Position numbers and translations under genes: made by a program
Virus record (IMG/VR): IMGVR_UViG_3300043803_002450
Origin: an uncultured virus (IMG/VR IMGVR_UViG_3300043803_002450)
Lineage: Duplodnaviria > Heunggongvirae > Uroviricota > Caudoviricetes
Length of the DNA: 64,000 bases
Strand: one strand, 5' to 3'
In this document: positions 1 to 64,000 of the stretch, in pieces
Numbering within the stretch: the stretch's first letter is position 1
How the letters are laid out: the number at the start of each line of letters is the position of its first letter
The notes under the pieces: generated by a model
What the model was told of the DNA's origin: nothing
The model's input: the letters and a program-made list of their open reading frames with translations, nothing else
The model's database searches: none

Positions 1-115
1 GCGTGGTGGTCTCCAGCATCTCAAGGTCGGCCTGCAGGGACCAGTTGGTAACCTTCACCTGCGTGGTGCCCGCGATGCTGAGGGTGCCGTCTTTGCCGGT
101 GTAGTACTTGCTCAT
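1..115 (-). CDS. Partial minor tail / tail-tube-like protein (5' end only; runs off window)
   Basis: ATG at 115 overlaps the stop of the upstream gene; reads MSKYYTGKDGTLSIAGTTQVKVTNWSLQADLEMLETTT, resembling tail-tube-fold N-termini. Confidence 0.6.
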   Translation of the reverse strand, partial: MSKYYTGKDGTLSIAGTTQVKVTNWSLQADLEMLETTT

Positions 116-489
116 GATGTGGTCACTACCAGGCGGATGGTTACGGTGCTACGACCGGGCTTGACGCTGGCAATATCCGGGGGCTCTGCATAACGATAAC
201 GCAGCCCTGATTGTGGTACAAAAGTAGAGCTGCTGCCGGTCCAGCCGGCTTTGGCGTTGTCGGGCAGGTCGAAGGCGGAGAAGGTGCCTTTGGTGGTGTC
301 GTAGCTGGAGATGAAGAGGTCGGCGTCTGCGTCGCTGATGTTCTGGTAGGTCAGTTCCAGCGTGCCACCGACGCGCTTGTTGCCGTAGAGGATGCGGGAT
401 TCGGCGCCGCTTTGCGTGCGAAACAACTTAACCGGGTAGTCGCCCGGATTGAAAGTGCGGCTCGATGGTCGGAGGTTTGGCAGGGTCAT
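112..489 (-). CDS. Minor tail protein (distal-tail-like)
   Basis: 125 aa, translationally coupled downstream of the tail-tip gene; size and position fit a distal tail protein. Confidence 0.6.
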   Translation of the reverse strand: MTLPNLRPSSRTFNPGDYPVKLFRTQSGAESRILYGNKRVGGTLELTYQNISDADADLFISSYDTTKGTFSAFDLPDNAKAGWTGSSSTFVPQSGLRYRYAEPPDIASVKPGRSTVTIRLVVTTS

Positions 490-3400
490 CAGTCAGGTGC
501 CAGGTCGCTTACCACCGTGAATCCATTGTAAGAAGGCTTGAGTTCATTAGCGACCACGCTGTAGCCATTTTCGTCGATGGGGAAATAGCTGGCGCTGATG
601 CGTGCCAGACCTTCTTCGTCAAGGTCGATGGAATCGACCATGTAGACAAGCGAGCGCGTTGTTGTGTCTTTGATGGCAAAGATTGAGCCGAACAGTTTAT
701 TTGCTTTGGGCTGGCCATCGACAATGCTGATGGTGAGCGTGTCTTCGTTGACCTCGTTGTCGTTGCGGTCCCAGTAGTACACCTGCACGCTCTGGCCGTT
801 GGTGAGCTGGGCGGGCGTGATGATGGCGCCATTGTCTTTGATGATGCCGGACGCGCCAGGCTGGACGTAGCTGGCTTGTGTCACCACGCGGATGAAATCG
901 CCGGGCGCCAGGCCGAGGCCGTAGGGCAGCGTCTGGAAGCTGACCACATGGGTGCGGTGACGGCGGGCGCTCAGGGCGTACTTGGCGAACAGTTCGGCGT
1001 GGTAGCGGCTGGTGATGTGGGTGAAGTTGAACTCCTCCAGCGGGCCGTTGGGCTGGTCCGTGTAGTACACGACCGCTGTTTGTTCTTGAGGGAAACGGTT
1101 CGGTAGTTCCGTGCGGTAGCGCACCATGGCACGAATGGGGAGACGCTCTTGGGCTTGAATGTACTCAAGCTGGAACGAGTCTTCGATGATGTTGCCTTCG
1201 GTGAAGATGCCCGAGATGGGCACCTTGACATCGAACATCGTGTAGTTGCGAGTGGTGTCGATGGGGAGGGCGGGTTCGATTGAAAACTTGCCGCCGCGCA
1301 TGACGAGGTTGCAAAGCAGCGAGGTGCTGATGCGTGCCAGGAATTCGCGCAGGTTTTGCGGTTCGACGATCACGTCGTCGTAATACAAGTAGTTGGCTTC
1401 CAGGAACATTGCCGTGCGGGCAAACTGAGCCTTGTCGATGAGGTCAGAGCTGATCAGCTCGCCAGCTCCCGTTTGGATGTTGGTGAGTAGGTAGTAGGCG
1501 AGGTCAGTGAAAATGTTGGAGGAGCTAGTGGTTTCAACAATGTTGCCGTTGCTGGTCAGGCGCAGATTGGTAACGCTGATGCCGTTCTTTGCGTAAATGT
1601 GAAGCTGTTCCAGTTGGTTCAGTTCTGCTGTGCTGCGGAGCTTGAGGCCCGCCATGGCGCAGCCCGTGTACGTGGCCGGGCTGTTGTTGCGAACAGCCAC
1701 GGTTTCGTTGATGTAGACAATTTCGTGCTCTGGGCCGTTGTCGCAACTGCGTGAAATTAAATTTGCGTAGTGTGATACCTCGGCAATGCCTACATTGCCT
1801 TCAAATGTTCTTTCGCCGCCGAGGGTGGGCGGAGAACTGATGGGAACCGGCGCAACAATTTGGAAGTAATAGTCAATCGTGATGGCGGGATTTCGCAGAA
1901 GGCTACGAATGACAAAGACTTCGTTGCCAGTCCAACTGCCGGTCAACTGCAAAATTTCGATGTTGTCTGGCTCTACAATTTCCCACCAGTGACTCAGGAA
2001 GTTTGTAGCTGTTATGTTTTCTGGCGTGGTGTACAAGCGCAGCTTCATCTTTAGTCGCACAACGCGACCACCCTGGTCGTAGCGAAATGCGGTGCTATCG
2101 GATTCCGAAAATGTGTAAATGCCACCAACGTTGAAGGGGAAGTATGTGATAACTGGAGTGCCATGGAAAGTGTTGTGTTCGGCTCCTCGTGGATCGGGAT
2201 CTTTGTCGATGGCTTTAGCGATACCGTTGCTGATACGGAATCCATTTGCGTTTATGTCCAACGCATCCGAGGCTACTGCCTTAAGGAACCGGACACGCGA
2301 TGGGGGAGGAGTGTATGTTGAGGCCCCTCCTTGATACACGGGATTGCTGATCATTTCCGGCGCCAGTGCCAGCTCTTTTACGCTGGCAGGCTTTGCCATC
2401 ATGTACAGCGTGAACAGCCCGTAGTTTGTTGTTTTTGTTTGCGAAATGTACTGGCCTTCAGCATAAGGAACGGCGCCTTCTACATAAAGTCTGTAGCAGG
2501 GGCCTTCTACGGTTATGCCATTGATGGTTGCTTTTGTGTAGGAACCGTCGGCATTGCGTATTTGATTGATTTCGCCTGAGGTGACAGGACGCAGTCTGAA
2601 TTCGTACTGCCCGAATCCATGGGCAATGCGGATAAAGTTGAACTGATCTTGCGGGGCTGATCCAACCACCGCAAAGGGATGGTCATTTAGTTTTTCCCAG
2701 CCCTGATTAAAAGCATATGACTGGTTTGCAGGCCTGACGTAGACGTCAAAAAACGAGGCTCGCTGTATATACGACTGGTTTGTCCCAGCGGTTAGTGCAA
2801 TGTTCTGAACGTCGTAATCCCGTAGTTTTGTTACGTTGGGAACTGATTTAAAATTGCAGATGCCGTTTAGTTTGTTCCAGACATTGCTTTTGATGCCTAT
2901 TTCAGTGACGTTACAGCTACGGCTATTTTGGAACGATGCAATGTCAGCTTTGCAGATTGGGAACCAGGCTTGGCCGATGTCATAGATTGCCCCGTCTGGC
3001 CCTTCTGGGAGATTGGTTTCGGTGTTGACAAAGCCACGGTGACAGACGCCGACCTTCCCGACTGTCCCATCGAAGACTTCTTTGCATACCAAGGTAACAG
3101 TGCGAGGCTGTAAGTCGCTGCGATCGTATATTGTATTGGCTGGATTTCTGGCGGTAACTTGAAAAATACAGTTACCAATCATCCATTTGGTGCCGATCTT
3201 TAGTAAGTCATCTTGCTGTTCGTGTTCGGCTTGGATGGCATCGCGGACTTGTCGGTTGTCCACGGCATTAACGTCGGGGTTGGCATACAAAAAGCCATCA
3301 CCTGTGTTGCGGTTTTTATTTGCAACAATGTTGGGGTTGTTGTTGTCGTAGTAAAGCTCGTCCCTGACGCGCCCCTCGTTGTAGATGATCGTGATTTGAT

Positions 3401-4598
3401 CGCCTACTTGCGTGTCTACTTTTAAGCCTTGGCTTCGATCGCCTGGTGCAGTTGTCACCTGACCATTTCTTATGTGCTCAACAATTCCGAACTGGCGTGC
3501 ATAGTTGCGTCCCACACCAGCCATCTTGGGGTTGCCGGCGATCTGGAAGCGCTTGGCAACTGGGGTTTGACCAGCCTGTTCTGAGGATGCGCCGGGATAG
3601 GGCACGATTTCCCAGTTAAGGCGGTAGGGCGTGCCGTTCGGCAAGCCGTTGTACACGCCAAAAACGGCGCGATTAGTCAAGGAATAAGCATGGCTAAACC
3701 CTGTGCTTTCCAGGCCGCTAAATGTGTGGTTTCTAAATGCGTTGTCGCGTTCGCCTTCGCCAATCCAGAAATCTCCATAGCGGCGATGGAGTCCCAGAAG
3801 CCTGCTTTGCCCCGTTGTATTTTTGTTACCTTCAAATGTTGCCGGTCGATAGTCAGAGCTATTCGGTACTGGCTCACCGCCGGAGTAGTAATACCAGCGG
3901 AAGTCAGATTCCTGGAGTGCATCAAGAGGAGCTTGGCCGATGTAGATACCAGCGCGGTCTTCGTTGCGGGCTGCTTCTGTGTCGTATGGCCCTCTGGATA
4001 CAGGAGACTGCCCCAGCAAAAAGACCAAGTCGACGGACTGGTAGCTGCCGTGGGAGTACATGCGGCTCCACACCAGCTTGGGGGCGACCATGATGCCGCC
4101 GACGTAGGAAAAGTCGCTGCGGCTGGGAGGGAGCTGAACGTATTTTTGCCTGGCGAAGACAATGGGAATCGTTTCGCCGTAGCGGCTTAGTTCTTGGCTG
4201 GCCTGGAAGCCGTATGTCGGGGCGAAGCGGTCACGGCCGACGATGCTATCTAGTTGCCGGTTTTCAATCCCTTTGGGCGCCGATGGCGGTCTGGGCGCCA
4301 GCAGCAGCGAAAGGCCTTGGGAAACAACGCCGAGGACCAGTGAAATAATCGCAACAGTTAAAGCATCGTTTTGTACGTCTGGAATATGTGCGTACTCCGC
4401 CGGGCGTTCGCGGCTGAGCCAGTCGATGCGTTGCTTGAACTCGAGGTATTCCTGTTCTGTGCAACCCAGCTCTTGAATTAGCTGGCGCTCGTAGGGGAGC
4501 AGTTGCTGCGGTAGCAGCGGAGTGCAGGAAACGCCGTAAGCGGGTGCCAGGTGGCCGCTTGCAGACTGGCTGTTATGTAGAGGATGCCGTCCTGCCAA
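489..4598 (-). CDS. Tail tip / host-specificity protein (lambda J-like central fibre); start uncertain
   Basis: 1369 aa downstream of TMP, L-like and K-like genes; YGETIPIVF N-terminal motif; C-terminal hub region (GLGLAPGDFIRV). Confidence 0.8.
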   Translation of the reverse strand: MAGRHPLHNSQSASGHLAPAYGVSCTPLLPQQLLPYERQLIQELGCTEQEYLEFKQRIDWLSRERPAEYAHIPDVQNDALTVAIISLVLGVVSQGLSLLLAPRPPSAPKGIENRQLDSIVGRDRFAPTYGFQASQELSRYGETIPIVFARQKYVQLPPSRSDFSYVGGIMVAPKLVWSRMYSHGSYQSVDLVFLLGQSPVSRGPYDTEAARNEDRAGIYIGQAPLDALQESDFRWYYYSGGEPVPNSSDYRPATFEGNKNTTGQSRLLGLHRRYGDFWIGEGERDNAFRNHTFSGLESTGFSHAYSLTNRAVFGVYNGLPNGTPYRLNWEIVPYPGASSEQAGQTPVAKRFQIAGNPKMAGVGRNYARQFGIVEHIRNGQVTTAPGDRSQGLKVDTQVGDQITIIYNEGRVRDELYYDNNNPNIVANKNRNTGDGFLYANPDVNAVDNRQVRDAIQAEHEQQDDLLKIGTKWMIGNCIFQVTARNPANTIYDRSDLQPRTVTLVCKEVFDGTVGKVGVCHRGFVNTETNLPEGPDGAIYDIGQAWFPICKADIASFQNSRSCNVTEIGIKSNVWNKLNGICNFKSVPNVTKLRDYDVQNIALTAGTNQSYIQRASFFDVYVRPANQSYAFNQGWEKLNDHPFAVVGSAPQDQFNFIRIAHGFGQYEFRLRPVTSGEINQIRNADGSYTKATINGITVEGPCYRLYVEGAVPYAEGQYISQTKTTNYGLFTLYMMAKPASVKELALAPEMISNPVYQGGASTYTPPPSRVRFLKAVASDALDINANGFRISNGIAKAIDKDPDPRGAEHNTFHGTPVITYFPFNVGGIYTFSESDSTAFRYDQGGRVVRLKMKLRLYTTPENITATNFLSHWWEIVEPDNIEILQLTGSWTGNEVFVIRSLLRNPAITIDYYFQIVAPVPISSPPTLGGERTFEGNVGIAEVSHYANLISRSCDNGPEHEIVYINETVAVRNNSPATYTGCAMAGLKLRSTAELNQLEQLHIYAKNGISVTNLRLTSNGNIVETTSSSNIFTDLAYYLLTNIQTGAGELISSDLIDKAQFARTAMFLEANYLYYDDVIVEPQNLREFLARISTSLLCNLVMRGGKFSIEPALPIDTTRNYTMFDVKVPISGIFTEGNIIEDSFQLEYIQAQERLPIRAMVRYRTELPNRFPQEQTAVVYYTDQPNGPLEEFNFTHITSRYHAELFAKYALSARRHRTHVVSFQTLPYGLGLAPGDFIRVVTQASYVQPGASGIIKDNGAIITPAQLTNGQSVQVYYWDRNDNEVNEDTLTISIVDGQPKANKLFGSIFAIKDTTTRSLVYMVDSIDLDEEGLARISASYFPIDENGYSVVANELKPSYNGFTVVSDLAPD

Positions 4599-4858
4599 AC
4601 TGTCCCGAAAGCGTAATTCTTGTGTGGTAGAAGAACCACGTCTCCATCATACAAAGGATCTAGCACGCGGCGTCCCCAGCCGTGGATAGCCTTGAGGATT
4701 TGACGGGGTGGAGCGTCGTACCAGCAGGGGTCGAAGGCGGGGGTGGCGATGCCGAAGCGGTCGAGGGCTGTGTAGACGAGGTGGATGCAGTCGATGGCAC
4801 CATCAGACTCGGTGCCGTCTGCGCCTAGGCGGTAGGGGCGACCGATCAGGTCGTACAT
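4478..4858 (-). CDS. NlpC/P60-like tail assembly protein (lambda K-like)
   Basis: DLIGRPYRLGADG...IDCIHLV motif with the catalytic Cys; position in tail-tip module. Confidence 0.75.
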   Translation of the reverse strand: MYDLIGRPYRLGADGTESDGAIDCIHLVYTALDRFGIATPAFDPCWYDAPPRQILKAIHGWGRRVLDPLYDGDVVLLPHKNYAFGTVWQDGILYITASLQAATWHPLTAFPALRCYRSNCSPTSAS

Positions 4859-5346
4859 CAGCTCAGGCGGACTTGAGCAGTGGTAGGCAAGGGACCAAAC
4901 ACGTCTTCAGTAATGCGGCGCCTAGGCACGTCCCCACCAACGGCGTCGATGACAGAGGAAATCTCCAGGCGGAGTTCGGCGTCGCTCCAGATGGCGCCGG
5001 CCACTTGACCTGCGTAGGAGCTAAGCACGCGGTAGTCGGCCTTGTTGTCGGGGTTGAGCATCAGCATGTCCACCAGTACCACCCAACTACCATCGACCAG
5101 CGTGGAGGCCCAGCTACGGCTGAGCGAGTTGTTGGGCAGGGCAAGTTGCGTGGACTGGTTGTCGCCGCTGCGGTTGACCGTGACGCCCGAAAAGCCGAAG
5201 GGCAGAAAGCCGTGGGTGTTGCCGTTGTAGGCGACGTTTTCGTTGATCCAGAAGTTCTGGAAGTAGAGCGGGGATGCGCCATCCGTGCGGGGCTTGGCGG
5301 TCAGCATGTGACCCAGTGCTATTTCAGTTTTGAAGCTGGTGTCCAT
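4858..5346 (-). CDS. Minor tail protein (lambda L-like position)
   Basis: 162 aa directly after TMP with overlapping stop/start; FLPFGFSG motif. Confidence 0.65.
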   Translation of the reverse strand: MDTSFKTEIALGHMLTAKPRTDGASPLYFQNFWINENVAYNGNTHGFLPFGFSGVTVNRSGDNQSTQLALPNNSLSRSWASTLVDGSWVVLVDMLMLNPDNKADYRVLSSYAGQVAGAIWSDAELRLEISSVIDAVGGDVPRRRITEDVFGPLPTTAQVRLS

Positions 5347-8300
5347 CAGTTCATGCCGAGGCGGCTACGAGTGGCGCGGGACTGCTGCAGGCGGCGAAGG
5401 GTGCGCTGTTCGCCTTGCGTGGCACCTTGTTGGGCGGCTTGGGCCATGCCAGCGCGGAACTGGTCGGCGGTCACGTAATCAACGGAGTTGATGCGTTCCA
5501 CGGTGTAGCGCACGTCGATGGAAGAGGCATTCATTGCTGCCAAACCACTTGTCGGCCCTCCATCGCCTTCCCCATTGCCAGGGATCACCGCAGAACCACG
5601 AGCCCCCGAAGCATAGCGATTCATGGCTGAGCGCATTTTACTGGCTGGGATAATGTATTCAGCCTCGGAACCTTCGCCAACCAGTCCCAGGGTGGGGCCC
5701 GAAACAAAGCCGCCGTTAGCAAATGCCTGGAAGCCGCCAGACCAGTAAGCACCTTCGGCGGCTAATTTGGGCATACTGAAAGCGCCGGGATTGAAATTAA
5801 CCGGGCTCCCCGAGCCAAAAGCACCCGAGTGATTAGCGCCACTATACGAGAAGCCACCGCCTCCGCCAAAAAGCCCAAGAATTAGCTTGAGCGTGTACAT
5901 GACAAGCATTTGCGAAATGATTTGAGCTGCCATGTCAAAGAAATGATCGGCAATGCTTTGGAACATAGAAGACAGCGCTTCCTGCGTGGTTTGAGATCCA
6001 CTGGCAATGTCTCTAAATGCCTGGCCAAAAGCGGAACCAATTGCATTCGCTCCAGCGACAACTTGTTTTTCCACATTGGTCAAATCGTTCAATTTTTTCT
6101 GAGCATCAGCAATACCTTGGACGATTCCGTCTCCAGGCTTTGCTTTCGCGGCTTGTTCCGTACCTTGGGCCGTGCTTGCAATTCCCGCTCCTCTGCCCTC
6201 CAGATCCTGCCTAGCCTTTAGCGCATTGTTAAGGGCTTCCGTAAGACGATTGTATTCATCCGTTTCTCCTTTGGTCAAAGCAATGCCTTGTGCTTTGCGA
6301 AGATTAAAAACCTCAAGATCTGCAGACGCCTTGTTGACGACTTCATTGGCGAGCCTTAATGCTGTCGCGTAATCTTCTCTTAGTCGATCAGCCGTAATTT
6401 TTGCCTGGGCGGCTTCTTCTGAAAGTCCCCCAATAATTAGTTGATTCAGCTTTCTTCTATCTTCCGCGTCCCTTTGAGAAGATTGCAGTCTCTCCTGTAA
6501 AGCCAATGATTGCTTCAGGATTTCGTTAGTTAAAAGTTGAATTTGCGAAGCGGGAAGAGACCGTTGAAGATCAGCATTTGCCTTCCTATAAACTTCAATT
6601 TGCTGCGCCGCAATCGGATAGAGCTTTCCGTTTCTATCGACCTGCTTTGAAAGTTCGGCTATATTCTGATTGTTAAGCTTAATGGCGACAGCGGTTTTCA
6701 TTTCTTGCTCTGCATAGCTAGTCTGCGCCGCAAGAATTCCAGGAGAGGCGATGGAAGAAGTTAGCTCAAGCCGTCTTTGCAAAATTTGGTTTTGAAGCTC
6801 TTGCTCAGCAGTCGGTATCAGAGATGCCACGTAATTTTCAGTGGCCAATTGAAGACGCATGATCGTTTGCGCCTCTTGCTCTCTGCTTACGTTGATCTGA
6901 TTTTGCAAGGCGAGCTGTTCTTTCTGCTTGGCCACGACATCGCGCTTTTCGCTTCCCGGTACGCGCCTGGGAGCGCCCGCGCCAATGCCTTCCGACCGCC
7001 CGTGAAGAAACTGAAACTCCTCCCCGGACGGAAGCCTGAAACGTCGCTGTTCGCCGTGCGCAGTTGAAGCGCCTCCCATCCACTGAGCACCACCGGCCAG
7101 AGTGGCTGCAAAGCGTCCCTGGCCAAATGCATAGTCCCATCCATGACTGCCTCTTCTCTGGTGGCCAGCAAAAGTTCCCCCTGGAACTGTCGTACCGCTA
7201 GAAAGGGGCCGTCCATTAACTTGTACATAAGGATCGAGGTAGTTCCTGGGGAAATACCCGCCACCAACCTTTTTCACGTCGAAGTGAGGACCAGTGCTTG
7301 TGGGGCCGATATTTCCCTGTAAATATGCCCCCGAGACACTGCCACGCGCCTCCATGATTTGAGTAGAAGCCTTCAGCATCATTGACTGTTGGTCAGCCAA
7401 GATATTGAACACTTCTTTTTGAAAGCGGATGGTTTCCTTTTGAAAGCTGTTTGCTCGAGCCTCTTCTAAGTCATAGAAGAGATTCATCATTTTTACCCTG
7501 TGCTCGTGAGAGCTTTGAATGCGTTCAATCTCGGCTTGTGTGAAATTCTTGGCGAGTTGATCCTGAAGGCTGTAATAACTTTCAAGAGATGTTTTCTTTT
7601 GGTCTTCACCAGAAAAGGTAATCTTTTGCAATTGTTGTTCTGACTTTTGGCGCTCACGATCGGCCGCTCGTTGTGCCGCCTCCAAGGACTTTTGCGCAAG
7701 ACCTCGTTTCTCCAGGGCCGTAGCAAGTTTACTTTCCGCAAAAGCAATCCCTGTCTCTGGCGCAACTCGAGCCTGCCCAAAAATATCCTTGGCTCCAAAT
7801 TCTTTAAGAAATTGCCTTTCTTGTTGAGTTAGAGACTTCCACCCCATTGTCGCACCAACTCTCTGCATCTTTTGATAAGTTTGCAGCAGTCTTTCTGCAA
7901 TGATCACTTCGTTTTCTGCTTCTTGCCTTTTGCGGGCCAACCCCGGAATGTCTCCGATGTTTGCCATTTCATTCAACGTGTAAGCCAATTCTCTTGTTTT
8001 ACCCTTCGCATCGTTCGCCGCTTCTCCGATCCCGAAAATTTTTCCAATAACAAAATCAAGGCCAATAAGTACCGCTCCAACGAATAATCCAGTTATCGCG
8101 AGTTTGAGAGCGGCCACAGCAATTCGAGCAACACCGGAGGCAGCGGGAATCGCCATGAGACCGCCGATAAACTTGTAAACAGCATTTAACGCCGGCAAAA
8201 GGCCAACGCTGGTAAGCAGTGTAATGGCACCATTCAACACGGTGATGGCTGCGGTCGCAATAATTGCAAAGCGACCCAATGGAGAGGCGATAAACCTTAA

Positions 8301-11300
8301 AACTGCTTCAATAGTAGTAAAAATTAGCGGGGCAAGTTGCGCAAATGTTGACGCCAAGCTTCCTATTGAAACTGTCGCCGCTTGAATTGCTGGTTTTAGT
8401 TGTTGAATAATATTGTAAAAAGCCAGTGCCCGGGGAGAAAGTGTTGAAAGGCCATCACTGCCCTTGACAAAAGAGCTAGTAAGCACCTTTACGGTATTAG
8501 TGACATCTTTGATTAGACTATTCGCGGCTGGGCCAAATGCAGAAGCAAAACCATTCACAATGGGAGTGAAGGCTTCATACATCAATTTCAAATTGTTTTG
8601 TATTTGATTTAATGCGCCTTGCAAGGTCTTGGCGGCCAATTGCGCAGCCGGACCAAACTTGTTGTTCATCAAAATTGCAACATTTCCTAGCACTTGTTGC
8701 ATTGCTTGACCCTTAAATGCTCCGTCCTCCATTGCCTTGGAGAACTCTGGGATGCTCATTTGGGCCGCCTGGGCAAATAATGCCAAGGAGCCTGGAAGCA
8801 CATCTCCGAGTTGCCCCTTGAGTTCTTCGCTCATAATCTGGCCCTTACTGGCCATTTGCGCGAAAGCATAGTTGACGCGATCTACTTGGTCTGCGCTCAA
8901 GCCAAAAGCAGCCGTTGCTTTAGAGATGCCTGTAAATAGCCCTTCGATTTCTTGCTGACTGAATCCAGCGGGTTGCATTGAGGCATATAGCTTGACAAAG
9001 CCTTGACGCGCACTTTCAATGGGCATATTGAAACGCTGGGCCAAATTCTCGACAAAAGCGGTGGATCGCTCAAAAGTACCTGTAGCCTCAGTAACCGCTT
9101 TAAGTTGATTTTGATACGTGGCCAATGCCTTTGCGGCGTCAAAGGCCTGATTTGGCAAATCAGTGAAGAATGCTAGGGCTTTGTAGGCGGCTCCATACAG
9201 GAATACCTGTTTTAGTGCCATGCCAAATTCTTCTCCAACCTCTGCAATGGCGCCTCCCAATGGAAGTCTATTTTGATTCAAAAAGCCTCTGATTTTGTTA
9301 TATTCCTCTCCAAAAGACTTGATTGCTTTTCCCGCCGCAAAATAACCTGCGCCCAGCTCCGTTTGGGCTGGCCTGTATGCGCTACTAGGAGCAAGCATAC
9401 CCTCAGCAGGAAAACCATCAGGTGGAACAAATCCTCCGCCCACAGGAGGCTTCCTTCCGCCCCCGCCAGTTCCTCCTGCGGGCGGCAACATGAGGCGCTG
9501 CGGAGACACGGCTCCAGCAAGTAAAGGTTGAATGGTCGTTCCCAAATCGCGAACCGCAACTCCGGCTCGTGCTCGTGCTCGAATATCAGCTTCAATTTGT
9601 GCAATCATTCTGTCCACTTGCACGCGAACAGCGGCTTGAGCGGAATCAAAAAGATCTACGACTTGTGTTTCAACACCAAATAAATAACGCTCAGCAGCAC
9701 GGGCAAATCGCTCGCGCATTGCTACTATAAATCCACTTTCTAGCGAGACAAGTTTTCCTGGCGGCTCTTCAACCCCTGACCCGGCCATCATTGCGCGAAT
9801 TGCCTGCACTCCTGAAGCCGTAGATTTACGCTGCTCTAGTGTTTGACTAACACTTGGCAGCAAAGCAGCCGGCGCACTTCCCGCGATCATCCCTCTCGAA
9901 GGAGTGCCGGTTAGCAGCCTTCCAGATGTTGAAGGGCCAATACTGGCCGTTATTGAAGGAGCAACGGCTGGCCAATCAATCCTGGGAAGCCCTTGAGAGG
10001 CGCTTCTGAGCTGCCGAATGGTGTTTGTGAATAAAGCGCCAGTGACATCGCGCACCATCACCTTTACGACATTGTTCAACTCTCCAGTGGACACTGCCAG
10101 TAAAGCCGCTAAAATACGATTACGAATAGCGGTAGCAGCTTGAATAACAAGGGAGCCAGTAGCTCCACGAGCGAAACCAAGTCCGCCAGCAACACCACCC
10201 ACCGCAAGCGCGCCAATAACGGCACCCTGAGTACCACTACTCAATGCAGAGTTAATAATTTCTTGATATAGCTTGCCGACAAACTCTTGATAAGCACTAT
10301 TATCAAGGGAATAACGCGCTAAGTTGGCAGCAGTTCCCATGAGGCCGCCGGCAGTTAGCTTGGCTACGCCTCCCGCGATTCCACCTCCCAATGCCTTTGC
10401 TCCACCGACGGCAGCTCCGGTGGCAGCACCGCCAGCGCCACCTAGTAAAGTTCCTCTTGCGCCAGGACCAATAGAGGCGCCTAGGCCTTCTCTCATGGCC
10501 CTGCGAACTGCCAACTGTACGCTTGCAGCAAGTTGACGCTCAAAGCCAACAAGCGCCCCTCCAAGGCCAGGCAGATTACTAAGACCCTCTCGAATGGAGC
10601 CAATTACCGCAGAGCGAATGGCGTTGGCCATCGTGCGCTCAGCCTTGACCATTCCAGAAACAAAGCCTTTCTCAAAGCCTTCGGCAGCAAATTTACCAAG
10701 CTTCCCTGTTTCTTTCGATGGCGAAGCAATGCCAAGAGCTGTTTTAAGAGCCGCAATTAAACTATCCCCTAACGATTCAGCAGCAGCTCGCAATTGCGCA
10801 TCACCACTCGAAAGTCCATTCAAAAGTCCCTCGATAGAGTCGCGACCAATTGACCCAAGCGCCGCAACCATTTGATCCCTGGTTTTACCAAGCGTGCGCT
10901 CATCTAGCAAGCCTCCCTGAATGGCGGCGCCAAAAAGGCTTTTAATTTGCGCCGCGCTAAAGCCGCCCTGGCCAGCAGTTTTTCTCAGTTGAGCAGTGTC
11001 AATAGGCAAGGTCCCACGGGCACCGCCTGCAGCACTTTGTACACGCTGCAAAGCCTGAACAAGTCGACCCGCATTTTTGATTTCACTTTCCAGATTTGTA
11101 TTGATTTCAACATTAAATTTCTTGCCGCCGATATATCTACTAAGTAGTCCAAACTCCTTGACTACGCTTTGCCTGTCAAATTTAATTGGCAGCGTAATAC
11201 CCTGACCACCCAACTCGGTGTTGATGCTATTAAGCTGCCTGCGCAGCGTGGTCAGATCAAGGCTTACCCTCAGCCTTAGTTCAGCGCTCTGAGCCGCCAT
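5346..11300 (-). CDS. Tape measure protein with embedded M23-like peptidase motifs
   Basis: 1984 aa, Ala/Gly-rich and helical; tape-measure motif AFAQMASKGQIMSEELKGQLGD; follows tail chaperones. Confidence 0.95.
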   Translation of the reverse strand: MAAQSAELRLRVSLDLTTLRRQLNSINTELGGQGITLPIKFDRQSVVKEFGLLSRYIGGKKFNVEINTNLESEIKNAGRLVQALQRVQSAAGGARGTLPIDTAQLRKTAGQGGFSAAQIKSLFGAAIQGGLLDERTLGKTRDQMVAALGSIGRDSIEGLLNGLSSGDAQLRAAAESLGDSLIAALKTALGIASPSKETGKLGKFAAEGFEKGFVSGMVKAERTMANAIRSAVIGSIREGLSNLPGLGGALVGFERQLAASVQLAVRRAMREGLGASIGPGARGTLLGGAGGAATGAAVGGAKALGGGIAGGVAKLTAGGLMGTAANLARYSLDNSAYQEFVGKLYQEIINSALSSGTQGAVIGALAVGGVAGGLGFARGATGSLVIQAATAIRNRILAALLAVSTGELNNVVKVMVRDVTGALFTNTIRQLRSASQGLPRIDWPAVAPSITASIGPSTSGRLLTGTPSRGMIAGSAPAALLPSVSQTLEQRKSTASGVQAIRAMMAGSGVEEPPGKLVSLESGFIVAMRERFARAAERYLFGVETQVVDLFDSAQAAVRVQVDRMIAQIEADIRARARAGVAVRDLGTTIQPLLAGAVSPQRLMLPPAGGTGGGGRKPPVGGGFVPPDGFPAEGMLAPSSAYRPAQTELGAGYFAAGKAIKSFGEEYNKIRGFLNQNRLPLGGAIAEVGEEFGMALKQVFLYGAAYKALAFFTDLPNQAFDAAKALATYQNQLKAVTEATGTFERSTAFVENLAQRFNMPIESARQGFVKLYASMQPAGFSQQEIEGLFTGISKATAAFGLSADQVDRVNYAFAQMASKGQIMSEELKGQLGDVLPGSLALFAQAAQMSIPEFSKAMEDGAFKGQAMQQVLGNVAILMNNKFGPAAQLAAKTLQGALNQIQNNLKLMYEAFTPIVNGFASAFGPAANSLIKDVTNTVKVLTSSFVKGSDGLSTLSPRALAFYNIIQQLKPAIQAATVSIGSLASTFAQLAPLIFTTIEAVLRFIASPLGRFAIIATAAITVLNGAITLLTSVGLLPALNAVYKFIGGLMAIPAASGVARIAVAALKLAITGLFVGAVLIGLDFVIGKIFGIGEAANDAKGKTRELAYTLNEMANIGDIPGLARKRQEAENEVIIAERLLQTYQKMQRVGATMGWKSLTQQERQFLKEFGAKDIFGQARVAPETGIAFAESKLATALEKRGLAQKSLEAAQRAADRERQKSEQQLQKITFSGEDQKKTSLESYYSLQDQLAKNFTQAEIERIQSSHEHRVKMMNLFYDLEEARANSFQKETIRFQKEVFNILADQQSMMLKASTQIMEARGSVSGAYLQGNIGPTSTGPHFDVKKVGGGYFPRNYLDPYVQVNGRPLSSGTTVPGGTFAGHQRRGSHGWDYAFGQGRFAATLAGGAQWMGGASTAHGEQRRFRLPSGEEFQFLHGRSEGIGAGAPRRVPGSEKRDVVAKQKEQLALQNQINVSREQEAQTIMRLQLATENYVASLIPTAEQELQNQILQRRLELTSSIASPGILAAQTSYAEQEMKTAVAIKLNNQNIAELSKQVDRNGKLYPIAAQQIEVYRKANADLQRSLPASQIQLLTNEILKQSLALQERLQSSQRDAEDRRKLNQLIIGGLSEEAAQAKITADRLREDYATALRLANEVVNKASADLEVFNLRKAQGIALTKGETDEYNRLTEALNNALKARQDLEGRGAGIASTAQGTEQAAKAKPGDGIVQGIADAQKKLNDLTNVEKQVVAGANAIGSAFGQAFRDIASGSQTTQEALSSMFQSIADHFFDMAAQIISQMLVMYTLKLILGLFGGGGGFSYSGANHSGAFGSGSPVNFNPGAFSMPKLAAEGAYWSGGFQAFANGGFVSGPTLGLVGEGSEAEYIIPASKMRSAMNRYASGARGSAVIPGNGEGDGGPTSGLAAMNASSIDVRYTVERINSVDYVTADQFRAGMAQAAQQGATQGEQRTLRRLQQSRATRSRLGMN

Positions 11301-11332
11301 TGCACACTGCCACTATTCTGTTCATTCTATAA

Positions 11333-11800
11333 TCATTGGTCTTGATCGCGACCGCTAAATGTTTTGAGCTCGTCAGCAAGCAAGGCAATAACCCTTCCGT
11401 TCATTCGCCGTTGCTTCATCAACTTTTGCAGCACCGCCATACTTTCCCGCGTAACGCTCTCTTCTTTTTTTGCCGCCTTCATGTCAAAAGGTAAGAAATA
11501 GTCGGGCTTGATAGATGCTTTCTTTCCGCCCATCATCGTGGCCGCCATTGATCCAAGCTTGGCAACGGCCACGCTTTGAATGTTGTATTTCGTAGTATCG
11601 TGTCTATCTAAGTACTTCAGCGCTGTCCGCAAGTCCTCCATCTTTTGCTTGCCAAAATTCTTAGCAGACCAGCGGTCGTCCTTGAAGTCGGACGAACAAA
11701 GCCGAAAATACAGCTCATTCCAATTCGTCATGGAAGCCAGGAATTTCCTGGCTTGTGCTTCTAATCGTTCTGCGATTGAGGAGAATTCCTCTTCGGAGCT
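11333..11800 (-). CDS. Tail assembly chaperone C-terminal (GT) part, reached by -1 frameshift
   Basis: -1 frame is open from the A AAA AAA site (11806-11800) through SSEEEFSSIAERLEAQARKFLAS into the listed ORF 11333-11731. Confidence 0.8.
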   Translation of the reverse strand, partial: SSEEEFSSIAERLEAQARKFLASMTNWNELYFRLCSSDFKDDRWSAKNFGKQKMEDLRTALKYLDRHDTTKYNIQSVAVAKLGSMAATMMGGKKASIKPDYFLPFDMKAAKKEESVTRESMAVLQKLMKQRRMNGRVIALLADELKTFSGRDQDQ

Positions 11801-12315
11801 TTTTTTGCTTCTCCGGCCCCCTTCATCTCTGACTCTTGCTCAGTCGCGATAAATTCAACCACTTTTGCAATGATTCGACGAGGCAAGGCGTTAGTGTCTT
11901 CGGCGCTCCAGTCGGCAATATCTCGCCATTCTCCATCGATCAGGCCCTGACCCCTTGAACGAATAAATGCCGTGACCATCCGAGCGTTTGTGGCTTCCAC
12001 AGAAGAGCCGCTGGTAAGCATGCTCAGAGTTTCTTCGGTAAATTCCGAAAGAAGCTCCGCCTCCGACAATGTGCTTCCGCCCCCTTGGAGGAGGGCAAAT
12101 GCCTCGTCAAGGCCGACGCCTTTGGCTGCCGCAACTTTCTTGGCTAGTTGCACAGCTCGAATAGTGGCCTGACTTTGCAGCTTGCCGATCTCTTCCTGTT
12201 CAATCGCTTCCGCAACAAGCCAGCCGCCAAACTTCTTCAAACGCATGCTGGGAAGAAGCTCAAAGAAACCTTCTTCTTTCGTTTCAAGCAGAAAGCTGTA
12301 TTTGCTCATGATCAA
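11761..12315 (-). CDS. Tail assembly chaperone (G-like)
   Basis: Between major tail gene and TMP; ends shortly after GCA AAA AAA slippery site. Confidence 0.8.
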   Translation of the reverse strand: MIMSKYSFLLETKEEGFFELLPSMRLKKFGGWLVAEAIEQEEIGKLQSQATIRAVQLAKKVAAAKGVGLDEAFALLQGGGSTLSEAELLSEFTEETLSMLTSGSSVEATNARMVTAFIRSRGQGLIDGEWRDIADWSAEDTNALPRRIIAKVVEFIATEQESEMKGAGEAKKAPKRNSPQSQND

Positions 12316-12538
12316 GAATGTTAAGAAGGGCGTTGAACACCTTCACTCGCTCAAAGCTCGAGCGAAATTCAGGCGGTATTTCAACGAGGAACGAATGGTG
12401 GTCGCTTGCAATTCTAGTGGTCGCTTCGCGGCAAGAAGTAAGACAAAGAATGCCCACTTCCATTGCAGTGCCATCAATTGCATTGTTAATGGCATGAACG
12501 GTCTGGTCAGCGTTCACCAAATAGTCAATTTTCATCAA
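12284..12538 (-). CDS. Hypothetical protein in tail operon
   Basis: 84-aa ORF overlapping both neighbours. Confidence 0.55.
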   Translation of the reverse strand: MMKIDYLVNADQTVHAINNAIDGTAMEVGILCLTSCREATTRIASDHHSFLVEIPPEFRSSFERVKVFNALLNILDHEQIQLSA

Positions 12539-13005
12539 CGCGCTCCAAGGCTGCGAATGTGGCCCAAAAGACCCTGCTTTAACTGGCCGGCATTAAAGCG
12601 CTGCGGCTCGGCTAGGTCTTGAGTCCATCGACGAGGGTTGCCATAGTTGGTTCCAACACCCTCATGAACGTAAAGAGCGTATGACTCTCCACTTCTGTTT
12701 TTAGCATCCCAGGTCCAAGATGCTTCAATGCCATTTAGAGCAATGGAAATAGAAACATCCTTTCCGCTTTCGTACAGTTCACCATAGTCATCAATATCCC
12801 GCAACTCGCCGGCTCTAGGGTTTTTAAGGCGAGCCGAAGGATTTTCGCGAGTTGTATCTCGCGAATAGTTCCAGATTGGATCGTGAAACTGATCATAAAA
12901 ATGATCCTTTACGTCTTGCCTTGCCCAATCTTCAAAGGCTTCGGTCAGTTGACGTTCTATCGCCTTTTCATTGATAATTTTTGCGCCTGTAACAATCAGG
13001 GTCAT
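12535..13005 (-). CDS. Neck / tail-completion protein (HK97 gp10-like)
   Basis: DIDDYGELYES and YALYVHEG..RRW motifs; position. Confidence 0.65.
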   Translation of the reverse strand: MTLIVTGAKIINEKAIERQLTEAFEDWARQDVKDHFYDQFHDPIWNYSRDTTRENPSARLKNPRAGELRDIDDYGELYESGKDVSISIALNGIEASWTWDAKNRSGESYALYVHEGVGTNYGNPRRWTQDLAEPQRFNAGQLKQGLLGHIRSLGAR

Positions 13006-13412
13006 GCTGGATAGAGGCGATGGAGGACGAGGTCAGGAATGGAGAACCGGCAGCGCTCATAGGCCACATCATCTCCAGGGACGTAAAAAGGAGTGGAATC
13101 AGGAAATCTTCGTACCATTCTCTCCATCGCTTCGGCAATTTGCTTTCCGTCTGGATTGTATTGCACTAATACAACTTCCCAGAGTTGCGCAACTTTTACC
13201 GTGCCACTCAATGGAGAAGAAGGAATGAGCGAAGGATATTGTCGCATGGTCACTTCCAGCCCGCTTACTTTCCATTCGCTTGGAACGCCCTTTTGCCCAA
13301 CAACATACACTGCAGGAATAGTGCTGTTATTTGGCAGGATGTAAGTGCCAATCAAATTTGGGGCCGCTCCAAGAAGTTCCACTACAACTTCCCTAAGCTG
13401 AAGAATGTTCAT
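13002..13412 (-). CDS. Putative tail terminator / completion protein
   Basis: ATG at 13412 (MNILQ...) just after the terminator; position beside major tail gene. Confidence 0.5.
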   Translation of the reverse strand: MNILQLREVVVELLGAAPNLIGTYILPNNSTIPAVYVVGQKGVPSEWKVSGLEVTMRQYPSLIPSSPLSGTVKVAQLWEVVLVQYNPDGKQIAEAMERMVRRFPDSTPFYVPGDDVAYERCRFSIPDLVLHRLYPA

Positions 13413-13440
13413 AAAAAAAGCCCCTCCGTAAGGAGAGGCT
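13413..13440 (-). terminator. Intrinsic terminator after major tail gene
   Basis: AGCCTCTCC-TTAC-GGAGGGGCT followed by a T tract on minus. Confidence 0.75.
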
Positions 13441-13462
13441 AGCAAGAAAACAGCCCAAAAGA

Positions 13463-14041
13463 TCAGTTGGGAGCCGTAGGAATGATGCTGCCGGAGCTGG
13501 TTGCGGCTTGATGAATGCCAATGCGACCACGGCTAATCAGGTCGAAAGTGACTTCCACAAGGTTATCGGCAGGATAGCTCTCGTTGTAGTTCATAACACG
13601 GCCAACGTAAGCCACACGGTCGTAGTAAAAAGTGGTGCCGCTTGAACCAAGTTGCTTGTTGATTTCGACATACACTTCTGCAGTCTTGTCGTAACGACCA
13701 GTAGCAATCACCTGGAAAGCTTCATCAAAGCTGTCGGGCACGAAAGTGGTGCCATCAACATCCTTCTGGAAGTAAGAAGTGATAGAGGCAGTGGCCTGAG
13801 AGGTGACGATCACGCTGTCAGAGAAGCCGCCGCCGCCCAGCAGGTAGAATTCGGTGTTGCCATCGTTAAAAGCAACGGAAGCAGTGGTGGCCGCTTGCAG
13901 GGTGTACAGGGTGGGAGCGCCACTGACAGTGAAGGTTGCACCACTCTGAGTGATGACAGGGCGACCAGAAGCAGTGATAATCGAGCCAACGCGCACAATA
14001 ACGTCTTGGCTCTTAACCAGCTCGGTGGGATGATAGAGCAT
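13463..14041 (-). CDS. Major tail (tube) protein
   Basis: 192 aa, Thr/Ser/Gly-rich and beta-rich; biased codon usage; followed by a terminator. Confidence 0.8.
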   Translation of the reverse strand: MLYHPTELVKSQDVIVRVGSIITASGRPVITQSGATFTVSGAPTLYTLQAATTASVAFNDGNTEFYLLGGGGFSDSVIVTSQATASITSYFQKDVDGTTFVPDSFDEAFQVIATGRYDKTAEVYVEINKQLGSSGTTFYYDRVAYVGRVMNYNESYPADNLVEVTFDLISRGRIGIHQAATSSGSIIPTAPN

Positions 14042-14078
14042 GAGAAGATCCTCAATGGAGAGAAGAAATGGTTAAGCG

Positions 14079-14468
14079 TCAGACGTTCTGAACGCTTCCT
14101 TTGCCAACCAGTCTAAAAATACCCCTGATTGGCGTGCCGAGGAATTGCCAATAATGATCAGCAATTTGCTCGTTTGGCAATAGCTCAAACCGTCCCTCCC
14201 TTCCATTGATTGTTGCAGCAGCGGAGCTTCCGGGGGTAACTCCTGACAAGGCCAATGGACCAGTCAGTCGTCCCTCCATGTAGACCGCTGTATTATCCGC
14301 ACCAAGCAAGTAGTCGAAACGGGGATTTTGTTTTTGCTTCAACGAGGCATAGTAGGTAACGCCAGTAGCAGTAGCCACATAGTTACCAGTGCCGCTTTCG
14401 ACCACATACCCAGACGCCACCTGCCAAACCAGAGTGGCATTAGCAAGTGGAGCGAGCACGTTTGTCAT
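14079..14468 (-). CDS. Head closure / head-tail joining protein
   Basis: Size and position after the adaptor gene. Confidence 0.55.
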   Translation of the reverse strand: MTNVLAPLANATLVWQVASGYVVESGTGNYVATATGVTYYASLKQKQNPRFDYLLGADNTAVYMEGRLTGPLALSGVTPGSSAAATINGREGRFELLPNEQIADHYWQFLGTPIRGIFRLVGKGSVQNV

Positions 14469-14776
14469 ACGACAAAGCCAATGGAGGAAGCACCAACGAC
14501 GGTTTCAAGCATTCGCTTAAACTCTTGGCCATATTGAGTGGCCTCAAGTCCTTTGCCATACACCTTACCGTCTGTGGCTCCAATTTGGATGCCCATTTGA
14601 GCAAGCTGAATGGCGATGATATGAGCGGCTAAATGCTTTGTTGCACGGTCGGCTTGATCGCCAAACACGTCGCCCACATCAGCCGTTGCCTCGGTGATGG
14701 CCCCATTCACGATTCCCGATGGATGGGGAGTGAATTCAGGAAAGCGCTCGAGAAAGCTGGCGTAGGTAACGGCCAT
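14465..14776 (-). CDS. Head-tail adaptor (DUF4054-like)
   Basis: FLERFPEF...HLAAH...TQYGQEF motifs. Confidence 0.8.
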   Translation of the reverse strand: MAVTYASFLERFPEFTPHPSGIVNGAITEATADVGDVFGDQADRATKHLAAHIIAIQLAQMGIQIGATDGKVYGKGLEATQYGQEFKRMLETVVGASSIGFVV

Positions 14777-14778
14777 GA

Positions 14779-15165
14779 TCAGGCTTTTCCAATGCGGATG
14801 GCTTCAAGACGCTTGCTGATGGCATTGCGCACCCTTACACGACCTTCCACTTTTTTCCATTCCTGGAGCTGGTCCTCGTCGTGCATAATTTCAATCATGC
14901 GGACGGCATCAGAAAGTGGAAGACCGGTAAGTGTGGACACCTTTTGGGGGATGTCCTGAACAGTGGGGGTTTCTTTCAGTTCTTCAATGGCGCCAATTGC
15001 CATAAGGCGTTTGACAGTGCCATTGCTACGTGCTTGAGCCCATTTGGTCTCGGGCACGTCTGAATTCACCCCCGGACTGAGCTGGATCATACCGGCGTCA
15101 GTGATAACGCCGAGTCCCCCTTCACGAGGCGGATTTTCGAGCTCAGGGCGATAAGCAATCAACAT
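14779..15165 (-). CDS. Hypothetical virion-associated protein after MCP
   Basis: 128 aa with C-terminal helical EGRVRVRNAISKRL motif; position. Confidence 0.6.
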   Translation of the reverse strand: MLIAYRPELENPPREGGLGVITDAGMIQLSPGVNSDVPETKWAQARSNGTVKRLMAIGAIEELKETPTVQDIPQKVSTLTGLPLSDAVRMIEIMHDEDQLQEWKKVEGRVRVRNAISKRLEAIRIGKA

Positions 15166-15213
15166 TTGAATGTTCTATAAGAACTGCCAACAAGCTTAAC
15201 GCCCCGATCACGT

Positions 15214-16119
15214 TCAGTTGTCTTGAACGTAGATGACGCTCTTGGGGTAGTAGAGAGCCACGCCACCAACACGAGCATGGGCGGGAACAATGAATTCCAG
15301 GCCACGCTGTTGAGGCGGGAACAGTTCAAGCGGCTGAGGAATGTGCAGTTGCACTTTCTGGGGATCACGCTTGTACACCACCATGCGGTTCTTATCCAGC
15401 ACGCTGTTGTCGGCATCAAGCTGGTTGATGGGCTCAACGTTGCGGATGTAGGGATTGGTGCGCAGGAAGTACTCCAGCACAGTCACGTCCGAAGAGTCGC
15501 TATTGCGGGTGATGCTGACTTTGTTGTAGTCCTCATAAGGCATGAGGATGGTGTCAGGCTCTTCCTTCATCTTGGAGCCATTGACAATGGCGGTCACGCC
15601 ATAGTTCAGCAACTCAAGCATTTCCTGGGCAGTGGTGCCACTATCGGTGAACCACTTATCGGCAACCACAAGGTCAACCGTGGAATTGTTAAAGAAACCA
15701 CCCAGGCCAACAGAAGCCTCGCCAAACATGGCGATGTCTTCCACCTTCTCCTCGTAAGCGCGGCGAACGGCAGAAGCGCGGCGCTGCTCAAGGGCGATGT
15801 TCGCCATTTGTGCGGCACGAAGCTCTTGAACGGTGTAACCAAACGAGCCACCGATCGAGCGGATGTTGATGCTCTTCTCGGTTTGACTGATGTCGGCACG
15901 GGGCAGATCGTCAGCAGCGTCGGCAATCACCTTGAACTCACCAGTCGCATCCATGATGCGGTAGGTGAAGGTCTGGGCGCCAGGGCCAGCCTCGCTGGTC
16001 ACAGGCAGGATGGTGGGGTATTTGATGTCAGCGTACTGAACTTCAAACACCTGAGGGCGGATGTACTCAAGCTGACGCTCGAGAAACAGACCCGCTTCGT
16101 CCATGCGAAAATCAGACAT
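15214..16119 (-). CDS. Major capsid protein (DUF2184 / encapsulin-like HK97 fold)
   Basis: FLERQLEYI...ADDLP..D...GYTVQELRAA...GGVALYYP motifs. Confidence 0.9.
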   Translation of the reverse strand: MSDFRMDEAGLFLERQLEYIRPQVFEVQYADIKYPTILPVTSEAGPGAQTFTYRIMDATGEFKVIADAADDLPRADISQTEKSINIRSIGGSFGYTVQELRAAQMANIALEQRRASAVRRAYEEKVEDIAMFGEASVGLGGFFNNSTVDLVVADKWFTDSGTTAQEMLELLNYGVTAIVNGSKMKEEPDTILMPYEDYNKVSITRNSDSSDVTVLEYFLRTNPYIRNVEPINQLDADNSVLDKNRMVVYKRDPQKVQLHIPQPLELFPPQQRGLEFIVPAHARVGGVALYYPKSVIYVQDN

Positions 16120-16134
16120 TTTGAGGGCCTCCTA

Positions 16135-16695
16135 TCAAGTGTCAGCGGTGAGGGTGAAAGCAGGACCGTTGAACTCAACAATCGCCAGGCCGGAACCGGT
16201 GACGGAAGTGAGGTAACGAGCGTTCGAAAGAACGGCGGTCTTGCCCGAAAGCGATGCGCTACGCAGTTGACCTGCATATTGCACGCCGGTAGCGGTGTGG
16301 ATCACGCGCACTGCAGTGGCAGGGGTGACAGAACCATGCACATACATGGCGACGGCCCCTTCGTTGGCAACATTCATTGCCTGAGCAGCCTTTACGCCAG
16401 GACGGCTATTGGCATCTTCAGCGGTTTCGTCGACATAGGTGAGAACATTGACGCCCACCACGGTTTCGCTAGTGCCACTGATGGTCTTAGCGGAATTGGC
16501 GACAGTACCACCACTTGCATAGGTGACGATGTTACCAAAAGGAATTACGGCACCAGTTTCGTTGATGTAGGTGCCAATGGTGTTGTCGCGGATGTCGGAC
16601 AGTTGGCCTTCCAGGAGGGCGGTCAGCTCAAGCGAGTAGCTCTGCTGAACACCACCTGCAGTAGCCGTGCCCGAAGGGGTGAAAGTAACGGCCAT
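16135..16695 (-). CDS. Capsid decoration / cement protein
   Basis: 186 aa, Ala/Thr/Gly-rich, between protease and MCP; IPFG motif. Confidence 0.7.
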   Translation of the reverse strand: MAVTFTPSGTATAGGVQQSYSLELTALLEGQLSDIRDNTIGTYINETGAVIPFGNIVTYASGGTVANSAKTISGTSETVVGVNVLTYVDETAEDANSRPGVKAAQAMNVANEGAVAMYVHGSVTPATAVRVIHTATGVQYAGQLRSASLSGKTAVLSNARYLTSVTGSGLAIVEFNGPAFTLTADT

Positions 16696-16698
16696 GGA

Positions 16699-17892
16699 TC
16701 AGCGCTCCTTGGAGATGGAAAGAGGGGTCTTCCAAGCATTCTGCAGTCGCTCCATGTAAGAGGAGGGTGCAGAGGCGGGAGAGGCGATGGAAGCAACGGC
16801 TTTACGAAGCTCATCGGTGGCGGCAGAATCGCTACGAGCAGACTCGGCCAGAGTGTCGAACATGGCCTGCACGTAATCGTCGGACTTCTCCGACAGATCA
16901 ATGACATCGCCACGAACCGCCTTGACAGCGGCTTCCATGATTTCACGGGCATCTTTGCCTGCGAAATCAAACTCGCTATCCAGGGTGGTGCGAGCTTTGT
17001 CGATCAGAGCAACACGCTCCTCAACAAGCGAATCAATGTTCACTTGCTTTGCAGCTTCCAGCTCGGCCTTGGCGGCCTCAAGCTCTTGCTCCAGAGCGTC
17101 AGCGCGACCCTCGGCGGAATCACACTTGCCCTTCATTTCTTTGCCCATGGCGTCCATTTCTTCCTTCATTTTGGAAGCTTCGGCCATCATGGCATCGTAC
17201 TTTTTCTTCATGTCCTCGTAGGACATTTTGGCATCTTCGCGCTCTTTGGTGATCGCCAGAGCAACGCTCTCGCTCACCTCGAACTCGGCGCCATCAAAAT
17301 TGACCTTAGCAGTCATAGATGGTTCCTCAATGGGAGATAGTAAAGATGGGTCGGCAGCATCCAGGCGATCTAGATGAAGCTTCACCTGCGGGCCTGCCCT
17401 GCCCCTGCGAACAACGGCAATGTGATTACCATCGATCATCCGTTGGATGCCGTCGTAATGTTCACCGCTTTCCGCAACGCCGGGCGTCGGGTCAAATTGC
17501 ACCCTGTAACCAGCACTCACTTCTTTTGCATCACCCCGCATGATGCGTTCAATCGCATCCTTGTCGGTGATGGTCATGACGGCACGGACAAAGCCGTTGT
17601 CATAAACCACTTCAGTGCCTGAAAAACCAATTTGATAGTCTTTCGTGTTGGCGCTGTCAAGCAGAGCGGGGGGATGTTCAAAAGTTACAGCCTTGCCCGC
17701 AAACGAAGCGAGGCTTTCTGGCGAGCCCACTTCTTCTTCGGGACGATATTCACGCCGAACCCCACCGTCCGCATCGGTGTACATCTGTACGCCTGTGCGA
17801 GCAATGGTGGCCCAAGTACGAAGATAACCCTCGGGGGTTAGCTCATACTTTTCAATGGGCGCGACATCGTAACGAAAAGAAGTTTCGCTCAT
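16699..17892 (-). CDS. Prohead protease-scaffold fusion (DUF2213-like)
   Basis: TPEGYL..ARTG, VTFEHP, EVSAGY, NHIAVV..GRAG motifs plus acidic coiled-coil C-terminus. Confidence 0.9.
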   Translation of the reverse strand: MSETSFRYDVAPIEKYELTPEGYLRTWATIARTGVQMYTDADGGVRREYRPEEEVGSPESLASFAGKAVTFEHPPALLDSANTKDYQIGFSGTEVVYDNGFVRAVMTITDKDAIERIMRGDAKEVSAGYRVQFDPTPGVAESGEHYDGIQRMIDGNHIAVVRRGRAGPQVKLHLDRLDAADPSLLSPIEEPSMTAKVNFDGAEFEVSESVALAITKEREDAKMSYEDMKKKYDAMMAEASKMKEEMDAMGKEMKGKCDSAEGRADALEQELEAAKAELEAAKQVNIDSLVEERVALIDKARTTLDSEFDFAGKDAREIMEAAVKAVRGDVIDLSEKSDDYVQAMFDTLAESARSDSAATDELRKAVASIASPASAPSSYMERLQNAWKTPLSISKER

Positions 17893-17932
17893 AGTGTAAA
17901 ACTAGCAAGATCGATTACAATATCCACAACTC

Positions 17933-18253
17933 TTGATTCATACGCGAATCAAAATGCGCTACTTAATGGCAAGCAGAGCCAATGCCCTCCGCATGCCTCA
18001 CTACCAGAGGAGACTGCTTGTGGCAGAACGCATGAGGGATGCCCGATTGAATAGCGGACTGTCACAAAGAGCCGTCGCCAAGGAACTGCACATAAGCCAA
18101 ACCACTTATTGCAGAATGGAGAGCGCCGAAACAGAACCTTCTGCAGTCCAGCTTGCAACCCTGAGCGGTCTCTATGGTCTGTCCGTACTCTGGCTGCTTG
18201 GAATGCCTAACTTCGTGGTCAATGCCGCTCAATCCTCGTCGTCTTCGTCCTGA
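17933..18253 (+). CDS. XRE-family HTH transcriptional regulator (start uncertain)
   Basis: RMRDARLNSGLSQRAVAKELHISQTTYCRMES...PS...L...YGLSVLWLLG. Confidence 0.85.
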   Translation: MIHTRIKMRYLMASRANALRMPHYQRRLLVAERMRDARLNSGLSQRAVAKELHISQTTYCRMESAETEPSAVQLATLSGLYGLSVLWLLGMPNFVVNAAQSSSSSS

Positions 18254-18540
18254 ATTTCGCGAATCTGAGCTTCAATGTTTTCCATCACATAGGCCTTGGC
18301 AATGGCCTCTGCTTCAAAGGTGAGCATTTTTACGGGCTCGAAATGCTCGTCGGGCTTGTCATAAAAACTCTCAACAAAGATGTGGGTTTCGTCAAGCCTT
18401 CCGTTCCTGAAGTGCTGCCGCTCAACAAGGCGCCATTGAGAGGTGCCGCGATGCTCTTGGGAGGAAAGAATAGCAAGGGCCTTCATGACGCCAATGCCGT
18501 CTTCCTCTTCTTCCTCAATGACACGCACGTATTCGCTCAT
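18229..18540 (-). CDS. Hypothetical acidic protein
   Basis: 103-aa ORF with phage-like codon usage. Confidence 0.6.
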   Translation of the reverse strand: MSEYVRVIEEEEEDGIGVMKALAILSSQEHRGTSQWRLVERQHFRNGRLDETHIFVESFYDKPDEHFEPVKMLTFEAEAIAKAYVMENIEAQIREIQDEDDED

Positions 18541-18567
18541 TGACCCTTATCGCGACTTTCAACCATC

Positions 18568-19224
18568 TTAATGGTCGGCTTTCGGCATGCACTTCCGCCC
18601 TTTTTGGTGTTGCTTCATGTTTCCCATGGTGCCTCTAATTTGAGCGCCACACCTGCTGCACGTTCTTACCACTTTTCCCTTTTCCTTGTTCAGCCACGTA
18701 TTCATTTCTCTGTTGCGAGCTTTTGCTCTTTCGCTGGAAGCCGCGCGTGCCTCGTCTGAAGACAATGGATGGCCGCCTTCTTCTCGCCACCTTTCCTGCG
18801 TTTTCTTGGTTGTTTCTGAGATCTTTTGACGCCCTTCTTGAGAGAGGGTCCAACCCTCTGCGATACGTTTTTTCATCTGCCGAGAAAGAGAAGCTCTCCC
18901 TTCCGGGGTTTTTGTCCAGTTGTGCTCGCTAAGAGCACGCCTGAGTCTTTCAAATTTGCGCGAGTTCATCTGGGGGTCACGCTTAGACATGCAAAGCAAC
19001 GCCGCAGCCGTCCCTTGACATGGAAACATTTTGAATAAAAGGCGGTGGGCAATCCAATGCTCCCTCAATGTAAGAGGAACAATTTTCTTGTTTTCTTTCC
19101 TATCACTCCAAAAGCAAATAGGAAAATAATGATGCCATTCGTATTTTTGGTTCAGATCCAAATTATCCTTTGTCCTTTTTTTCGCCCTTTCAATTAAGCG
19201 AATATACGCCTGCCTATGATCCAT
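18568..19224 (-). CDS. Free-standing HNH homing endonuclease with NUMOD-like region and C-terminal Zn finger
   Basis: YEWHHYFP...LTLREHWIAHRLL; C-terminal CSRC..H....C; likely start MDHRQAY at 19224. Confidence 0.8.
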   Translation of the reverse strand: MDHRQAYIRLIERAKKRTKDNLDLNQKYEWHHYFPICFWSDRKENKKIVPLTLREHWIAHRLLFKMFPCQGTAAALLCMSKRDPQMNSRKFERLRRALSEHNWTKTPEGRASLSRQMKKRIAEGWTLSQEGRQKISETTKKTQERWREEGGHPLSSDEARAASSERAKARNREMNTWLNKEKGKVVRTCSRCGAQIRGTMGNMKQHQKGRKCMPKADH

Positions 19225-19570
19225 TTTGCTTTTGTCGCTCAACTCGCTCAATTATAGAGCGAGCCCACTTTTCTCCACTCTTTCCACCCCATAACAGCAT
19301 TGATACGAATCCCGCATCGTCTTCTCCGCCGGCAAAATTCTTCGCATGGCGAGAGAAAAATGCAGCCATACGCTTGATGGTTTCGTAGCTCACAGCTTTT
19401 CCGCTGGCCAAGCTCGTTGCCCTGGCCACGCCACTACCAATGCCCTGCTTCCCTGCTTCTTGCGTGGTCAGGCCACCCTTGCCGTATTTCCTTCGAAGCT
19501 CGAGACCACGACGCGCTGCGGCACGAACAGACGATGGAGGGGCGAATGATTCAGCGTCGCCCCTCAGTCC
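19214..19570 (-). CDS. -1 frameshift extension of the 19564-19824 protein
   Basis: Open frame GLRGDAESFAPPSSVRAAARRGLELRRKYG...IKRMAAFFSRH...LLWGG with no canonical start before the conserved-looking part; begins at G GGA AAG. Confidence 0.75.
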   Translation of the reverse strand, partial: GLRGDAESFAPPSSVRAAARRGLELRRKYGKGGLTTQEAGKQGIGSGVARATSLASGKAVSYETIKRMAAFFSRHAKNFAGGEDDAGFVSMLLWGGKSGEKWARSIIERVERQKQNGS

Positions 19571-19824
19571 TTTCCCATTGAATCTTCCATGCCCTCTTCT
19601 TCCTCTTCCGCGCCTCCAAGCTCTTTCATGAAAGCCATGTAGTACTCGTCGCCCATGTCCTTTTTAGGCTTGCGAGACATTCCGGCCTCAGACAAGGCAA
19701 TCGCGAGGGCTTGCTGAGGGCTCTTTACAGGGTCGCCACTACTGCTTTTGAGCTTACCAGCCTTGAATTCCCTCATGACAGTGCGAATTTTTGCCTGCCT
19801 TTCTTTCTTGGTCATTTTGCTCAA
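19564..19824 (-). CDS. Small basic head-module protein (DUF6496-like)
   Basis: KIRTVMREFKAGKLKSSSG..VKSPQQALAIALSEAG motif; acidic tail ending MGKD. Confidence 0.75.
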   Translation of the reverse strand: MSKMTKKERQAKIRTVMREFKAGKLKSSSGDPVKSPQQALAIALSEAGMSRKPKKDMGDEYYMAFMKELGGAEEEEEGMEDSMGKD

Positions 19825-19840
19825 AGAGACTGCATCTATC

Positions 19841-20776
19841 CTAGCCGCCTGGGCTCGTACATCTTTTGCAAATGAAATTGTCTGAACTTTCGATTTGTCC
19901 CGTTACTTGCGCCGCCACTTGTCCAAAGTCCTTTCCTCGATAGTATTCTTCAATCGTCATATCGTTCAGATTGGGGAGCTTAACTTCGGCGTGATAGTCC
20001 ATGCAACACAATCGAATGTCTCCATTCCACATGACATGGAGCCATTCATCAAGACGGCTGCAATGGAACGGCGAACCTGGGCCAATGTCGCGAACCTTTC
20101 CAAAGTTATTCTCGCCAGCACCCCGCTCCTCTCTGTTGATTGTTCCAGCCCTGTCGTGATAAGTGAAATAGTCCAGATCAATCCACGAGAGATCAAACCC
20201 ATGCTCTTTTGAAAGGTTGTACCAATACTCGAAATACTCTTGGCGCGAGAACCAATGACGCCCAATGCCAGTGCGAGAAGATCCACTCCCCCTAATTCGA
20301 ATGTTTAGACGCCCCTTGGCTTCTTTAATCAAATTGATCAAATTAGAAGTGGATCGCTCGTGATTGATCTTCATGATTTCTTCGTGAGAAGCCTTATCAA
20401 TACCATGGTGACTCACCCACACCTCATGGGGCTTGCCTTCCAGCAGCGGGATCAGGCGCTCGGTTTTATCCTTAGAAAGCAGCGCCCCATTCGTTGAGAG
20501 CTCAAGAACAGCTCCCGGGAACTTGCTCTGTATTTCCTCGCACAGTTCAAAAATGCGCTTGTCAACAAACGGCTCTTGCATCAAATAGGGACAAATCTTG
20601 CCGCCATCTTCAATGCTCTCTTTCCATGGCAGCAGCATGTCCAAGATACGAGAAAACAGCTTTCTGTCCATCACGCCGTAATTGGCATGGTGCCAGCTTT
20701 CTATCCAGGGACAAAAAACGCAATTTGCATTACAGGCTCCTTGCGTTTGAATTTGAATGTTCTTGAGGCGATTCAT
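19841..20776 (-). CDS. Radical SAM enzyme with SPASM/twitch domain
   Basis: CNANCVFC (Cx3Cx2C), LSTNG, C-terminal C...NGDIRLCCMD...CKRC. Confidence 0.9.
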   Translation of the reverse strand: MNRLKNIQIQTQGACNANCVFCPWIESWHHANYGVMDRKLFSRILDMLLPWKESIEDGGKICPYLMQEPFVDKRIFELCEEIQSKFPGAVLELSTNGALLSKDKTERLIPLLEGKPHEVWVSHHGIDKASHEEIMKINHERSTSNLINLIKEAKGRLNIRIRGSGSSRTGIGRHWFSRQEYFEYWYNLSKEHGFDLSWIDLDYFTYHDRAGTINREERGAGENNFGKVRDIGPGSPFHCSRLDEWLHVMWNGDIRLCCMDYHAEVKLPNLNDMTIEEYYRGKDFGQVAAQVTGQIESSDNFICKRCTSPGG

Positions 20777-22668
20777 CGGATGCGTGAGGGAGAGTTGTTA
20801 TGGAAGGCGATGGGAGGAAGCGTGTAGCTTTTTAACAAGGGCAAATCTTCTTTTCGATAGGCGAATAGATGATGTTTGCAATCTCGCATGCTTTCTGTGT
20901 TGGCAATCATTTGCAGATCCAGCGGCAAGTAAGCCCGCGAAAAAACTTTGAGGAGCTTAGATAAGCCTTGCTTGGTAACTAAATAACCATCTGTGCCACA
21001 TACATAGCCCCAGGTAAAGCCATCTTTGTTTCGCATGCTGCGATCATTGAAAAACACAAGATCCGCGTCTTCTGGCACTTCAAGAATCAGCGGTCGCATC
21101 ACTTCAGTATCGTCCTCGAGAATCACAAGATGATCCATGCCCTGGTCAAGGGCATACTCCCAAAGGGCAATGGAAGAAAGTATCAGTGCCGCCTCGCCAG
21201 TGCGCTTCAATGTGTCTTTGTCATCGTCAATTTCCCAATCGATTGGTATTGGACTTTGCGCTTCTAGCTCCTTGCGAGACAGTTGCCGACCATCGATCGC
21301 CGCCCACCAATTGAATCCTTGTTCAATTTTGCCCATTTGATCGGCAAACTTCTTGCGTCGCTCATCTCCTTCAATGCTGATGCAGAAGACATTGCTACCT
21401 TCACTGAAATCAATCCATTGAGTTTGTTGGCCAGGGAAGCTCGTCGTCCCCTGGCCCTTAGGCTTTTTTGCAAAGCCCTTAGCAGCGCTTTTCTTTGCCG
21501 TGACAAGCAGTTCCTTGACGATGCTCAGCATTTGCTTTTGGATGGAAGACCATGAGAGCTCTTGTTCATGTACGCGCTGATAACACCAGTCGCCGGCCTG
21601 TTTAAGGGCCATGCGATTGTTGTAATAGCTGGTCAAGAGCTCGGCCATGCTATCAGGCTCTGGCAATGGCCTCTCGAGCCCATAGTTCCTGTCTGTTTCA
21701 GAACCATGACAAGCAATGCGCGGAACGCCATGAAAGATTTCCTTCAGGCTTGTATGGTCTGGAACCAATTGGGCCACGCCCGTGGCGGCATGCTCTGTGT
21801 TGACCAGGCCCCACCCTTCGCCAATGCAAGTATTCACGCCAATGTCGACGGCGTTGTACACCTTGTTCAATTGTTCAATGGGAAGGCAGTTGCTGGTTGA
21901 AAAATGCGGACTGGTAAGAATGAGCTTGCCAGTTGCGTCGTAACCCTCGTCTCGTGCCACGCGCTTGAATAGAGGCACCAAGTCCCATCCCATGTCTTTT
22001 TTGCCCATATTGAGCCATAGTCTTGCGTCTGGCTTGTCCTTGGCAAATTTGATAAAACCCTTGATCGTCAAGTCGATGCGCTTGCGCGGCTGATTTCTGT
22101 TGCCATTGAACACAATGAAAACATCCTCGGGTACCCCCAGCTCCTTGCGGCACTCTGCCTGATCGAGACGGAAGAACTTCGAGAAGTCAGTGCCATGCCC
22201 CACGACGCGGATTTTGTCTTTGTAACCAATCTTTCGGATTTCTTCTGCCCCGAATCGCGTGTAAGTGGCAATGCCGTCCCATTCCTCTAGCGCAGGCAGT
22301 AGTTCAGGAAAGAGTCCATAGCTATCGATTGGCGTGTAGACAAACCACTTGAAACCCAGGGCCTCCTGGAATGGCTTAGCCGCTTCCCAGAGATTGATGG
22401 CGCACCAAATATCATTCGTCACCCACACCAAGTCCGGCTTGACGATCTGCAAGAGCTCTGCCAAGCGATGGCTGCCAAACGGATCAGAGCCGTGAGCCAT
22501 GGCCGGATACATCTTGCAATGCTTCTGCATGGGATCTGGATCACCGTACCAGTTGACTGCCAGCACATGTACGTCGTGCTTCTCTGCAAGGGCCGGAAGC
22601 AGGTATTCCGCCACTCGCCCAAAGCCCGTTTGGCAAGCAGCGTCGCCGCAATAAAGGATGGTTGCCAC
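20773..22668 (-). CDS. Bifunctional glycosyltransferase: N-terminal GT-B (GT4-like) fused to C-terminal GT25-like domain
   Basis: TGFGRV, NRNQPRKRID, EGWGLVNTE in N-half; CISI...RR...AIDG...ILEDD...GTDGYLV...LPLD in C-half. Confidence 0.85.
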   Translation of the reverse strand: MATILYCGDAACQTGFGRVAEYLLPALAEKHDVHVLAVNWYGDPDPMQKHCKMYPAMAHGSDPFGSHRLAELLQIVKPDLVWVTNDIWCAINLWEAAKPFQEALGFKWFVYTPIDSYGLFPELLPALEEWDGIATYTRFGAEEIRKIGYKDKIRVVGHGTDFSKFFRLDQAECRKELGVPEDVFIVFNGNRNQPRKRIDLTIKGFIKFAKDKPDARLWLNMGKKDMGWDLVPLFKRVARDEGYDATGKLILTSPHFSTSNCLPIEQLNKVYNAVDIGVNTCIGEGWGLVNTEHAATGVAQLVPDHTSLKEIFHGVPRIACHGSETDRNYGLERPLPEPDSMAELLTSYYNNRMALKQAGDWCYQRVHEQELSWSSIQKQMLSIVKELLVTAKKSAAKGFAKKPKGQGTTSFPGQQTQWIDFSEGSNVFCISIEGDERRKKFADQMGKIEQGFNWWAAIDGRQLSRKELEAQSPIPIDWEIDDDKDTLKRTGEAALILSSIALWEYALDQGMDHLVILEDDTEVMRPLILEVPEDADLVFFNDRSMRNKDGFTWGYVCGTDGYLVTKQGLSKLLKVFSRAYLPLDLQMIANTESMRDCKHHLFAYRKEDLPLLKSYTLPPIAFHNNSPSRIR

Positions 22669-22705
22669 AAGAAAAAAGAATCTCGCTAGATCCTAGTGGC
22701 CTCGC

Positions 22706-23383
22706 TCAAACCGGCACTGCCGCTGGCTGCTGCCTTAAATACCGCACGCTGCAGCGGCACCTAGCTCCGCATTCACATCGCCGGCCAGGGAGCGGCAAGG
22801 TGCCAATGGGGACTATTCCTTGGGAAGCATATCGGAGACAGTCGCCGCAGTGTTGCGCTTGGCTGTCCAAAATTCTTCGCATAAGGCTATACCCTTGCTC
22901 TTGCTGCCGAAGCTCAGTCCCCTGCCAATAACTACCTCGAACGCTCTGAGCGTATAGGCCAATACGAGCAAGAGCCATGGGAGCAGAAACAGCCCCAGAA
23001 AGCAAGTCCCGAACAAAACCCTGTAGATAAGTATATTCTTCACGAAGTCGCTGACCGATGCGACCGTATTCTGAACTGCCCATATTGGCGCGACCGCCAT
23101 AGCCAATAACCGCTGCCTGAATATGAGCAGCTTTAAGCGATTCGCGGATACTGCCCTGCCACTGGTCAAGCGTAATTTGCTCATCAACCAACATGCGCGT
23201 AAAGCGCCGCAGTTCTGCGTCCAGCTTATCTATGCGCTTGTCCAAAAGCTTCTCCACTGAAGCTTTGCTTAAGAATCGGCCTTTCTCGTCCCGGTAACGT
23301 CCGCTTCGCTGGTCATATGACCACTCGGCGTCCATTCTGCTGGACAGAATGCTTTCGCTGAAGCCGCCAATATCATTCAGCAT
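22706..23383 (-). CDS. Minor head / head morphogenesis protein (MuF-like)
   Basis: Follows portal; C-terminal HCGDC...LPLPG..CEC...CRC motif. Confidence 0.7.
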   Translation of the reverse strand: MLNDIGGFSESILSSRMDAEWSYDQRSGRYRDEKGRFLSKASVEKLLDKRIDKLDAELRRFTRMLVDEQITLDQWQGSIRESLKAAHIQAAVIGYGGRANMGSSEYGRIGQRLREEYTYLQGFVRDLLSGAVSAPMALARIGLYAQSVRGSYWQGTELRQQEQGYSLMRRILDSQAQHCGDCLRYASQGIVPIGTLPLPGRRCECGARCRCSVRYLRQQPAAVPV

Positions 23384-25445
23384 CGTCAGCTTCCAGAAGA
23401 TCCTTAAAGCGCTCAGGGGCTTCCTCTTTCCATTGCTGCAGCGCTGCGTCTACATCGGCTTCGCTGATGAAAGAGGCTTCATCAATATCGCCAAGCATCA
23501 AGCCTTCAACCTTGACCGGCTCGATGGCATCGACTTTGCTGCTGACCAGCTTTGCAGCTCCTTTGCGGTCTGGATTGGGGTCGGCCTTGCGCTTGCGAGC
23601 AACGATTGTCTGGCGCTCTTCTTTGCTCATAGCCTCGGCCTTGGCTTTGGGGAGGCACTTGGGCTTTCCCTCTTTTTCCTCGCGCCCGCCGCATTCTCCG
23701 AGGATCTCCCCATTGGCGCCAATTCTCACCCACTCCTCTTTGAACCATTTGTCCAGATCGTCGTAGTTGACATCGCCATTGTCTCCCTTGAAGCCACTGC
23801 CGCTGCCGTGCTTCCTTTCATAAAGCTCTTTGTATTTCTGAACCATATAGGCGCTGGCATAGGCACTGGGCCACACTTTGAACTTTGCCTTGGCTGCGGC
23901 AATTGCCTGCTGATGCAAATCCTTGTCCTTGAATTCAACATCGCCACGCACCTTCTCTAAGTCCCGAGGAAGGAATAGGCCAGCGGAATCCTCCACTTCC
24001 CTGCTTCCATCCATGGGAAGAGTGCCGTTTTCTTCATTCATGGGGTCCCGACCTCCGGGAGGCACAGCCAAACCACTCCCCCTCTGAGTGGAGCCACCCC
24101 CTCCCTGAGTAGGAAGCTCGCGTACCACAGACGGATCGAGAGTGAGCTCCATTGACCACTCAGACCCCCCATAACGGGCATCCGCCACCTCTTTGGGACT
24201 CAGCACGCCAAGCTGAATATACCGCCCGTCTACGGCCGCCACGCGAGCCCTCACGTCAGCCTTTTCTCGCTCATTAAGCTCAAACAAATTGTTGAACGAA
24301 ATGCGCCAAGATTCGGGCATTCTGCCTTGCGTTGGCCCTGTCTTGCTGAGCATGATGTAGGTCATCAGCTTCTTCAAAGGACGATGGAAAGTGGATTGTT
24401 GGTAGTCGGCAAGCGTCTTGGCAAAATCCCTTTCTTCGCTCCGTCCCGTGGATCCAAGGCCGCTAGGGCTTTCGCCAAATAACACCGTGTGAGGAATCTT
24501 TGAGGCGCCAATAATGTCAACGCGCATCTTTTCTAGGATCTCGCCGACGCCGCCAAAATTTCTGCTAATGAACTCCAACTCTTCCTTTTCCGCATCGATT
24601 GCATAGCCGCGATAAACGCTCTTGCTCATATCATTTAGTACCAAACGATCTCGCACGTCCTTCTCCTTTCCTGCCGCAAGCATTTGAGAAAGACCGCGAA
24701 TTTTGTGGACAAAAATGTCAAACTCGCACAACAGGGTGGCGGCGCTATTTAGGCCCGTCCAATAGTGCTTAAAGCTTTCGTAAATAGTCTGCAAACTGCT
24801 CATTCCCCACCCATAGTTTCTCTGTCTAATGCGATAGGGGAGCCAGTCGCCATCAAAGCGCAAAATTCTGTCTTTATGAATTTTGACTAGCTGTGGCTGA
24901 TTAATAAGGTCGCCAGAAATAATTTGATAGTAAGTTGCCTTGGAATAGTCGTACAAATTGTCTTCGTTAATAATTGGAGCAATTTGCCAGCGGTCCAATA
25001 CTTCCATGCCCTCTACTGCATAAATACGGCTCTTGTCAACGGGCTGGTCGGCGGAACGACCATCGTCAATGTAAAGAAGAATGACTGAGCCTCCGTAGAG
25101 CCTGGAATTCTTAGAGGCAAGCATGAAGTTTTCAAGGATATACAAATCCTCAATCACTTGCTCAATGCCCACTACTTCCTCGGCAGCAGCCCCCTCGCCA
25201 CCGAACAAAACCTTAAAACCTTTCCGAGTGGCTTGCTCTGCGTAAATATCAACAATCCTTCGCGGCAGCCACTCCCCATAGAGCCCCTCAAGCTCTTCTT
25301 GTGCCAGAAAAACAATTGGCTGTGTCTGGGTGGACATGCTCTTGTCACGCCCGGCAAGGCCCATGCCTGTCAGAGCATTGGCTAGTCCGTCATTTCGCAA
25401 GCCACCAACGGATGCATGACCAAGATCCACCACTTCTTCAGACAT
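23373..25445 (-). CDS. Portal protein (DUF1073-like) with C-terminal accessory domains
   Basis: RIVDIYAEQATRKG, SRLYGG, IHKDRILRF, IPHTVLFGESPSGL..TG motifs; about 250 extra C-terminal residues. Confidence 0.9.
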   Translation of the reverse strand: MSEEVVDLGHASVGGLRNDGLANALTGMGLAGRDKSMSTQTQPIVFLAQEELEGLYGEWLPRRIVDIYAEQATRKGFKVLFGGEGAAAEEVVGIEQVIEDLYILENFMLASKNSRLYGGSVILLYIDDGRSADQPVDKSRIYAVEGMEVLDRWQIAPIINEDNLYDYSKATYYQIISGDLINQPQLVKIHKDRILRFDGDWLPYRIRQRNYGWGMSSLQTIYESFKHYWTGLNSAATLLCEFDIFVHKIRGLSQMLAAGKEKDVRDRLVLNDMSKSVYRGYAIDAEKEELEFISRNFGGVGEILEKMRVDIIGASKIPHTVLFGESPSGLGSTGRSEERDFAKTLADYQQSTFHRPLKKLMTYIMLSKTGPTQGRMPESWRISFNNLFELNEREKADVRARVAAVDGRYIQLGVLSPKEVADARYGGSEWSMELTLDPSVVRELPTQGGGGSTQRGSGLAVPPGGRDPMNEENGTLPMDGSREVEDSAGLFLPRDLEKVRGDVEFKDKDLHQQAIAAAKAKFKVWPSAYASAYMVQKYKELYERKHGSGSGFKGDNGDVNYDDLDKWFKEEWVRIGANGEILGECGGREEKEGKPKCLPKAKAEAMSKEERQTIVARKRKADPNPDRKGAAKLVSSKVDAIEPVKVEGLMLGDIDEASFISEADVDAALQQWKEEAPERFKDLLEADDAE

Positions 25446-25511
25446 CGTTCACACAACAGGCTTGCATTCATTCTAAATGTGGCTACCATTGGAGCGATGT
25501 TTTCGTTCTTT

Positions 25512-26015
25512 ATGCCCACGCCCATTGAATTCGTCTTCTCCGCAGAGGAAAGAAAGCAGGCGATGGAGGAGGGACATAGGAGACAGTTCGTCAATGAAGC
25601 CAAGGGACTTCGTGGCCGGAATAAGGGGCCACGCTTTGGAGACAAGGCCTTGGAAGTACATTTGCTTGGCGCAGCAGGAGAAATGGCCGTGGCTGCCTTG
25701 CTAGGCCTTAAGCACGAGCTCTACAGAGAAAGCGAAGCTCGACGCGGCTCAGACGACCTGCCGGGCATCGATGTGAAAACGCGATCAAAACACTCATATG
25801 ACCTCATTGTTCAAAAGAATGAAGACCCGCATAAAAAGTTTGTTCTCGTAACCATTGAAAACCAAAAAACCTTCATCCATGGCTGGTGCTGGGGAGAAGA
25901 GGCGATGGAGGAAAGGTTTTGGGCTGATCCGGCCAGGGGACGGCCTGCCTACTTCGTCCCCAAGGATTTTCTTCGTCCGATGAGCACCCTGAAGCCCCAT
26001 GCTTTCGTGCAGTGA
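25512..26015 (+). CDS. Hypothetical protein, possible PD-(D/E)xK nuclease, coupled to TerL
   Basis: GAAGEMAVA...DD...IDVKT motif; overlaps TerL start. Confidence 0.55.
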   Translation: MPTPIEFVFSAEERKQAMEEGHRRQFVNEAKGLRGRNKGPRFGDKALEVHLLGAAGEMAVAALLGLKHELYRESEARRGSDDLPGIDVKTRSKHSYDLIVQKNEDPHKKFVLVTIENQKTFIHGWCWGEEAMEERFWADPARGRPAYFVPKDFLRPMSTLKPHAFVQ

Positions 26016-27372
26016 TTTTGCGAAGCACGTTCTAAAGCTAGAACTCTGGCCTGAGCAAAAAAGAATTCTCGATGCCTACTTCAGCGGCAACAAAACCCAT
26101 GCCGTATGGGCGCTCGGTAGGCGGTGCGGAAAGACGCTTATGGCGGCTATTGCTGCACTATATGCTTGCTTTGTCCTAGAAGATCAATACAAACGACGAG
26201 TGCGCAAGACTGAAAAGTGGTACATCCTTACCATCGCCAATGATCAAAGCCAGGCAAAGCTCGCCTTGAACAACATTCGTCAGTTGCTCATGGACAGCCC
26301 TCTTGTGGATGAAATTACAAGAGAGACCGCCACTGAAATTGAGACCAGTAACAATTGCGTGTTCCAGGCAATTCCAGCATCCGCTCGAGCGTCTCGAGGC
26401 AAGGCAGTGGTGATGCTAATAATGGACGAGCTTAGCTTCGCAATTGAAGGTGATGCAAACCGAGGGGCCAAGGCAATTTACGACGCTCTCTCTCCGTCCA
26501 TTGCCCAGTTTGGTCAGCACGGCCGCATTCTTGAGCTTTCTTCGCCTTGGCTCACAGACGGTCTTTTCTACCAGCATTACTGCGAGGCCAAGTCTGGAGA
26601 GTTTCCTTTTATGCAGGCAGTGAATCTCCCAACTTGGGAGGTCAATGTTAATTTGCCATGGGGATGTCCATTCCTTGATGCCGAACTGAAGAGAGATCCT
26701 GACAAATTTTGGGTGGAGTATGGCGCTCAATTTGCCAAGAACAATACAGCCCTGCTTGCAACTGAAATCATAGATGCAGCAATCAACAAAGAGAGGAGTG
26801 TGCTTTTTCCAGAAAAGGAATTTACTGGCACCTATGTTCTTTCTCTTGACCCGGCTAGGGGCGGCGTTGGAAGGGATGATTACACGGCTTGTATTGTTCA
26901 TTATGAAGGCACAAGGCTAGTTGTGGACAAGTTTCACGCCTTTGAACCTGACTTTGAAATTGGCGGCAAAAAAGAAGTGAATATGGCAAAAGTGGAGGAA
27001 TGGATTAAGGAGCATCATCGTATTTACGAGTTTCAAAGTATTGTCCTTGACCAGTTCAATAGCAGCTTCATCATTCAAAATCTCTCCAAGGATTTCCCCA
27101 TTGCAGAGCTTGCTTGGTCTGTTAGCACAAAGATGAAAGCCTTCAGCAAGATGAAAGAGCTTTTTAACGCTGGCCTGATTGAGCTCTATCCTCATCAAAA
27201 AGCAATCACTCAGTTAAAAAATCTCAGCGTCATTTATAGGGCAAGCGGACAATGGGCGGTGACTGGAGGCAAGGAAGTGGGAGTTGACGACTATGCATTT
27301 GCGCTAGCTGCGGCTATTTTGGAGGCATCAAAAGATAACGACATTGACTGGTTAAACAGTCTCGTGCGATAA
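25999..27372 (+). CDS. Terminase large subunit
   Basis: Walker A GRRCGKT, Walker B LIMDE, nuclease LSLDPA...DDY, C-terminal DD. Confidence 0.92.
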   Translation: MLSCSDFAKHVLKLELWPEQKRILDAYFSGNKTHAVWALGRRCGKTLMAAIAALYACFVLEDQYKRRVRKTEKWYILTIANDQSQAKLALNNIRQLLMDSPLVDEITRETATEIETSNNCVFQAIPASARASRGKAVVMLIMDELSFAIEGDANRGAKAIYDALSPSIAQFGQHGRILELSSPWLTDGLFYQHYCEAKSGEFPFMQAVNLPTWEVNVNLPWGCPFLDAELKRDPDKFWVEYGAQFAKNNTALLATEIIDAAINKERSVLFPEKEFTGTYVLSLDPARGGVGRDDYTACIVHYEGTRLVVDKFHAFEPDFEIGGKKEVNMAKVEEWIKEHHRIYEFQSIVLDQFNSSFIIQNLSKDFPIAELAWSVSTKMKAFSKMKELFNAGLIELYPHQKAITQLKNLSVIYRASGQWAVTGGKEVGVDDYAFALAAAILEASKDNDIDWLNSLVR

Positions 27373-27430
27373 CCGCCTGTAGAATTTTCACTATTATTCC
27401 TTTTTCCACTTTGCTGAAAATTGGCTGGCA

Positions 27431-27613
27431 GTGAAAATGACAAACATTAACCTATCGTTTGAAGAGCTTTCTTTCCTTTGCGCTCTTTTAACGGCAGACA
27501 GACAAACTGCCCTCCAATTACTTGCCGCTGAGCATGCGTATCGTCCTTCGTTGCTTCCCAAGTTAGAAGATGCGCATAAAAAGCTAAAGCGCAAGAAGAT
27601 GGGACAGCAGTAA
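27431..27613 (+). CDS. Hypothetical protein
   Basis: Short ORF after TerL. Confidence 0.5.
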   Translation: MKMTNINLSFEELSFLCALLTADRQTALQLLAAEHAYRPSLLPKLEDAHKKLKRKKMGQQ

Positions 27614-27634
27614 ACTGGAGAAAATGTTATTCCC

Positions 27635-27871
27635 ATGGTTCTCTCCGCTGCTGCCGAAGACGCCCTTGCCTGGGCGATGAAAGCGGCCGAGGCCGTGGAA
27701 GAGGCGGGCAAGAATTTTGGCCCTCTCAGTGAAGAAAGCCGCTTGGCAAAAGCCGCTTACGAACACCTTCTGGAAGATTATCGTTCGCTCGCTGGCAACG
27801 AAAGCGATTATTGGCAGAAGCGCTGCAAAGACTGTCCCGATTGCGCTGGCTGCAAGGACTACGACGCCTAG
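27635..27871 (+). CDS. Hypothetical protein with Cys-rich C-terminus
   Basis: YWQKRCKDCPDCAGCKDYD ending. Confidence 0.6.
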   Translation: MVLSAAAEDALAWAMKAAEAVEEAGKNFGPLSEESRLAKAAYEHLLEDYRSLAGNESDYWQKRCKDCPDCAGCKDYDA

Positions 27872-27873
27872 CC

Positions 27874-28002
27874 ATGGTCTGCTTGTGCTACAGCCTCCAT
27901 GGCAAGAGGCATGAGCTCAGGGTGCCATTTCATGAGGCTCGTTACGCCAATAGAAGGCTGTTCGCGGAAGGGGCTGCCGTCTACTGGAGCTTCTTTTGTT
28001 AG
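27874..28002 (+). CDS. Small hypothetical protein
   Basis: ATG 2 nt after previous stop; 42 aa. Confidence 0.45.
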   Translation: MVCLCYSLHGKRHELRVPFHEARYANRRLFAEGAAVYWSFFC

Positions 28003-28030
28003 CAAGCCCTGAAATAGTGCTATGCTTCTT

Positions 28031-28117
28031 GAGCTTTCTGCAGAAGCCCGTTGGCCAACGGAGCCATTCTCGTAATGGCGCAAGCCAGTATCCTTGTCAA
28101 TGCTGGCTGTTTTTTTT
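28031..28117 (+). ncRNA. Candidate small RNA (tandem hairpins ending in terminator)
   Basis: Extended -10 TGCTATGCT at 28018-28026; palindrome CCGTTGGCCAACGG; hairpins GCCATT/AATGGC and AGCCAGYAT/ATGCTGGCT followed by T7. Confidence 0.45.
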
Positions 28118-28161
28118 GGGATTCCGTCCCTTCAAGCGAGTTGAAGCGCTTGAGCCGATGG

Positions 28162-28259
28162 GGCAGAGTGTCAGGGCCGCACCCTGTTGATTCCCTATTG
28201 CGGGAACCCTCTGCCTTTTGCCTCTTCTGGCGAAGCCGGTTCGATTCCGGCACGAGGCG
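28162..28259 (+). ncRNA. Candidate structured RNA: three-way junction followed by tRNA-like acceptor+T-arm minihelix
   Basis: GGCAGAG/CTCTGCC enclosing CAGGG/CCCTG and TTCCC/GGGAA; then GCCTC...GCCGG-TTCGATT-CCGGC...GAGGC. Confidence 0.45.
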
Positions 28260-28274
28260 TGATAGGCTTTATTT

Positions 28275-28326
28275 ACGTTTGCCCCTTGCGGGGTGCATGA
28301 AAGCCATCCAGGAAACGGGGGATGGG
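28275..28326 (+). promoter_or_regulatory. Glutamine-II (Downstream-peptide)-like riboswitch
   Basis: P1 CGTTT/AAACG, P2 GCCCC-TTGC-GGGGT, pseudoknot CCATCC/GGATGG; -10 TGATAGGCT just upstream; short peptide downstream. Confidence 0.7.
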
Positions 28327-28344
28327 GACCATGGAGAAACGCCC

Positions 28345-28446
28345 GTGAACAAGCTCATGCTTGTGAAGCTGCAGCTCCTGAAAGCCGCGAGGCTTCATCA
28401 GGCGCAGTTAGCTTCAATCTATGGCTACCGCCCTTGTGTAGCCTGA
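28345..28446 (+). CDS. Riboswitch-linked peptide (DUF4278-like), 33 aa
   Basis: GGAG SD then GTG; MNKLMLVKLQLLKAARLHQAQLASIYGYRPCVA resembles cyanophage downstream peptides as recalled. Confidence 0.65.
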   Translation: MNKLMLVKLQLLKAARLHQAQLASIYGYRPCVA

Positions 28447-28449
28447 AGA

Positions 28450-28608
28450 CTACACCCAGCCGCTCTTGTCAATCTGACAGGGGCGGTATTTTTGTCCGCG
28501 ATAGACAAGCCAGCGAGAGGGCAAGTGCAGCAGATTCCACCAGTCCGAAAAAGCTTGGTGCTCTTCTTCAGCCCAATAGGGAACACCTCGATACACAAGC
28601 AAGGTCAT
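28450..28608 (-). CDS. DUF4278-like YRG-motif peptide, 52 aa (absent from the ORF track)
   Basis: MTLLVYRGVPYWAEEEHQAFSDWWNLLHLPSRWLVYRGQKYRPCQIDKSGWV, two LxYRGxxY motifs. Confidence 0.8.
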   Translation of the reverse strand: MTLLVYRGVPYWAEEEHQAFSDWWNLLHLPSRWLVYRGQKYRPCQIDKSGWV

Positions 28609-28634
28609 GGCTAAACAAGCGATGCCCCCTTAAT

Positions 28635-28832
28635 CTATCTTCCCTCTTGTTTATGAATGTAAGTTTTTAGTTCGTGGAGATACTGTCGCAACATTTCCGC
28701 TTTCTCTAAGTGCCAAGGATCACGGTGGAGAAAGTAAAGCTCCATGTGGTTATCAATAGCTTTTAAGCAGTTATGAATGGGCGCGTTCCAGCGCGAGCGA
28801 ACTGGCGTGTTAAACGTCCGACGCTCGTCCAT
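28635..28832 (-). CDS. Hypothetical protein
   Basis: 65 aa, overlaps phosphoesterase stop; coherent helical sequence. Confidence 0.6.
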   Translation of the reverse strand: MDERRTFNTPVRSRWNAPIHNCLKAIDNHMELYFLHRDPWHLEKAEMLRQYLHELKTYIHKQEGR

Positions 28833-29370
28833 TGGCTTTGAAATAAGCCTTGATGTCCTCTAATGCTACTGGCTCAAAGTTGTTTCTCTCAAGGCAAGCG
28901 TTGAAATATCTCGTGTCCACTTGTCCGTCGCTTGTGTTTACAAGGTGACAATGAAGATGGCCGTGGACGTTGCCTCGATAATGGCCAACAATGCCGCCAG
29001 GATGCACTGGAATATGGGTGAAGATAAGTCCGCCAAGCATGGTGCTGTCACCATGGTGAAAATATGCTCCGCGAATGTCGTCGAAATACTGAAGATAGAG
29101 CTTGGCTGGCAGACGGTCGTGGTTTCCAGCAATCAATACTTTCCTTCCATTGAAATGTTCCAAAAGCCTTAAGGCTGTGTTGGAAAACGCCACATCGCCA
29201 AGCACATAAACATTGTCCTTCTGGTGGACCTTTTTGTTCCAGCGTTCTCGCAGCTCTTCGTGCATCTCCTCGAGCGAAGAAAAAGGACGCATTGGGGAGC
29301 CGTCTGGCGCGTCGAAGTCCAGGATCTTGGAATGGCCAAGATGCAAGTCTGATGTGACAAAGGCGCTCAT
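28810..29370 (-). CDS. Calcineurin-like metallophosphoesterase
   Basis: SDLHLGH, LGDV, GNHD, THIP, NVHGHLH motifs. Confidence 0.9.
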   Translation of the reverse strand: MSAFVTSDLHLGHSKILDFDAPDGSPMRPFSSLEEMHEELRERWNKKVHQKDNVYVLGDVAFSNTALRLLEHFNGRKVLIAGNHDRLPAKLYLQYFDDIRGAYFHHGDSTMLGGLIFTHIPVHPGGIVGHYRGNVHGHLHCHLVNTSDGQVDTRYFNACLERNNFEPVALEDIKAYFKANGRASDV

Positions 29371-29375
29371 GATGA

Positions 29376-29576
29376 TCAATGCTTTTCGTAAATAACCTTG
29401 CGCTCTACGTCTGAAGGCGCATTGTCAAGGTCTTCCAAGTGTTTCAATGCCGCCTCGAAGCTCAGGAAAGACGATCCACGGATTTCCCACCACCACCACA
29501 CGCGCTCTTCCACGTCAAAGACTGGTTCCCATGGACGGACACAGGAAGGTCGCTGCCTAATGCGAAACCGAGCCAA
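29376..29576 (-). CDS. Hypothetical protein
   Basis: 66-aa ORF in operon with the phosphoesterase. Confidence 0.55.
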   Translation of the reverse strand: MARFRIRQRPSCVRPWEPVFDVEERVWWWWEIRGSSFLSFEAALKHLEDLDNAPSDVERKVIYEKH

Positions 29577-29615
29577 TGCAGGAAAAGCGGGGCCTCCAAT
29601 GTAGCAAAAGACGAA

Positions 29616-29685
29616 GGGCTCCTCCAGGAATCGAACCTGGCATTCCAGGCTATCTACCTGACGTGTAAGCCTACACTAAGGAGCA
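29616..29685 (-). tRNA. Non-canonical tRNA-like gene (central triplet GAT, nominally Ile); possibly pseudo-tRNA
   Basis: Cloverleaf TGCTCCT-TA-GTGT-AGGCTT-ACAC-G-TCAGG-TAGATAG-CCTGG-AATG-CCAGG-TTCGATT-CCTGG-AGGAGCC-C. Confidence 0.6.
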
Positions 29686-29739
29686 AGAACGGTCCTCAGC
29701 ATGGCAAGTGCCAAGTTCAGACCGCAGGGTCACTATAGC

Positions 29740-30480
29740 TCAAGCCCATCCATAGGAAGGCAGGCTAGTGTTGGGAGCCTCAAAGAACGATGGCATTCGG
29801 CTTCGCTGCGTGTCGGCAAGCTCTTCTGCCTTGCCACGTTCAAACAAGTTGTCGCTTTGACGCAGCCAGAAATCTTTATCAAGCCATTTGTTCTCGTTCT
29901 TGTTAAGCTTGTCAAAGATCCATAGGGCAGTGGCACGACGAAGCTGATTCAGGCTTTGCCCAGCATTCTCGTTCAATTCACGGGCCACGAGGCTATGCAC
30001 TCCTACGTGAGTGATTTCATCGCGACTAATGTCGGCACTGACAGTGCGAATGCCAATGTCACCATTAAATCGGAAAAAGGGCAGGATTACGAAGAACAAA
30101 CTACGCTCCAATACTGAAGCCTTCAAGATGGGGTGGGCGGGATGGTCATTCCAAGCCTTCAGTATGTTCATTACTTCTTTCTCTGCTTTTTCGTCTACGC
30201 CGTGAGCAGCAGCCACGTAATTAAGAGCCTCATCATGGCGGGCCTCGTCCTCTTGGTTATGAATCAAAGCCTGCACCACGCCAGGAGTAGAAGGAAGATC
30301 GCGCTCAAGACCCTGCTGAAGAAAATCCTTGACGGGCAGTTCCAAATGGCGCAGGGCAAGGGCTCTGAATAAAGTTTCTTCGCTCCCGTCAACAAGCATT
30401 CCCCTGTCCACGGGCACGGCCTGCCAAGGGCGCTTTTTGGCGATCATTGACAAATAAGGCGAGTTTTCGACGGCGACCAT
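29740..30480 (-). CDS. nrdB: Ribonucleotide reductase small (beta), ferritin-like subunit, cyanophage type
   Basis: DEARH and DEITH metal ligands; directly downstream of the alpha subunit. Confidence 0.75.
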   Translation of the reverse strand: MVAVENSPYLSMIAKKRPWQAVPVDRGMLVDGSEETLFRALALRHLELPVKDFLQQGLERDLPSTPGVVQALIHNQEDEARHDEALNYVAAAHGVDEKAEKEVMNILKAWNDHPAHPILKASVLERSLFFVILPFFRFNGDIGIRTVSADISRDEITHVGVHSLVARELNENAGQSLNQLRRATALWIFDKLNKNENKWLDKDFWLRQSDNLFERGKAEELADTQRSRMPSFFEAPNTSLPSYGWA

Positions 30481-30554
30481 TCTTGATAGTGCGATGGGAA
30501 GGGAATGAAAAAGGGGGAGTAAGTCCCCCTTATGAACGAATTGTGGAGAGTTTT

Positions 30555-32003
30555 CTATTCGGCACAAGCGCTGCAAAAACCAGCATCCAGGCCGCAAGAG
30601 ACAGCCTCTCCCTCGACCTCGTTGTCATCGAGGCCAAACATAGTCTTGAAGGAGTCGTCCAATGCCGCGTAGGCATCGTCTTTGCGCTGCGTATCTGGCA
30701 GAACTTGCAGCGAGTAGTAAAGACTGGTTTGCGGCGAGGCGAGCCAGTCTTTCAGGAACTTGCGGTCGTAAACAACCACGTCGCTCCAGCTATTAAAACT
30801 GTAGCCATGGAAAAGGCCTGTTTGCTGGTACAGTCGAACCAATTCACTGGCAACGGTTAAATAACTGGACCAGCCTACTTCGCCTGCGATTTCTACTTCT
30901 CCATAGTCAAAACTTTCCACTCCGAAAGTGCCGGAATCCCGGTCAACAAGGCGTCCAATGGGAGGGGCGATTTCAGGGGTGGTAGTGAAACCTGCTTTGT
31001 CGAGATAGCGGTAGGAGCAAGATGCCGTGGGAGCAATGCAAAAGGCACGATGCATGCCATGCTCGCGAGCAATCTTTGCTGCAGCCTCAATGCCATCACG
31101 AATGGCTGCTGCAGCCCTTCCTGCGGGCTTTTCATGCCAATGGTGGCACCAGGGATGGGGATCATCGTCATTCAGCGCTTCCAAGGCCTTGCCGAAATCT
31201 TCGTAAGAGATGCCATGGAGGGCGAGGAAATTGGCAAGACCAAGCATGCCAAGGCCCACCTGTTTGTCAATGCAAGGGGAAAGGTATTCGCCTGTGTCAC
31301 CAACCCCTGTGTCTCCGTGAAGCTCGCATAATTGCTTCATGCCCTCAATAAAAGCATCCTCTACCTCGTCGATGCCACAAGCACCCATGTTGACGTGCTG
31401 AAGAAGACAAGTGCCACGGTGAGGAAGATAAACTTCGAGGCAGACATTGGCACGGATGCGCTTTCCTTCTTGATCGTACCGAATTTTGTTGAGCCAAATG
31501 TCGCCAGAGGCAATGCCTTTCAAAAGCTCGTCAACTAACTCTTGCGAGACATTGTTAAGAAAATTCTCGTCCACATTGACACACCTCTTCACCCATGGCA
31601 GTTCCTGCCTGGAGGCTTTGATGAAATCAAGAATGTCAGGATGCGTATAGTCCAAATGCAAAACTACAGCGCCGTTTTTGTAGCGTCCGCCTCTGCGAAG
31701 AATTTCATTCAGCGTGGAATAAATCTTGCCAAAGCTGATGGGGCCACTAGCCACAAGTCCCTTTCCGTTTTCTTCTCCCTTGCCACGCAGTTCTGATAAA
31801 TGCACCGCCACGCCTGCACCGTTGCGCAAGCCATGAGAAACAAAACGCCACGATGCTTCAATGCCGTTTTCCCCTTCCATTGAATCTTCCACCACGAACA
31901 CCGTGCAACTCACTGGCAATCTGCCATCCGCTTCGTCCATCCAGCTTTGAACTCGCCCTGTGCGGGCAATCTTTTCACATTTCGCTTGTTCCTTGAGCTT
32001 CAT
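30555..32003 (-). CDS. nrdA: Ribonucleotide reductase large (alpha) subunit, compact cyanophage type
   Basis: PVSCTVF, NVCLE catalytic loop, TCLL, IAPTASCS, TSLYY, C-terminal CSAC. Confidence 0.9.
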   Translation of the reverse strand: MKLKEQAKCEKIARTGRVQSWMDEADGRLPVSCTVFVVEDSMEGENGIEASWRFVSHGLRNGAGVAVHLSELRGKGEENGKGLVASGPISFGKIYSTLNEILRRGGRYKNGAVVLHLDYTHPDILDFIKASRQELPWVKRCVNVDENFLNNVSQELVDELLKGIASGDIWLNKIRYDQEGKRIRANVCLEVYLPHRGTCLLQHVNMGACGIDEVEDAFIEGMKQLCELHGDTGVGDTGEYLSPCIDKQVGLGMLGLANFLALHGISYEDFGKALEALNDDDPHPWCHHWHEKPAGRAAAAIRDGIEAAAKIAREHGMHRAFCIAPTASCSYRYLDKAGFTTTPEIAPPIGRLVDRDSGTFGVESFDYGEVEIAGEVGWSSYLTVASELVRLYQQTGLFHGYSFNSWSDVVVYDRKFLKDWLASPQTSLYYSLQVLPDTQRKDDAYAALDDSFKTMFGLDDNEVEGEAVSCGLDAGFCSACAE

Positions 32004-32008
32004 AAGAC

Positions 32009-32030
32009 ACAAAAAGCCCGCCTAGCGGGC
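32009..32030 (-). terminator. Intrinsic terminator upstream of nrdA
   Basis: GCCCGC-TAG-GCGGGC followed by TTTTT on minus. Confidence 0.55.
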
Positions 32031-32076
32031 CAGCGATTAACTAAAGCAGACTAGCGCAAAATCCTTGGTTCTTTTC

Positions 32077-33366
32077 CTAGTCACAAAGCCCTTCAGGATC
32101 GCTTCCACTTTGTGCGTCCTTGGCAAATAGAACTGCTTCTGGCTTGGTCTTGAAATAGTGCGGCTTGCCTTCGTAAGCAATGAACCAAGAAAATCCTGGG
32201 CGGCTATGAACTGGCCACACTTTTATGGTGCCTGCCATGAAGGGAGCTGGAAGGTCATCAAACATCAAAATGCCCCAGTCTTTCAATAAGACTAGGGCAA
32301 AACAATGGAAAGAAAAAGAAGCAATTGTTACTTAATGACGCCTGGTTTTACAAAAGGACCAAAACATTCCGCCAAAGTATCAAAAACAGGACCGGAATAA
32401 CCTTCTTTAATAAACTGCTTATGCAGCCAGTTGTAAATGATGCCCATGGTTAGGTCAACAGCTTCCTCTGGACACGATCCATGTTGTCCCTCGAGCAGTT
32501 GCTCCATGACGGCACAAACCTGGTCAAACACTGTCATTTCCTCTTCTTCTTTTCCCTCCTGCTTTTCAGCGTCACGCATGGCGGCAAGGTAGCCAAAAGC
32601 AGCAGCAGTGGCCATGTCCTTACAAATGGAGAAGCCTGCAAAGCGTTTCTTCAGGGCGGGAAGCTCAGGACTGCTTGAATGGTCCATGGCCAAGGCAAAC
32701 AGCTCTTCGTCGAAAGGCATGGTGAAGGTCACCAATCAGGATACGAGCAGGGTAGCTGGTTCTCGCCTTTTGTCAACTCCCAGCTCATGAGGTCCATTTG
32801 GTGGCCTTGCTGACGCGCTAGCACTCCCGGCCTGTAGAAACAGGTTTTTGTTGGCTTAATGGTCTTTTCAAGCTCTCGCACTGCTTTATCCCAGGAGCGT
32901 TCTGAAGGCACATACACCCTCCATAGTTCTGTCACCTGCACGTAGTCGCAGCGGCTGTCTTTATAGGCCATGGCAATGGGAAAGGGGGTCAGTCTAGGCC
33001 GGCTCCCGGCTTGAGCGAACGACAACGACTTGATGCGGGAGCGGGGCGAGGAGCAGCAGAGGGACTCTGTGGCTGCAAGGGCAGCCTCAGGGCTCGCTTC
33101 TTAATGGTGGCGATGGAAAGGGAATAGAGCGTATCGCCTGCCTTTACCAGGGGACCATCACGCTTGCACAGCTCTTCCAGGAGCCTGCGAAGCTTCCCTT
33201 CGTCTTTCCTTTCAATTGTTAAACAATTCTTTATTTGCAGAAAGGACACAGCAATGGCTCCCTCTTCCATAGAGGAAGAAATCAAGGTCACCACTGCTTC
33301 TTCGTTCACCTGCCTCTTAAAACTCCCTTGAGAATACCCCCTAAAAAACCCGCGTTCGAGCCACAA
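32077..33366 (-). other. Cluster of four short hypothetical genes (32077-32286, 32328-32735, 32729-32971, 32989-33366)
   Basis: Consecutive same-strand ORFs with small gaps or overlaps. Confidence 0.5.
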
Positions 33367-33800
33367 CCCCCTCTACAATATGCTTATGGCGCAGCGTATG
33401 TCTTCTGACAGGCAACGCAGCCACGAAAGGACCGTCACGAGCAGCTCAGCTCCCTTCGCTAGAGCCGCTTCGAGCGGGAGCCCCCAGCGGCTTTTGCATA
33501 GCGGCTCTTCTCAACAACCCTCCTCTCGACTGTTTTCTTTTAAGAAACCTTCGCCAGGAGCCCGTTACGAGAATTAGCCCCAAGCGAACGTTCATAGGGC
33601 TCCCTCTTCACCACCTTCCTTTCAATTCTTCTTTTTCCGGCGAGAGCGTTAGTAAAAGCTGCTGATCGTGTGCGCAGCCACCCTCTGAAAGAAAAAAAAT
33701 CAATACTCTAAAAAAGCAGAAGAAAGCCCCCTGTGACTGAGCTCGCTTGAGGCTCGCTTGCGCGAAGGGGGCTTAAGACAATGGCAAAGAAAATGGTCTT

Positions 33801-33861
33801 TTTACGAACAATACGAGCAATTTACGAACGTGCAGGTAAGTTTATGAACAATGTTCGTAAA
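33801..33861. repeat. Three TTTAYGAAC direct repeats at exact 20-bp period plus one inverted copy
   Basis: Copies at 33801, 33821, 33841; TGTTCGTAAA at 33852. Confidence 0.75.
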
Positions 33862-34167
33862 GGCGTAGTGTCCTCACTCCCTTGCGCAAGCTTTAGATCG
33901 TTCGGACAGTACGCACTAGCCTCCTCCCATTGGGAAAATGATAAAGAGGGGAAAATGTCGTTCAAAAATTACGTCGCTTTTAAGAGGGGTATCCCGCGCC
34001 CGTCGTCGAATGGGGTCCTTGTTACTGCGCTGTGATAAGGATTCTTGATCGATCAGCGGTTCTGATGCGTTACATTGTCAGGATTTGCTGACTTTCATGG
34101 GGATTCTCCCTCTCCAAACCATAAAGATAGGCGCCCACTATAAAGTAGGCGCCCAACTGTTCACAGC

Positions 34168-35076
34168 CTAAGCAATACAAAAGGCCCTTTTATCGGCGTC
34201 AGTGTAGCTGATACCGTGGGGAAGCTTAAACCTTAAGCCAACAATCCAACCGGTAGGATCAAACGGCCTGAAGTCTGACAAATCGCCATCATAGACGGGC
34301 AAAAGACGCCCAGTTTGTTGATCAGTGGGCAAAAGATTAAAGGCTGTGACATCAACAAAGGGAGGCAGTTCTTGACCGCGCTTTAAGTTAAAAGCGGCCG
34401 CTACGTTAATGCCATTCTGCAAAGCATCGCGGCAAAGTTTAACATTTGCGGCATTTTCCCAACCGTCAAAGCTGAACGTTAGATGATAGCCGAGCCGCCT
34501 ACATTCCGCCCAGTTACGCTTGATTTTAGTGTAATCATAGAACTTTACACTTAGGCTAGGATTATCTGCCATTAGGCAATTAAACAGCTCAAAGATATTG
34601 CGCTGGCCAATAGGCAGCTCATGGCCAAACTTACGGCGGCAGAATGTAGAAAATTCAGCGTCAACCGTAAAGTCTACATTCTCCCACACTATATCAGACG
34701 TTCCATTCAGCCTGAGAGCAATAGGAGCGCCGCTATTCTTGTTAACTTTGTCGAGAATAGCGCAAACAAGCAAACGGGCGAACCGCCGTTTGTCTGCAGA
34801 GAATGCTAGGGTGCGCCTAATTCTGGCGGCTTGTTTGTTTGTCATGTAGACGGGATTCCCGGCGAAGTGTAAACAGATCTTTTTACAATTACCAGCACCG
34901 GGGCAAACGTTGATGCCTGACGTATCGGCCGGGGACAAATGCAGAATGTAGGTTTGAACGTGGCTCTTTTCAGTTTTAGGATTTGTCGACAACAAAGTCT
35001 TGTGATCAATCCTATATTGTTTGGCCATGGATGCCAGATTGGCCGGAAACTTAGCGCGCGAATTAAGAGTTTGCAT
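34168..35076 (-). CDS. Gp88-like phage protein, probable Fe-S / radical-SAM-like fold
   Basis: CPGAGNCKKIC, RLNGTSD, FYDYTK, YHLTFS, GDLSDFR..D...IVGL..K motifs. Confidence 0.8.
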   Translation of the reverse strand: MQTLNSRAKFPANLASMAKQYRIDHKTLLSTNPKTEKSHVQTYILHLSPADTSGINVCPGAGNCKKICLHFAGNPVYMTNKQAARIRRTLAFSADKRRFARLLVCAILDKVNKNSGAPIALRLNGTSDIVWENVDFTVDAEFSTFCRRKFGHELPIGQRNIFELFNCLMADNPSLSVKFYDYTKIKRNWAECRRLGYHLTFSFDGWENAANVKLCRDALQNGINVAAAFNLKRGQELPPFVDVTAFNLLPTDQQTGRLLPVYDGDLSDFRPFDPTGWIVGLRFKLPHGISYTDADKRAFCIA

Positions 35077-35080
35077 GATT

Positions 35081-35107
35081 AGAAAGAAAGAAAGAAAGAA
35101 AGAAAGA
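35081..35107. repeat. (AAAG)6 microsatellite in the 5' leader of the Gp88-like gene
   Basis: AG(AAAG)6A, ending 4 nt before the ATG on minus. Confidence 0.9.
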
Positions 35108-35610
35108 TTAAAAAGAAAGGAAGCCTAGAAAGATTCGCTCGGTTCGTCCCATGCCACACGGTGACCCTTGACGGTTTGCCTGTATTGGATCGGCGGCAGA
35201 GAAGCCCCACGGCCGCTTGTGGGAGGCAGTGGCGGCATGGTCTCGCCAGGAAGAACAGGGCGGCGCCATTGCGGCCGATCGGCTGGGAGGCCATTAGGGC
35301 CCATGGCCCAGAAGCCTAGAAGCTGGGAATCGTTGGTTTGCATGGTTTGGCGGGATTGTGGGATGTCGGCCGATCGCTCGTCCGATGCCACGAAGCATAC
35401 CGGCAGGAATGGCGCAACGTATCGGCAAAGTGTGCCGGTTTAAAAAGCGGCCACTAACCAGCGCCGTTGTGTTGACAGCATGGGCGCCCATAGGGTAGGC
35501 GCAGCAAACCGGCAGACAATGGCACCAGATAAAGGATCCGCGCACGCGCGCGCGCCTACCATGAGACTGGCGAGACTGCGCAAGTCTTTACATTTGGTCA
35601 CAATGGAGCG

Positions 35611-35862
35611 GCTTGATTGTTGATTGTCTATCTTTTGCACTTGCAATCAGTTGCTAATTGTTTGCGCTAGCAAAGCGTGATTAATTGTTGATTGTTTGCA
35701 GGATTGTTTGCAATTAATTGTTGATTCTTTATCCGTCAAAGTGTGATCAATTGTTGATTATTTTATTGCCACAGAATGCAATTAATTGTTGATTATTTAC
35801 AGCGAGCTTTTGAGATTAATTGTTGATTATTTATTTCGTGCAATTGCGGCTAATTGTTGATA
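35611..35862. repeat. Interspaced array: 8 units, 33-35 bp period, core ATTAATTGTTGATT
   Basis: Core positions 35615, 35649, 35683, 35716, 35749, 35784, 35818, 35852, separated by unrelated 10-12-nt segments. Confidence 0.9.
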
Positions 35863-35951
35863 AAAACAAACAATAGAAAACTATTGAGAACGCTTCTCAT
35901 TTGCACTATGTCTCAAGACTCATAGAAGCAACTGACAACAGTTCGCAATAG

Positions 35952-36036
35952 CAATACGCCTCCAGCCGGGTCCAATACGCTTCCGGCCGGATCTTGATAC
36001 AACCCTGGCCGGGCCCAATACAACTTCAGCCGGACC
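35952..36036. repeat. Four tandem 21-bp imperfect repeats (CAATAC...GCCGG...), iteron-like
   Basis: Units start at 35952, 35973, 35995, 36016. Confidence 0.85.
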
Positions 36037-36039
36037 TTA

Positions 36040-37447
36040 TCACCAGCCCTTGCGCTCCCGAGCCGCCTCAATGGCGGCTTTTTCGTCTTCATACGGCCCT
36101 CCCACTTCATCTCCATCGTCTTCATACCAATACCAGCCCTCGAGCAGTTCTGTGCCCTTACAGCAGGCCTCTGCGAAATAGTCGATGAGAATCATTGCGC
36201 TTGCTCCTGGAGCCTGTTCCACATCCATTGCTCTCTGGTGTTAGGGCGCATCAGCTCGTAGCCCTCATGGTCAACGATGCTGTCACCAGCGCTATTTACG
36301 TGGCCTTCCAGTTCGCGGTGCCAGAGGCCCTTGCAGGCGCCTTCTGCGTCGAAGATGGCAATCGTGTCTTCCCTGTCTTCCATGGCCAGGCGCACGTGCC
36401 TGATGAGGTCTGATAAGCGAGCTGCTTGGTAGCAGCCTTTTGTTGCCGGGAAATAGGGGCCATTGTCCTGATAGGTGCAAACAGTGATCATTCTTCGTCT
36501 CCAGAAAGTTCAATGATGGAATAGTTGGAGCCTGCAGTTTCGTAGATCATGACAAGCTCGTCGCGTTCTTTTTCTGACTGAGCATAATCTTCATAGCCTT
36601 GATCATCTTTGAACAGCCAGACAATGGAAGAGGAAGTCATCAGTCGTTCTCCACAATGAGAAAGTCGGGGTCGTTGTCTTTCTTGATCCAGCGGCATTGA
36701 TTGAACTGCGGCAGTACGATAAAAAGCTTGTCGTGGTGATTCTGTTCAACAATGGCAGTGGTGATGGTGGCGCCGATGCGGCTACGGCCTCTGTTGCTAA
36801 TGGCCAGAAGGTTAATGGTTTCCATCATGCTGCCTCCTGAGCCCCTTCCCTTTCCCATCGAAGCACTGTTGCAACAATTTTGTCGCTAGTGGGATCGATC
36901 AGGCGGGAAGCCATGAAAGTTGAGCGTGCCAGGGAGAAGCTGCCATCAGGGGCTTTGGTGAGCAGGGATGCTCCAGGCAGGCTCAAGATGTCGCCAGGCT
37001 TGGCATCACAAAGGAAATGAGCAATGGTCCAAGCGAGCTGGTCTTCGCGGAAGGAGGAAGTCATGGCAGGAAAGAGAGAGTGGTGAAGCTCGCGCCTCGT
37101 TGAATGAATGATATATCGAGAGAGGCCCCTGGAAAGGGGCCTGTAACAAAGCTTCATGCTTCTTTTTCAACACGGTCGATGGCAAAATCAGGATGGAGCT
37201 TCCGGCAGATAGCAGCGGCTTGACTGGCGGAATAAGCCATATATGCCAAGGCGTAATAACGCTCGTGACGCTTATCCCAGCCATGGCAGATAAATTTGCG
37301 CTCAGGCACCCAGACCTTTTTGATGATGTAGTGAGGGCGGGAATCCTTTACGTGCTGCTCGGCTTCGACGGCATGGTTCGCATCGATTACAAGCTCACAC
37401 TGGCCGCCGTTGCGGCTGTTGGTGCAAAGAACGGAGAAGGTGATCAT
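36040..37447 (-). other. Block of short putative early genes (about six ORFs of 50-100 aa)
   Basis: Tightly coupled minus-strand ORFs with ATGA overlaps downstream of repeated promoters. Confidence 0.6.
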
Positions 37448-37550
37448 GGTCAGTGGTGAATGGTGGAAGCTCGCGCCCCCTGTACGAAATTAAAATTAGA
37501 CGAAAAGAAGGGGGCTGTAAAGCCCCCGGACCATCAGTGTTGCTTATGGT

Positions 37551-38561
37551 TCAAGCAGCCAAGGCCAGAGCGTGAGCCTTGGTGATGGTGGCAGCACCAT
37601 TGCCCCACCACTGGCTTTCCAGGCGCCTGCGGGCAGCCTCAATGTCATCGCCGCGACCAGCCTCGTGCGTCACCCACTCAGTGATGGCGTTGTAGGCGCC
37701 CCAATAAGTGCCCTGCACGCCCTTGATGTCGAAGCCAATGCCGTCGCCTGCAAATTTGTTGGCCACGCTGTCCCACTGGGGCAGATCGCTCAGGGTCTTT
37801 GGGCGGGCAGTGGTTTTGTCGCCTCGCTTAGCGTTGACAGTGCCAGCCAGTTGATCAGCAAAAACGGCTTCGCAATAGGCTTTGAACTGGGCGCTGGTGC
37901 AGGGCTTGGCGGCCATTGCCTCGAGCTCTTCGAGGCCTGCAGTGAACTGCTGGCGCTTGATATCGATGATCTCCGGCAGGCGGTCGATCAGGGCGTTGCA
38001 GTTGAGCGTGTGGCGGATGCTGATGCGCTTACCTTTGCTGGTGGCCCCAGTGTGCTCAGCATGCCCGAGAGCGGCGCTGAGCGTGTTGGCACAAACCACT
38101 CTCACGGGAGTGAAGAGGGTTTGGAAGGCGATGGAACCGTCGTGGCTGGTGGCGCCAACTATATATTGGCAAATCTCGTCGCCCTTGAGCACCTCGCCTT
38201 CTGCGCCATTGATCTTGGCCGTGAAGGTCACTTTACGACCCTCGTCGAGCACGCACACTGCGCTCATTTCTGCATCTTCATGCAGGGCCTCGGCAAGCTT
38301 GATGAGCTGTTCGTTCTGAACAATGGTGTAGGAGTCCTTCTGCACACTCAGCACTTTCCCATTGTCTCCCCTTGTGATGGCTTGATAGCCCTCGATGGGC
38401 TGGCCAGTGGGGTCGAGAATGGGAGTGGAAAGCACTTGCCAATCAGCCTCGCCAATGGCGAAAGCTTCGCGAGCAGGGAGAGTGCCGTCAATAACGTGAC
38501 CAAGACCGTGCCAAGCAGCCTGGCCGTGGAAGAAAGCGCCGGAAGAGAATTGATGAGCCAT
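37551..38561 (-). CDS. DUF932-family phage/plasmid protein
   Basis: AWHGLG, YTIVQN, SHDGS, TPVRVVCANTL, IRHT, GTYWGAYNAITEW motifs. Confidence 0.9.
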   Translation of the reverse strand: MAHQFSSGAFFHGQAAWHGLGHVIDGTLPAREAFAIGEADWQVLSTPILDPTGQPIEGYQAITRGDNGKVLSVQKDSYTIVQNEQLIKLAEALHEDAEMSAVCVLDEGRKVTFTAKINGAEGEVLKGDEICQYIVGATSHDGSIAFQTLFTPVRVVCANTLSAALGHAEHTGATSKGKRISIRHTLNCNALIDRLPEIIDIKRQQFTAGLEELEAMAAKPCTSAQFKAYCEAVFADQLAGTVNAKRGDKTTARPKTLSDLPQWDSVANKFAGDGIGFDIKGVQGTYWGAYNAITEWVTHEAGRGDDIEAARRRLESQWWGNGAATITKAHALALAA

Positions 38562-38603
38562 GGTTTTGAAGAGAAGGGAGCGGGGTCGAGCCGCTTGAAA
38601 TAA

Positions 38604-38655
38604 AAATTAGACGGGAGCAGCGCCAAAGTCAAGCCTTGTTACAAAGCTTCACGAT
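38604..38655 (-). promoter_or_regulatory. Sigma70-type promoter with upstream HLR1-like box
   Basis: TTGACT-17 bp-TAATTT on minus; GTTACAAA-GC-TTCACGAT at 38638-38655. Confidence 0.7.
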
Positions 38656-38666
38656 TGTCGCGGTGG

Positions 38667-39454
38667 TCACATTTGGTCCATGATGCCCATCAGGATTTGC
38701 TCCACATAGGCCTTGGCGTCGCGAAGCTTGGTCAGGGCCTCATCGCGCTCGTCACGGGCCTGATAAAAAGCGTCCGTGCCCTGTGGATAGAAATCGCGCC
38801 CGTTGCAAGTGGTGGTCACCAGGGCGTCAATAGCGGCGTCAACCGCCTTGTAGGCAGCATGGTATTCAGCGTAAAGCGTTTTGGAGCCAGTGCCGTTGAG
38901 GTGGATGGTGGGGATGGTTGCCACGGGAAGAGGGTTCGGAGGGTTCGGAGGGTTCAGAGAGGGTCACCAAGCAGCCATGGGCAGCTCTTCAGCGCGGCAG
39001 TTCACTTCGCTGTTATGCACTTCTGCAAACAGGGCATAGCGGTCGCGCATGATATAGCAAGCAGCCTCAGGATCCACTGCATCAATGGTGGCCGTCTCAA
39101 AGCGGATGTACTCCTTGTCAGTGCCCCAGGGAATGGAGGCGTACACGCGATAGGTGCGGACGATGGGAGGGAAAATGGTGGTCATTGTCCGATGAGGATG
39201 GTGGACCTCGCGGCCCGTTGCAAGTAATGTACAGGCAGGAGGGGCCTGGTCAGCCCCTCCGTAACAATTGTTTACAAACGCCCTGGGCTCTGTGTGCCCT
39301 GCACCACCATGAAGACCTTGGTGGCAAACACGGCCTGCAGGCTTCGGGCCTGGCGCTCGAGGGCATTACGATCGGCGCTGGAATCAAGAAGGCTCCAGCA
39401 ACTGTCAGTCAAGGCCCAGAGGCTCCAGACGCTGTCGCGCTCGAGGACTGCCAT
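38667..39454 (-). other. Three short hypothetical early genes (38667-38924, 38964-39185, 39272-39454)
   Basis: Phage-like codon usage and pyrimidine-rich leaders; 9-bp AGGGTTCRG x3 repeat at 38931-38957. Confidence 0.6.
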
Positions 39455-39456
39455 GG

Positions 39457-39735
39457 TCAGAACACCAGCTCTTTGCCATTGCTCTTGATGCTTACCACGC
39501 GCTCGCAGTCGAAGGAACGCCAGGCGCCTTGGCCTTCATTGCGGGCAATGGTGAAATCGCGGCAGCGGATGATCGAGGGGTTCTTGAGCGCATGGCCCGT
39601 GCCCTTGATTTCTTGCGTGTCGCGAGGGTTGAACTGCAGCTTGCGCACGGTGCCGTCAGCCTTGACGAACTGCACACTGACGATGCTGGCGCCAGCCTCG
39701 AAAACGAACCGCTTGATGATGCTGGTTTTGTCCAT
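39457..39735 (-). CDS. WYL-like / SH3-barrel protein
   Basis: VQFVKADGTVR...WRSFDCERV motif. Confidence 0.7.
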   Translation of the reverse strand: MDKTSIIKRFVFEAGASIVSVQFVKADGTVRKLQFNPRDTQEIKGTGHALKNPSIIRCRDFTIARNEGQGAWRSFDCERVVSIKSNGKELVF

Positions 39736-40298
39736 GGGAGGGGGGATGGTGGGCTCGCGCCCTGTGCTGAGAATCATGGAGCATTGAGGGCCGGTTGTGA
39801 AGCCCTTAAGCCATTAGCGCTGCTTATGATCGCAGGCTTTGAATGGCAAACGGCGGCAGGCTTGCGCGGCGAAGCCTTTCAGCGCTAACAAACTGCAAGC
39901 TTCCTGTTCTGATGTTGCGAATTTTTATCAATGGCGTGTCTGCCTTCTTGAGCATGACAATGTACGCTCCCCTCCACTGCTTGAGCCCAGTGTCAAAGAG
40001 ATCCACTTCATCGCCAGGCTCGTACACTTCTTATTTCTTTACTGTTGCTTCAAGCTTAGATGGCGCATGATGGAGAGCACAGAATTTTTGTGGATGGAAA
40101 CTGACACACTTTTGATATGCTTGCAGATCAACTTGCGACGCTGGCTGCGTCACATAAGACCAGCCCAGGACAGTGAGCATGCCAGAAAGCACGGCAAAGG
40201 CAGCAAAGTTCTGCATGGAAAAAAGGACGAACTGGCTCACAATAGAAAGCCAGCCCGCCCCTGAAAAGGCTTTGTCACAAAGCGTAATACAAAGCCCG

Positions 40299-40952
40299 TT
40301 AGTCCTCGAGGACCAGCTCAGACAGCTCATCAAGCAAAGCCAGGCACCAGTCCTTGCCTTTCTTAGCCAGTAGCTTTCGAGCCGTTGGCACTGGCTCTTT
40401 GAGCTGAAGCGATGGGAAGGGAGTGATGATGCCTGCTTCAATTGCGGCTGCGCGAGCGCTTTTGAAGCGCTTGCCATGGCCGATTTCATCAAGAAGCTCG
40501 GGCTGGTCACGGGCGATTCTTTCGAGAAAATACGCACGAGAAGTGCCCTTTGCTCCGGACTTTATATTATAACCTCCGGGTTTTGGTCTCATGCGGCCAG
40601 TCTCGGGGTCTCTCGGCTGATCTCCCGTGTCTCCGTGTTTACCTTTGCGCTGCGTTAGCTTCATTTCCCCCAGTAGCCATTGGGCGCTATCTGCGACAAA
40701 ACGAGAAGACGAAGCGACAACTCCTAGGCATTTTTCAAACAGAGCAAGATCTTTAATATCAAGTCCCTCTTTGTGCGTCATGAAATCAATGAGATCAACA
40801 AACCGCCTCACTTCTCCATTGACATCATCCACATATTTCTCAAAGAGCTTCTTTTCAATAATTTCACGCATGTAAAAATAAAATGCCTCCTCTCCTACCG
40901 CGCTTTCAAGATCGTTGGCGATACTCCTGGCGGAGAATACAGTAAGGCTCAT
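40299..40952 (-). CDS. Hypothetical protein, possible DNA-binding C-terminus; third gene of the HNH-helicase cassette
   Basis: ATGA overlap with helicase; GTSRAYFLERIARD...FKSARAAAIEAGI motif. Confidence 0.7.
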   Translation of the reverse strand: MSLTVFSARSIANDLESAVGEEAFYFYMREIIEKKLFEKYVDDVNGEVRRFVDLIDFMTHKEGLDIKDLALFEKCLGVVASSSRFVADSAQWLLGEMKLTQRKGKHGDTGDQPRDPETGRMRPKPGGYNIKSGAKGTSRAYFLERIARDQPELLDEIGHGKRFKSARAAAIEAGIITPFPSLQLKEPVPTARKLLAKKGKDWCLALLDELSELVLED

Positions 40953-42874
40953 GCGACCTCCTTGGAAAGCTCTTCTGCCACTTTCACCCAGTGCTTACGC
41001 TGTTCCAAAGAAGCCCTTGAAAAGGTGATGCCAGCGGCTTTAAGGCCCGCTAAACGATTGATATCGCCACGCACTTTGCGAAATGCAGTGTCATTGTCTT
41101 CAATTTCTCGGTATCTACCCCCAAAGCGAATTAGGTTTGTAAAATAAATCGCCTTTTCGCTTTGCCGCTTCATGTCTTCTTCGTACGATGGTGCAGCCGG
41201 AGACTCTTCATCTTCAATTTGCAAAGACAATTCATCGACGGAGACGCCAAGACACCGACACTTCGCTTCAATTTCGGAAATTGCATGCTGCTCGGCCCGC
41301 TCTTCTCCTCGTAGAAACAAACTCAATATATGCTCGGACCAGTGTGAATCAATGTAGCAATCAGCAGCATTTTCATGCACTTTCATTGCTTCAATAATCT
41401 CGTGCCAGTCAGACGCATTTTCACTTCCCCTGTATACTCCAACGCTGTTTTCGCCAGAAGTAACAATGCCGGTTACATTCTTTCGCTCAGGAATCGACTC
41501 TCCGCAGTTGTCCTTGGCAGAACGGTCAGGCAGCGCTCCACAGGCATCTTCTACCTGTTTCTCAATATTGCGAGCAATATAGCGAAGCTTTGGATGCGCA
41601 GGGGCTACAACATAAGCAATATTATCCGACCTGTTTTTATCCGCGTATTGATCCTTGCCAATGGGAATGCGACGAACAGTCCTGCCAACCACTTGGATAA
41701 AGTAAAGGACAGTAATAATTGCACTTAAATAAGCGACAACTTTAATCTGAGGAATGTCAACTCCCTCGGAAATCATCCCCACTGAAACAATCGCATCGGG
41801 CTTATCTGCAGCATTTTCCTTGCATTGTTTAGCAATTTTTTCAAGCTTTTTCGCTCCATTATTATCATCACTAACAACTACAGAAACGCGATAATCAGGG
41901 CGAAGTTCTTGAATGTATTCCGCAATCTTGCGAGCATCTTTCATGCCTTTCGCGACGCAAAGCATGACGCTGGCGTTTTTTTGGTGACAAGAGCGTTCAA
42001 TTTCTCCACGGCTTTTGGAAAGCAGAGTCAGCGCCTCGTCAATGATGCGACGAATAGTTTCGTTTTTGCCGGGCGACTCAATATCCAAATCGAAATGGAG
42101 GTGCCTACCAAGGGGCTTATCGCATTTCTTCGCCCATTCCTCCCATTGCTCTACATTCTCCCATTCATCACAAGGGAATTTCGGGAGATCTTTGTGCAAT
42201 TCAGAAGCCTTACCATCTTCACTGCGCCAAAAAGAATCCCAAAACTTGAACTTCACCGGCACAGTGCCACGAGTCTTAGGTTCGCGAAGATCTTGCGCGT
42301 AATCGTAAACAAAATCAGCCCGAATGCGACCATCGTTTTGATAATAATTTTCGCCACGAATATTCTTCTCGTCACAAAGAACTGCAATCTTTCCTTCGCG
42401 TTTCCAGGGGGTGCCGCTCAGAAAAATAGCATGCTCACAAAGAGCAACAAGGCGATCCACGGCATTCCCCCATTCGGCAGTGTCTGCTGGATGATGAAAC
42501 TCGTCAATGATTGCAATGATGCCAGAAACAGGGCGACTGTGCAGTGCTTCTTCTACCTTTGAATAACCAGCGTAAGTTGACACCCAAACATTTGCATCAA
42601 TGGGAAAATCAGAGTTGTCTGTGACATTAACTCGTCTTCCGTTGAGACGAAGACCGTCAAAGGTTTTTTTCCACCCCAGTCGAGTGCCGCAATTGGGAGT
42701 CAAGACAACAACCAAATCTGCCTTGCCATCCTCGAGAAGCTTTAAAGCGGCAGTAGCACTGCAGAGAGATTTTCCTGATCCAGTACAAGCTTCAATGACA
42801 AAAAGCTTGCGACCTTTGGCAAACTGAGGCAGACAGGTGTTGATTGCTTGCTGTTGCCATTTACGTAAGTTCAT
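40949..42874 (-). CDS. SF2 (DExH, ResIII-like) helicase
   Basis: Q motif LRKWQ, TGSGKS, IIDEFHH, LSGTP, SEGVDIP, QVVGRTVR. Confidence 0.9.
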   Translation of the reverse strand: MNLRKWQQQAINTCLPQFAKGRKLFVIEACTGSGKSLCSATAALKLLEDGKADLVVVLTPNCGTRLGWKKTFDGLRLNGRRVNVTDNSDFPIDANVWVSTYAGYSKVEEALHSRPVSGIIAIIDEFHHPADTAEWGNAVDRLVALCEHAIFLSGTPWKREGKIAVLCDEKNIRGENYYQNDGRIRADFVYDYAQDLREPKTRGTVPVKFKFWDSFWRSEDGKASELHKDLPKFPCDEWENVEQWEEWAKKCDKPLGRHLHFDLDIESPGKNETIRRIIDEALTLLSKSRGEIERSCHQKNASVMLCVAKGMKDARKIAEYIQELRPDYRVSVVVSDDNNGAKKLEKIAKQCKENAADKPDAIVSVGMISEGVDIPQIKVVAYLSAIITVLYFIQVVGRTVRRIPIGKDQYADKNRSDNIAYVVAPAHPKLRYIARNIEKQVEDACGALPDRSAKDNCGESIPERKNVTGIVTSGENSVGVYRGSENASDWHEIIEAMKVHENAADCYIDSHWSEHILSLFLRGEERAEQHAISEIEAKCRCLGVSVDELSLQIEDEESPAAPSYEEDMKRQSEKAIYFTNLIRFGGRYREIEDNDTAFRKVRGDINRLAGLKAAGITFSRASLEQRKHWVKVAEELSKEVA

Positions 42875-43082
42875 GATCGAACGATGCAGATTTAAAAATA
42901 TTGCACCGTCTGCAACATGCCACTCCATTGTCAATAGTGGTGCGACCACCTTGACTAAAAGGCACTACGTGATCAATTTGAGTGAGAAGCCCTGGCTGCA
43001 GCTTTTCACCGCAATAGCAGCAGGTCCAGTGATCTCTCACAAGAATCTGCAAGCGTTGCCTTTTAGAGAATAGACGACTCAT
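42861..43082 (-). CDS. Small HNH endonuclease
   Basis: RDHWTCCYCG...IDHVVPFSQGG....NGVACCRRCN; overlaps helicase start. Confidence 0.9.
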   Translation of the reverse strand: MSRLFSKRQRLQILVRDHWTCCYCGEKLQPGLLTQIDHVVPFSQGGRTTIDNGVACCRRCNIFKSASFDHELT

Positions 43083-43206
43083 AGTCAAACGACTACACGC
43101 AGAAAGCGTGTTTCCCAGACGGGATCGGCAAAACCGACTCGCAAATACTAGCAAGAAAAAAGAAAAGCGCCCCTTGCGGAGCGCTCGTGGATTCCGTTCT
43201 TACAAA

Positions 43207-43569
43207 TCATGCCCTAGTGAAACAGAGTCGCGCAACTCCTTGTGAGGGATTGGCAATGCGAGCGAAAGCTGCGAAAGACAGATCGAGCACTCTCCCATGG
43301 ACAAACGGTCCACGGTCTGACACCCTCACCACCACTGACTTTCCATTGGCTGGATTTACTACGCGCAAGCGGGTGCCGAGGGGGAGCGATGGAGAGGCAA
43401 CAGTGAGGCCATAGGCATCAAAGCGACTTCCATCAGCGGCCCTTTGACCGTGATAACCATCGCCAACGCCATAGTGCGAAACATGGCCGCACGACGATTT
43501 CGCCTCCGCTGACAATGGCGCAAATGCACCAAGGGCAACGGAAGCAGCAGAAAGAAAACGAAAAAGCAT
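43207..43569 (-). CDS. rlpA: RlpA-family (DPBB) lytic transglycosylase with signal peptide
   Basis: SHYG..DGYHG..AADG..FD..GLT.A...LPLGT..RV.N...SVVVRV.DRGPF...RVLDLS. Confidence 0.85.
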   Translation of the reverse strand: MLFRFLSAASVALGAFAPLSAEAKSSCGHVSHYGVGDGYHGQRAADGSRFDAYGLTVASPSLPLGTRLRVVNPANGKSVVVRVSDRGPFVHGRVLDLSFAAFARIANPSQGVARLCFTRA

Positions 43570-43680
43570 CAGAAAAGAAAGTAAGTAGCAAGGCTCCAGG
43601 GAGTCGCCTCCTGGAACCATCAGCTTATCAAGCGTGTCAAGCCCCTTGTGAATGCGCCTTGAACAGTGCTATGCTTTGCA

Positions 43681-43875
43681 GGTCTGGTTGGTCCTGGGCG
43701 AAAGCCCCTCCGTTGGAGCCGTAAGGGTGGACGCCTCTGAGCAGTGGGTGGCTTCGCGAGAACCACCAAGGCAATGCATGGGCCTGTGAGGCACTGCTCC
43801 CCTTTTGATACTTAGGGAAAGGAGGCATCGGAAGCCAGCCACGAAGAAAGGGGAGCGAAAGCTCCCCTTTCTTTT
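43681..43875 (+). ncRNA. Unassigned highly structured ncRNA (about 160 nt plus terminator)
   Basis: Extended -10 TGCTATGCT, nested stems with GNRA loops, terminator AAGAAAGGGGAGC-GAAA-GCTCCCCTTTCTTTT. Confidence 0.7.
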
Positions 43876-44199
43876 GTCTATAGACAACCAGTTGGTCCCC
43901 ATAAAAAAAAGAGGCCGAAGCCTCTTTAGTACAGCAGCCGGTCGTCGTCCCATTCAGGAACTAGCGATGCCCTTATGGGCTTGTCTGGAAACAACTCTGC
44001 GGCCGAAGCCAGTGCCTGCTCGCTGGAGACGGCCATGATCTCAACGAAAGCAGTGCCGCCCCACACCCTGAACAGCGCTGGTTGAATGGCAGACGAAGAA
44101 TGACTGTCTGTCACGGCAGGATTGTTGCAAAGATGAAAATGATCAAGGCGCATACCCCCCAGTACACGCCTGCCAGAACAAAAATAGTGTGCAAATTCA

Positions 44200-45449
44200 T
44201 TAGAGACCAGCGACTACTGATGCAGCATAAGCCGCCAAATATTCCATGAGGTCCTCTTCTGAAGGTGCTTCAGTTACGATTTCTTCATGCTGCTTTTGAT
44301 GCTTGGTATATGCAGCCTTCAGAGAAAAATAAATGTGCTCCAAGAAGTAGCGATGGGAAGTGTTGGCTTCCATCGTGATGACTTCTTCCAGCGTGGTCAG
44401 CCAGTTTTCAAGGTCTCTTGTGCGGAAGCTCCAGAACACGCAAGGCTGGCCACCGTTCATCACCAGCTCATTCTTTTCAGTGAAAGCAGATGTGCCGAGG
44501 GAATCGTGAGAAATCGTTGCAGCCATGATCGGCTTGCGAAGAACTCCCTAATTGTGCAGGGGCGATGGGAGGGGCGTCAAGGGGCACTGCCATTAGCGCT
44601 GCTTATGGCTTTAGCGCTTTCTCCAGCCAACGGCCAAGAAGTGGCAATTGCCAATGGGCTTCAGCACCACGTGCTTTCCTGCCCTGGTAATAACGTTTTG
44701 GAATGCCTGCCTCTTCACTTTGTTCAGGGGCTCGCAAGGCTCTTCCAACCAGCTCTTCGCCCAGTCGGCCAGCTCCTCAATGTCGCATATATCGGCTGTT
44801 TGCAGCACGAAATGCCGGCCACGCTGCCCTATCTTCTGCCATGCCGGATGCACTGGGGGCTGCTCCTTCGCCACCTTCTGGGCTTCTTCTTTCAGGATAG
44901 GAGGAATGCAGATGCTCACCATTGGCGGCAGCTTATCAAAGGAAGAGTTGTCCACAATGGTCACAGGAGATCGTGGTAGCTTTCTTCGTCGTCGCCGTTG
45001 AATACTTCCTCAGGATCGCGCCCGGTCTCTTCTAGCTTTTCAAGCACTGCCTGGTTGATTTGCTTGCGCATGGCACTGCGGTAGTCTTCGTCTCCACCGA
45101 AGCTCCCCACCTCTTCCAGTAAGCGAAGAGCAATGTTCAAGGTGCTGATGTCTCGCAAGGTCATTAACGATTCAGCCATGGCATCATTGTCAATGTGCTC
45201 TTGAAGAATGCCTTGGTGATAGTCAAGCCATTTGCCAAGGGCGACAATGCAAATCTGTTTCAAGGCTTCATCGCCATATTGCTCCACTTCTCTGTCTACG
45301 AGCGTGGCGATTTCAGGAGACATTGCAAAGGTGGCCGGATCTGTCAGGAACGGCTCCAGCCCTTCTTCAACTGCTTGACGCTTGCGACTTTTGGCGCCTT
45401 CCACCTGCTGCAGGAAATGGCTAACGGAATCAAAGGAGAAGGAGTCCAT
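44200..45449 (-). other. Three hypothetical genes (44200-44526, 44611-44964, 44961-45449)
   Basis: Same-strand ORFs with plausible protein composition. Confidence 0.6.
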
Positions 45450-45518
45450 GGAGAAAGGCAACAAACAAAGCTTGCCGGGGCATGCGGCCATTGTCAAGCA
45501 AGACAAGCTTAAGCCTTT

Positions 45519-46247
45519 CTAACCATCGGCCGGAAGGAGGGGCCTGCTGCTACCAGTTGGTTCTCCATCATCATCAAACTCAGGCTCACTGGCTTCTGCA
45601 TCAATGGCCCCTGCTCTCGTGCTGGAGTTGGATTCTGCTTCTTTTATCTTCTTCACTTCTTTGCTCAGTGTGTCAAGGAAATTCTTGTAGCCGCTCTTCC
45701 CGTCTTCCAACTGAGGCTTCACGTCGAACAATCCAATGAGCTTTGCCTGTTGCTCGAGACAGCTTCTGGCAATGCCTAAGAAGCCACTCTCGCCAGCGCT
45801 TTCTTCAATGCGCACGATGGCTTCGTCAGTGCCTTCTTTAATGGTCGTCACCCTTTTGCGCTTACTCGCCTCAAAGGCTTCAAGCGCTTTCTCTTTCAAA
45901 TCGTGCTGCTCTTGAACCAGCCTTGCCCGCCAAGCATCCTGACTTTTAAGGATTTCGTTGGTCCAGATTTGACGGTTGTGAATGCGGTCGCTACTGACAG
46001 TCTCTTTTGAAAGCTTGAGCACGTCTGCAATTTGCTTATTGCTCATGCGTGCTGCCAAAAGCTCTTGCACCATGAAGCGTCTTTGTCCCGTCAGGTCTTT
46101 GTCATAAGGGATCTTGCCAGGACCAGAACCGACCTTGTTGCGAATGCGATCAATTTGCTCTGGAGAGAAGCCTGCTTCGACAAGCACTTTCGTAGCGTAT
46201 TGGAGCTTCTCTTCTTCCGAGGCAAAAGAAATGTCTGGTTGTGGCAT
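45519..46247 (-). CDS. Probable terminase small subunit (HTH plus helical oligomerisation region)
   Basis: MSNKQIADVLKLSKETVSSD HTH and C-terminal CLEQQAKLIGL motif typical of TerS; acidic tail. Confidence 0.6.
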   Translation of the reverse strand: MPQPDISFASEEEKLQYATKVLVEAGFSPEQIDRIRNKVGSGPGKIPYDKDLTGQRRFMVQELLAARMSNKQIADVLKLSKETVSSDRIHNRQIWTNEILKSQDAWRARLVQEQHDLKEKALEAFEASKRKRVTTIKEGTDEAIVRIEESAGESGFLGIARSCLEQQAKLIGLFDVKPQLEDGKSGYKNFLDTLSKEVKKIKEAESNSSTRAGAIDAEASEPEFDDDGEPTGSSRPLLPADG

Positions 46248-46592
46248 GACGAGACAATGGGAGGGGGTTAAAGGGGCTGATTGCCTTTGCCAATAAGGCT
46301 TCTGGCGAACAATGCAGAGAAGCGCTCTTGTTTTTCTGGCGTGACTGTTGAAGGGCTTTCTGAAATGGCCTTGCGAAGAACATTCAGTTCTAGCCACTCC
46401 TCAGGAGAGAGCAATGGGAAGGGGAGAAACGGAGCGCTCATGCAACAGCTAAAGAGTACAGAAAGAATAATGAAGAAAGAAGAGCCACGAAAAATATGGC
46501 ACCAAGAATTCCACTGATGATGCCAATTCGCATTTCATGCTCATGGATTTTCTGTGCAATCAAGGCGTTGATTTCTTCGCGGCTCATTGTCA

Positions 46593-46907
46593 TCAAAACA
46601 TCTCCTTTGGTTGACAATAAACAATGCTTTCTTTGTGACCAAGAATCTCGTAGTCTCCAAGGTCGTCTGCCAGTTTCTTTCTCACCTTGAGCTCGTCTTC
46701 CATTGCCTGAAGCTCTTCTCCATAGTCTTTCTGAGCTCTTTTTTGCAGACGAATGGTTCCGTAATCTTCGCTCTTGTAATCATCGAGCCCGTTGTCTGCA
46801 AGTAACTGCCTGATGTCCGCTTTGCATTCACTTTCAAGATCAGAAAGAGCCTGTTGATCAGCTTTGATTTTGGCAAGCTCCTTAAGGAGCATTTCCATGT
46901 CTTCCAT
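46593..46907 (-). CDS. Hypothetical coiled-coil protein
   Basis: 104-aa ORF. Confidence 0.55.
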   Translation of the reverse strand: MEDMEMLLKELAKIKADQQALSDLESECKADIRQLLADNGLDDYKSEDYGTIRLQKRAQKDYGEELQAMEDELKVRKKLADDLGDYEILGHKESIVYCQPKEMF

Positions 46908-48773
46908 GATTAGTAATTGCTAGGAGAAGAAGCAAAGTTGCGGTCGATTAAGCTTTGGATTTCTCCCAAGCTTGCTCGCCAATGTCGCTCATTGTTCAAG
47001 TCTCTAGCGGCATAGAGAATGCGAGAGGGAGGAAGAGGGCCGCGATCAGGAATGGAATAGCCATGGTGTTGATAAATCTCAATGGCAGTTCCGTTGTGCT
47101 CCATGGAAGGGAGGCGATCGGGCTTTGGAGGCGCCTTGGGCATCGTGGAAAGAAGAAACAACGGCCGCTTGACAGTGTGCTCGCTTGGGGCTCGCTCTTT
47201 TCATGCGGCCCATCAACAATACAACCTTTCGAGAAGAAAAGAGTATGAGAGGATGGTTAAGAAACGCCGTCTGATCAGGCTCGCCTTGGGGCTCGCTTGC
47301 GCGAACGGCGTTTCTGGCGAAGGTTATCGAGAATACGAATAAATGACGTTTATCGAGAATCCTGATAACTCCTTTCCCTTTCCCATAGCTCTCCTTCCAG
47401 AAGAAGCGCCGCAGGGCAAGGTGCGACAAGGTGTCCCCAGGCGCGTAGATGCGCTCGTAGCCACGGGACGATTGTAATACTTGTCGCAAGCCCAAATGTG
47501 CCAGCCAATAAATTGGCACAAGGTTGACGAGGGTTGGGGCGTGTGTACCATGGCAGGGTTGTCTCTTCAATCCATGCAAAACGACACTGACCTAGCCAAG
47601 GAGCTGGCTCAGACAATGGAACGCGGTCCAAAAGCTCGATTCGGCTTCTTGCTCTTTGGCCTGCTGGGATTCTTCTTTCCTGCCTTTGCTTTTACCGTGG
47701 CGGCCAAAGGAGTGGCCAAGGCCGTGGCGAAGGTGCCCTCCGACAAATTGGCGGAGCTTCAAACTTTCCTAATGGAGATTTATGACTGATCACAAGGCAA
47801 CTCCTGAGCAATGGGCACAAATCGCAAGCTGGAAGGAAATAAGAAGCTTGCGCGACGCTTGCTTGCTTGACCTTCTCGACAGGGTTGAATCTTTAGAAGC
47901 CAGCATCTGCCAATGGCGCATCGATCACTTGCGATTAGCCAATGCTTGTGCATCAATGGCTCCCGATCGCAGTAAGTTTTTCAGCGCTTTGTTGTCTGAT
48001 GGCGAAGACGAACATGCCACTGAAATCAATTAAACCCTTCTTGCTCTTTTCTCATGTCTTTCATTAAAAATCAAAATGCCATCCAGGGTTATAGCTACAT
48101 TGACTTCGGCATTGACTTTGGCCGTCGCATGACAGCCGAGCAAGTTTTTGCTTTTGCAAATCAATTGCAAGAGACCATCAGCAAAGAGGCCAAGCACGGC
48201 TCTTATGTTCAAATTAAATCCATTCTTCTTGAGCACCCAGAAGATGACAAATGACGAAGAGCCCAAGATCATTCGCCTCCCTCGCAACGGCCCAAAGCCA
48301 GGGCAGAGCCTTAACCACTGGCTCCATGGGAAAGACAAAACTGAGCAGCGAGAGCTAGAGCGTCTTCGTTGGCGGCATGAAAACAGGGGGCGCTAGCCCC
48401 CTTTCTCTTTGCCTGGAAGTTCGCTAGGGATGAAGCCTAATTCCGGTCGCGCAATCGAAAAGAAGGCCCTCGCCTCCTCCTCAGAATGCCAGGCGTAAGA
48501 TAATGGCTCAAACGAACCATCTTGTTTTTGCAGGCCAATGCACCAGCCTCCGCTGCATGAAGCAACAAGAAAAGGAAGATCAGGCACGATGCCAGACTAT
48601 TGACCAAGACCAAATTCGTTGCGAAGAAAGGAACCTTCTTCTTCCCCCTCTTGTTCTTCCTGCTCTTCAATGGCTTCTTCAATGGCAATGGCCTCTTCAA
48701 TGGCCTGAGCTTTTTCTTCGCTTGATGCTTGCTTGTCCCAAATGATCATGATTGGTTCCTCGATGCAGACAGT

Positions 48774-50714
48774 CTAGAAAAATTCTTCTTCTTCGGCATC
48801 CTCGACGGAAAAATCTGGTTCTTGATAGTCCCATGAATGGTAAGCTCTAGTCTTTTCGCCATTGGGACCATTAACAAAACTGCTAGTAATTAAGCCTTGC
48901 CTGCGTGCAATCTCAAGCATCTTGCCCGTTGAAGACGTGTCGAAGCTTCCGCACAGGCTTGCCACTTGATGCTTATTGAACCGCTCCGTCTTGCGCATGT
49001 TGACCACATTCACCACTTGATTCAGCTCCTCGAGAGAGCCCCCGAGAGGCCCTGCATAGTGCCACCCATAATTGAGGCTGTCTCGTTTTAGGACATGCTT
49101 GCCCGTCAGGCCACTACGGCTTTTGAGCCATTCCAAAGTGAATTCATTGGGGTCGAAGCTCTCTGAGCGCGTTAGCTTGACCACTTCACTGACGTTGTCT
49201 ACAAAGCTGGTCGAATCTCGCAGCCCCCCGCTTTTGTTCAAATGGTGCAAGATGACAATGGAGCAGCGGTAGGTGTTGGCCATGTCGCGCAAGCCATAGA
49301 TGGCATCACCAGCAGAGCTCTTTGCAAGATCCACGTTCATGCCCGCAAGGCAAGCAGTGAGACTGTCGATCATCACCAGTGAAGGACGTTCTTTTCTGAT
49401 GTAGTCTTCAAGCTGCTTCATGTGGGCAAAGCGCCAGGTTTCCCAGAAGCTGATGTCGCCGGGTTCAAGCCCAGCATCTTGGTAGCCAATCACTGAAAGC
49501 TTCTCTGCCGTGTCAGTCAGAGGCTCATCGGCGCTGATCAGCAGGCATCTTCCCTTCATGCACCTCCTGCCGCTCCATGGCGTACCAAGGCCAACATGCA
49601 GGGCCCAGTTGTAAAGCAATGTCGTTTTGCCGGTTCCTCCTGCTGCAGCAAGAAGCGTCACGCTACCCAAGGGCACAATGCCGGCAATCAGCCAGTCGCG
49701 AGCTTTGTCTGAACTGGCGATGGTGAGGGCATCAATGCTTTCAATTTCTTCTTTTCCATGCACTCGTGTTTTGGCCTCATCAATGATCTTCTCTATGTTT
49801 TGCTGCGTCATCTTGACGCCACGCTGCTCTAGCCAATAGTTAGTCTCATAATTGATGCGAGCCTCGTTGGCATAGAGGCCCACAAATCCTTCAATGGTAG
49901 AAATGATTTCTTCATACGAAGGCTTCCCATCGGTGTTTTTATGGCGGCTTTTTGAAACAATGGAAGAAAGCAAGTCATCTTTCGTGGCGCCTTCTTCGAT
50001 GTAGTCTCCAATGTCATAGCCATTGCCTGACGGCAGATTGTCCCATTCCCAGGAGCGAGGATCGGCATAAAGCCACTGTGCTCCAGGATTATCATTGGCC
50101 ACTTCTGCCATAAAGGCCACGCCCTGCTCGTCTCTGTCGGGACACAGAACAAGCTGACGCCCTTTGAACAAGCTCGAATAGTCACCATTGGTGCGGTACT
50201 GCTTGGAACCACCAAGAAAGGTGACGCAGGGCAGTTCGATTGCCCACATGGATTCGCAAGTGAGCTCGCCTTCGACGATAAAAATAGGCAGGCCGGTGGC
50301 TTCGCTTTTGGCAATGGCTTCGTGATATTTATAGGGCAGAATCTTTGTCTTTACTTCCTGAAGCTGGGCTTTATGGCCGCTCGAGGATTTTTCAATCGTG
50401 GGAAAATCTTGCCAAATCCTTTTGCTACCGCTTGTGTCGTCACGATGAACGACGACAATTTCGGAGCCTCCTCTGTCCTGGTATGAAAAGTCGTAACGGC
50501 CAGGACTGCGTGGTGGCTTCTCCCATCGTGTCAGCGGCGCAAGAGCATCTCGGATGTCGGCGCGGTGGGCAGGAGAGGGGTCGTGCCAGCAGTTGTAGCC
50601 TCCAGTATTCTTGTTGACCGTAAAATCGTTGCCACCACACGCCGGGCAAAGAAATTTCCCCTTTTCGTTGCTGGGTTCGAGCTGGTCAAGGTGGTCAAGG
50701 ATGGAGAACGCCAT
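48774..50714 (-). CDS. Primase-helicase (Zn ribbon + TOPRIM + RecA-like AAA_25 helicase)
   Basis: CPACGG, IVEGE, CPDRDEQG, GYDIGD, AAGGTGKT, VMIDSL, ILHH motifs. Confidence 0.9.
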   Translation of the reverse strand: MAFSILDHLDQLEPSNEKGKFLCPACGGNDFTVNKNTGGYNCWHDPSPAHRADIRDALAPLTRWEKPPRSPGRYDFSYQDRGGSEIVVVHRDDTSGSKRIWQDFPTIEKSSSGHKAQLQEVKTKILPYKYHEAIAKSEATGLPIFIVEGELTCESMWAIELPCVTFLGGSKQYRTNGDYSSLFKGRQLVLCPDRDEQGVAFMAEVANDNPGAQWLYADPRSWEWDNLPSGNGYDIGDYIEEGATKDDLLSSIVSKSRHKNTDGKPSYEEIISTIEGFVGLYANEARINYETNYWLEQRGVKMTQQNIEKIIDEAKTRVHGKEEIESIDALTIASSDKARDWLIAGIVPLGSVTLLAAAGGTGKTTLLYNWALHVGLGTPWSGRRCMKGRCLLISADEPLTDTAEKLSVIGYQDAGLEPGDISFWETWRFAHMKQLEDYIRKERPSLVMIDSLTACLAGMNVDLAKSSAGDAIYGLRDMANTYRCSIVILHHLNKSGGLRDSTSFVDNVSEVVKLTRSESFDPNEFTLEWLKSRSGLTGKHVLKRDSLNYGWHYAGPLGGSLEELNQVVNVVNMRKTERFNKHQVASLCGSFDTSSTGKMLEIARRQGLITSSFVNGPNGEKTRAYHSWDYQEPDFSVEDAEEEEFF

Positions 50715-50865
50715 TCAGCGGGCATGGGAAGCGCTCCCTATCATGGCAGCCCCGAACGCTAGCTGCAAGCAGGCTTTTTAATGGTTTAACGAAGATGCCA
50801 TAAGGAGCCCTGATGGCACAAGGGCTTGCAAGAGGGCATTGTGGGCCTAAACTCAGGAAGCCAGT

Positions 50866-51120
50866 TTGGAGGCCATGCCCAAAAGCCCTTACGAAGGCGG
50901 CAAGAAACGCCGCCACTTTACCCTGTCAGATCGAGCCTACAACCATCTTGGTGGCTTGGCTGATGGGGCCAAGCTCTCGCGCTCTGAAGCGCTTGAGCGT
51001 CTCATTCGCTGTCAGGCGCTGTTAGAAGGCGAATACACGCTTTCCGACGATGCCTGGCCTGAAGTCACCGACTTCTCTGCCTCTGATTTTTCTTCTCCTG
51101 AAAACGAACCATGCAACTGA
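50866..51120 (+). CDS. Ribbon-helix-helix DNA-binding protein
   Basis: KKRRHFTLSDRAYNHL..LA....LSRSEALERLIR. Confidence 0.7.
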   Translation: MEAMPKSPYEGGKKRRHFTLSDRAYNHLGGLADGAKLSRSEALERLIRCQALLEGEYTLSDDAWPEVTDFSASDFSSPENEPCN

Positions 51121-51556
51121 AAGCTCTAATTGACACTCTGAATAAAGCTCGCATTGAAGCGGGAGATGAAGCAGAAGTGTTTCTTTGTTTCGAAGAAACT
51201 GCCCTAGAGGAAGGGTACGACGAAAATTGCACAGAAGCAATTAGCGACGTGCGCCTTTTAGAAGACTGGCCGCTTCCCGGCAAAAGTCTGTGCTTTTCCG
51301 AAGGAGAGAAAGCCCAGAAGGTGGTCATCTTTTATGACAACCATTACAAGCTTGACTCTGCAAAAGGGGTGGCATGAATCTTCAAGAATTCACGGCAAGG
51401 CTTGATGAGCTTGATGATCACATTGCTGCCGTGCTGCAAATGTTCGAAGATGACACTGGCGTAAAGGTCGGGAGTCTCTTGGTCACGATCAATCAAGATG
51501 GTGATTACGAAATGACCACCGGCCTCGACTTTCCCGCATCAAAAGATGCAGAATGA
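51111..51556 (+). other. Two short hypothetical genes (51111-51377, 51374-51556)
   Basis: Coupled ORFs in the recombination operon. Confidence 0.55.
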
Positions 51557-52530
51557 AAAACTCTCTTCTCTTTTACGACCCCAGCCATTTCCAAGACATG
51601 ACTCTTCCCGTCACTGCCGTCAATGAAGCCATGCTAACTGAACGAATGCTCGGCCACTTCTCCCCTCTTGAGATTTCCTCAGAAGCCTTCACCAAGGCTT
51701 ACGAGCTGCCTATTGGCGATCACGTGGAGAAGAACTATAAAGGCCTCTCCTATCTGTCATGGCCCTTTGCCTTCCGCTACTTGAAGGAGCAATTTCCTGC
51801 TGTTTATGTGGCCTTTGAAGAAAAGGAAGCTGGCTGGCCGGTGTTCGGTCAAGAGGGCTGCTGGCTGCTTCGCCCCTATCTCACCGATGGCATCAAGCGC
51901 ACTCCTGCGCTGGTGTTTCCCATCATGGACAACAAGCACAGCGCCGTAAAAGCTCTTGATGCTCGTCAAGTGAGCGACAACATCCAGCGGGCTTCCGTGA
52001 AATGCATCGCCACCTTCACTGGTCTTGGTCTCAAGCTCTACTCAGGCGAAGACATTCCTAAAGCAGACGATGAAAAAGAGCAATCTCCCCGGCTCCCGCT
52101 TCAACAGGAAACTGCGAAGCCGTCTGCGCGGCGAAGCACGAAACAAGAGACGCCTGTGCCTGCTGATGATGCAATTGGAGGAGCTGAAACTGCTCCCTCC
52201 GGTGGAGGAGCCGAGTTCGATGGCAAAGCAGCGCTTCTTAGCTTTGGCGAAGCCAATCCCCTCGGCTACCCAGACCGCGCCACAAGCATGAAAGCTGTCA
52301 AGGCTGGGCTTGAAGCTCTTGGGCTTACCAAGGGAGAAGATGTGAAAGACAGGGAAATGTTTGCCAATGTGGTGACAACCATGGTCACATCATGGACCAA
52401 GGCCCAGGGTATCAAGATCACCAAGACTGACATGACCAAGGAGATTGATTGCCTGCGAGCTATTTGCTCGGAAGGGTCAGTTGACAATGCCATTAAGGGG
52501 GTGTCTGTGTTCGTGGAAGGAAAAAAGTAG
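51553..52530 (+). CDS. Single-strand annealing protein (Sak3 / DUF1071-like)
   Basis: GLSYLSW..A, FPIMDNKH, IQRA.VKCIA..GLGLKLYSGEDIP; lies before exonuclease and SSB-like genes. Confidence 0.85.
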   Translation: MKNSLLFYDPSHFQDMTLPVTAVNEAMLTERMLGHFSPLEISSEAFTKAYELPIGDHVEKNYKGLSYLSWPFAFRYLKEQFPAVYVAFEEKEAGWPVFGQEGCWLLRPYLTDGIKRTPALVFPIMDNKHSAVKALDARQVSDNIQRASVKCIATFTGLGLKLYSGEDIPKADDEKEQSPRLPLQQETAKPSARRSTKQETPVPADDAIGGAETAPSGGGAEFDGKAALLSFGEANPLGYPDRATSMKAVKAGLEALGLTKGEDVKDREMFANVVTTMVTSWTKAQGIKITKTDMTKEIDCLRAICSEGSVDNAIKGVSVFVEGKK

Positions 52531-52614
52531 ATAGGGCAGCAGCCGCGCTTGCGAGAAGTTTTGCAGGCGCGGTTATTGCCGACAAGCTCAATACCCCTCT
52601 CGCGGAAGACTTCA

Positions 52615-52851
52615 GTGATCTCTTTAGTCAGCCTCAAGCATTGCCCTGAATGTGGCTCTTTGTGGCACGACAAGCCAATTCCAGAGAAGAGCCGTTGGCT
52701 ATTTGGAAATAGCGAATGGTTCTCGAGAGTGATTGCCATCAGCTCTTGGCGGCAGGATCGTTGTATTGCCTATCAGTGCCCTGACTGTCACACTTGTTGG
52801 GACAGGGACACTGGCGCCATCATTGACTCTTACGATTTGACCGTGCGATAG
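52615..52851 (+). CDS. Zn-ribbon protein
   Basis: CPECG...CPDC; GTG start at 52615. Confidence 0.6.
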   Translation: MISLVSLKHCPECGSLWHDKPIPEKSRWLFGNSEWFSRVIAISSWRQDRCIAYQCPDCHTCWDRDTGAIIDSYDLTVR

Positions 52852-53648
52852 TGGCTTGTTACGACCTCGCCGTGTCTAAAGCTATGCCCTCGTTCGAGCG
52901 CTTCGAGCCCAGGCGCATCAGTCTCAACGGGAAAAGACACTACATCTGCGAAAGCTTCCCGAATGTCCCAGAGGGCGTGCTCCTTCCTTCTGTCACTACC
53001 GTGCTGTCTTCCATGGCACCGGTGGCGAAGATCATGGCTCTCATGAACTGGCGGAAGCGAGTGGGAGATGACGAGGCCAATAGGCGCACAAGGCTTGCCG
53101 CCAATCGCGGCACCTGGCTCCATGGCGTCTTGGAGGATTGGTTCAATGGGGAAGACATCGAGCACCACCTGGAAAAAGCAAAGGAATGGGCCGTCTACTT
53201 CCAGACCATAGATCCATTCTTGGAGCACATCGCGGAGCCGGTCTTAGTTGAAAGCGCAGTGGCTTGGTTCGACCTCGACAGGGAAATTGGCTATAGCGGC
53301 ACGCTTGATATGGTCGCAAAGATGGCTGATGGTCGTACTGCCTTGATCGATTGGAAGACAAGCTTCAAGGAAAAGCCAGATTACCAACTGGCCGACTACA
53401 AACGACAGCTCGGGGCCTATTCAATGGCAGCAGAACAAATGTACGACACCTCTATTGACGAGGCCTGGTGCGTCATTTCCTGCTTCGACCCAGAGGACCA
53501 GAAAAGCAAGAGCATTCTTCAGTTGGTCCACCTTGATGGTTTTGAGCTGGTCAGCCAGCAGCGCATCATGGCCGATACGGTAAAGAGATATTTCAATGCG
53601 TGGTACCCCGGCGGCAAGGCATTTGCGCTCACGATGGACAGGGGGTGA
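52851..53648 (+). CDS. PD-(D/E)xK exonuclease
   Basis: PSVTTVL, RGTWLH, YSGTLD, LIDWKTS, QLGAY motifs. Confidence 0.85.
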   Translation: MACYDLAVSKAMPSFERFEPRRISLNGKRHYICESFPNVPEGVLLPSVTTVLSSMAPVAKIMALMNWRKRVGDDEANRRTRLAANRGTWLHGVLEDWFNGEDIEHHLEKAKEWAVYFQTIDPFLEHIAEPVLVESAVAWFDLDREIGYSGTLDMVAKMADGRTALIDWKTSFKEKPDYQLADYKRQLGAYSMAAEQMYDTSIDEAWCVISCFDPEDQKSKSILQLVHLDGFELVSQQRIMADTVKRYFNAWYPGGKAFALTMDRG

Positions 53649-53720
53649 CAGGGGGCTTCGAAGGGGGTAAGATTGGCAGGCCCACAAAGGGCTGTACCAT
53701 CACTCCCCTGGAGAAACACC

Positions 53721-53972
53721 ATGGCTGGAAAGCCTCCTATCACCGCTGCAATCGACCTCACCCCTGACGTGCTCAACGCACTGAAGGCTGCTGGCCCCAA
53801 TGATCGCGGCAACTACTCTCTCGACCTTGCCGTATGGGAGAACACCCGTCGCACTTCTGACCGCGCTCCCGGCTATACGGGCAGCGTCAAGGTGAAGGGC
53901 GCAGATCGCGACGCTCCCAAAGGCTACGCTTCTGTGTGGACCAATATGGGCGGTTCTGACGACCTGTTCTGA
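53721..53972 (+). CDS. Putative small single-stranded DNA-binding protein
   Basis: Follows SSAP and exonuclease; AVW...APGYTGSV; acidic DDLF C-terminus. Confidence 0.6.
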   Translation: MAGKPPITAAIDLTPDVLNALKAAGPNDRGNYSLDLAVWENTRRTSDRAPGYTGSVKVKGADRDAPKGYASVWTNMGGSDDLF

Positions 53973-53976
53973 AAAC

Positions 53977-54001
53977 AAGGGGCTTCGGCCCCTTTCTTTT
54001 T
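53977..54001 (+). terminator. Intrinsic terminator
   Basis: AAGGGGC-TTCG-GCCCCTT followed by TCTTTTT. Confidence 0.85.
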
Positions 54002-54098
54002 ATGGAATACCTGCTCACCTTCATTGTTTGCTTTGCTCTTGGCTACTTTTTCGTCGGTCTTTTGATTGACCGCAATTGATCCTTTTCATTAGACAACC

Positions 54099-54692
54099 AT
54101 GCTTCTCACTGACAAAGAAATCAGCAAGCTTGCTGAGCTTGATATTTTTACGCCTTATGTTGGCGAAAAAAGCCGCAGCTTGGACGATGGCACGAAGGCC
54201 ATCTCTTACGGTCTTTCACAGGCTGGCTATGACATCAGGCTCTCTCCTGATCAGTTCTTAGTGTTCGATGGGAAAAGTTGCAAGGGCAGAAGCAAGCCCT
54301 TCCTTGACCCCAAGCTTTCAGACGCAACCATTCCTTACGATGCTCCGCTCGTGCATGGCATCAATGGGTCGTGCTTCATTCTGCCCGCTCATAGCTTTGC
54401 TCTTGGCGTGAGCCTGGAGCTCATCTCTATGCCACCAAGCATCATGGGCTTGTGCGATGGGAAAAGCACGTATGCACGCTGCGGCATCATCATCAATGTC
54501 ACTCCTATTGAACCTGGCTGGGCTGGTCATTTGACCATGCACATTGCCAATCCCACAGCATTTCCAGCCCGCATTTATGCCAATGAAGGCATTGTGCAAA
54601 TTATGCTCGTGCAGCTTTCTAGTAATGTGGCACAGTCCTATTCAGGGCACTACCAGAATCAAGGCGCTAAGGTGCAGCTAGCTGCTGTCTAG
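54099..54692 (+). CDS. dcd: dCTP deaminase
   Basis: ISYGLS..GYDIRL, GKSTYARCG, TPIEPGW.G, IYANEGI.Q, YQNQ. Confidence 0.92.
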   Translation: MLLTDKEISKLAELDIFTPYVGEKSRSLDDGTKAISYGLSQAGYDIRLSPDQFLVFDGKSCKGRSKPFLDPKLSDATIPYDAPLVHGINGSCFILPAHSFALGVSLELISMPPSIMGLCDGKSTYARCGIIINVTPIEPGWAGHLTMHIANPTAFPARIYANEGIVQIMLVQLSSNVAQSYSGHYQNQGAKVQLAAV

Positions 54693-54694
54693 TC

Positions 54695-55072
54695 TTGAGC
54701 GCTCTTGAGGATCAGTTTCTTGGGCTTTGGCAAGCTCGTTATCCGCAGCTCTATTTAGAGCGTGAATACAGCGACATCGAGGCCTGGGAAAAGGATTATC
54801 AAGAGCGCTATTCTCGCAGTAAACGCTCAAAAAGGTATCGTCTTGACTTTGCTCACCCCGACTCTCGTACTGGCATCGAAATACAGGGTGGTGTTTACAA
54901 TCGTGGCCGCCACGTCACTGGCTCTGGGTATGAGCGAGATTGCAAAAAATATAATCTCGCCTATACGAGTGGTTGGACGATCTTTTTGCTCACGAATGCC
55001 ATGGCCAAAGACTCCACCTGGCTCTCGTTGATTGCTTCGCATATTTCCGAGTCATCCTCTCCATCTCTCTAG
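54695..55072 (+). CDS. Restriction-like endonuclease / putative resolvase
   Basis: YRLDFA......IEIQGG.....H......D..KYN.A...GW. Confidence 0.75.
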   Translation: MSALEDQFLGLWQARYPQLYLEREYSDIEAWEKDYQERYSRSKRSKRYRLDFAHPDSRTGIEIQGGVYNRGRHVTGSGYERDCKKYNLAYTSGWTIFLLTNAMAKDSTWLSLIASHISESSSPSL

Positions 55073-55370
55073 CGGCTTCCATTATCAGCTCATCAGCGGC
55101 TTCAAGGTCCAAGTCTTTCTTTGCTAACGCTTGTCGAAGCTGGATGTTCTCCAGCATCAGACCTTGTATGGCCGTGTGCATTGAAGACCATCCTTCCAGC
55201 AGGTTCCTGGCTACTGGCTTGAGCTGATCAAGACTGCCACATTCATCGATTGCCTTCTTGTTGACCGTCAAGGCAAATTCCCTTTCAGGTGAATGCTCGA
55301 ACGGTCCCATAGCGGCTTGGTATTTTCGGCCATTGTAGTCGACCACATCCACGGGGATTACAAATTTCAT
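54990..55370 (-). CDS. Hypothetical coiled-coil protein
   Basis: ATG at 55370 (MKFVIPVD...). Confidence 0.55.
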   Translation of the reverse strand: MKFVIPVDVVDYNGRKYQAAMGPFEHSPEREFALTVNKKAIDECGSLDQLKPVARNLLEGWSSMHTAIQGLMLENIQLRQALAKKDLDLEAADELIMEAAREMERMTRKYAKQSTRARWSLWPWHS

Positions 55371-55515
55371 TGTTGCTTTACTGTCCTGAATACAGGCTAA
55401 AGCCAATGAGTGAAGGCAAGGAGGAGAAAGCCGAAAAGAAAATGGCGGTTGCCACGAAACTATTGCCGCGCAGCTCGGCAAGCCGTACAATTGGTCAGCC
55501 TTTATTGCTGCCTCA

Positions 55516-56223
55516 ATGCCGCCTGCTGCCGATCCGTTGAACGATGGCAAGAGCTGTTTGGTGCTTGTCGATTCAATGGGGAACAGTCTTTCCGTTGTGA
55601 ACGATGCGCGTCAAAGCTTCGCTGCTAAGTCAGAAGAGTGGACCGAAAAAGACGGAAAGCTGTTGCGTTATCTGGCCCGCGAGCACCATACAAGCCCGTT
55701 CAGGGGCGTTGTCTTTAAGTGGTTCGTGAAAGCGCCGCTGTTTGTTGCCAGGCAATGGTGGAAACATACGGTCGCCTCGACTTACGTGGATGATCAGCTC
55801 GGTTGGAACGAGAAAAGCTTTCGCTATTGCTCGGCCGAAGATGCGGAGTTCTACATGCCAGCCGTCTTTATGCGGCAGAGCGAAAGCAACAGGCAGGCCT
55901 CAGACGGCCCTCTGACGAGCTCCGCTCAAGATCGGGCATCAATCTTCTATCGGGAAGCCATCGGCACCTCCAAGGCCGCTTACGAGGAGCTGGTGGCAAT
56001 GGGAGTGAGCAAGGAGCAAGCGCGAGCAGTGCTGCCACCTGCGATGTACACTTCGTTTGTCTGGACTTGTTCGCTCCAGGCTCTGTTTCATTTCATCAGC
56101 CTCCGCAAAGGAGCTGGTGCCCAAGGAGAGATTATTGCTTATGCCGATGCCCTTCTCGAGCTAGGGAGCTCAGTGGCTCCTGAGGCTTTCGAGGCCTTTA
56201 CTTCAAACAACTACCAATTTTGA
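55516..56223 (+). CDS. thyX: Flavin-dependent thymidylate synthase
   Basis: HTSPF, APLFVARQWWKH, NEKSFRY, KEQARAVLP, FISLR...AQGEI. Confidence 0.95.
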   Translation: MPPAADPLNDGKSCLVLVDSMGNSLSVVNDARQSFAAKSEEWTEKDGKLLRYLAREHHTSPFRGVVFKWFVKAPLFVARQWWKHTVASTYVDDQLGWNEKSFRYCSAEDAEFYMPAVFMRQSESNRQASDGPLTSSAQDRASIFYREAIGTSKAAYEELVAMGVSKEQARAVLPPAMYTSFVWTCSLQALFHFISLRKGAGAQGEIIAYADALLELGSSVAPEAFEAFTSNNYQF

Positions 56224-56603
56224 TCATGAACGATTCCGTGAACAGCCCCGCTCATTACTCGTTTGGAGGCATTGAATGCATCGAAGCGCTTGAAGCCTGC
56301 TCGTCTAACGAGGGTTTTTGTGCTCATTTGAAACTTACGGCGATTGCTTATCTCTGGCGGTACGAAAAAAAAGGCGGCGTCGAAGATTTGAAAAAGGCAC
56401 AGTGGTACTTAAAACGCCTAATTGCAATTAAAGAGCAAGAAGAAGCTAAAGCTCAGAGGATTAAAAAAGAGAGCTCAAAAGTGATGGAATATATAGCTAA
56501 TCATGATCCTGATGACTATTTGATCAGCGGCTGCCCTGACGGCTTTTGCCCCATGCCTGAATTCAGGCAAGGCCCTCGAGAAATTTTCTCTCCGATCAAC
56601 TAG
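56220..56603 (+). CDS. DUF3310-family protein (T7 gp1.7-like nucleotide kinase family)
   Basis: VNSPAHY..GGIECIE...YLWR...KGGVEDLKKAQWYL. Confidence 0.85.
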   Translation: MIMNDSVNSPAHYSFGGIECIEALEACSSNEGFCAHLKLTAIAYLWRYEKKGGVEDLKKAQWYLKRLIAIKEQEEAKAQRIKKESSKVMEYIANHDPDDYLISGCPDGFCPMPEFRQGPREIFSPIN

Positions 56604-57078
56604 CTAAGCATAAAGAAAGCGGCCAAATACGAGCCGCTTTTTCTTTCGCTTCATGAATGGGCACGATGCGCTGCGTTTCCTGCATCCACTCTTCCCATGG
56701 GCCAATTGAACTATGGGCACTAATGAAGCTATGAGCATATATCCAACTCATCAACGCTTCTTCGCGCTGTGCGCTCCAAAATAATTGAGGACGCCACCAT
56801 TCAAACAAAGGCAAGTTGCTCTTGGAAGCGTTACAGCTTAAGCAACAAGGAGCACTGTTCCACTTTGAGAAGTGCGGACCGCCCTTGCTCTTGGGCACAA
56901 TGTGATCAATGGTCAGCTTCTCGTTCCATTTGCCGCAATAGGCACAGGCACAGTGGCCAAAAGTGCCCCGTAGCGGGTAGTCCTCAAAAATGCTTTTTCG
57001 AAAGCGACGCTTAGCTTCTCCAGGGCGCAAAACAGACAATGAAAACAGAAGTTCTTCGGCACCATTGTCTTTTCCCAT
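56596..57078 (-). CDS. HNH endonuclease
   Basis: CAYCG.....LTIDHIVPKSKGG......N..PCC..CN..K. Confidence 0.9.
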   Translation of the reverse strand: MGKDNGAEELLFSLSVLRPGEAKRRFRKSIFEDYPLRGTFGHCACAYCGKWNEKLTIDHIVPKSKGGPHFSKWNSAPCCLSCNASKSNLPLFEWWRPQLFWSAQREEALMSWIYAHSFISAHSSIGPWEEWMQETQRIVPIHEAKEKAARIWPLSLCLAS

Positions 57079-57190
57079 GGCAGCAATTCGCTGTCTTGCC
57101 TTTAGCTTAAGGCAGCAAAAAGACCATCGCGAAGGCTATAAAGCATCGCCACGGAAGCCCTAGAATGAGCATGACGGTTGCATTGAAGCT

Positions 57191-57400
57191 GTGAAAAGCT
57201 GGCAGGAACAGCTCGCCAATTTGGCAGTAAGCGTAACGGCCGGCATGCTTCTGGCCACTGGTGGCACGATGGTTGGCATTGGAATGCAACAGGCTCGAAT
57301 TACTGAGCAAGTGGAGACTGTCACTGAAAAGCTGGATGCCCTGACCAATAATATGAAGGACTTAGAAGTGCGAGTGCGCTCCCTCGAAATTCGACGCTAG
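57191..57400 (+). CDS. Small membrane protein with coiled coil (lysis region)
   Basis: One hydrophobic helix then heptad repeat ending VRSLEIRR. Confidence 0.6.
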   Translation: MKSWQEQLANLAVSVTAGMLLATGGTMVGIGMQQARITEQVETVTEKLDALTNNMKDLEVRVRSLEIRR

Positions 57401-57425
57401 GCTTAAGCAAACGCTTTTGATTTCC

Positions 57426-57569
57426 ATGACCTCCATCGAATGGTTCGTGATTGGTGGCATCATCATCGCTGCTGTTGATCAAGTTATCGAAAAGACTCCC
57501 TACAAGAGCAACAATATCATTCAACTCATTCTGACAGGCCTCAAAGCAATCTTTCGCGTGAAGGGCTGA
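57426..57569 (+). CDS. Holin-like peptide, 47 aa (absent from the ORF track)
   Basis: MTSIEWFVIGGIIIAAVDQVIEKTPYKSNNIIQLILTGLKAIFRVKG, 3 nt before the endolysin. Confidence 0.65.
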   Translation: MTSIEWFVIGGIIIAAVDQVIEKTPYKSNNIIQLILTGLKAIFRVKG

Positions 57570-57572
57570 CGA

Positions 57573-58517
57573 ATGTCCGCCGAGCGAGTATTCTGGGATC
57601 AGTGCTTTGCTATTGCCCGCAAATGCGGGGCACGGTTTCCAGAGCTCGTAGCGGCTCAATGTTGTCTTGAAAGTGGTTTTGGCAAGCACTTTTCTGGCGC
57701 CAACAACGTCTTGGGACTTAAGGGAGACGGGACGACCGTCTCTACCAAAGAGTTTTACGATGGTCAGTGGGTAACGATTAAGGCTGGCTTTCTTGACTTT
57801 CCAAGCATTGCCGCCTGTATTGAATACCTTATCACTCGTTGGTACAAGGACTACCGCCATTTCAAGGGCATCAACAATGCCCCCAACCGCTACGCAGCGG
57901 CTCGGATGCTTTATCAACAGAAATACGCGACGGACCCTGACTACCCGACGAAGCTTTCTAAGTTGATGAAACAATACGCTCCTGAATCAACAACTGTCAC
58001 CATGATTGGCCCCAAGAAGCGTCCTCAAGATTTTGGTTTTAAGCAAGGCGATTCGCATCTTATTGTGAACGATGCCAGCGAAACCATGAAAGCTTTTTCC
58101 TTCGAGGGAAAGCTGCTATGGGAGATTCCTTGCTTGGCTCGGGGGCAATATAGTGACTTCGAGTGGAAGCTGCAAAAATCTGACACTCCTCCGGGGCTTT
58201 ACCGGCTCGGTCAGCTTTACAACGACTACGCCCTTCATGGCGACAAGGCCCCTTACGACAGGACGCTCATGGCATATGGCTGGGCCTTTTATGACATGAT
58301 CGAGCTAGAGGGCCAGGAAAAAGGAACTGGACGTGCTGGAATTGGTCTCCATGGAGGCGGCAGTGCGCTGGGATGGCCTGGAGCCTGGGCACCTAAGCAA
58401 GCGCTTGTGGCAACTCACGGTTGTTGCAGGATCTTCAATCAAGACCTTATCAACAAAGTACTTCCGCTCTACAGAAAAGGAACGGTGTTCGTAAGCGTTT
58501 TTCAAGAAAGTCAATGA
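57573..58517 (+). CDS. Endolysin: GH73 glucosaminidase-like domain plus L,D-transpeptidase-like (YkuD) domain
   Basis: AAQCCLESGFG, NNVLGLKG, YATDPDY; C-terminal DTPPGLY...IGLHGGG...THGCCR. Confidence 0.85.
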   Translation: MSAERVFWDQCFAIARKCGARFPELVAAQCCLESGFGKHFSGANNVLGLKGDGTTVSTKEFYDGQWVTIKAGFLDFPSIAACIEYLITRWYKDYRHFKGINNAPNRYAAARMLYQQKYATDPDYPTKLSKLMKQYAPESTTVTMIGPKKRPQDFGFKQGDSHLIVNDASETMKAFSFEGKLLWEIPCLARGQYSDFEWKLQKSDTPPGLYRLGQLYNDYALHGDKAPYDRTLMAYGWAFYDMIELEGQEKGTGRAGIGLHGGGSALGWPGAWAPKQALVATHGCCRIFNQDLINKVLPLYRKGTVFVSVFQESQ

Positions 58518-58921
58518 ACTGGCGGGAATGGTTCCTCGCGCTTTGTTACGAGCTAGCCCTTGAGCTGGCCAAACAACGCCCTTCCATCGTTTCCCAGTGG
58601 TGGTATAAACAGCTTTTGGAATGGTGCAGGCCTGCGTGGGTGGAACGGAAAACGCAAACGACGTTACAGGCCGTTGACAAGCAGGCTGCAACATTGGTTG
58701 AGCAATGGGAGAAAGAAGAGCGAGAGCATCGCTCAGAAACTCTTGCCGCCAAAGCTCAGGAGCTTTTCCCGAGGGCTACTGTGACGCCTTTGCTCGACGC
58801 AGTGGTGCCAAGCGTGATGATCGTCCACGAAGCGCCAGACGATGCCAGCGAGGCAATCAAGGCCCTTGGCGCAGAACTCCGCATCACTTGGACACTCGGG
58901 AATCAAGACCCATCCCAATAA
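58514..58921 (+). CDS. Hypothetical protein in lysis module
   Basis: ATGA overlap with endolysin. Confidence 0.55.
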   Translation: MNWREWFLALCYELALELAKQRPSIVSQWWYKQLLEWCRPAWVERKTQTTLQAVDKQAATLVEQWEKEEREHRSETLAAKAQELFPRATVTPLLDAVVPSVMIVHEAPDDASEAIKALGAELRITWTLGNQDPSQ

Positions 58922-59386
58922 AGTTGTGCAGCGCCATGTAGTGCGCAAGTCCATCGCCATATTCCAGCCCAAACACGTCATAAACGGCCCATCGATAAGA
59001 ACCGCGATCTTCCACTTCGGCGCGATACATCAGTTTTGCAATCTGCCGGAAAGCCCTTGCCCGGCTTTCGTAGTCCAAGCTGTCCCACCAAGCGTCATCG
59101 CTTGCTTGCTGACTTCGTTCAAAAGCCGCAAAGGATTCTTGAAGCTTTTTCAATTCAGGCGAGTTCAAGAAATCGCCAAGAGACCGTTTCCCCTCGCTGG
59201 CAATTAAATCATCTTGTCCCTCAAGGCCTTCCATTTGCGCAATTCCTTTTCGTGATAATTTAACCACGAATCAATGGCCGCGACAATCGTTTCGTAACAG
59301 GCATCCGCACAATCTTCGTCTGTCATTAGCTCTTGCAAGATTTCGGCAAGCGCTTCTTGCTGGCTTTCCCTAAAACCTAGTTCCAA
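58884..59386 (-). other. Two overlapping hypothetical genes (58884-59267, 59204-59386)
   Basis: Plausible ORFs at the end of the leftward late transcript. Confidence 0.5.
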
Positions 59387-59410
59387 GGCAATGGTCCGCG
59401 AAAGTGCTTT

Positions 59411-60634
59411 CTATACTACTTCCACCCAGCCAATCATGCCCAAGGCTTTGGCGCTGGTAGAACTGTCAACAGTCAAAATAAGAGTGTCACTCACTCCAGA
59501 AGCATTTTGTCCGAGGGCAAGACGAATGGCCTCTGCCGCTGTATAGTTATTGGCACTGCCTTGGCTGACGAAGCCAGAGTCGATAACCGTGCCTCCCGTA
59601 GCAGTGCCGCTTGTCGTCACTTCTACATTTCCACGGCCATTGTTTGCCGCTGTCCACGTAACGCCTGAAAGGGTCGGGTTGAGACGCAAGCGCCATAGCA
59701 CCACGTCACTGGTGGCGATAGTCGTTGAAATGCGAACTGGCAAGATTACATTTCCAGTGCGACCGCTAGCCATTCGAATGCCTGCTGTAATTCTTTCGCC
59801 AGACGTATTAGGAACAGCCGCAAGATCATGGCTAACAGAATAAATTGCGCCGTCCGGTTCGTAGCCTCCTTCGCTAAGGACACTGCAGCAAATCTGCTTC
59901 ATCGTCGCGCCAGAGGCTTGAGCAGTTGCATTGTAAATTCGGTATGACATTGGCAAAATAGCAGTTGTCATGTAAACGCTATTTAGCGCATTAAAATGCT
60001 CAAATTCATGGCAGTAAGTCACTTCTCCATTGACAACAAACCCACACCTCACACGTCCAACGCCAAGCCACTCCAAGTCAGCAGCAAAGATTTGCGCTTT
60101 TGAAAAATCAAGGGAGCTCAGTGTATTTATGTTCCAGGATGATTGATTAACGACATTTTCAACCACTGCGCCAGAAGAATAGCTTCTAATGACAAACTGA
60201 ACCGTGGTTCCACTAGCTCGAACCATCACTCCATTTTGATCATTAAACAAACCAGCCTCTTGAATAAGCCCAGAAGCCAATGGAGCGCCGGCAAAACTTT
60301 GCAAAAGCATCATACTCTTGCCTGCTTGATAGGGGAAATTTTGCTTGGTGCGGCGAAGAACTGTATCGCCAGAAGCCGTGGTGACTGTCATCGCCACGCT
60401 GCTTTCATTTGTCAAGAAGTTAGAAGTGCCACTGCCAACAATGCTGTCGAACCATTGATCAGGGCGCTTGTCATAGCGCATTGTGCTGTCAAACAGCGTA
60501 TAAGGACTGCTTGTACGCTGTCTTCCAAAGGCATCGACAGCGCCACTATCTACGCCACTTTGAACAAGTTGGCCTCGATAGTCGGCAAGAATGTGAGTTT
60601 CAAACTGCTCTCCACCCTTTACAACTTGTGCCAC
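59411..60634 (-). CDS. Probable virion structural protein (beta-rich)
   Basis: DAFGRQRTSSPYTLFDS, YQAGKS, WLGVGRVRCGF motifs; Ser/Thr/Gly-rich. Confidence 0.65.
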   Translation of the reverse strand: MAQVVKGGEQFETHILADYRGQLVQSGVDSGAVDAFGRQRTSSPYTLFDSTMRYDKRPDQWFDSIVGSGTSNFLTNESSVAMTVTTASGDTVLRRTKQNFPYQAGKSMMLLQSFAGAPLASGLIQEAGLFNDQNGVMVRASGTTVQFVIRSYSSGAVVENVVNQSSWNINTLSSLDFSKAQIFAADLEWLGVGRVRCGFVVNGEVTYCHEFEHFNALNSVYMTTAILPMSYRIYNATAQASGATMKQICCSVLSEGGYEPDGAIYSVSHDLAAVPNTSGERITAGIRMASGRTGNVILPVRISTTIATSDVVLWRLRLNPTLSGVTWTAANNGRGNVEVTTSGTATGGTVIDSGFVSQGSANNYTAAEAIRLALGQNASGVSDTLILTVDSSTSAKALGMIGWVEVV

Positions 60635-60658
60635 GATTCATCCTCATTTCCCTCTATC

Positions 60659-60895
60659 CTAATCTTTCTGGTTTCCATAAGCCTCATCGTATTCCGTGGC
60701 AATCGAAATCATGGCGTCAGAAACACTCTGTGGTGCGTAGCCGCAAGCCATCATGAACTGATAGAAAGCCCTTGCCACTGCAGGAGCGGCATCGGCACTG
60801 TAAACGTGATTGATTTCTTGATACGAACAAGTATCGTGGCAAACTCCATCATCAGAAAAACGATGGGAAAAGGAAATTGTGTTGACCACTGCCAT
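60659..60895 (-). CDS. Hypothetical protein
   Basis: 78-aa ORF. Confidence 0.55.
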   Translation of the reverse strand: MAVVNTISFSHRFSDDGVCHDTCSYQEINHVYSADAAPAVARAFYQFMMACGYAPQSVSDAMISIATEYDEAYGNQKD

Positions 60896-60947
60896 TGCAT
60901 GAAAAAGGAGGCCCCGTCATGGTAGCCTCCTTGTCCTGATAGGTCAA

Positions 60948-61088
60948 TTAACGATTGCCCTGGCCAATCCTTAGTTTTCGACCGTGGCTTGGCTTGCTAT
61001 TTTTGCCGTTGCCTTGTCTGGTGGTTTTGGGCTGACTGATAATAATGCGTTTCGAGCTCGAGGCGCCCGCTTTTGCCTTTACTGCCAT
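60948..61088 (-). CDS. Small highly basic protein, 46 aa (absent from the ORF track)
   Basis: MAVKAKAGASSSKRIIISQPKTTRQGNGKNSKPSHGRKLRIGQGNR; TAATG overlap with upstream gene. Confidence 0.65.
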   Translation of the reverse strand: MAVKAKAGASSSKRIIISQPKTTRQGNGKNSKPSHGRKLRIGQGNR

Positions 61089-61615
61089 TAGAAGCCGCTG
61101 GTAGTACTATTCGAAAACATCATAGTGTCGTCGTTCGACTCTGAAACTGGCTGTGGCGCGTAAGGATCAGCGGGCCACACGGGGTAGTTGGCGCCAGTGA
61201 TGTAGGCAGCGAGATCAGTGGTGTCAAGGGTGTCACGAATTACTCCCACCTTCACGCCGGTAGCCAGGCGGATGTCCTCGCGCCAAGTCTTAAGCAGTGG
61301 GTCAGCAGCTTTGCCGTTGTCAGCTTCGCGGATGATGATCCAGTCCGTAGGGGCCAGCAGCGTGTTCGCCGTGGTGCGCGTCTGCGCCACCCACTGCTCG
61401 ACCAGTTGCGTGTGGTCCTTCGGGATCAGCTCGCCCTCGGCGTCGTAGCCCCAGTAAAAACGTTGGTCGTAAACCGGAGGGTCAGGTACTTCAGTGATAC
61501 CAATGGCTGCACGTTCTTCTGGGCTGCTTAATCTCAGAAAATTAGCCGGGTACTGAATCCCATCGTGCGTGAAGGCCACGTCTGGGGCCAAGGGTTTGCC
61601 GTCAAGAAGGAACAC
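61088..61615 (-). CDS. Tail fibre assembly chaperone
   Basis: GTG start MFLLDGKPL...QYPANFLRL...AIGITE; LLAPTDW...WREDIR motif. Confidence 0.75.
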   Translation of the reverse strand: MFLLDGKPLAPDVAFTHDGIQYPANFLRLSSPEERAAIGITEVPDPPVYDQRFYWGYDAEGELIPKDHTQLVEQWVAQTRTTANTLLAPTDWIIIREADNGKAADPLLKTWREDIRLATGVKVGVIRDTLDTTDLAAYITGANYPVWPADPYAPQPVSESNDDTMMFSNSTTSGF

Positions 61616-61673
61616 AAGTGCTGGAGCGGGAAGTCTCAGTGTATTATACCCTGACCCTGGCATACTCCATTCC

Positions 61674-62522
61674 ATGCATAAAACCCTTCAGCAGGCTTGG
61701 CTCGAATTCAAGCAGGAACGAAGTACCGTTGTCCACCCGACCACGTTTGAGGCCGATTACAAGCAGGTGAGCAAATGGATTGAACGATGCCCCATAACCG
61801 ACTTAAAAGAAGGACGGCAGGTCATGACGTGGGTGCTGTCGCAAAGTCCAGTAAAAAGCACGCGGCGAGTTGCGATGTACATCAAGTCGCTCTATCGGTG
61901 GGCTTCAAGCGAGGATATTGGCTATCTAGAACGAAATCCAATCACCACTTTTCGCATGCCAAAACCCCCTCAGGCAGACGAGGAAATCATTGTTATACCG
62001 CGCAATGAAGTGTCGCTTTTACTGTCTGCCTTTGAGGCGCGTCAACACAAGCACAATTGGGCTGCCTATTCAGAATTCATGCTTCAAACTGCCATGAGGA
62101 CAGGCGAAGTAAGGGCATTGCGATGGGAAGACATTAAGGACAATCGCGCCCTTGTTCACAGCAATTACACTCTCACCCATGGCCTTAAGAACAGCACAAA
62201 AACAAACAAAAAACGAGCAGTGCCATTAAATGGCAGGTGCTTGGAAATTTTGAGCACGATGGAAGGGGATAATGATTTCATTTTTCCGTATAATCGCTAC
62301 GCTTTTCAATCCTTCTTCTACGACAGGGCTAAAGAGCTGTACGCCGCTGGCCTCACTTCCCATCGCTATCGGCCATATGACCTGCGTCACACTGCGATCA
62401 GCAGGTGGATAGAGGGAGGCATTCCCGTGGCGCAAGTAGCTAAATGGGCGGGAAATAGTTCAGAAGTGATTTGGAAGCACTACTGCAATGTCACTCAAGA
62501 ATACGAAATGCCCGTGCTCTGA
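61674..62522 (+). CDS. Tyrosine recombinase / integrase
   Basis: TAMRTGE (R), TKT (K), YDLRHT, GNS, KHY (catalytic Tyr). Confidence 0.92.
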   Translation: MHKTLQQAWLEFKQERSTVVHPTTFEADYKQVSKWIERCPITDLKEGRQVMTWVLSQSPVKSTRRVAMYIKSLYRWASSEDIGYLERNPITTFRMPKPPQADEEIIVIPRNEVSLLLSAFEARQHKHNWAAYSEFMLQTAMRTGEVRALRWEDIKDNRALVHSNYTLTHGLKNSTKTNKKRAVPLNGRCLEILSTMEGDNDFIFPYNRYAFQSFFYDRAKELYAAGLTSHRYRPYDLRHTAISRWIEGGIPVAQVAKWAGNSSEVIWKHYCNVTQEYEMPVL

Positions 62523-62548
62523 CCAATTAACCTTTTCTTCCTATTCCC

Positions 62549-63356
62549 ATGACTGACGAACAAATTCAAGAGATCATGTACATGCACGCAAACTGCTTCA
62601 CCAATTACATCTGCTTCAGCGATCAGGGCGTGCTCGACTTTGCCCGTGCCGTACTGGACCAGGCTGGATACAAAACACCAGAGCCGCAACCCGAGCCTAT
62701 CGGAGCAAGTTATGCCGACGCTATGTGGCGATTTTCGGAAAGCGTGGACAAACTGCAGGGGAAGTTGGAATGACTACTGGGCTTCAAGTTCGGTGGCAAT
62801 GGCGAGGAATTGCTCTCGAATTAAATCAGCCTTTTCGTACCAGCAGTTGTCAATAATCTCGTGCTCAACCGGCACCACCTGATCCGCAGCAGCTCGCAGG
62901 GCGGCGGCAGCAATCTCCCGGGAGTAACACTCAGGGTTGATCTCGTACTGCATGGCAGCATCCAGCACAGCCTGCGCGGGGGGAGAGAGGTCAGTCATTG
63001 ATCTGCTCCAGTGCGCGAAGAAGGATGTTGTAATGGGCTGAGTCCAGTTCAGCATCATCCAGTATTGCCAACGCCTGCTCCTTCAAGCTCAGTGGCTTGG
63101 GGCGGCGTGCGGCACGGAGTTGTCGTGATTCACCAGACCAACCTTCTCGATTTAGCCATTCACAGCACGCCTGCAGCTCCTGGTCGGCAGCGGCCTGGAT
63201 CTCGGGTCCGCGTTGATCCCAGCCCCATTGCGCGGCCATTGAGACAACATAATCTTCTGCTTCTGAGCCCGTGTACTGACGGTGGTTGCTTTCTTCCCAC
63301 CACTGCTGCACCAGCTCCGGCGGTGGCGTTATCGGGTGCTTGTAATCTTGGGTCAT
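62549..63356. other. Three small hypothetical genes (62549-62773 +, 62774-62998 -, 62991-63356 -)
   Basis: Short ORFs (MTDLSPPAQAVLDA..., ...HPITPPPELVQQW...) between integrase and tail fibre gene. Confidence 0.6.
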
Positions 63357-63462
63357 CGTCGATCCTCCAATCGGCGGTCATGGGGCAGGGTGTTAGCGCA
63401 CCGCTGCTCCACCACATTACCATCCTGACAAGCCGCCACACAGGTCTTGTTCTCTAGTGGGG

Positions 63463-64000
63463 TCAGCGGGCGCGGGCGTAATTAAAGGGAACTTCTGCCC
63501 ATGCGCAGTAAATCCATGTACTGCCAGATGACATTCCTGGGTTTCGCATTTTAAAGCCGTTTGAAACCACATCTAAAGAATAAGTTGAACTGTTTACCAC
63601 TTCAGCGTCGCTTAAGTTTGGATACAGCTCTTTTGACGCGTAGTTGTATGAATCACGAGACGTGTCCCAAACAATCCAATTTGATGTATTTGTAGTTTGC
63701 TTGACCAGCAAGAGGCGCGGCCTAAATCCACAATAAACAAAACTTGAATCCGAAGTACCTGTAGGGTTGAAGATGCCAAAACTAGAGTACCCGACTACTG
63801 GGGCGAATGCGTATATCACATGCGTGTAACCAGAAAAGTTAGTTGATCCCGAGACGCCTAGTGTGATGACGGTAGAAGTCGGGCTAGTGCTATTCCAAGT
63901 GGAGGAAGAACCTGCCGCTGCAGTGGTATTCAGGATGATGGATTGAGCATTTCCGAGCGACTGATGGTAGCAGGACCATTCGCTGGAATTACTGCGACTC
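63463..64000 (-). CDS. Tail fibre protein, C-terminal part (start outside window)
   Basis: Frame open to window end; GYSSFG...FVYCGFRPRLLLVK...SNGFK.R...PFNYARAR. Confidence 0.8.
   Translation of the reverse strand, partial: SRSNSSEWSCYHQSLGNAQSIILNTTAAAGSSSTWNSTSPTSTVITLGVSGSTNFSGYTHVIYAFAPVVGYSSFGIFNPTGTSDSSFVYCGFRPRLLLVKQTTNTSNWIVWDTSRDSYNYASKELYPNLSDAEVVNSSTYSLDVVSNGFKMRNPGMSSGSTWIYCAWAEVPFNYARAR

Follow-up and report, generated by a model that had tools for sequence, protein, structure and literature searches.

The slot and its virus

The window is the whole 64,000-nucleotide stretch of viral DNA that was analysed. By sequence comparison the virus is an S-CBS4-like cyanosiphovirus: its TerL is 62% identical to that of Synechococcus phage S-CBS4, and the gene order also agrees. 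It infects freshwater cyanobacteria, and lake-water metagenomes contain DNA near-identical to the window. A regularly spaced repeat array lies in a non-coding gap, with a GP88-family gene on one side and a run of small minus-strand genes on the other (Table 1). This slot is limited by an RpaB/HLR1 box at one side and by an iteron-like quartet, a motif in four copies, at the other.

Table 1. Features of the slot and its flanks, with positions in the window
Feature	Position	Strand	Remarks
GP88-family gene (PF17338)	34168..35076	-	profile match
Operator-like imperfect palindrome GTG-N19-CAC	35430..35454	.	kept in relatives, by direct inspection
Left boundary	35472..35562	.	TTGACA, invariant A.GGTA, GCGCG tract at 35540-35555
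-10-like TACCCT	35492-35497	-	at the invariant A.GGTA of the left boundary
-10-like TACCAT	35557-35562		in the left boundary
HLR1 (RpaB) box TTTACATT-TG-GTCACAAT	35587..35604	+	1 mismatch to KTTACAWW-N2-KTTACAWW (available part of PMC13421787)
Eight-unit array, period 33-35 bp	35613..35862	+	unit is YAATTSTTDATTVTTWA, then ~5 free bases, then CAARGTGCRAT
Fur/Zur-like palindrome TGAGAACGCTTCTCA	35885..35899	.	2 mismatches
Quartet ATAC-N6-RGCCGG, spacing 21/22/21	35954..36033	+	iteron-like
62-aa ORF	36040..36228	-	bounds the slot on the right throughout the clade
Terminator-like hairpin	36060..36080	+	within the 3' end of the 62-aa ORF

Contigs from public sequencing runs bridge the array with zero differences in three of four runs (X1, X3 and X6; X1 is possibly the source), so the array is not an assembly artefact. 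Contig depth left versus right of the array was 15.9 versus 10.8 in X1, 6.9 versus 2-5 in X9, 31 versus 25 in X6, and flat in X3; depth is one figure per contig, the gp88 side is common to co-occurring strains, and these values carry no weight.

An integrase match is present in the window and in five of ten complete relatives; the integrase search of prokaryote genomes gave no match. The corresponding capsid search gave five contigs, all in non-cyanobacterial MAGs. These are probably mis-binned, and therefore no host is named from them. The TerS candidate has no name in the Atlas, and its sole lead is DUF5843-like.

Other features were seen near the slot and further off. An (AGAA)n microsatellite (35081-35123) lies immediately upstream of the gp88 start, and its copy number differs among close strains. 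Downstream of gp88 is a second long non-coding gap with terminator-like hairpins (33370-34165). The window's only Rfam match, a glutamine-II riboswitch (+ strand; 28273-28327), lies near small minus-strand ORFs at 28450-28608, one of which we take to be DUF4278-like. Two further HLR1-like boxes (38638-38655 and 39261-39278) sit between small early-type genes.

Anatomy of the 34-bp array

The core TTAATTGTTGATT matches with 0-2 mismatches at 35613, 35681, 35714, 35747, 35782, 35816 and 35850, and a more degenerate unit lies at ~35647. Successive intervals are 34, 34, 33, 33, 35, 34 and 34 bp. The whole window contains 12 core matches against 1.66 expected, a number reached by 0 of 100 shuffles. 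The eight-unit interspaced array of ~34-bp period described in the sequence-only reading is thus borne out. That reading also took the intervening 10-12 nt to be unrelated. This holds for about 6 nt but not for the rest: the first 17 nt of the seven complete units have a mean pairwise identity of 0.81, the following 6 nt one of 0.21, and the final 11 nt, a conserved tail, one of 0.50. An odd/even (67-68 bp) pattern is weak, with last-8 identity of 0.65 between units of the same parity (n = 9) and 0.51 between units of opposite parity (n = 12).

The array is 68% A+T and non-coding; every one of its six frames contains 5-7 stops. In ATYAA-N3-TTRAT the two variable positions, Y and R, pair with each other across the centre of symmetry. 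This symmetry, the steady 33-35 bp period, and the conservation of both core and tail support the half of the sequence-only reading that proposed a protein scaffold. A 34-bp period is 3.2 helical turns, so the sites rotate round the helix. Such rotation would fit side-by-side footprints better than the in-phase iteron binding that the quartet does show.

No match to the RpaB, SphR, LexA or NtcA consensus was found inside 35613-35862, with one HLR1 box adjoining the array, and the window's slot contains no LexA box. LysR T-N11-A, IHF, FNR, RbcR, ArsR and a tandem promoter were compared with the unit by eye; none fits both core variants described below.

A hypervariable slot with the array as one of its alleles

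The same slot holds the 34-bp module in 17 other loci of the clade. Across these and the window, 119 intervals measure 34 bp in 89 cases, 33 in 23, 35 in 5 and 32 in 2; the 18 arrays are related (~7 families), only 32-36 bp was permitted, and ties in the unit walker were broken toward 34. The 80 distinct 34-mers from these arrays have a variable stretch at about positions 18-23, then a conserved CAAR-TGCRAT tail.

Scanning for a two-unit pattern gave 32 viral matches. Half of them (16) belong to the S-CBS4-like clade and lie in the slot every time, one being 100% identical to the window (L370). Three are T4-like and four T7-like cyanophages, and nine are unrelated (seven simple 11-bp repeats and two chance matches). 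A metagenome scan for the module gave 29 matches, of which 13 are from the clade, again always in the slot, and nine have no match to window proteins.

Five close strains keep the same spacers and differ by duplication or deletion of whole units, giving 7, 8 or 9 units. Exact duplicate units are present in the arrays of L393 and L400. Core variants differ by lineage (TTGTTGATT versus TTCTTTATT) at a constant period, and in L078 the 34-bp module is joined to another left half; together these indicate module swapping. A nearby HLR1, LexA, NtcA-like or Fur-like box accompanies 12 of the 18 arrays.

In the clade at large the 34-bp module is a minority allele, accounting for three arrays among 73 non-redundant slots, window counted. 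The 300-800 bp between the slot anchors contain different repeats in each lineage, with periods of 8, 10, 16, 26, 29, 34, 38 and 46 bp. The window's array represents one of the alleles that this hypervariable non-coding slot can hold.

Members of the clade can do without the array. Ten near-complete genomes contain only four core matches in total, yet each of them retains the quartet, the TerS candidate, XRE and primase. The GP88-like gene, which the earlier reading named as the nearest candidate partner, is not supported in that role: the array is absent from most gp88-bearing relatives, gp88 variants at array-bearing loci range from 31% to 100% identity, and 10 loci (two duplicate pairs included) span the slot with no gp88 match. 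By these comparisons the GP88-family gene appears to be a swappable neighbour, not tied to the array.

A conserved frame surrounds the slot

The quartet is the constant element. ATAC-N6-RGCCGG has four matches in the window against 0.21 expected, all of them in the quartet, and a quartet cluster is present in 10 of 10 near-complete relatives. A doublet of the motif was found in 101 viral stretches; 74 of the 77 long-flanked ones match window proteins and are syntenic. Motif spacings number 201 in all; most (162) measure 21-23 bp, and another 29 measure 31 or 33 bp. The quartet is probably bound by a phage protein. For the origin or packaging site of the clade it is the leading candidate. A diverged version occurs in the close strains L001/L012, L002/L013 and L014. 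L053 (oriented 1700-2270, 3850-4480) has two complete control regions 2.2 kb apart, each with a quartet and an HLR1-type array.

At the left boundary, a single pattern finds the GCGCG tract and promoter-like motifs in 34 of 59 sufficiently long loci. The motifs suggest a possible divergent promoter pair, which a sigma-70 scan of the left boundary did not detect. No consensus RNA structure was found at the left boundary across relatives.

Relatives fill the slot with boxes for host regulators

Consensi for cyanobacterial regulators were drawn from the available parts of published papers: the SphR Pho box is CTTAACCT three times with a 3-bp linker (PMC1906773), the LexA box AGTACWNWTGTACT (PMC3091678), the NtcA box GTA-N8-TAC (PMC6331805) and the RpaB HLR1 consensus KTTACAWW-N2-KTTACAWW (PMC13421787); PMC11126600 was a further source. 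Boxes were counted in the 73 non-redundant slots, reduced from 117, with shuffles and right flanks as controls. The LexA box AGTAC-N4-GTACT is present in 42 slots, at 64 sites, and HLR1 in 8 slots, at 12 sites; shuffles gave 0.00 for each of the two. Pho doublets are present in 4 slots, where 48 overlapping matches compare with 0.15 after shuffling, and NtcA boxes in 6, against 0.70 after shuffling. Fur/Zur-like boxes occur in 17 slots in better copies than the window's. Controls gave 0-0.7 in shuffles and 0-1 in right flanks. Overall, the slot is enriched in published host boxes over both.

The regulator motifs were picked post hoc, with the slot sequences already inspected, and a separate Pho-box scan was therefore performed. 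Three perfect Pho (SphR) boxes at an 11-bp period were found in 13 viral contigs, and in 12 of these they lie in the slot of the S-CBS4-like clade. Such slots carry 4-19 exact units with variable linkers, often interleaved with LexA boxes. SphR requires three Pho boxes (PMC1906773, available part), a number that most of these arrays far exceed. The phage-common LexA variant is found letter for letter in three of five picocyanobacterial genomes.

Further modules were noted in individual slots. In L460-L472 up to 19 exact consensus Pho boxes are interleaved with LexA boxes, and these arrays are the cleanest bait for titration tests. The slot module of L056 (1-150) consists of tandem NtcA-like boxes. 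Unassigned slot repeats (TAGCACGAGATGCTA, GATACGRATxCGTATC and RAAGAACTGGC) are found in L019, L028 and L032, in L022, L036 and L074, and in L067 and L075, and may be sites for other host proteins. The GATACG motif is also present in podovirus L368.

The unit recurs in other cyanophage families

The T4-like cyanophage matches to the two-unit pattern carry baseplate genes (gp25 68% to Sf-FR1), and the T7-like matches include an RNA polymerase 67% to NATL1A-7 and a non-coding match to S-RIP1. The period in these seven cyanophages is 34 bp in six and 33 bp in one, and the motif is clustered at a single place per contig in all six contigs checked. L412 contains another 34-bp array, near a phrog_2554 gene. 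As the unit is common to three phage families, its binder would most simply be a host protein. Sharing across the families could reflect horizontal exchange.

In the T7-like cyanophages the units lie at or near genome ends. Podovirus units sit between TerL and early genes, the interval that in P-SSP7 contains a 206-bp terminal repeat (PMC3350473, available part). In podovirus L368 they flank a CCCCC-N3-GGGGG hairpin resembling one in the P-SSP7 DTR. The array itself was found in neither the P-SSP7 nor the Syn5 end regions, nor in any of nine cultured cyanophage records (0/9), and a blastn search of cultured phages with the array yielded a single weak match.

A different motif was seen in T4-like cyanophages. 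L372 (2850-4000) and L416-L423 share a non-coding GGAAACGTTTATAGCTTAG...GGTACTTTTT motif by the baseplate cluster; in L372, AT-rich repeats extend for ~1.1 kb beyond it. In S-SZBM1 the record stops ~40 bp past this motif; the available part of its description calls the genome just 'circularly permuted' (PMC9146016). The available parts of PMC10665884 and PMC6157547 contain nothing on the slot locus.

Record ends also bear on the slot. The S-CBS4 record NC_016766.1 starts and stops mid-gene, homologs of both genes flank the 4-kb window region, and the record does not contain ~4 kb around the slot. Part of the genome is probably missing from this reference. In pelagiphages and cluster A mycobacteriophages, GP88-like genes sit close to the ends of the records. 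In ten near-complete relatives the record ends are arbitrary, in unrelated genes. GC skew at fourfold sites does not flip across the quartet (-0.33 versus -0.30), a measure silent on rolling-circle origins. The breaks in the S-CBS4 record and the position of GP88-like genes are at most suggestive of a genome terminus or origin at the slot; contig depth, record ends and skew give no support.

Search for the unit in host genomes

The core occurs in 1/28, 17/46, 0/4 and 3/45 picocyanobacterial genomes (123 genomes, four genera; the virus host may differ). An apparent host enrichment in the second set was rejected, since 9 of 21 matches are bicA coding sequence and the rest are scattered. No orthologous promoter with the core was found in the 123 genomes, and HLR1 was likewise not above its control. 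The likeliest reading of a 34-bp unit is a single footprint of an AT-rich-recognising picocyanobacterial protein. The conserved quartet and the host boxes in relatives' slots, neither of which the sequence-only reading noticed, argue for such a host binder rather than TerS, XRE or Gp88.

Discussion

We propose that a host protein binds the array, which would then serve as a decoy or a roadblock within early non-coding DNA, and we give this proposal an even chance. The array would be one interchangeable module of a hypervariable cassette, where S-CBS4-like cyanophages multiply binding sites for DNA-binding proteins of the host. Many bound copies would then lie on early, possibly terminal, phage DNA and be multiplied by replication. 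The array would titrate the host protein as a decoy; alternatively, it would form a nucleoprotein barrier that separates the early promoters from the phage's own quartet. The anatomy of the array, its synteny, the swapping of modules, the identity of sister modules with published host boxes and the recurrence in other cyanophage families are all directly observed. Binding, a host origin for the binder and a decoy or roadblock effect are what these features would imply. Several observations weigh against the proposal. The unit matches no verifiable regulator box, no orthologous host promoter carries it (a weak test, with HLR1 not above control), titrating activators such as SphR and NtcA is of no obvious use to a phage, and the array is missing from all nine cultured records.

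A broader form of this idea, which we hold tentatively, is that the slot is a natural, evolvable DNA-sponge cassette, a hot spot in early or terminal DNA. Arrays for SphR, RpaB, LexA, NtcA and Fur would be amplified there and swapped in and out to rewire the host without a protein, and the 34-bp array would be one such bait. Its target among picocyanobacterial DNA-binding proteins would perhaps be an anti-phage sensor, or else a protein that silences foreign AT-rich DNA.

Instead, binding of host regulators within the slot could directly control the early promoters on its flanks, or transcription that runs into the quartet. This would tie the lysis/lysogeny or replication decision to the phosphate, light, iron and DNA-damage state of the host, with the 34-bp array as the input of another signal. 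The slot does have promoter-like motifs on one side and the quartet on the other, the LexA boxes seen in 42 of the 73 slots suit SOS induction, and integrase matches occur in the window and half of the complete relatives. However, the sites are 100-450 bp from the leftward -10-like motif, beyond the RpaB range of -66 to +23 (PMC13421787, available part), up to 19 exact Pho units are more than activation requires, and the window's slot is one without a LexA box. We regard this explanation as unlikely, though a serious contender.

Near-neutral minisatellite growth in a recombination-prone terminal region, with real operators amplified by slippage and no added function, much like the short repeats by the T7 terminal repeat, is improbable. 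It would account for slot contents and periods (8-46 bp) that vary by lineage, for unit numbers that differ among close strains and for the exact duplicates in L393 and L400. The mid-gene breaks of the S-CBS4 record on either side of the region, and similar small motifs in the P-SSP7 and Syn5 terminal repeats, are also consistent with it. Against it, the amplified units coincide with regulator boxes, cores are conserved while linkers are free, and the 34-bp period recurs in three phage families.

About as improbable is a scaffold or unwinding element for phage proteins, in which a terminase or primase-helicase acts on the quartet and the AT-rich array is the region that is cut, bent or melted. 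The quartet, with its two- or three-turn spacing, does adjoin a 68% A+T tract, and GP88-like genes do lie near record ends in other phages. Most of the clade has no array, however, and replacement fillers go down to 41-50% A+T. The skew does not flip across the quartet, and TerS and TerL are ~10 kb distant. A phage scaffold suits the quartet better than the array.

Processing of a transcript of the array into ~34-nt guide-like RNAs, the undescribed RNA array of the sequence-only reading, is hardly credible: the -10-like TACCAT at 35557 and the terminator-like hairpin at 36060 could delimit a ~500-nt transcript, but the spacers have a consensus and are inherited unchanged by close relatives, units duplicate and delete, folding of the array does not differ from shuffles on either strand (z = -0.23 and +0.58), and there is no Rfam match at the array. 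The same reading had set CRISPR aside, rightly so. Acquired spacers of at least 20 nt with turnover are not seen, since only ~5-6 of 34 positions are free and the five close strains inherit their spacers. No cas cluster was found among the window proteins scanned (sets of 40 and 22), which gave one weak PHROG match on an exonuclease.

Returning to the decoy or roadblock array, cyanophages reprogram their hosts via auxiliary genes. Arrays of bare binding sites, if they act as proposed, would reprogram the host without proteins and would escape gene annotation. The slot further amounts to a ready catalogue of baits for picocyanobacterial DNA-binding proteins. Because several of its modules match known regulators, the unmatched ones, the 34-bp unit included, should capture new DNA-binding proteins. 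Separately, the quartet is a concrete candidate for the site at which a widespread clade of freshwater phages starts replication or packaging.

Comparison with known systems

CRISPR arrays and mini-arrays likewise have conserved blocks at regular spacing. The window array differs in its ~5 free bases, inherited spacers, lack of a visible cas cluster and lack of a repeat-hairpin signal.

Iteron origins include lambda ori and P1 oriR. The window quartet resembles these in its four direct repeats at helical spacing beside an AT-rich tract, whereas the slot has no known initiator and no skew flip, and its AT-rich part is not conserved.

The T7 terminal repeat is adjoined by short SRL/SRR repeats. 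Like the window slot, the terminal-repeat regions of T7-like phages (P-SSP7, 206-bp DTR; Syn5, 237-bp DTR) are non-coding, repeat-rich and beside small early-type genes. The P-SSP7/Syn5 regions and the slot have GCGCG, TATTGAGAA and GCATATG motifs in common, of which GCGCG and TATTGAGAA are in the Syn5 repeat. In contrast, the window virus is a siphovirus with another terminase.

Decoy sites and DNA sponges (PMC7686491; see also PMC8599769 and PMC3322331) share with the array tandem sites, free linkers, a position off the core promoter and an element whose copy number rises. The known ones are synthetic or chromosomal. The word 'phage' does not appear in the available part of PMC7686491. Among the accessible papers on S-CBS4 and on phage decoy or sponge sites, a body from which subscription papers are largely absent, none was seen to describe a phage with arrays of this kind.

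As for cyanobacterial regulator boxes, sister alleles of the slot match the SphR, LexA, RpaB and NtcA consensi, and in the window an HLR1 box adjoins the array, whereas the 34-bp unit itself matches no published consensus for these four regulators. Host promoters carry few copies of such boxes, whereas the phage slot carries them as long, swappable arrays.

Follow-up and report, generated by a model that had tools for sequence, protein, structure and literature searches.

A compact stand-alone RNA gene with a near-invariant junction in S-CBS4-like cyanosiphoviruses

The stretch of DNA analysed here (64,000 nucleotides of an uncultured virus, referred to below as the window) belongs to an S-CBS4-like, temperate-looking cyanophage that encodes a tape measure, a portal, a class-barrel ribonucleotide reductase, thyX, an integrase, and, at 25999-27372, a large terminase subunit. 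Among named phages, only Synechococcus phage S-CBS4, in which terL is annotated, matches the primase-helicase of the window and a small protein encoded next to it along the greater part of each (58% and 45%). On the plus strand, between a divergent rlpA-like gene (43207..43620, minus strand; DPBB_1, Pfam PF03330) and convergent small genes, lies a gene for a structured RNA. An extended -10 element (TGn TAnnnT; here TG.TATGCT) at 43667..43675 would place the transcription start near 43681-43682; the structured core, helices P1 to P10, occupies 43682..43840 (a CM match of 130 bits, together with covariation), and an intrinsic terminator, assigned by consensus and often bidirectional in the family, follows at 43846..43875, all on the plus strand. 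A terminator scan puts the terminator of the convergent minus-strand genes at 43908..43927. We found no useful relatives of a downstream 75-aa ORF, and, of 63 member loci, only 8 gave a match to a nearby small HNH gene.

The original prediction, made from the letters of the window, was of a stand-alone, compact, noncoding and covarying RNA outside Rfam, and the Rfam scan, the homologues and the compensatory events described below bear it out. The promoter and terminator that it proposed on the plus strand recur throughout the family: of 89 representative members, 80 show TGnTAnnnT 4 to 8 nt ahead of where the model begins and 88 show TAnnnT (shuffles, 1.9%), and a putative intrinsic terminator follows the RNA in all 89 (shuffles, 0.4%). 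These calls are consensus matches from a dedicated script; a generic scanner, which probably depends on a -35 and treats the U tract as part of the stem, reported neither. No reading frame is conserved among the 89 members, whose lengths are spread over the three frames 39/24/26, in agreement with the earlier statement that there is no credible ORF. A weak hint of transcription comes from one freshwater-lake metatranscriptome (X1), in which two contigs, at 158 nt (depth 3.7) and 152 nt (depth 3.9), fall inside the RNA but give neither its strand nor its ends. One is the window variant (43692-43834, with an adapter-like loose end), and the other continues as an L005/L519-type variant; X1 holds no other cover in 41500-46000, which lends the contigs no weight. 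In small shares of X2 and X3, which are probably DNA, a related phage is present.

The RNA had also been called antisense to the surrounding gene block. This is correct as to orientation only: no conserved gene is overlapped, and a convergent terminator intervenes at 43908-43927. By sequence, the terminator hairpin of the RNA also works on the opposite strand in 63 of the 89 members, and an antisense-strand terminator lies within 150 nt downstream in 74; because of the latter and of the minus-strand terminator in the window, we regard the RNA as insulated rather than antisense. That the element acts in cis on rlpA or on the minus-strand operon, regulates either of them as an antisense RNA, or is a mere structure in the DNA is largely refuted and in our view extremely improbable. 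What speaks for such a role is that rlpA adjoins the RNA, lying no more than 700 nt upstream in 76 of the 82 members whose flank spans 500 nt or more. However, rlpA is missing in the remaining 6 and the RNA persists at such loci, so it is not an rlpA leader. Conversely, the RNA was not found in three complete rlpA-bearing phages of 186-223 kb. Further against this reading are the RNA's own promoter and terminator, the insulating convergent terminator, and the excess of G.U over A.C cells in the alignment (411 versus 12), which places the RNA on the plus strand.

Homologues were collected along two routes. Two motif scans of viral contigs gave 69 and 104 matches and, with P1 pairing also required, 64 distinct members. 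Since these scans force some of the motifs, loci were also gathered through a neighbouring protein alone, giving a viral set (the best 80 of 98) and a metagenome set (the best 80 of 154). In the viral set, 59 of 60 rlpA-bearing loci gave a profile match and the sixtieth, L329, holds a divergent copy; in the metagenome set, in which many loci are short, 40 of 80 gave a CM match. Drawn from these 160 partly redundant loci (and defined separately from the 89 representatives), 89 loci of the clade have at least 3 kb of flank, and 86 of them carry the RNA, 85 as detected with nhmmer and L329 with the CM. The three without it (L286, L489 and L491), contigs of 79-109 kb, all pass through the same join, 3' of the anchor gene, into another gene block, the terminase region of a different phage; a single assembly artefact or rearrangement is the likely explanation, and the record of one of the three has the RNA at another place. 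At 7 of 80 rlpA loci, a copy sits in the same position.

In all, 108 distinct full-length homologues were obtained, from which the 89 representatives were chosen for alignment and counts. There is a single match per source (the window and 88 other sources) and a single match per whole record in three complete records, and members down to 37% identity keep an unchanging core. A blastn search of named phages with the window RNA returned terminator-sized matches only, and an exact 23-mer scan returned none; one family copy matches, at 100% identity, a stretch of S-CBS4 that carries no annotation, there too divergent from rlpA. In G001, the nearest virus record, nothing matches the RNA region. A loose scan of genome contigs gave at least 120 loci, and among the 100 scored with the model there was one true match, L370, of which positions 1-3092 combine this phage's gene order with the RNA inside a Bacteroidetes genome bin; this block is probably mis-binned. 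The family, then, is an RNA of S-CBS4-like cyanosiphoviruses on small freshwater and coastal cyanobacteria. It has been kept across a widespread picocyanobacterial siphovirus clade and so bears on the takeover of, or residence in, major aquatic primary producers; moreover, the cultured pair S-CBS4 and Synechococcus CB0101 carries it unannotated, which makes it unusually testable.

From 5' to 3', the RNA runs through P1, an invariant G, and P2 with P3, P4 and P5 inside it, then through P6 and P7 to a three-way junction from which P8 and P9 branch; P10 and the strand ATCGGA follow, and the chain closes in P1. Covariation in the 89-row alignment sets P1 at 43684-89/43833-38; the register originally given for the closing stem (43685-91/43835-41) is that of the MFE fold and clashes with P2. 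The invariant G43690 opens the segment 43690..43732, which otherwise is domain 1: P2 (GTCC/GGAC, 43691-94/43729-32) encloses P3 (43696-43707, with a GAAA loop) and P4 (43708-43718), both dispensable, and P5 (43719-26), a two-pair hairpin of the form CC-GYRA-GG (CC-GTAA-GG in the window). Three hairpins inside GTCC/GGAC had been predicted and are there in the sequence, and P2 varies with compensation among synteny-fetched members, which confirms the predicted P2 over the MFE fold. Domain 2 (43733..43826) consists of P6 (43733-38/43821-26), P7 of fixed length (43739-46/43792-99), P8 with a GCGA loop (43747-67), P9 (43769-72/43782-85, conserved loop AATGCATGG) with its loop L9 (43773..43781; conserved C-R-U-G-G at 43777-81), the junction strand GYRAGG (43786-91), and a variable P10 (43800-03/43814-17). 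Here the helices and the GCGA-looped P8 had been seen correctly, but the supposed GTGA-looped stem had not, GTGA at 43786-89 being part of the junction strand; P10 and the near-invariant junction strand ATCGGA (43827..43832, CGGA invariant) were absent from that first reading. Similarly, several GNRA loops do occur in the window, but only L5 is conserved. The core measures 135-218 nt across the family.

Folding of the single sequence is weak evidence for this structure, with z at -2.98 when the terminator is included and at -1.25 for the core alone, for which 25 of 200 shuffles were equally good; the support rests on the homologues. In the 89-row CM alignment, 95.8% of 4281 cells are paired, against 38-48% in slid controls, and both sides change in 47 of the 49 modelled pairs among the representatives. 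Because a CM alignment is fitted to its model and kin share changes, compensatory events on the same branch were counted on a tree. This yielded 335 events, with a mean of 6.8 per pair against 0.17 for non-pairs, and at least 2 in 44 of the 49 pairs; the covariation among homologues on which the original prediction had staked its case is present in abundance. The P1 wobble U43688.G43834 is kept in 81 of 89, and in P5 a single C-to-U change leaves the pair intact (L496). We therefore conclude that this is a genuine stand-alone structured RNA gene with a covarying secondary structure.

No covarying loop-loop, kissing-loop or tertiary pair was detected in the homologue alignment or on the tree, and MI/APC, calculated with five incomplete or misaligned rows left out (L129, L137, L178, L214 and L329), gave no tertiary pair. 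A candidate pseudoknot of 3 pairs, between YGR in L9 and UCG, fits most rows, shows one-sided changes only, and equals its shuffle control. Pairing of AU in L9 with AU of the junction was considered and rejected, as L458 keeps AUGG though the junction AU is lost. For a candidate pairing of the CCG of P5 with CGG, both partners are invariant, and a test by covariation is blind to such contacts, in that invariant bases cannot covary.

While the helix sequences turn over with compensation, some 13 junction bases barely change. They cluster at the P1/P2/P6 junction as the G, CGGA and CC-GYRA-GG: G43690, CGGA and a GYRA sequence in L5 are each present in 89 of 89 members. ATCGGA as a whole is kept in 87, the other two (L329 and L458) having TGCGGA, which goes with a shortened strand after P5. 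The 5' strand of P6 plus P7 measures 14-16 nt and is 15 nt in 77 of 89, and L9 retains its C-R-U-G-G, which can relax to Y-G-R, even with a 30-nt hairpin inserted before it in L458. The periphery is much freer. P8 and P10 range widely in length, the P3-P4 region is only 2 nt in 4 of 89 by alignment (and absent by eye in L329), and natural deletion variants, with L325 and L329 as minimal members, shrink the RNA to 135 nt. Large hairpin inserts with the core intact occur in L9 of L458 (5923-6136, minus strand) and in P10 of L205 (2347-2564, minus strand), and would be useful natural engineering sites.

This pattern fits a ligand-binding junction, although it is equally expected of ribozymes and aptamers. 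Clustered invariant bases, fixed arms and a dispensable periphery resemble catalytic cores, and a new class of ribozyme, self-cleaving or trans-acting, with its active site at the G/CGGA junction, would account for the 13 or so near-invariant bases as well as for the want of a partner protein gene. We nevertheless consider it distinctly unlikely. The RNA matches no Rfam ribozyme (at E up to 5 for the window, and up to 2 in six divergent members), its own transcript ends leave no evident need for self-cleavage, the sole tRNA of the window lies 14 kb off, and there is no conserved substrate-pairing strand. That tRNA, a short tRNA-Ile(GAT) of 69 nt at 29616-29684 (minus strand), is the only ARAGORN call in the window.

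Could the junction instead bind a small molecule, as a trans-acting aptamer or sponge for a defence second messenger, an alarmone or a metabolite? Conservation centred on the junction, the way in which two junction strands are remodelled together in L329 and L458, and the fact that these phages already carry a glutamine-II aptamer are all compatible with such a role. However, neither an expression platform nor a same-strand downstream gene precedes the terminator, no riboswitch family is matched, and to our knowledge there is little precedent for free-standing RNAs that soak up metabolites; we rate this reading as quite improbable. The glutamine-II riboswitch itself lies at 28273-28327 of the window (plus strand; 34.4 bits, above Rfam gathering); it also occurs in two records of the same clade (G002 and G003) and was not found in one 222-kb rlpA phage.

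Comparison with known RNAs gave no relative. Rfam 15 returned no match over 43682-43840 at E up to 5, nor one at gathering when the whole window was scanned, and none at E up to 2 over the RNA in six divergent members; the earlier failure to match it to 6S, SRP, tmRNA, RNase P or small ribozymes thus agrees with the Rfam scan. Run with filters off on the E. coli rrnB operon, the model scored 8.9 bits at best; three sense-strand copies of the P5 8-mer are present in E. coli rRNA, and this 8-mer hairpin is all that is shared. ARAGORN found no tRNA-like fold, such as might place it with the tmRNA TLD or Y RNA, at the RNA, and the 3' end of P1 varies freely, with no conserved CCA. Compared with Pfam, the 67 ORFs of the window include no RT, Cas, Ro60 or toxin family and no dedicated partner gene; for retron, DRT, omega/HEARO, CRISPR and type III antitoxin RNAs, there is no adjacent RT, nuclease or toxin gene among them. 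An antitoxin mimic, suggested in the original prediction, is not borne out: the analysis turned up neither repeats nor a toxin gene, and no pseudoknot that is conserved.

Among the titles and abstract openings of the literature, none describes this RNA. For their candidates DNAVirus_786, 8392 and 8393, Fremin et al. 2023 (PMC10690425) give lengths of 74, 106 and 46 nt, in a set that does not exceed 151 nt, and list the first two no more than 25 bp upstream of DPBB_1 genes in aquatic Caudoviricetes. DNAVirus_786 and 8392 might overlap the RNA locus in part, and this bears on novelty. At the 5' end of rlpA lies a separate hairpin (43596-43614), present in several close relatives. Translation of rlpA probably begins in reality at its second ATG, near 43569; the hairpin would then lie in the leader, and it could be what DNAVirus_786 describes. 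What is new would be the family and its fold; its function may be of a known kind.

Among the orphan RNAs of phages and bacteria, GOLLD and ROOL, encoded by phages and prophages, assemble by A-minor and kissing contacts into cages made of RNA only, whereas the raiA motif, at 205 nt, is a monomer (10.1101/2024.12.08.627333). GOLLD, ROOL, OLE and the raiA motif are likewise stand-alone, covarying and multi-junction, and raiA is similar in size. The present RNA differs from them in that it matches nothing in Rfam, is far smaller than GOLLD, has no tRNA island nearby, and shows no covarying kissing loops. The pRNA of phi29, similar in length to this RNA, belongs to a type of packaging motor that works without a conventional terminase. 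It too is phage encoded, has three-way junctions and its own promoter, and is kept across a phage clade. Its right- and left-hand loops are complementary (PMC12084888), whereas here there is no complementary covarying loop pair, no Rfam match, and a conventional large terminase.

That our RNA is a structural part of a phage machine (pRNA-like, in a packaging motor or replisome), or an RNA-only oligomer assembled through the GYRA and L9 loops, is unlikely on this evidence, though it has its merits: retention in the clade is nearly universal and single copy, the build is multi-junction, no receptor for the invariant GYRA loop was detected within the molecule, and GOLLD and ROOL set a precedent for RNA-only cages (10.1101/2024.12.08.627333). 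Against it stand the conventional large terminase, the loss of the L9 CATG palindrome in other members, and the monomeric state of the similarly sized raiA motif. Dimerization through the CATG palindrome was rejected as a candidate in its own right, as the palindrome is not kept across members.

The loop of P9 raises one further possibility, namely that P9/L9 displays AUG (or UGG, complementary to the CCA end of tRNA) as bait and so traps 30S subunits or tRNA. AUG or GUG stands at the L9 position in most rows, and one large subfamily has an SD-like AGG(AG) in the 5' strand of P9. We consider this reading very improbable, however, as the ORFs that begin at the L9 codon share no frame and are 2-57 codons long, in several members an SD is lacking or UCG, GCG or CUG replaces the codon, and the CAUGA and CACGG variants break the pairing to CCA. 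A start codon in L9 with an encoded peptide was likewise rejected, from the same frames and lengths.

The reading that we favour, with a probability of about 40%, is that the RNA is transcribed by the host machinery and acts as a protein-binding decoy or mimic. Since the helices drift with compensation while the 13 or so junction bases stay fixed, the RNA looks like a surface read by shape rather than a base-pairing RNA; in agreement, the family alignment holds no long variable single strand that might serve as a guide or antisense seed. It is the lack of a guide segment, a partner gene or a nearby substrate that leads us to place a decoy for a host protein first. The unchanging core in members down to 37% identity would suit a slowly evolving host ligand, and the kept U.G wobble beside the junction would suit read-out by a protein. 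Adenovirus VA RNA, which is about 160 nt long and self-standing, with paired ends and a conserved central junction, is of the decoy type. There is no homology between the two, the host domain is different, and for our RNA the decoy role is a proposal by analogy.

In mechanistic terms, the locus would be a moron-like gene whose RNA product acts in trans. Host RNA polymerase of the sigma-70 type would transcribe it from the extended -10, independently of the surrounding operon, presumably soon after entry or, as the integrase in the window suggests, from the prophage. P1 joins the 5' and 3' ends of the RNA, and P6 and P7, as arms of fixed length, may bring L9 and the GYRA loop of P5 to dock onto the P1/P2/P6 junction; GYRA loops are known to dock into helical grooves. 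The compact fold would then show an invariant face made up of G43690, CGGA and CC-GYRA-GG, and this face would most probably bind a conserved host macromolecule (an RNA-binding regulator, a nuclease or an anti-phage sensor), so that the RNA titrates the host protein as decoy or mimic.

One more ambitious, albeit tentative and on balance doubtful, possibility is that the RNA founds a new functional class, in which the invariant junction either acts as a catalyst or sequesters a signal or sensor that the host uses against phages, and the 135-nt members represent the active core. Counter-defence would then be exerted through a folded RNA instead of a protein. Ribozymes, riboswitch aptamers and RNA cages were discovered among new RNA folds of this sort, which have a tight invariant core and no adjacent protein gene.

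Two other features of the window may be recorded. An HTH protein (45519-46268, minus strand) is labelled "RNase E" by both PHROG and the Atlas, and one Atlas cluster neighbouring it carries Terminase_5 on 11% of its members; this protein is possibly a small terminase, distant from terL. Between the portal and head genes, at 19841-22668 (minus strand), lies a Radical SAM/SPASM gene together with a fused glycosyltransferase (GT4 plus GT25).

Follow-up and report, generated by a model that had tools for sequence, protein, structure and literature searches.

Does a phage single-strand annealing protein gain a second C-terminus through ribosomal frameshifting, and if so, what would the added residues bind? 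The question arises at a Sak3 gene whose end reads GGA AAA AAG TAG, in a stretch of 64,000 nt from an uncultured virus (IMG/VR IMGVR_UViG_3300043803_002450); this whole stretch is called the window below. By its sequence, the window looks like most of the genome of an S-CBS4-like cyanophage, and its Pfam matches include portal, terminase, tape measure, ribonucleotide reductase, integrase, thyX, and dCTP deaminase genes. Its closest cultured relative is Synechococcus phage S-CBS4, from which we infer a host in the Synechococcus/Cyanobium group; S-CBS4 gp079 and the Sak3 protein of the window are 55.8% identical across their whole length. Four contigs in non-cyanobacterial MAGs also carry relatives and are probably mis-binned phage.

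The annealase gene and its neighborhood

The ORF at 51553-52530 matched PF06378 (E = 1.7e-18; 67.1 bits, with a gathering score of 22.3), the family given as Sak3/DUF1071 in the available part of PMC8093625, and phrog_8492 (E = 5e-43). These matches agree with the Sak3-like label that the first-pass annotation of this DNA had assigned. The protein has a Sak3 domain (residues ~48-180), a low-confidence linker (~160-220), and a helical C-terminal domain (~221-325). AlphaFold2 gave pLDDT values of 80-91 for residues 221-325 and low values for the rest, and a Foldseek search with this low-confidence model returned SAK3-labelled viral models at E values of 0.003 and weaker.

Features of the locus are collected in Table 1. 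The probable GTG start of the Zn-ribbon ORF was placed by comparison with relatives, which have ATGs close to the corresponding position. The small protein that follows the exonuclease is conserved and viral, and is possibly a non-canonical SSB; it had no Pfam or PHROG match, and its nearest named clusters in the ESM Atlas were DUF736 (0.90, 23% of members) and Enc34 ssDNA-binding (0.88). A close strain, represented by two sequencing runs, has 148 different letters at 52836-52845, between the Zn-ribbon and exonuclease genes. A single tRNA-Ile(GAT) was called in the window (29616-29684, - strand), and there was no tRNA-Lys call.

Table 1. Positions of the annealase gene, the putative recoding elements, and neighboring genes in the window
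Feature	Position	Strand	Basis or remark
Divergent primase/helicase-like gene	48774..50714	-	AAA_25; phrog_239, E = 3e-32
Short isoform (325 aa, 0 frame) of the Sak3/DUF1071 single-strand annealing protein	51553..52530	+	PF06378, phrog_8492
Putative slippery heptamer A_AAA_AAG (Lys-Lys), immediately 5' of the stop	52521..52527	+	Read in the 0 frame
DnaX(tau)-like motif in the tail, 19 aa: helix, F-x-G, hydrophobic pair	52524..52580	+	DnaX profile
Predicted 40-aa extension in the -1 frame, giving a 365-aa long isoform	52527..52649	+	Stop at 52647-52649
TAG stop of the 0 frame, lying within the 7-nt spacer (52528-52534)	52528..52530	+	Sequence
Putative 3' stimulatory hairpin, 20 pairs, one 1x1 mismatch, 4-nt loop	52535..52580	+	Folding, shuffles, covariation
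Zn-ribbon ORF, 0 frame, probable GTG start within the distal tail	52615..52851	+	ORF calls; Pfam zinc-ribbon matches all below cut-off
PD-(D/E)XK exonuclease, likely annealase partner	52851..53648	+	PF12705; phrog_298, E = 5e-47
Small protein, acidic C-terminus, possibly SSB (lead)	53715..53972	+	ESM Atlas neighbors

A candidate frameshift signal at the gene end

The first-pass annotation had proposed that ribosomes shift to the -1 frame at the last codons of the Sak3 gene. The elements that it named are present: the in-frame A_AAA_AAG, a hairpin beginning 7 nt past it, which folds with 20 pairs, and a -1 frame encoding the same 40 residues. AAAAAAG as such is common in the window (19 copies, both strands counted). 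Of the nine window sites at which a heptamer close to the end of an ORF goes with an open -1 frame, the annealase site has the most stable downstream structure (-33.5; the next is at -22.8). Its hairpin has an energy of -33.8 kcal/mol (z = -4.3), and none of 200 shuffles was equally stable. In the window, the 0 frame past the TAG stays open for 106 codons and runs into the Zn-ribbon ORF, so readthrough needed testing as a rival; this openness is not conserved in relatives.

Conservation among relatives

A first comparison set consisted of 200 loci, S-CBS4, and the window (202 together). Removal of 12 incomplete members left 190, which reduced to 116 distinct gene ends. All but one of these (115 of 116) have an in-frame heptamer at the last or next-to-last codon plus a related tail of 22-43 aa in the -1 frame; the exception, L123, has an unrelated 3' end. 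The A_AAA_AAG form named in the first pass holds for the window and for 53 of the 115 ends, whereas the other 62 use G_GGA_AAG. A second set of 85 loci, less one incomplete locus and 48 duplicates, yielded 36 further ends, 35 of which keep the signal. Thirty-three of them are typical, and two (L264 and L286) have the heptamer seven codons before the stop; both have lost the adjacent stop and retained heptamer, stem, and tail. The tail is absent from L300, a Sak3 gene whose product is 31% identical. Overall, 150 of 152 distinct ends keep A_AAA_AAG or G_GGA_AAG plus the tail, although the sequences are related and these counts are not independent. S-CBS4 carries the signal and the tail as well. 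A quick tree built from 112 proteins requires 10 changes of heptamer type, two of them forced by well-supported branches.

Codon usage points in the same direction for heptamer and tail. Within gene bodies, none of 50 Lys-Lys and none of 229 Gly-Lys dipeptides is written as the heptamer, which on this evidence is not a by-product of the encoded protein sequence. Over the first 22 codons, the -1 frame is open in all 115 ends; the 0 frame is stopped in 62 and the +1 frame in 96. Codon-position entropies in the core of the -1 frame (0.85, 0.69, and 1.39 bits) follow a coding pattern, with the third position the most variable. When the motif is located by its fixed distance from the heptamer, its glycine is invariant in 115 of 115 ends and uses four codons. 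The stop codon of the tail overlaps an ATG (as ATGA) in 45 of 115 ends, and in four this ATG is the exonuclease start. The overlap suggests that the tail counts as a coding unit; its translation may also couple that of the downstream gene. In many G_GGA_AAG relatives (L006, L008, L015, L036, L130, and others), a hydrophobic ORF of 27-46 aa begins at the ATGA overlap. The best 120 homologues are all at most 325 aa, and a search among 8,000 candidates found no in-frame tail on longer proteins, which is weak evidence.

Two covarying hairpin registers

The hairpin occurs in two main registers, found in 54 and 40 of the 115 gene ends. Register and heptamer go together: 47 of the 54 ends in one register have G_GGA_AAG, and 39 of the 40 in the other have A_AAA_AAG. 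Modal spacers are 7 and 8 nt across the two classes; by a crude MFE rule, the spacer is 5-9 nt in 54 of 115 ends, and a few clades fold weakly. In the register of the window (34 distinct sequences), 7 of 15 pairs vary on both sides, and the covariation score was 0.335, compared with 0.178 when shuffled; none of 500 shuffles reached it. In the second register (43 distinct sequences), 8 of 12 pairs covary, positions are 98.1% paired, and the score lay above all 500 shuffles. Both registers also scored far above slid-register controls, but shuffles and slid registers alike ignore relatedness, and the sequences, having been pre-sorted by predicted fold, lean toward structure. One peptide is encoded over both covarying registers.

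One relative (L119:2930-3050) has a seven-codon insertion between heptamer and motif and lacks a stable stem. A close protein, P0126, was called from its own ATG and may represent a step toward a separate peptide.

Probable programmed frameshifting and its alternatives

Conserved heptamer and tail, two covarying registers, and stop loss in L264 and L286 make programmed -1 frameshifting at the Sak3 gene end very likely. The frameshift proposed in the first pass came through all the comparative tests made, those of the heptamer, the -1 frame, the codon-position pattern, and stem covariation. In the sections of PMC5009743 that were available, A_AAA_AAG as well as G_GGA_AAG is described as highly shift-prone in E. 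coli, with a usual spacer of 5-9 nt. To judge from its sequence features, the signal is of the dnaX/IS type and matches those defining features of that type that can be read from sequence, except for the optional upstream Shine-Dalgarno sequence, the position of which is not conserved here; 26 of 115 ends have no GGAG, GAGG, or AGGA within 22 nt.

It is very improbable that no frameshift occurs and that the locus is explained instead by a hairpin acting in termination or stability, by readthrough of the TAG into the Zn-ribbon ORF, or by a small gene of its own for the tail. Readthrough would suit the 106 open codons beyond the TAG in the window, but fails because the 0 frame is not conserved, closing within 22 codons in 62 of 115 ends. 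A separate small gene would fit the output of gene callers, which report some tails as ORFs of their own, and 68 of 115 ends do have an ATG, GTG, or TTG in the open -1 frame before the glycine. This option fails because such starts lie at scattered places in those 68 ends and are missing ahead of the motif in the window and in the other 47. Reinitiation at the stop is contradicted by L264 and L286, which keep heptamer, stem, and tail although the stop has moved. No terminator was called at the hairpin on either strand, and the sense strand folds more stably than the antisense strand in 82 of 92 ends examined, and we rejected a terminator on these grounds. The G_GGA_AAG run is presumably too short for polymerase slippage.

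We give an equally small chance to a frameshift that is mainly regulatory, in which -1 ribosomes would melt the hairpin, reach the next start, and set the ratio of annealase to downstream product, with the peptide of minor importance: the ATGA overlaps, including those at the exonuclease start, would fit, but the peptide is retained over different stem registers with synonymous variation, the motif glycine is kept in all ends by four codons, and the downstream gene varies.

Other candidate frameshift sites in the window

Further sites were noted on the - strand. At 11806, an A-run heptamer lies 14 codons before the stop of ORF 12315-11764, the gene upstream of that for the tape measure. The -1 frame there has 157 codons and ends at 11333; this is probably the usual tail chaperone G/GT frameshift. 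At 19576, between the portal and head protease genes, G_GGA_AAG stands three codons before a stop. A stem (-24 kcal/mol) follows after about 4 nt, and the 120-codon -1 frame to 19214 has no early ATG, making this site a candidate for a further frameshift. At 38360, GGGAAAG lies at the overlapping start of a 269-codon ORF that has a GTG at codon 2; the fold is weak, and the site is likely not a frameshift and probably a mere overlapping ORF start.

The tail resembles a conserved island of cyanobacterial DnaX

The first-pass annotation had likened the tail to a C-terminal motif of cyanobacterial DnaX (tau). A tail HMM (22 rows, 29 positions) searched against 1.84 billion representative proteins returned no DnaX at E <= 0.001. 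It had 22 matches, and the eight examined were five tails called as short ORFs and three repeats. NCBIfam and PDB sequence searches with the tail gave nothing meaningful and no DnaX, and the ESM Atlas gave leads below 0.9 only. Such database-wide searches were too blunt, so we compared the tail directly with the C-terminal parts of DnaX.

The C-terminal parts of 116 full-length cyanobacterial-type DnaX proteins (part of them named, none from a named picocyanobacterium) were aligned without the tail. They contain one conserved island, C-terminal to the domain V-like fold. The island was chosen with the first-pass suggestion known, but the profile was built from DnaX alone (73 distinct 19-mers from 113 proteins). 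Scanned over the 69,801 six-frame positions of the window, this profile put the tail at rank 1, with 18.2 bits, and the next position scored 8.8. None of ~535,000 background positions reached 15 bits, and none of 200,000 shuffles of the window 19-mer reached its score. Across the 115 other loci, with L123 taken as a miss, the tail came out on top in 106, and it was the top site in S-CBS4; one clade, the L095 group, scored near zero. The DnaX motifs themselves score 28-43 bits. In the reverse test, a tail profile selected the island in 110 of 113 DnaX proteins, and hhalign gave 83.7% (E = 8e-6). The proposed likeness is therefore real at the level of sequence and reciprocal by profile tests both ways. 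Tail and island differ in that the tail mostly has A for the first F of FF and has E after the glycine in 9% of cases versus 73% in DnaX. It is likely that the first ~19 residues of the tail copy the DnaX island and bind the host partner of tau.

An acidic DFSDLF segment, which the first pass had offered as a second functional element, did not hold up: a D.LF-like word occurs in 4 of 115 tails, and the segment straddles the probable GTG start of the Zn-ribbon ORF. Many cyanobacterial DnaX proteins (P0151-P0266) finish with an acidic DDDIPF-type motif, with a spacer between the island and this end, which we take to resemble the C-terminus of bacterial SSB. Three plasmid DnaX proteins that we examined end before the island motif and are also without the acidic end. 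Picocyanobacterial DnaX was not found among the best 25 of 176 plasmid matches or in viral contigs.

Pol III alpha as the possible partner

In E. coli, helix H7 of tau (N622-D636) binds the tail of Pol III alpha (passages of PMC11470591, PMC4703070, and PMC11869525), and tau without its last 25 residues no longer binds alpha (passages of PMC11470591 and PMC4703070). The cyanobacterial DnaX island shares with this helix a position after domain V and an L-x-x-F-F-x-[AG]-E pattern. By score, the link is thin: the cyanobacterial profile gave 2.5 bits on E. coli H7 (rank 2 within tau) and 8.9 bits on a gammaproteobacterial DnaX end (rank 1); the tail profile selected neither.

We also modeled the 42-residue tail with residues 1060-1355 of DnaE in ESMFold2, using a 66-row alignment for the tail and, without an alignment, the DnaE of Synechocystis as a stand-in host. 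The predicted complex scored 0.58, compared with 0.00 for the best control. At least 80% of contacts were in agreement across runs, and the pLDDT of the partner was at least 62. The mark applied to these scores was reached by 116 of 157 solved pairs and by 2 of 215 mismatched pairs. Scores of 0.60 or below held only 18 of the 157 solved pairs but both passing mismatches; 0.58 lies in this shared band and thus lends weak support. It may reflect likeness to solved tau-alpha structures. Taking frameshift, motif, and partner jointly, we put slightly better than even chances on a minor long isoform that binds host Pol III alpha (DnaE).

A real frameshift with a different partner is unlikely. The motif would then bind another partner of tau (DnaB helicase or another holoenzyme subunit), the phage exonuclease, or the primase/helicase. 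Annealase C-terminal domains do bind exonuclease and SSB (excerpts of PMC11611040), scores tie the motif only weakly to E. coli H7, and we found no description of the partner of the cyanobacterial tau motif in the literature searched. DnaE is favored over these by two features that match the E. coli alpha-binding helix, a location behind the domain V-like fold and an L-x-x-F-F-x-[AG]-E pattern, together with a predicted DnaE complex that beat its controls.

A competitor role for the tail is less likely still. The tail would bind DnaE and displace tau, uncoupling host replisomes and freeing the Pol III core. An inhibitor would not need fusion to an annealase, the tail has no start of its own at a conserved position, and a stand-alone tail family was not seen beyond short mis-called ORFs; motif and complex prediction are the same for this role, and a weakened tau-alpha contact harms E. 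coli (passages of PMC11470591).

A tentative mechanism and its replication context

In the mechanism we propose for DnaE binding, the hairpin would make ribosomes pause while two tRNA-Lys occupy A_AAA_AAG, and a fraction would slip by -1 and bypass the TAG, producing a 365-aa isoform alongside the 325-aa isoform. With its first ~19 residues, the tail would copy the island conserved close to the cyanobacterial DnaX C-terminus and bind the host partner of that island. This partner would be DnaE, contacted at its C-terminal tail in the way known for helix H7 of E. coli tau. Sak3 is expected to function as an oligomer, so frameshifting would set a few polymerase hooks per ring or filament. Host Pol III would then be delivered to 3' ends just paired by exonuclease and annealase, priming recombination-dependent replication. 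We hold the complete reading tentatively and at somewhat less than even odds: recoding would capture the host replicase by giving a controlled share of annealase subunits a tau-mimic peptide, which would dock on DnaE at the tau site and hand Pol III to annealed 3' ends. If true, replication would be coupled to recombination with neither a polymerase nor a clamp loader from the phage, and the conserved island of cyanobacterial DnaX would be identified as the alpha-binding site.

Gene content bears on the last step. In five of five relatives that are 95-100% complete, no family A, B, or C polymerase, no dnaX, and no canonical SSB was found. None of these is annotated among the 105 features of S-CBS4, and none was detected among the window ORFs scanned with Pfam (42 + 10 ORFs). 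The phage group seems to be without a replicative polymerase of its own, although a divergent one may be present, and a need for a polymerase hook is plausible. Annealases are required for replication of staphylococcal phages (available part of PMC5499656), and Red-beta gets to the replication fork via host SSB (excerpts of PMC11611040).

Comparison with known systems

Neither frameshifting in a phage annealase gene nor a phage tau mimic was found reported in the open-licence literature, as covered by titles and abstract starts, with supplementary tables outside the scope. The accessible text of PMC8093625 does not contain 'frameshift', that of PMC10885494 contains neither 'anneal' nor 'recombina', and that of PMC5913663 agrees; the available parts of PMC2896510 and of a bioRxiv dnaX-intein preprint held nothing further on either subject. 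Programmed frameshifting, known from structural genes of phages, would here extend to an enzyme of recombination, and the family has a cultured member, S-CBS4, in which the tail is unannotated. If the tail binds DnaE, it would be a route of viral host-replicase capture that we did not find described in the literature searched, and would suggest, in a form open to testing, how cyanophages without a polymerase replicate. The tail would further provide a small natural peptide directed at the contact between tau and alpha. For the choice of annealases in cyanobacterial genome editing, cloning the annotated gene alone would drop the long isoform.

The Sak3/DUF1071 annealase ORF35 of lactococcal phage p2 shares the PF06378 domain and has an exonuclease and a possible SSB nearby; the S-CBS4-like clade adds a helical C-terminal domain of ~100 aa and the putative recoded tail. 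In lambda, Red-beta's C-terminal domain binds Exo and host SSB (excerpts of PMC11611040), likewise a case of an annealase C-terminus reaching the host fork. Red-beta does so with an in-frame folded domain and SSB as partner, whereas here a frameshift-dependent linear motif would act, with a polymerase as the proposed partner. Near-end -1 shifts are also shared with the phage G/GT tail chaperones and with capsid and tail extensions (T3, T7 gene 10, Lactobacillus A2, and Listeria A118/A500), which place a C-terminal module on a minority of subunits; G_GGA_AAG is listed among shift-prone heptamers (sections of PMC5009743). Those extensions belong to virion or assembly proteins and are Ig-like or chaperone modules, whereas here a DNA-metabolism enzyme would receive a host-like motif of 22-43 aa.

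As to the tau side, H7 of E. coli is an amphipathic helix ending in F-F-D-A-E-L after domain V, and the cyanobacterial island agrees with it in place and pattern, but profile scores between H7 and the phage tail are not significant. Cyanobacterial DnaX continues past the island with a spacer and an acidic DDIPF-type end, which the tail does not have, and the AAA+ clamp-loader domains of the DnaX family are absent from the Sak3 protein. The signal itself resembles that of E. coli dnaX, in which A_AAA_AAG and a 3' stem yield tau and gamma isoforms that differ by the C-terminal part of tau (sections of PMC5009743). An upstream Shine-Dalgarno stimulator is found in dnaX and in about 56% of IS elements, and no conserved one is found in the annealase family. 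In dnaX, the -1 shift removes the alpha-binding part; here the logic would be reversed, with the shift adding a tau-like motif and the gene being that of a phage annealase.
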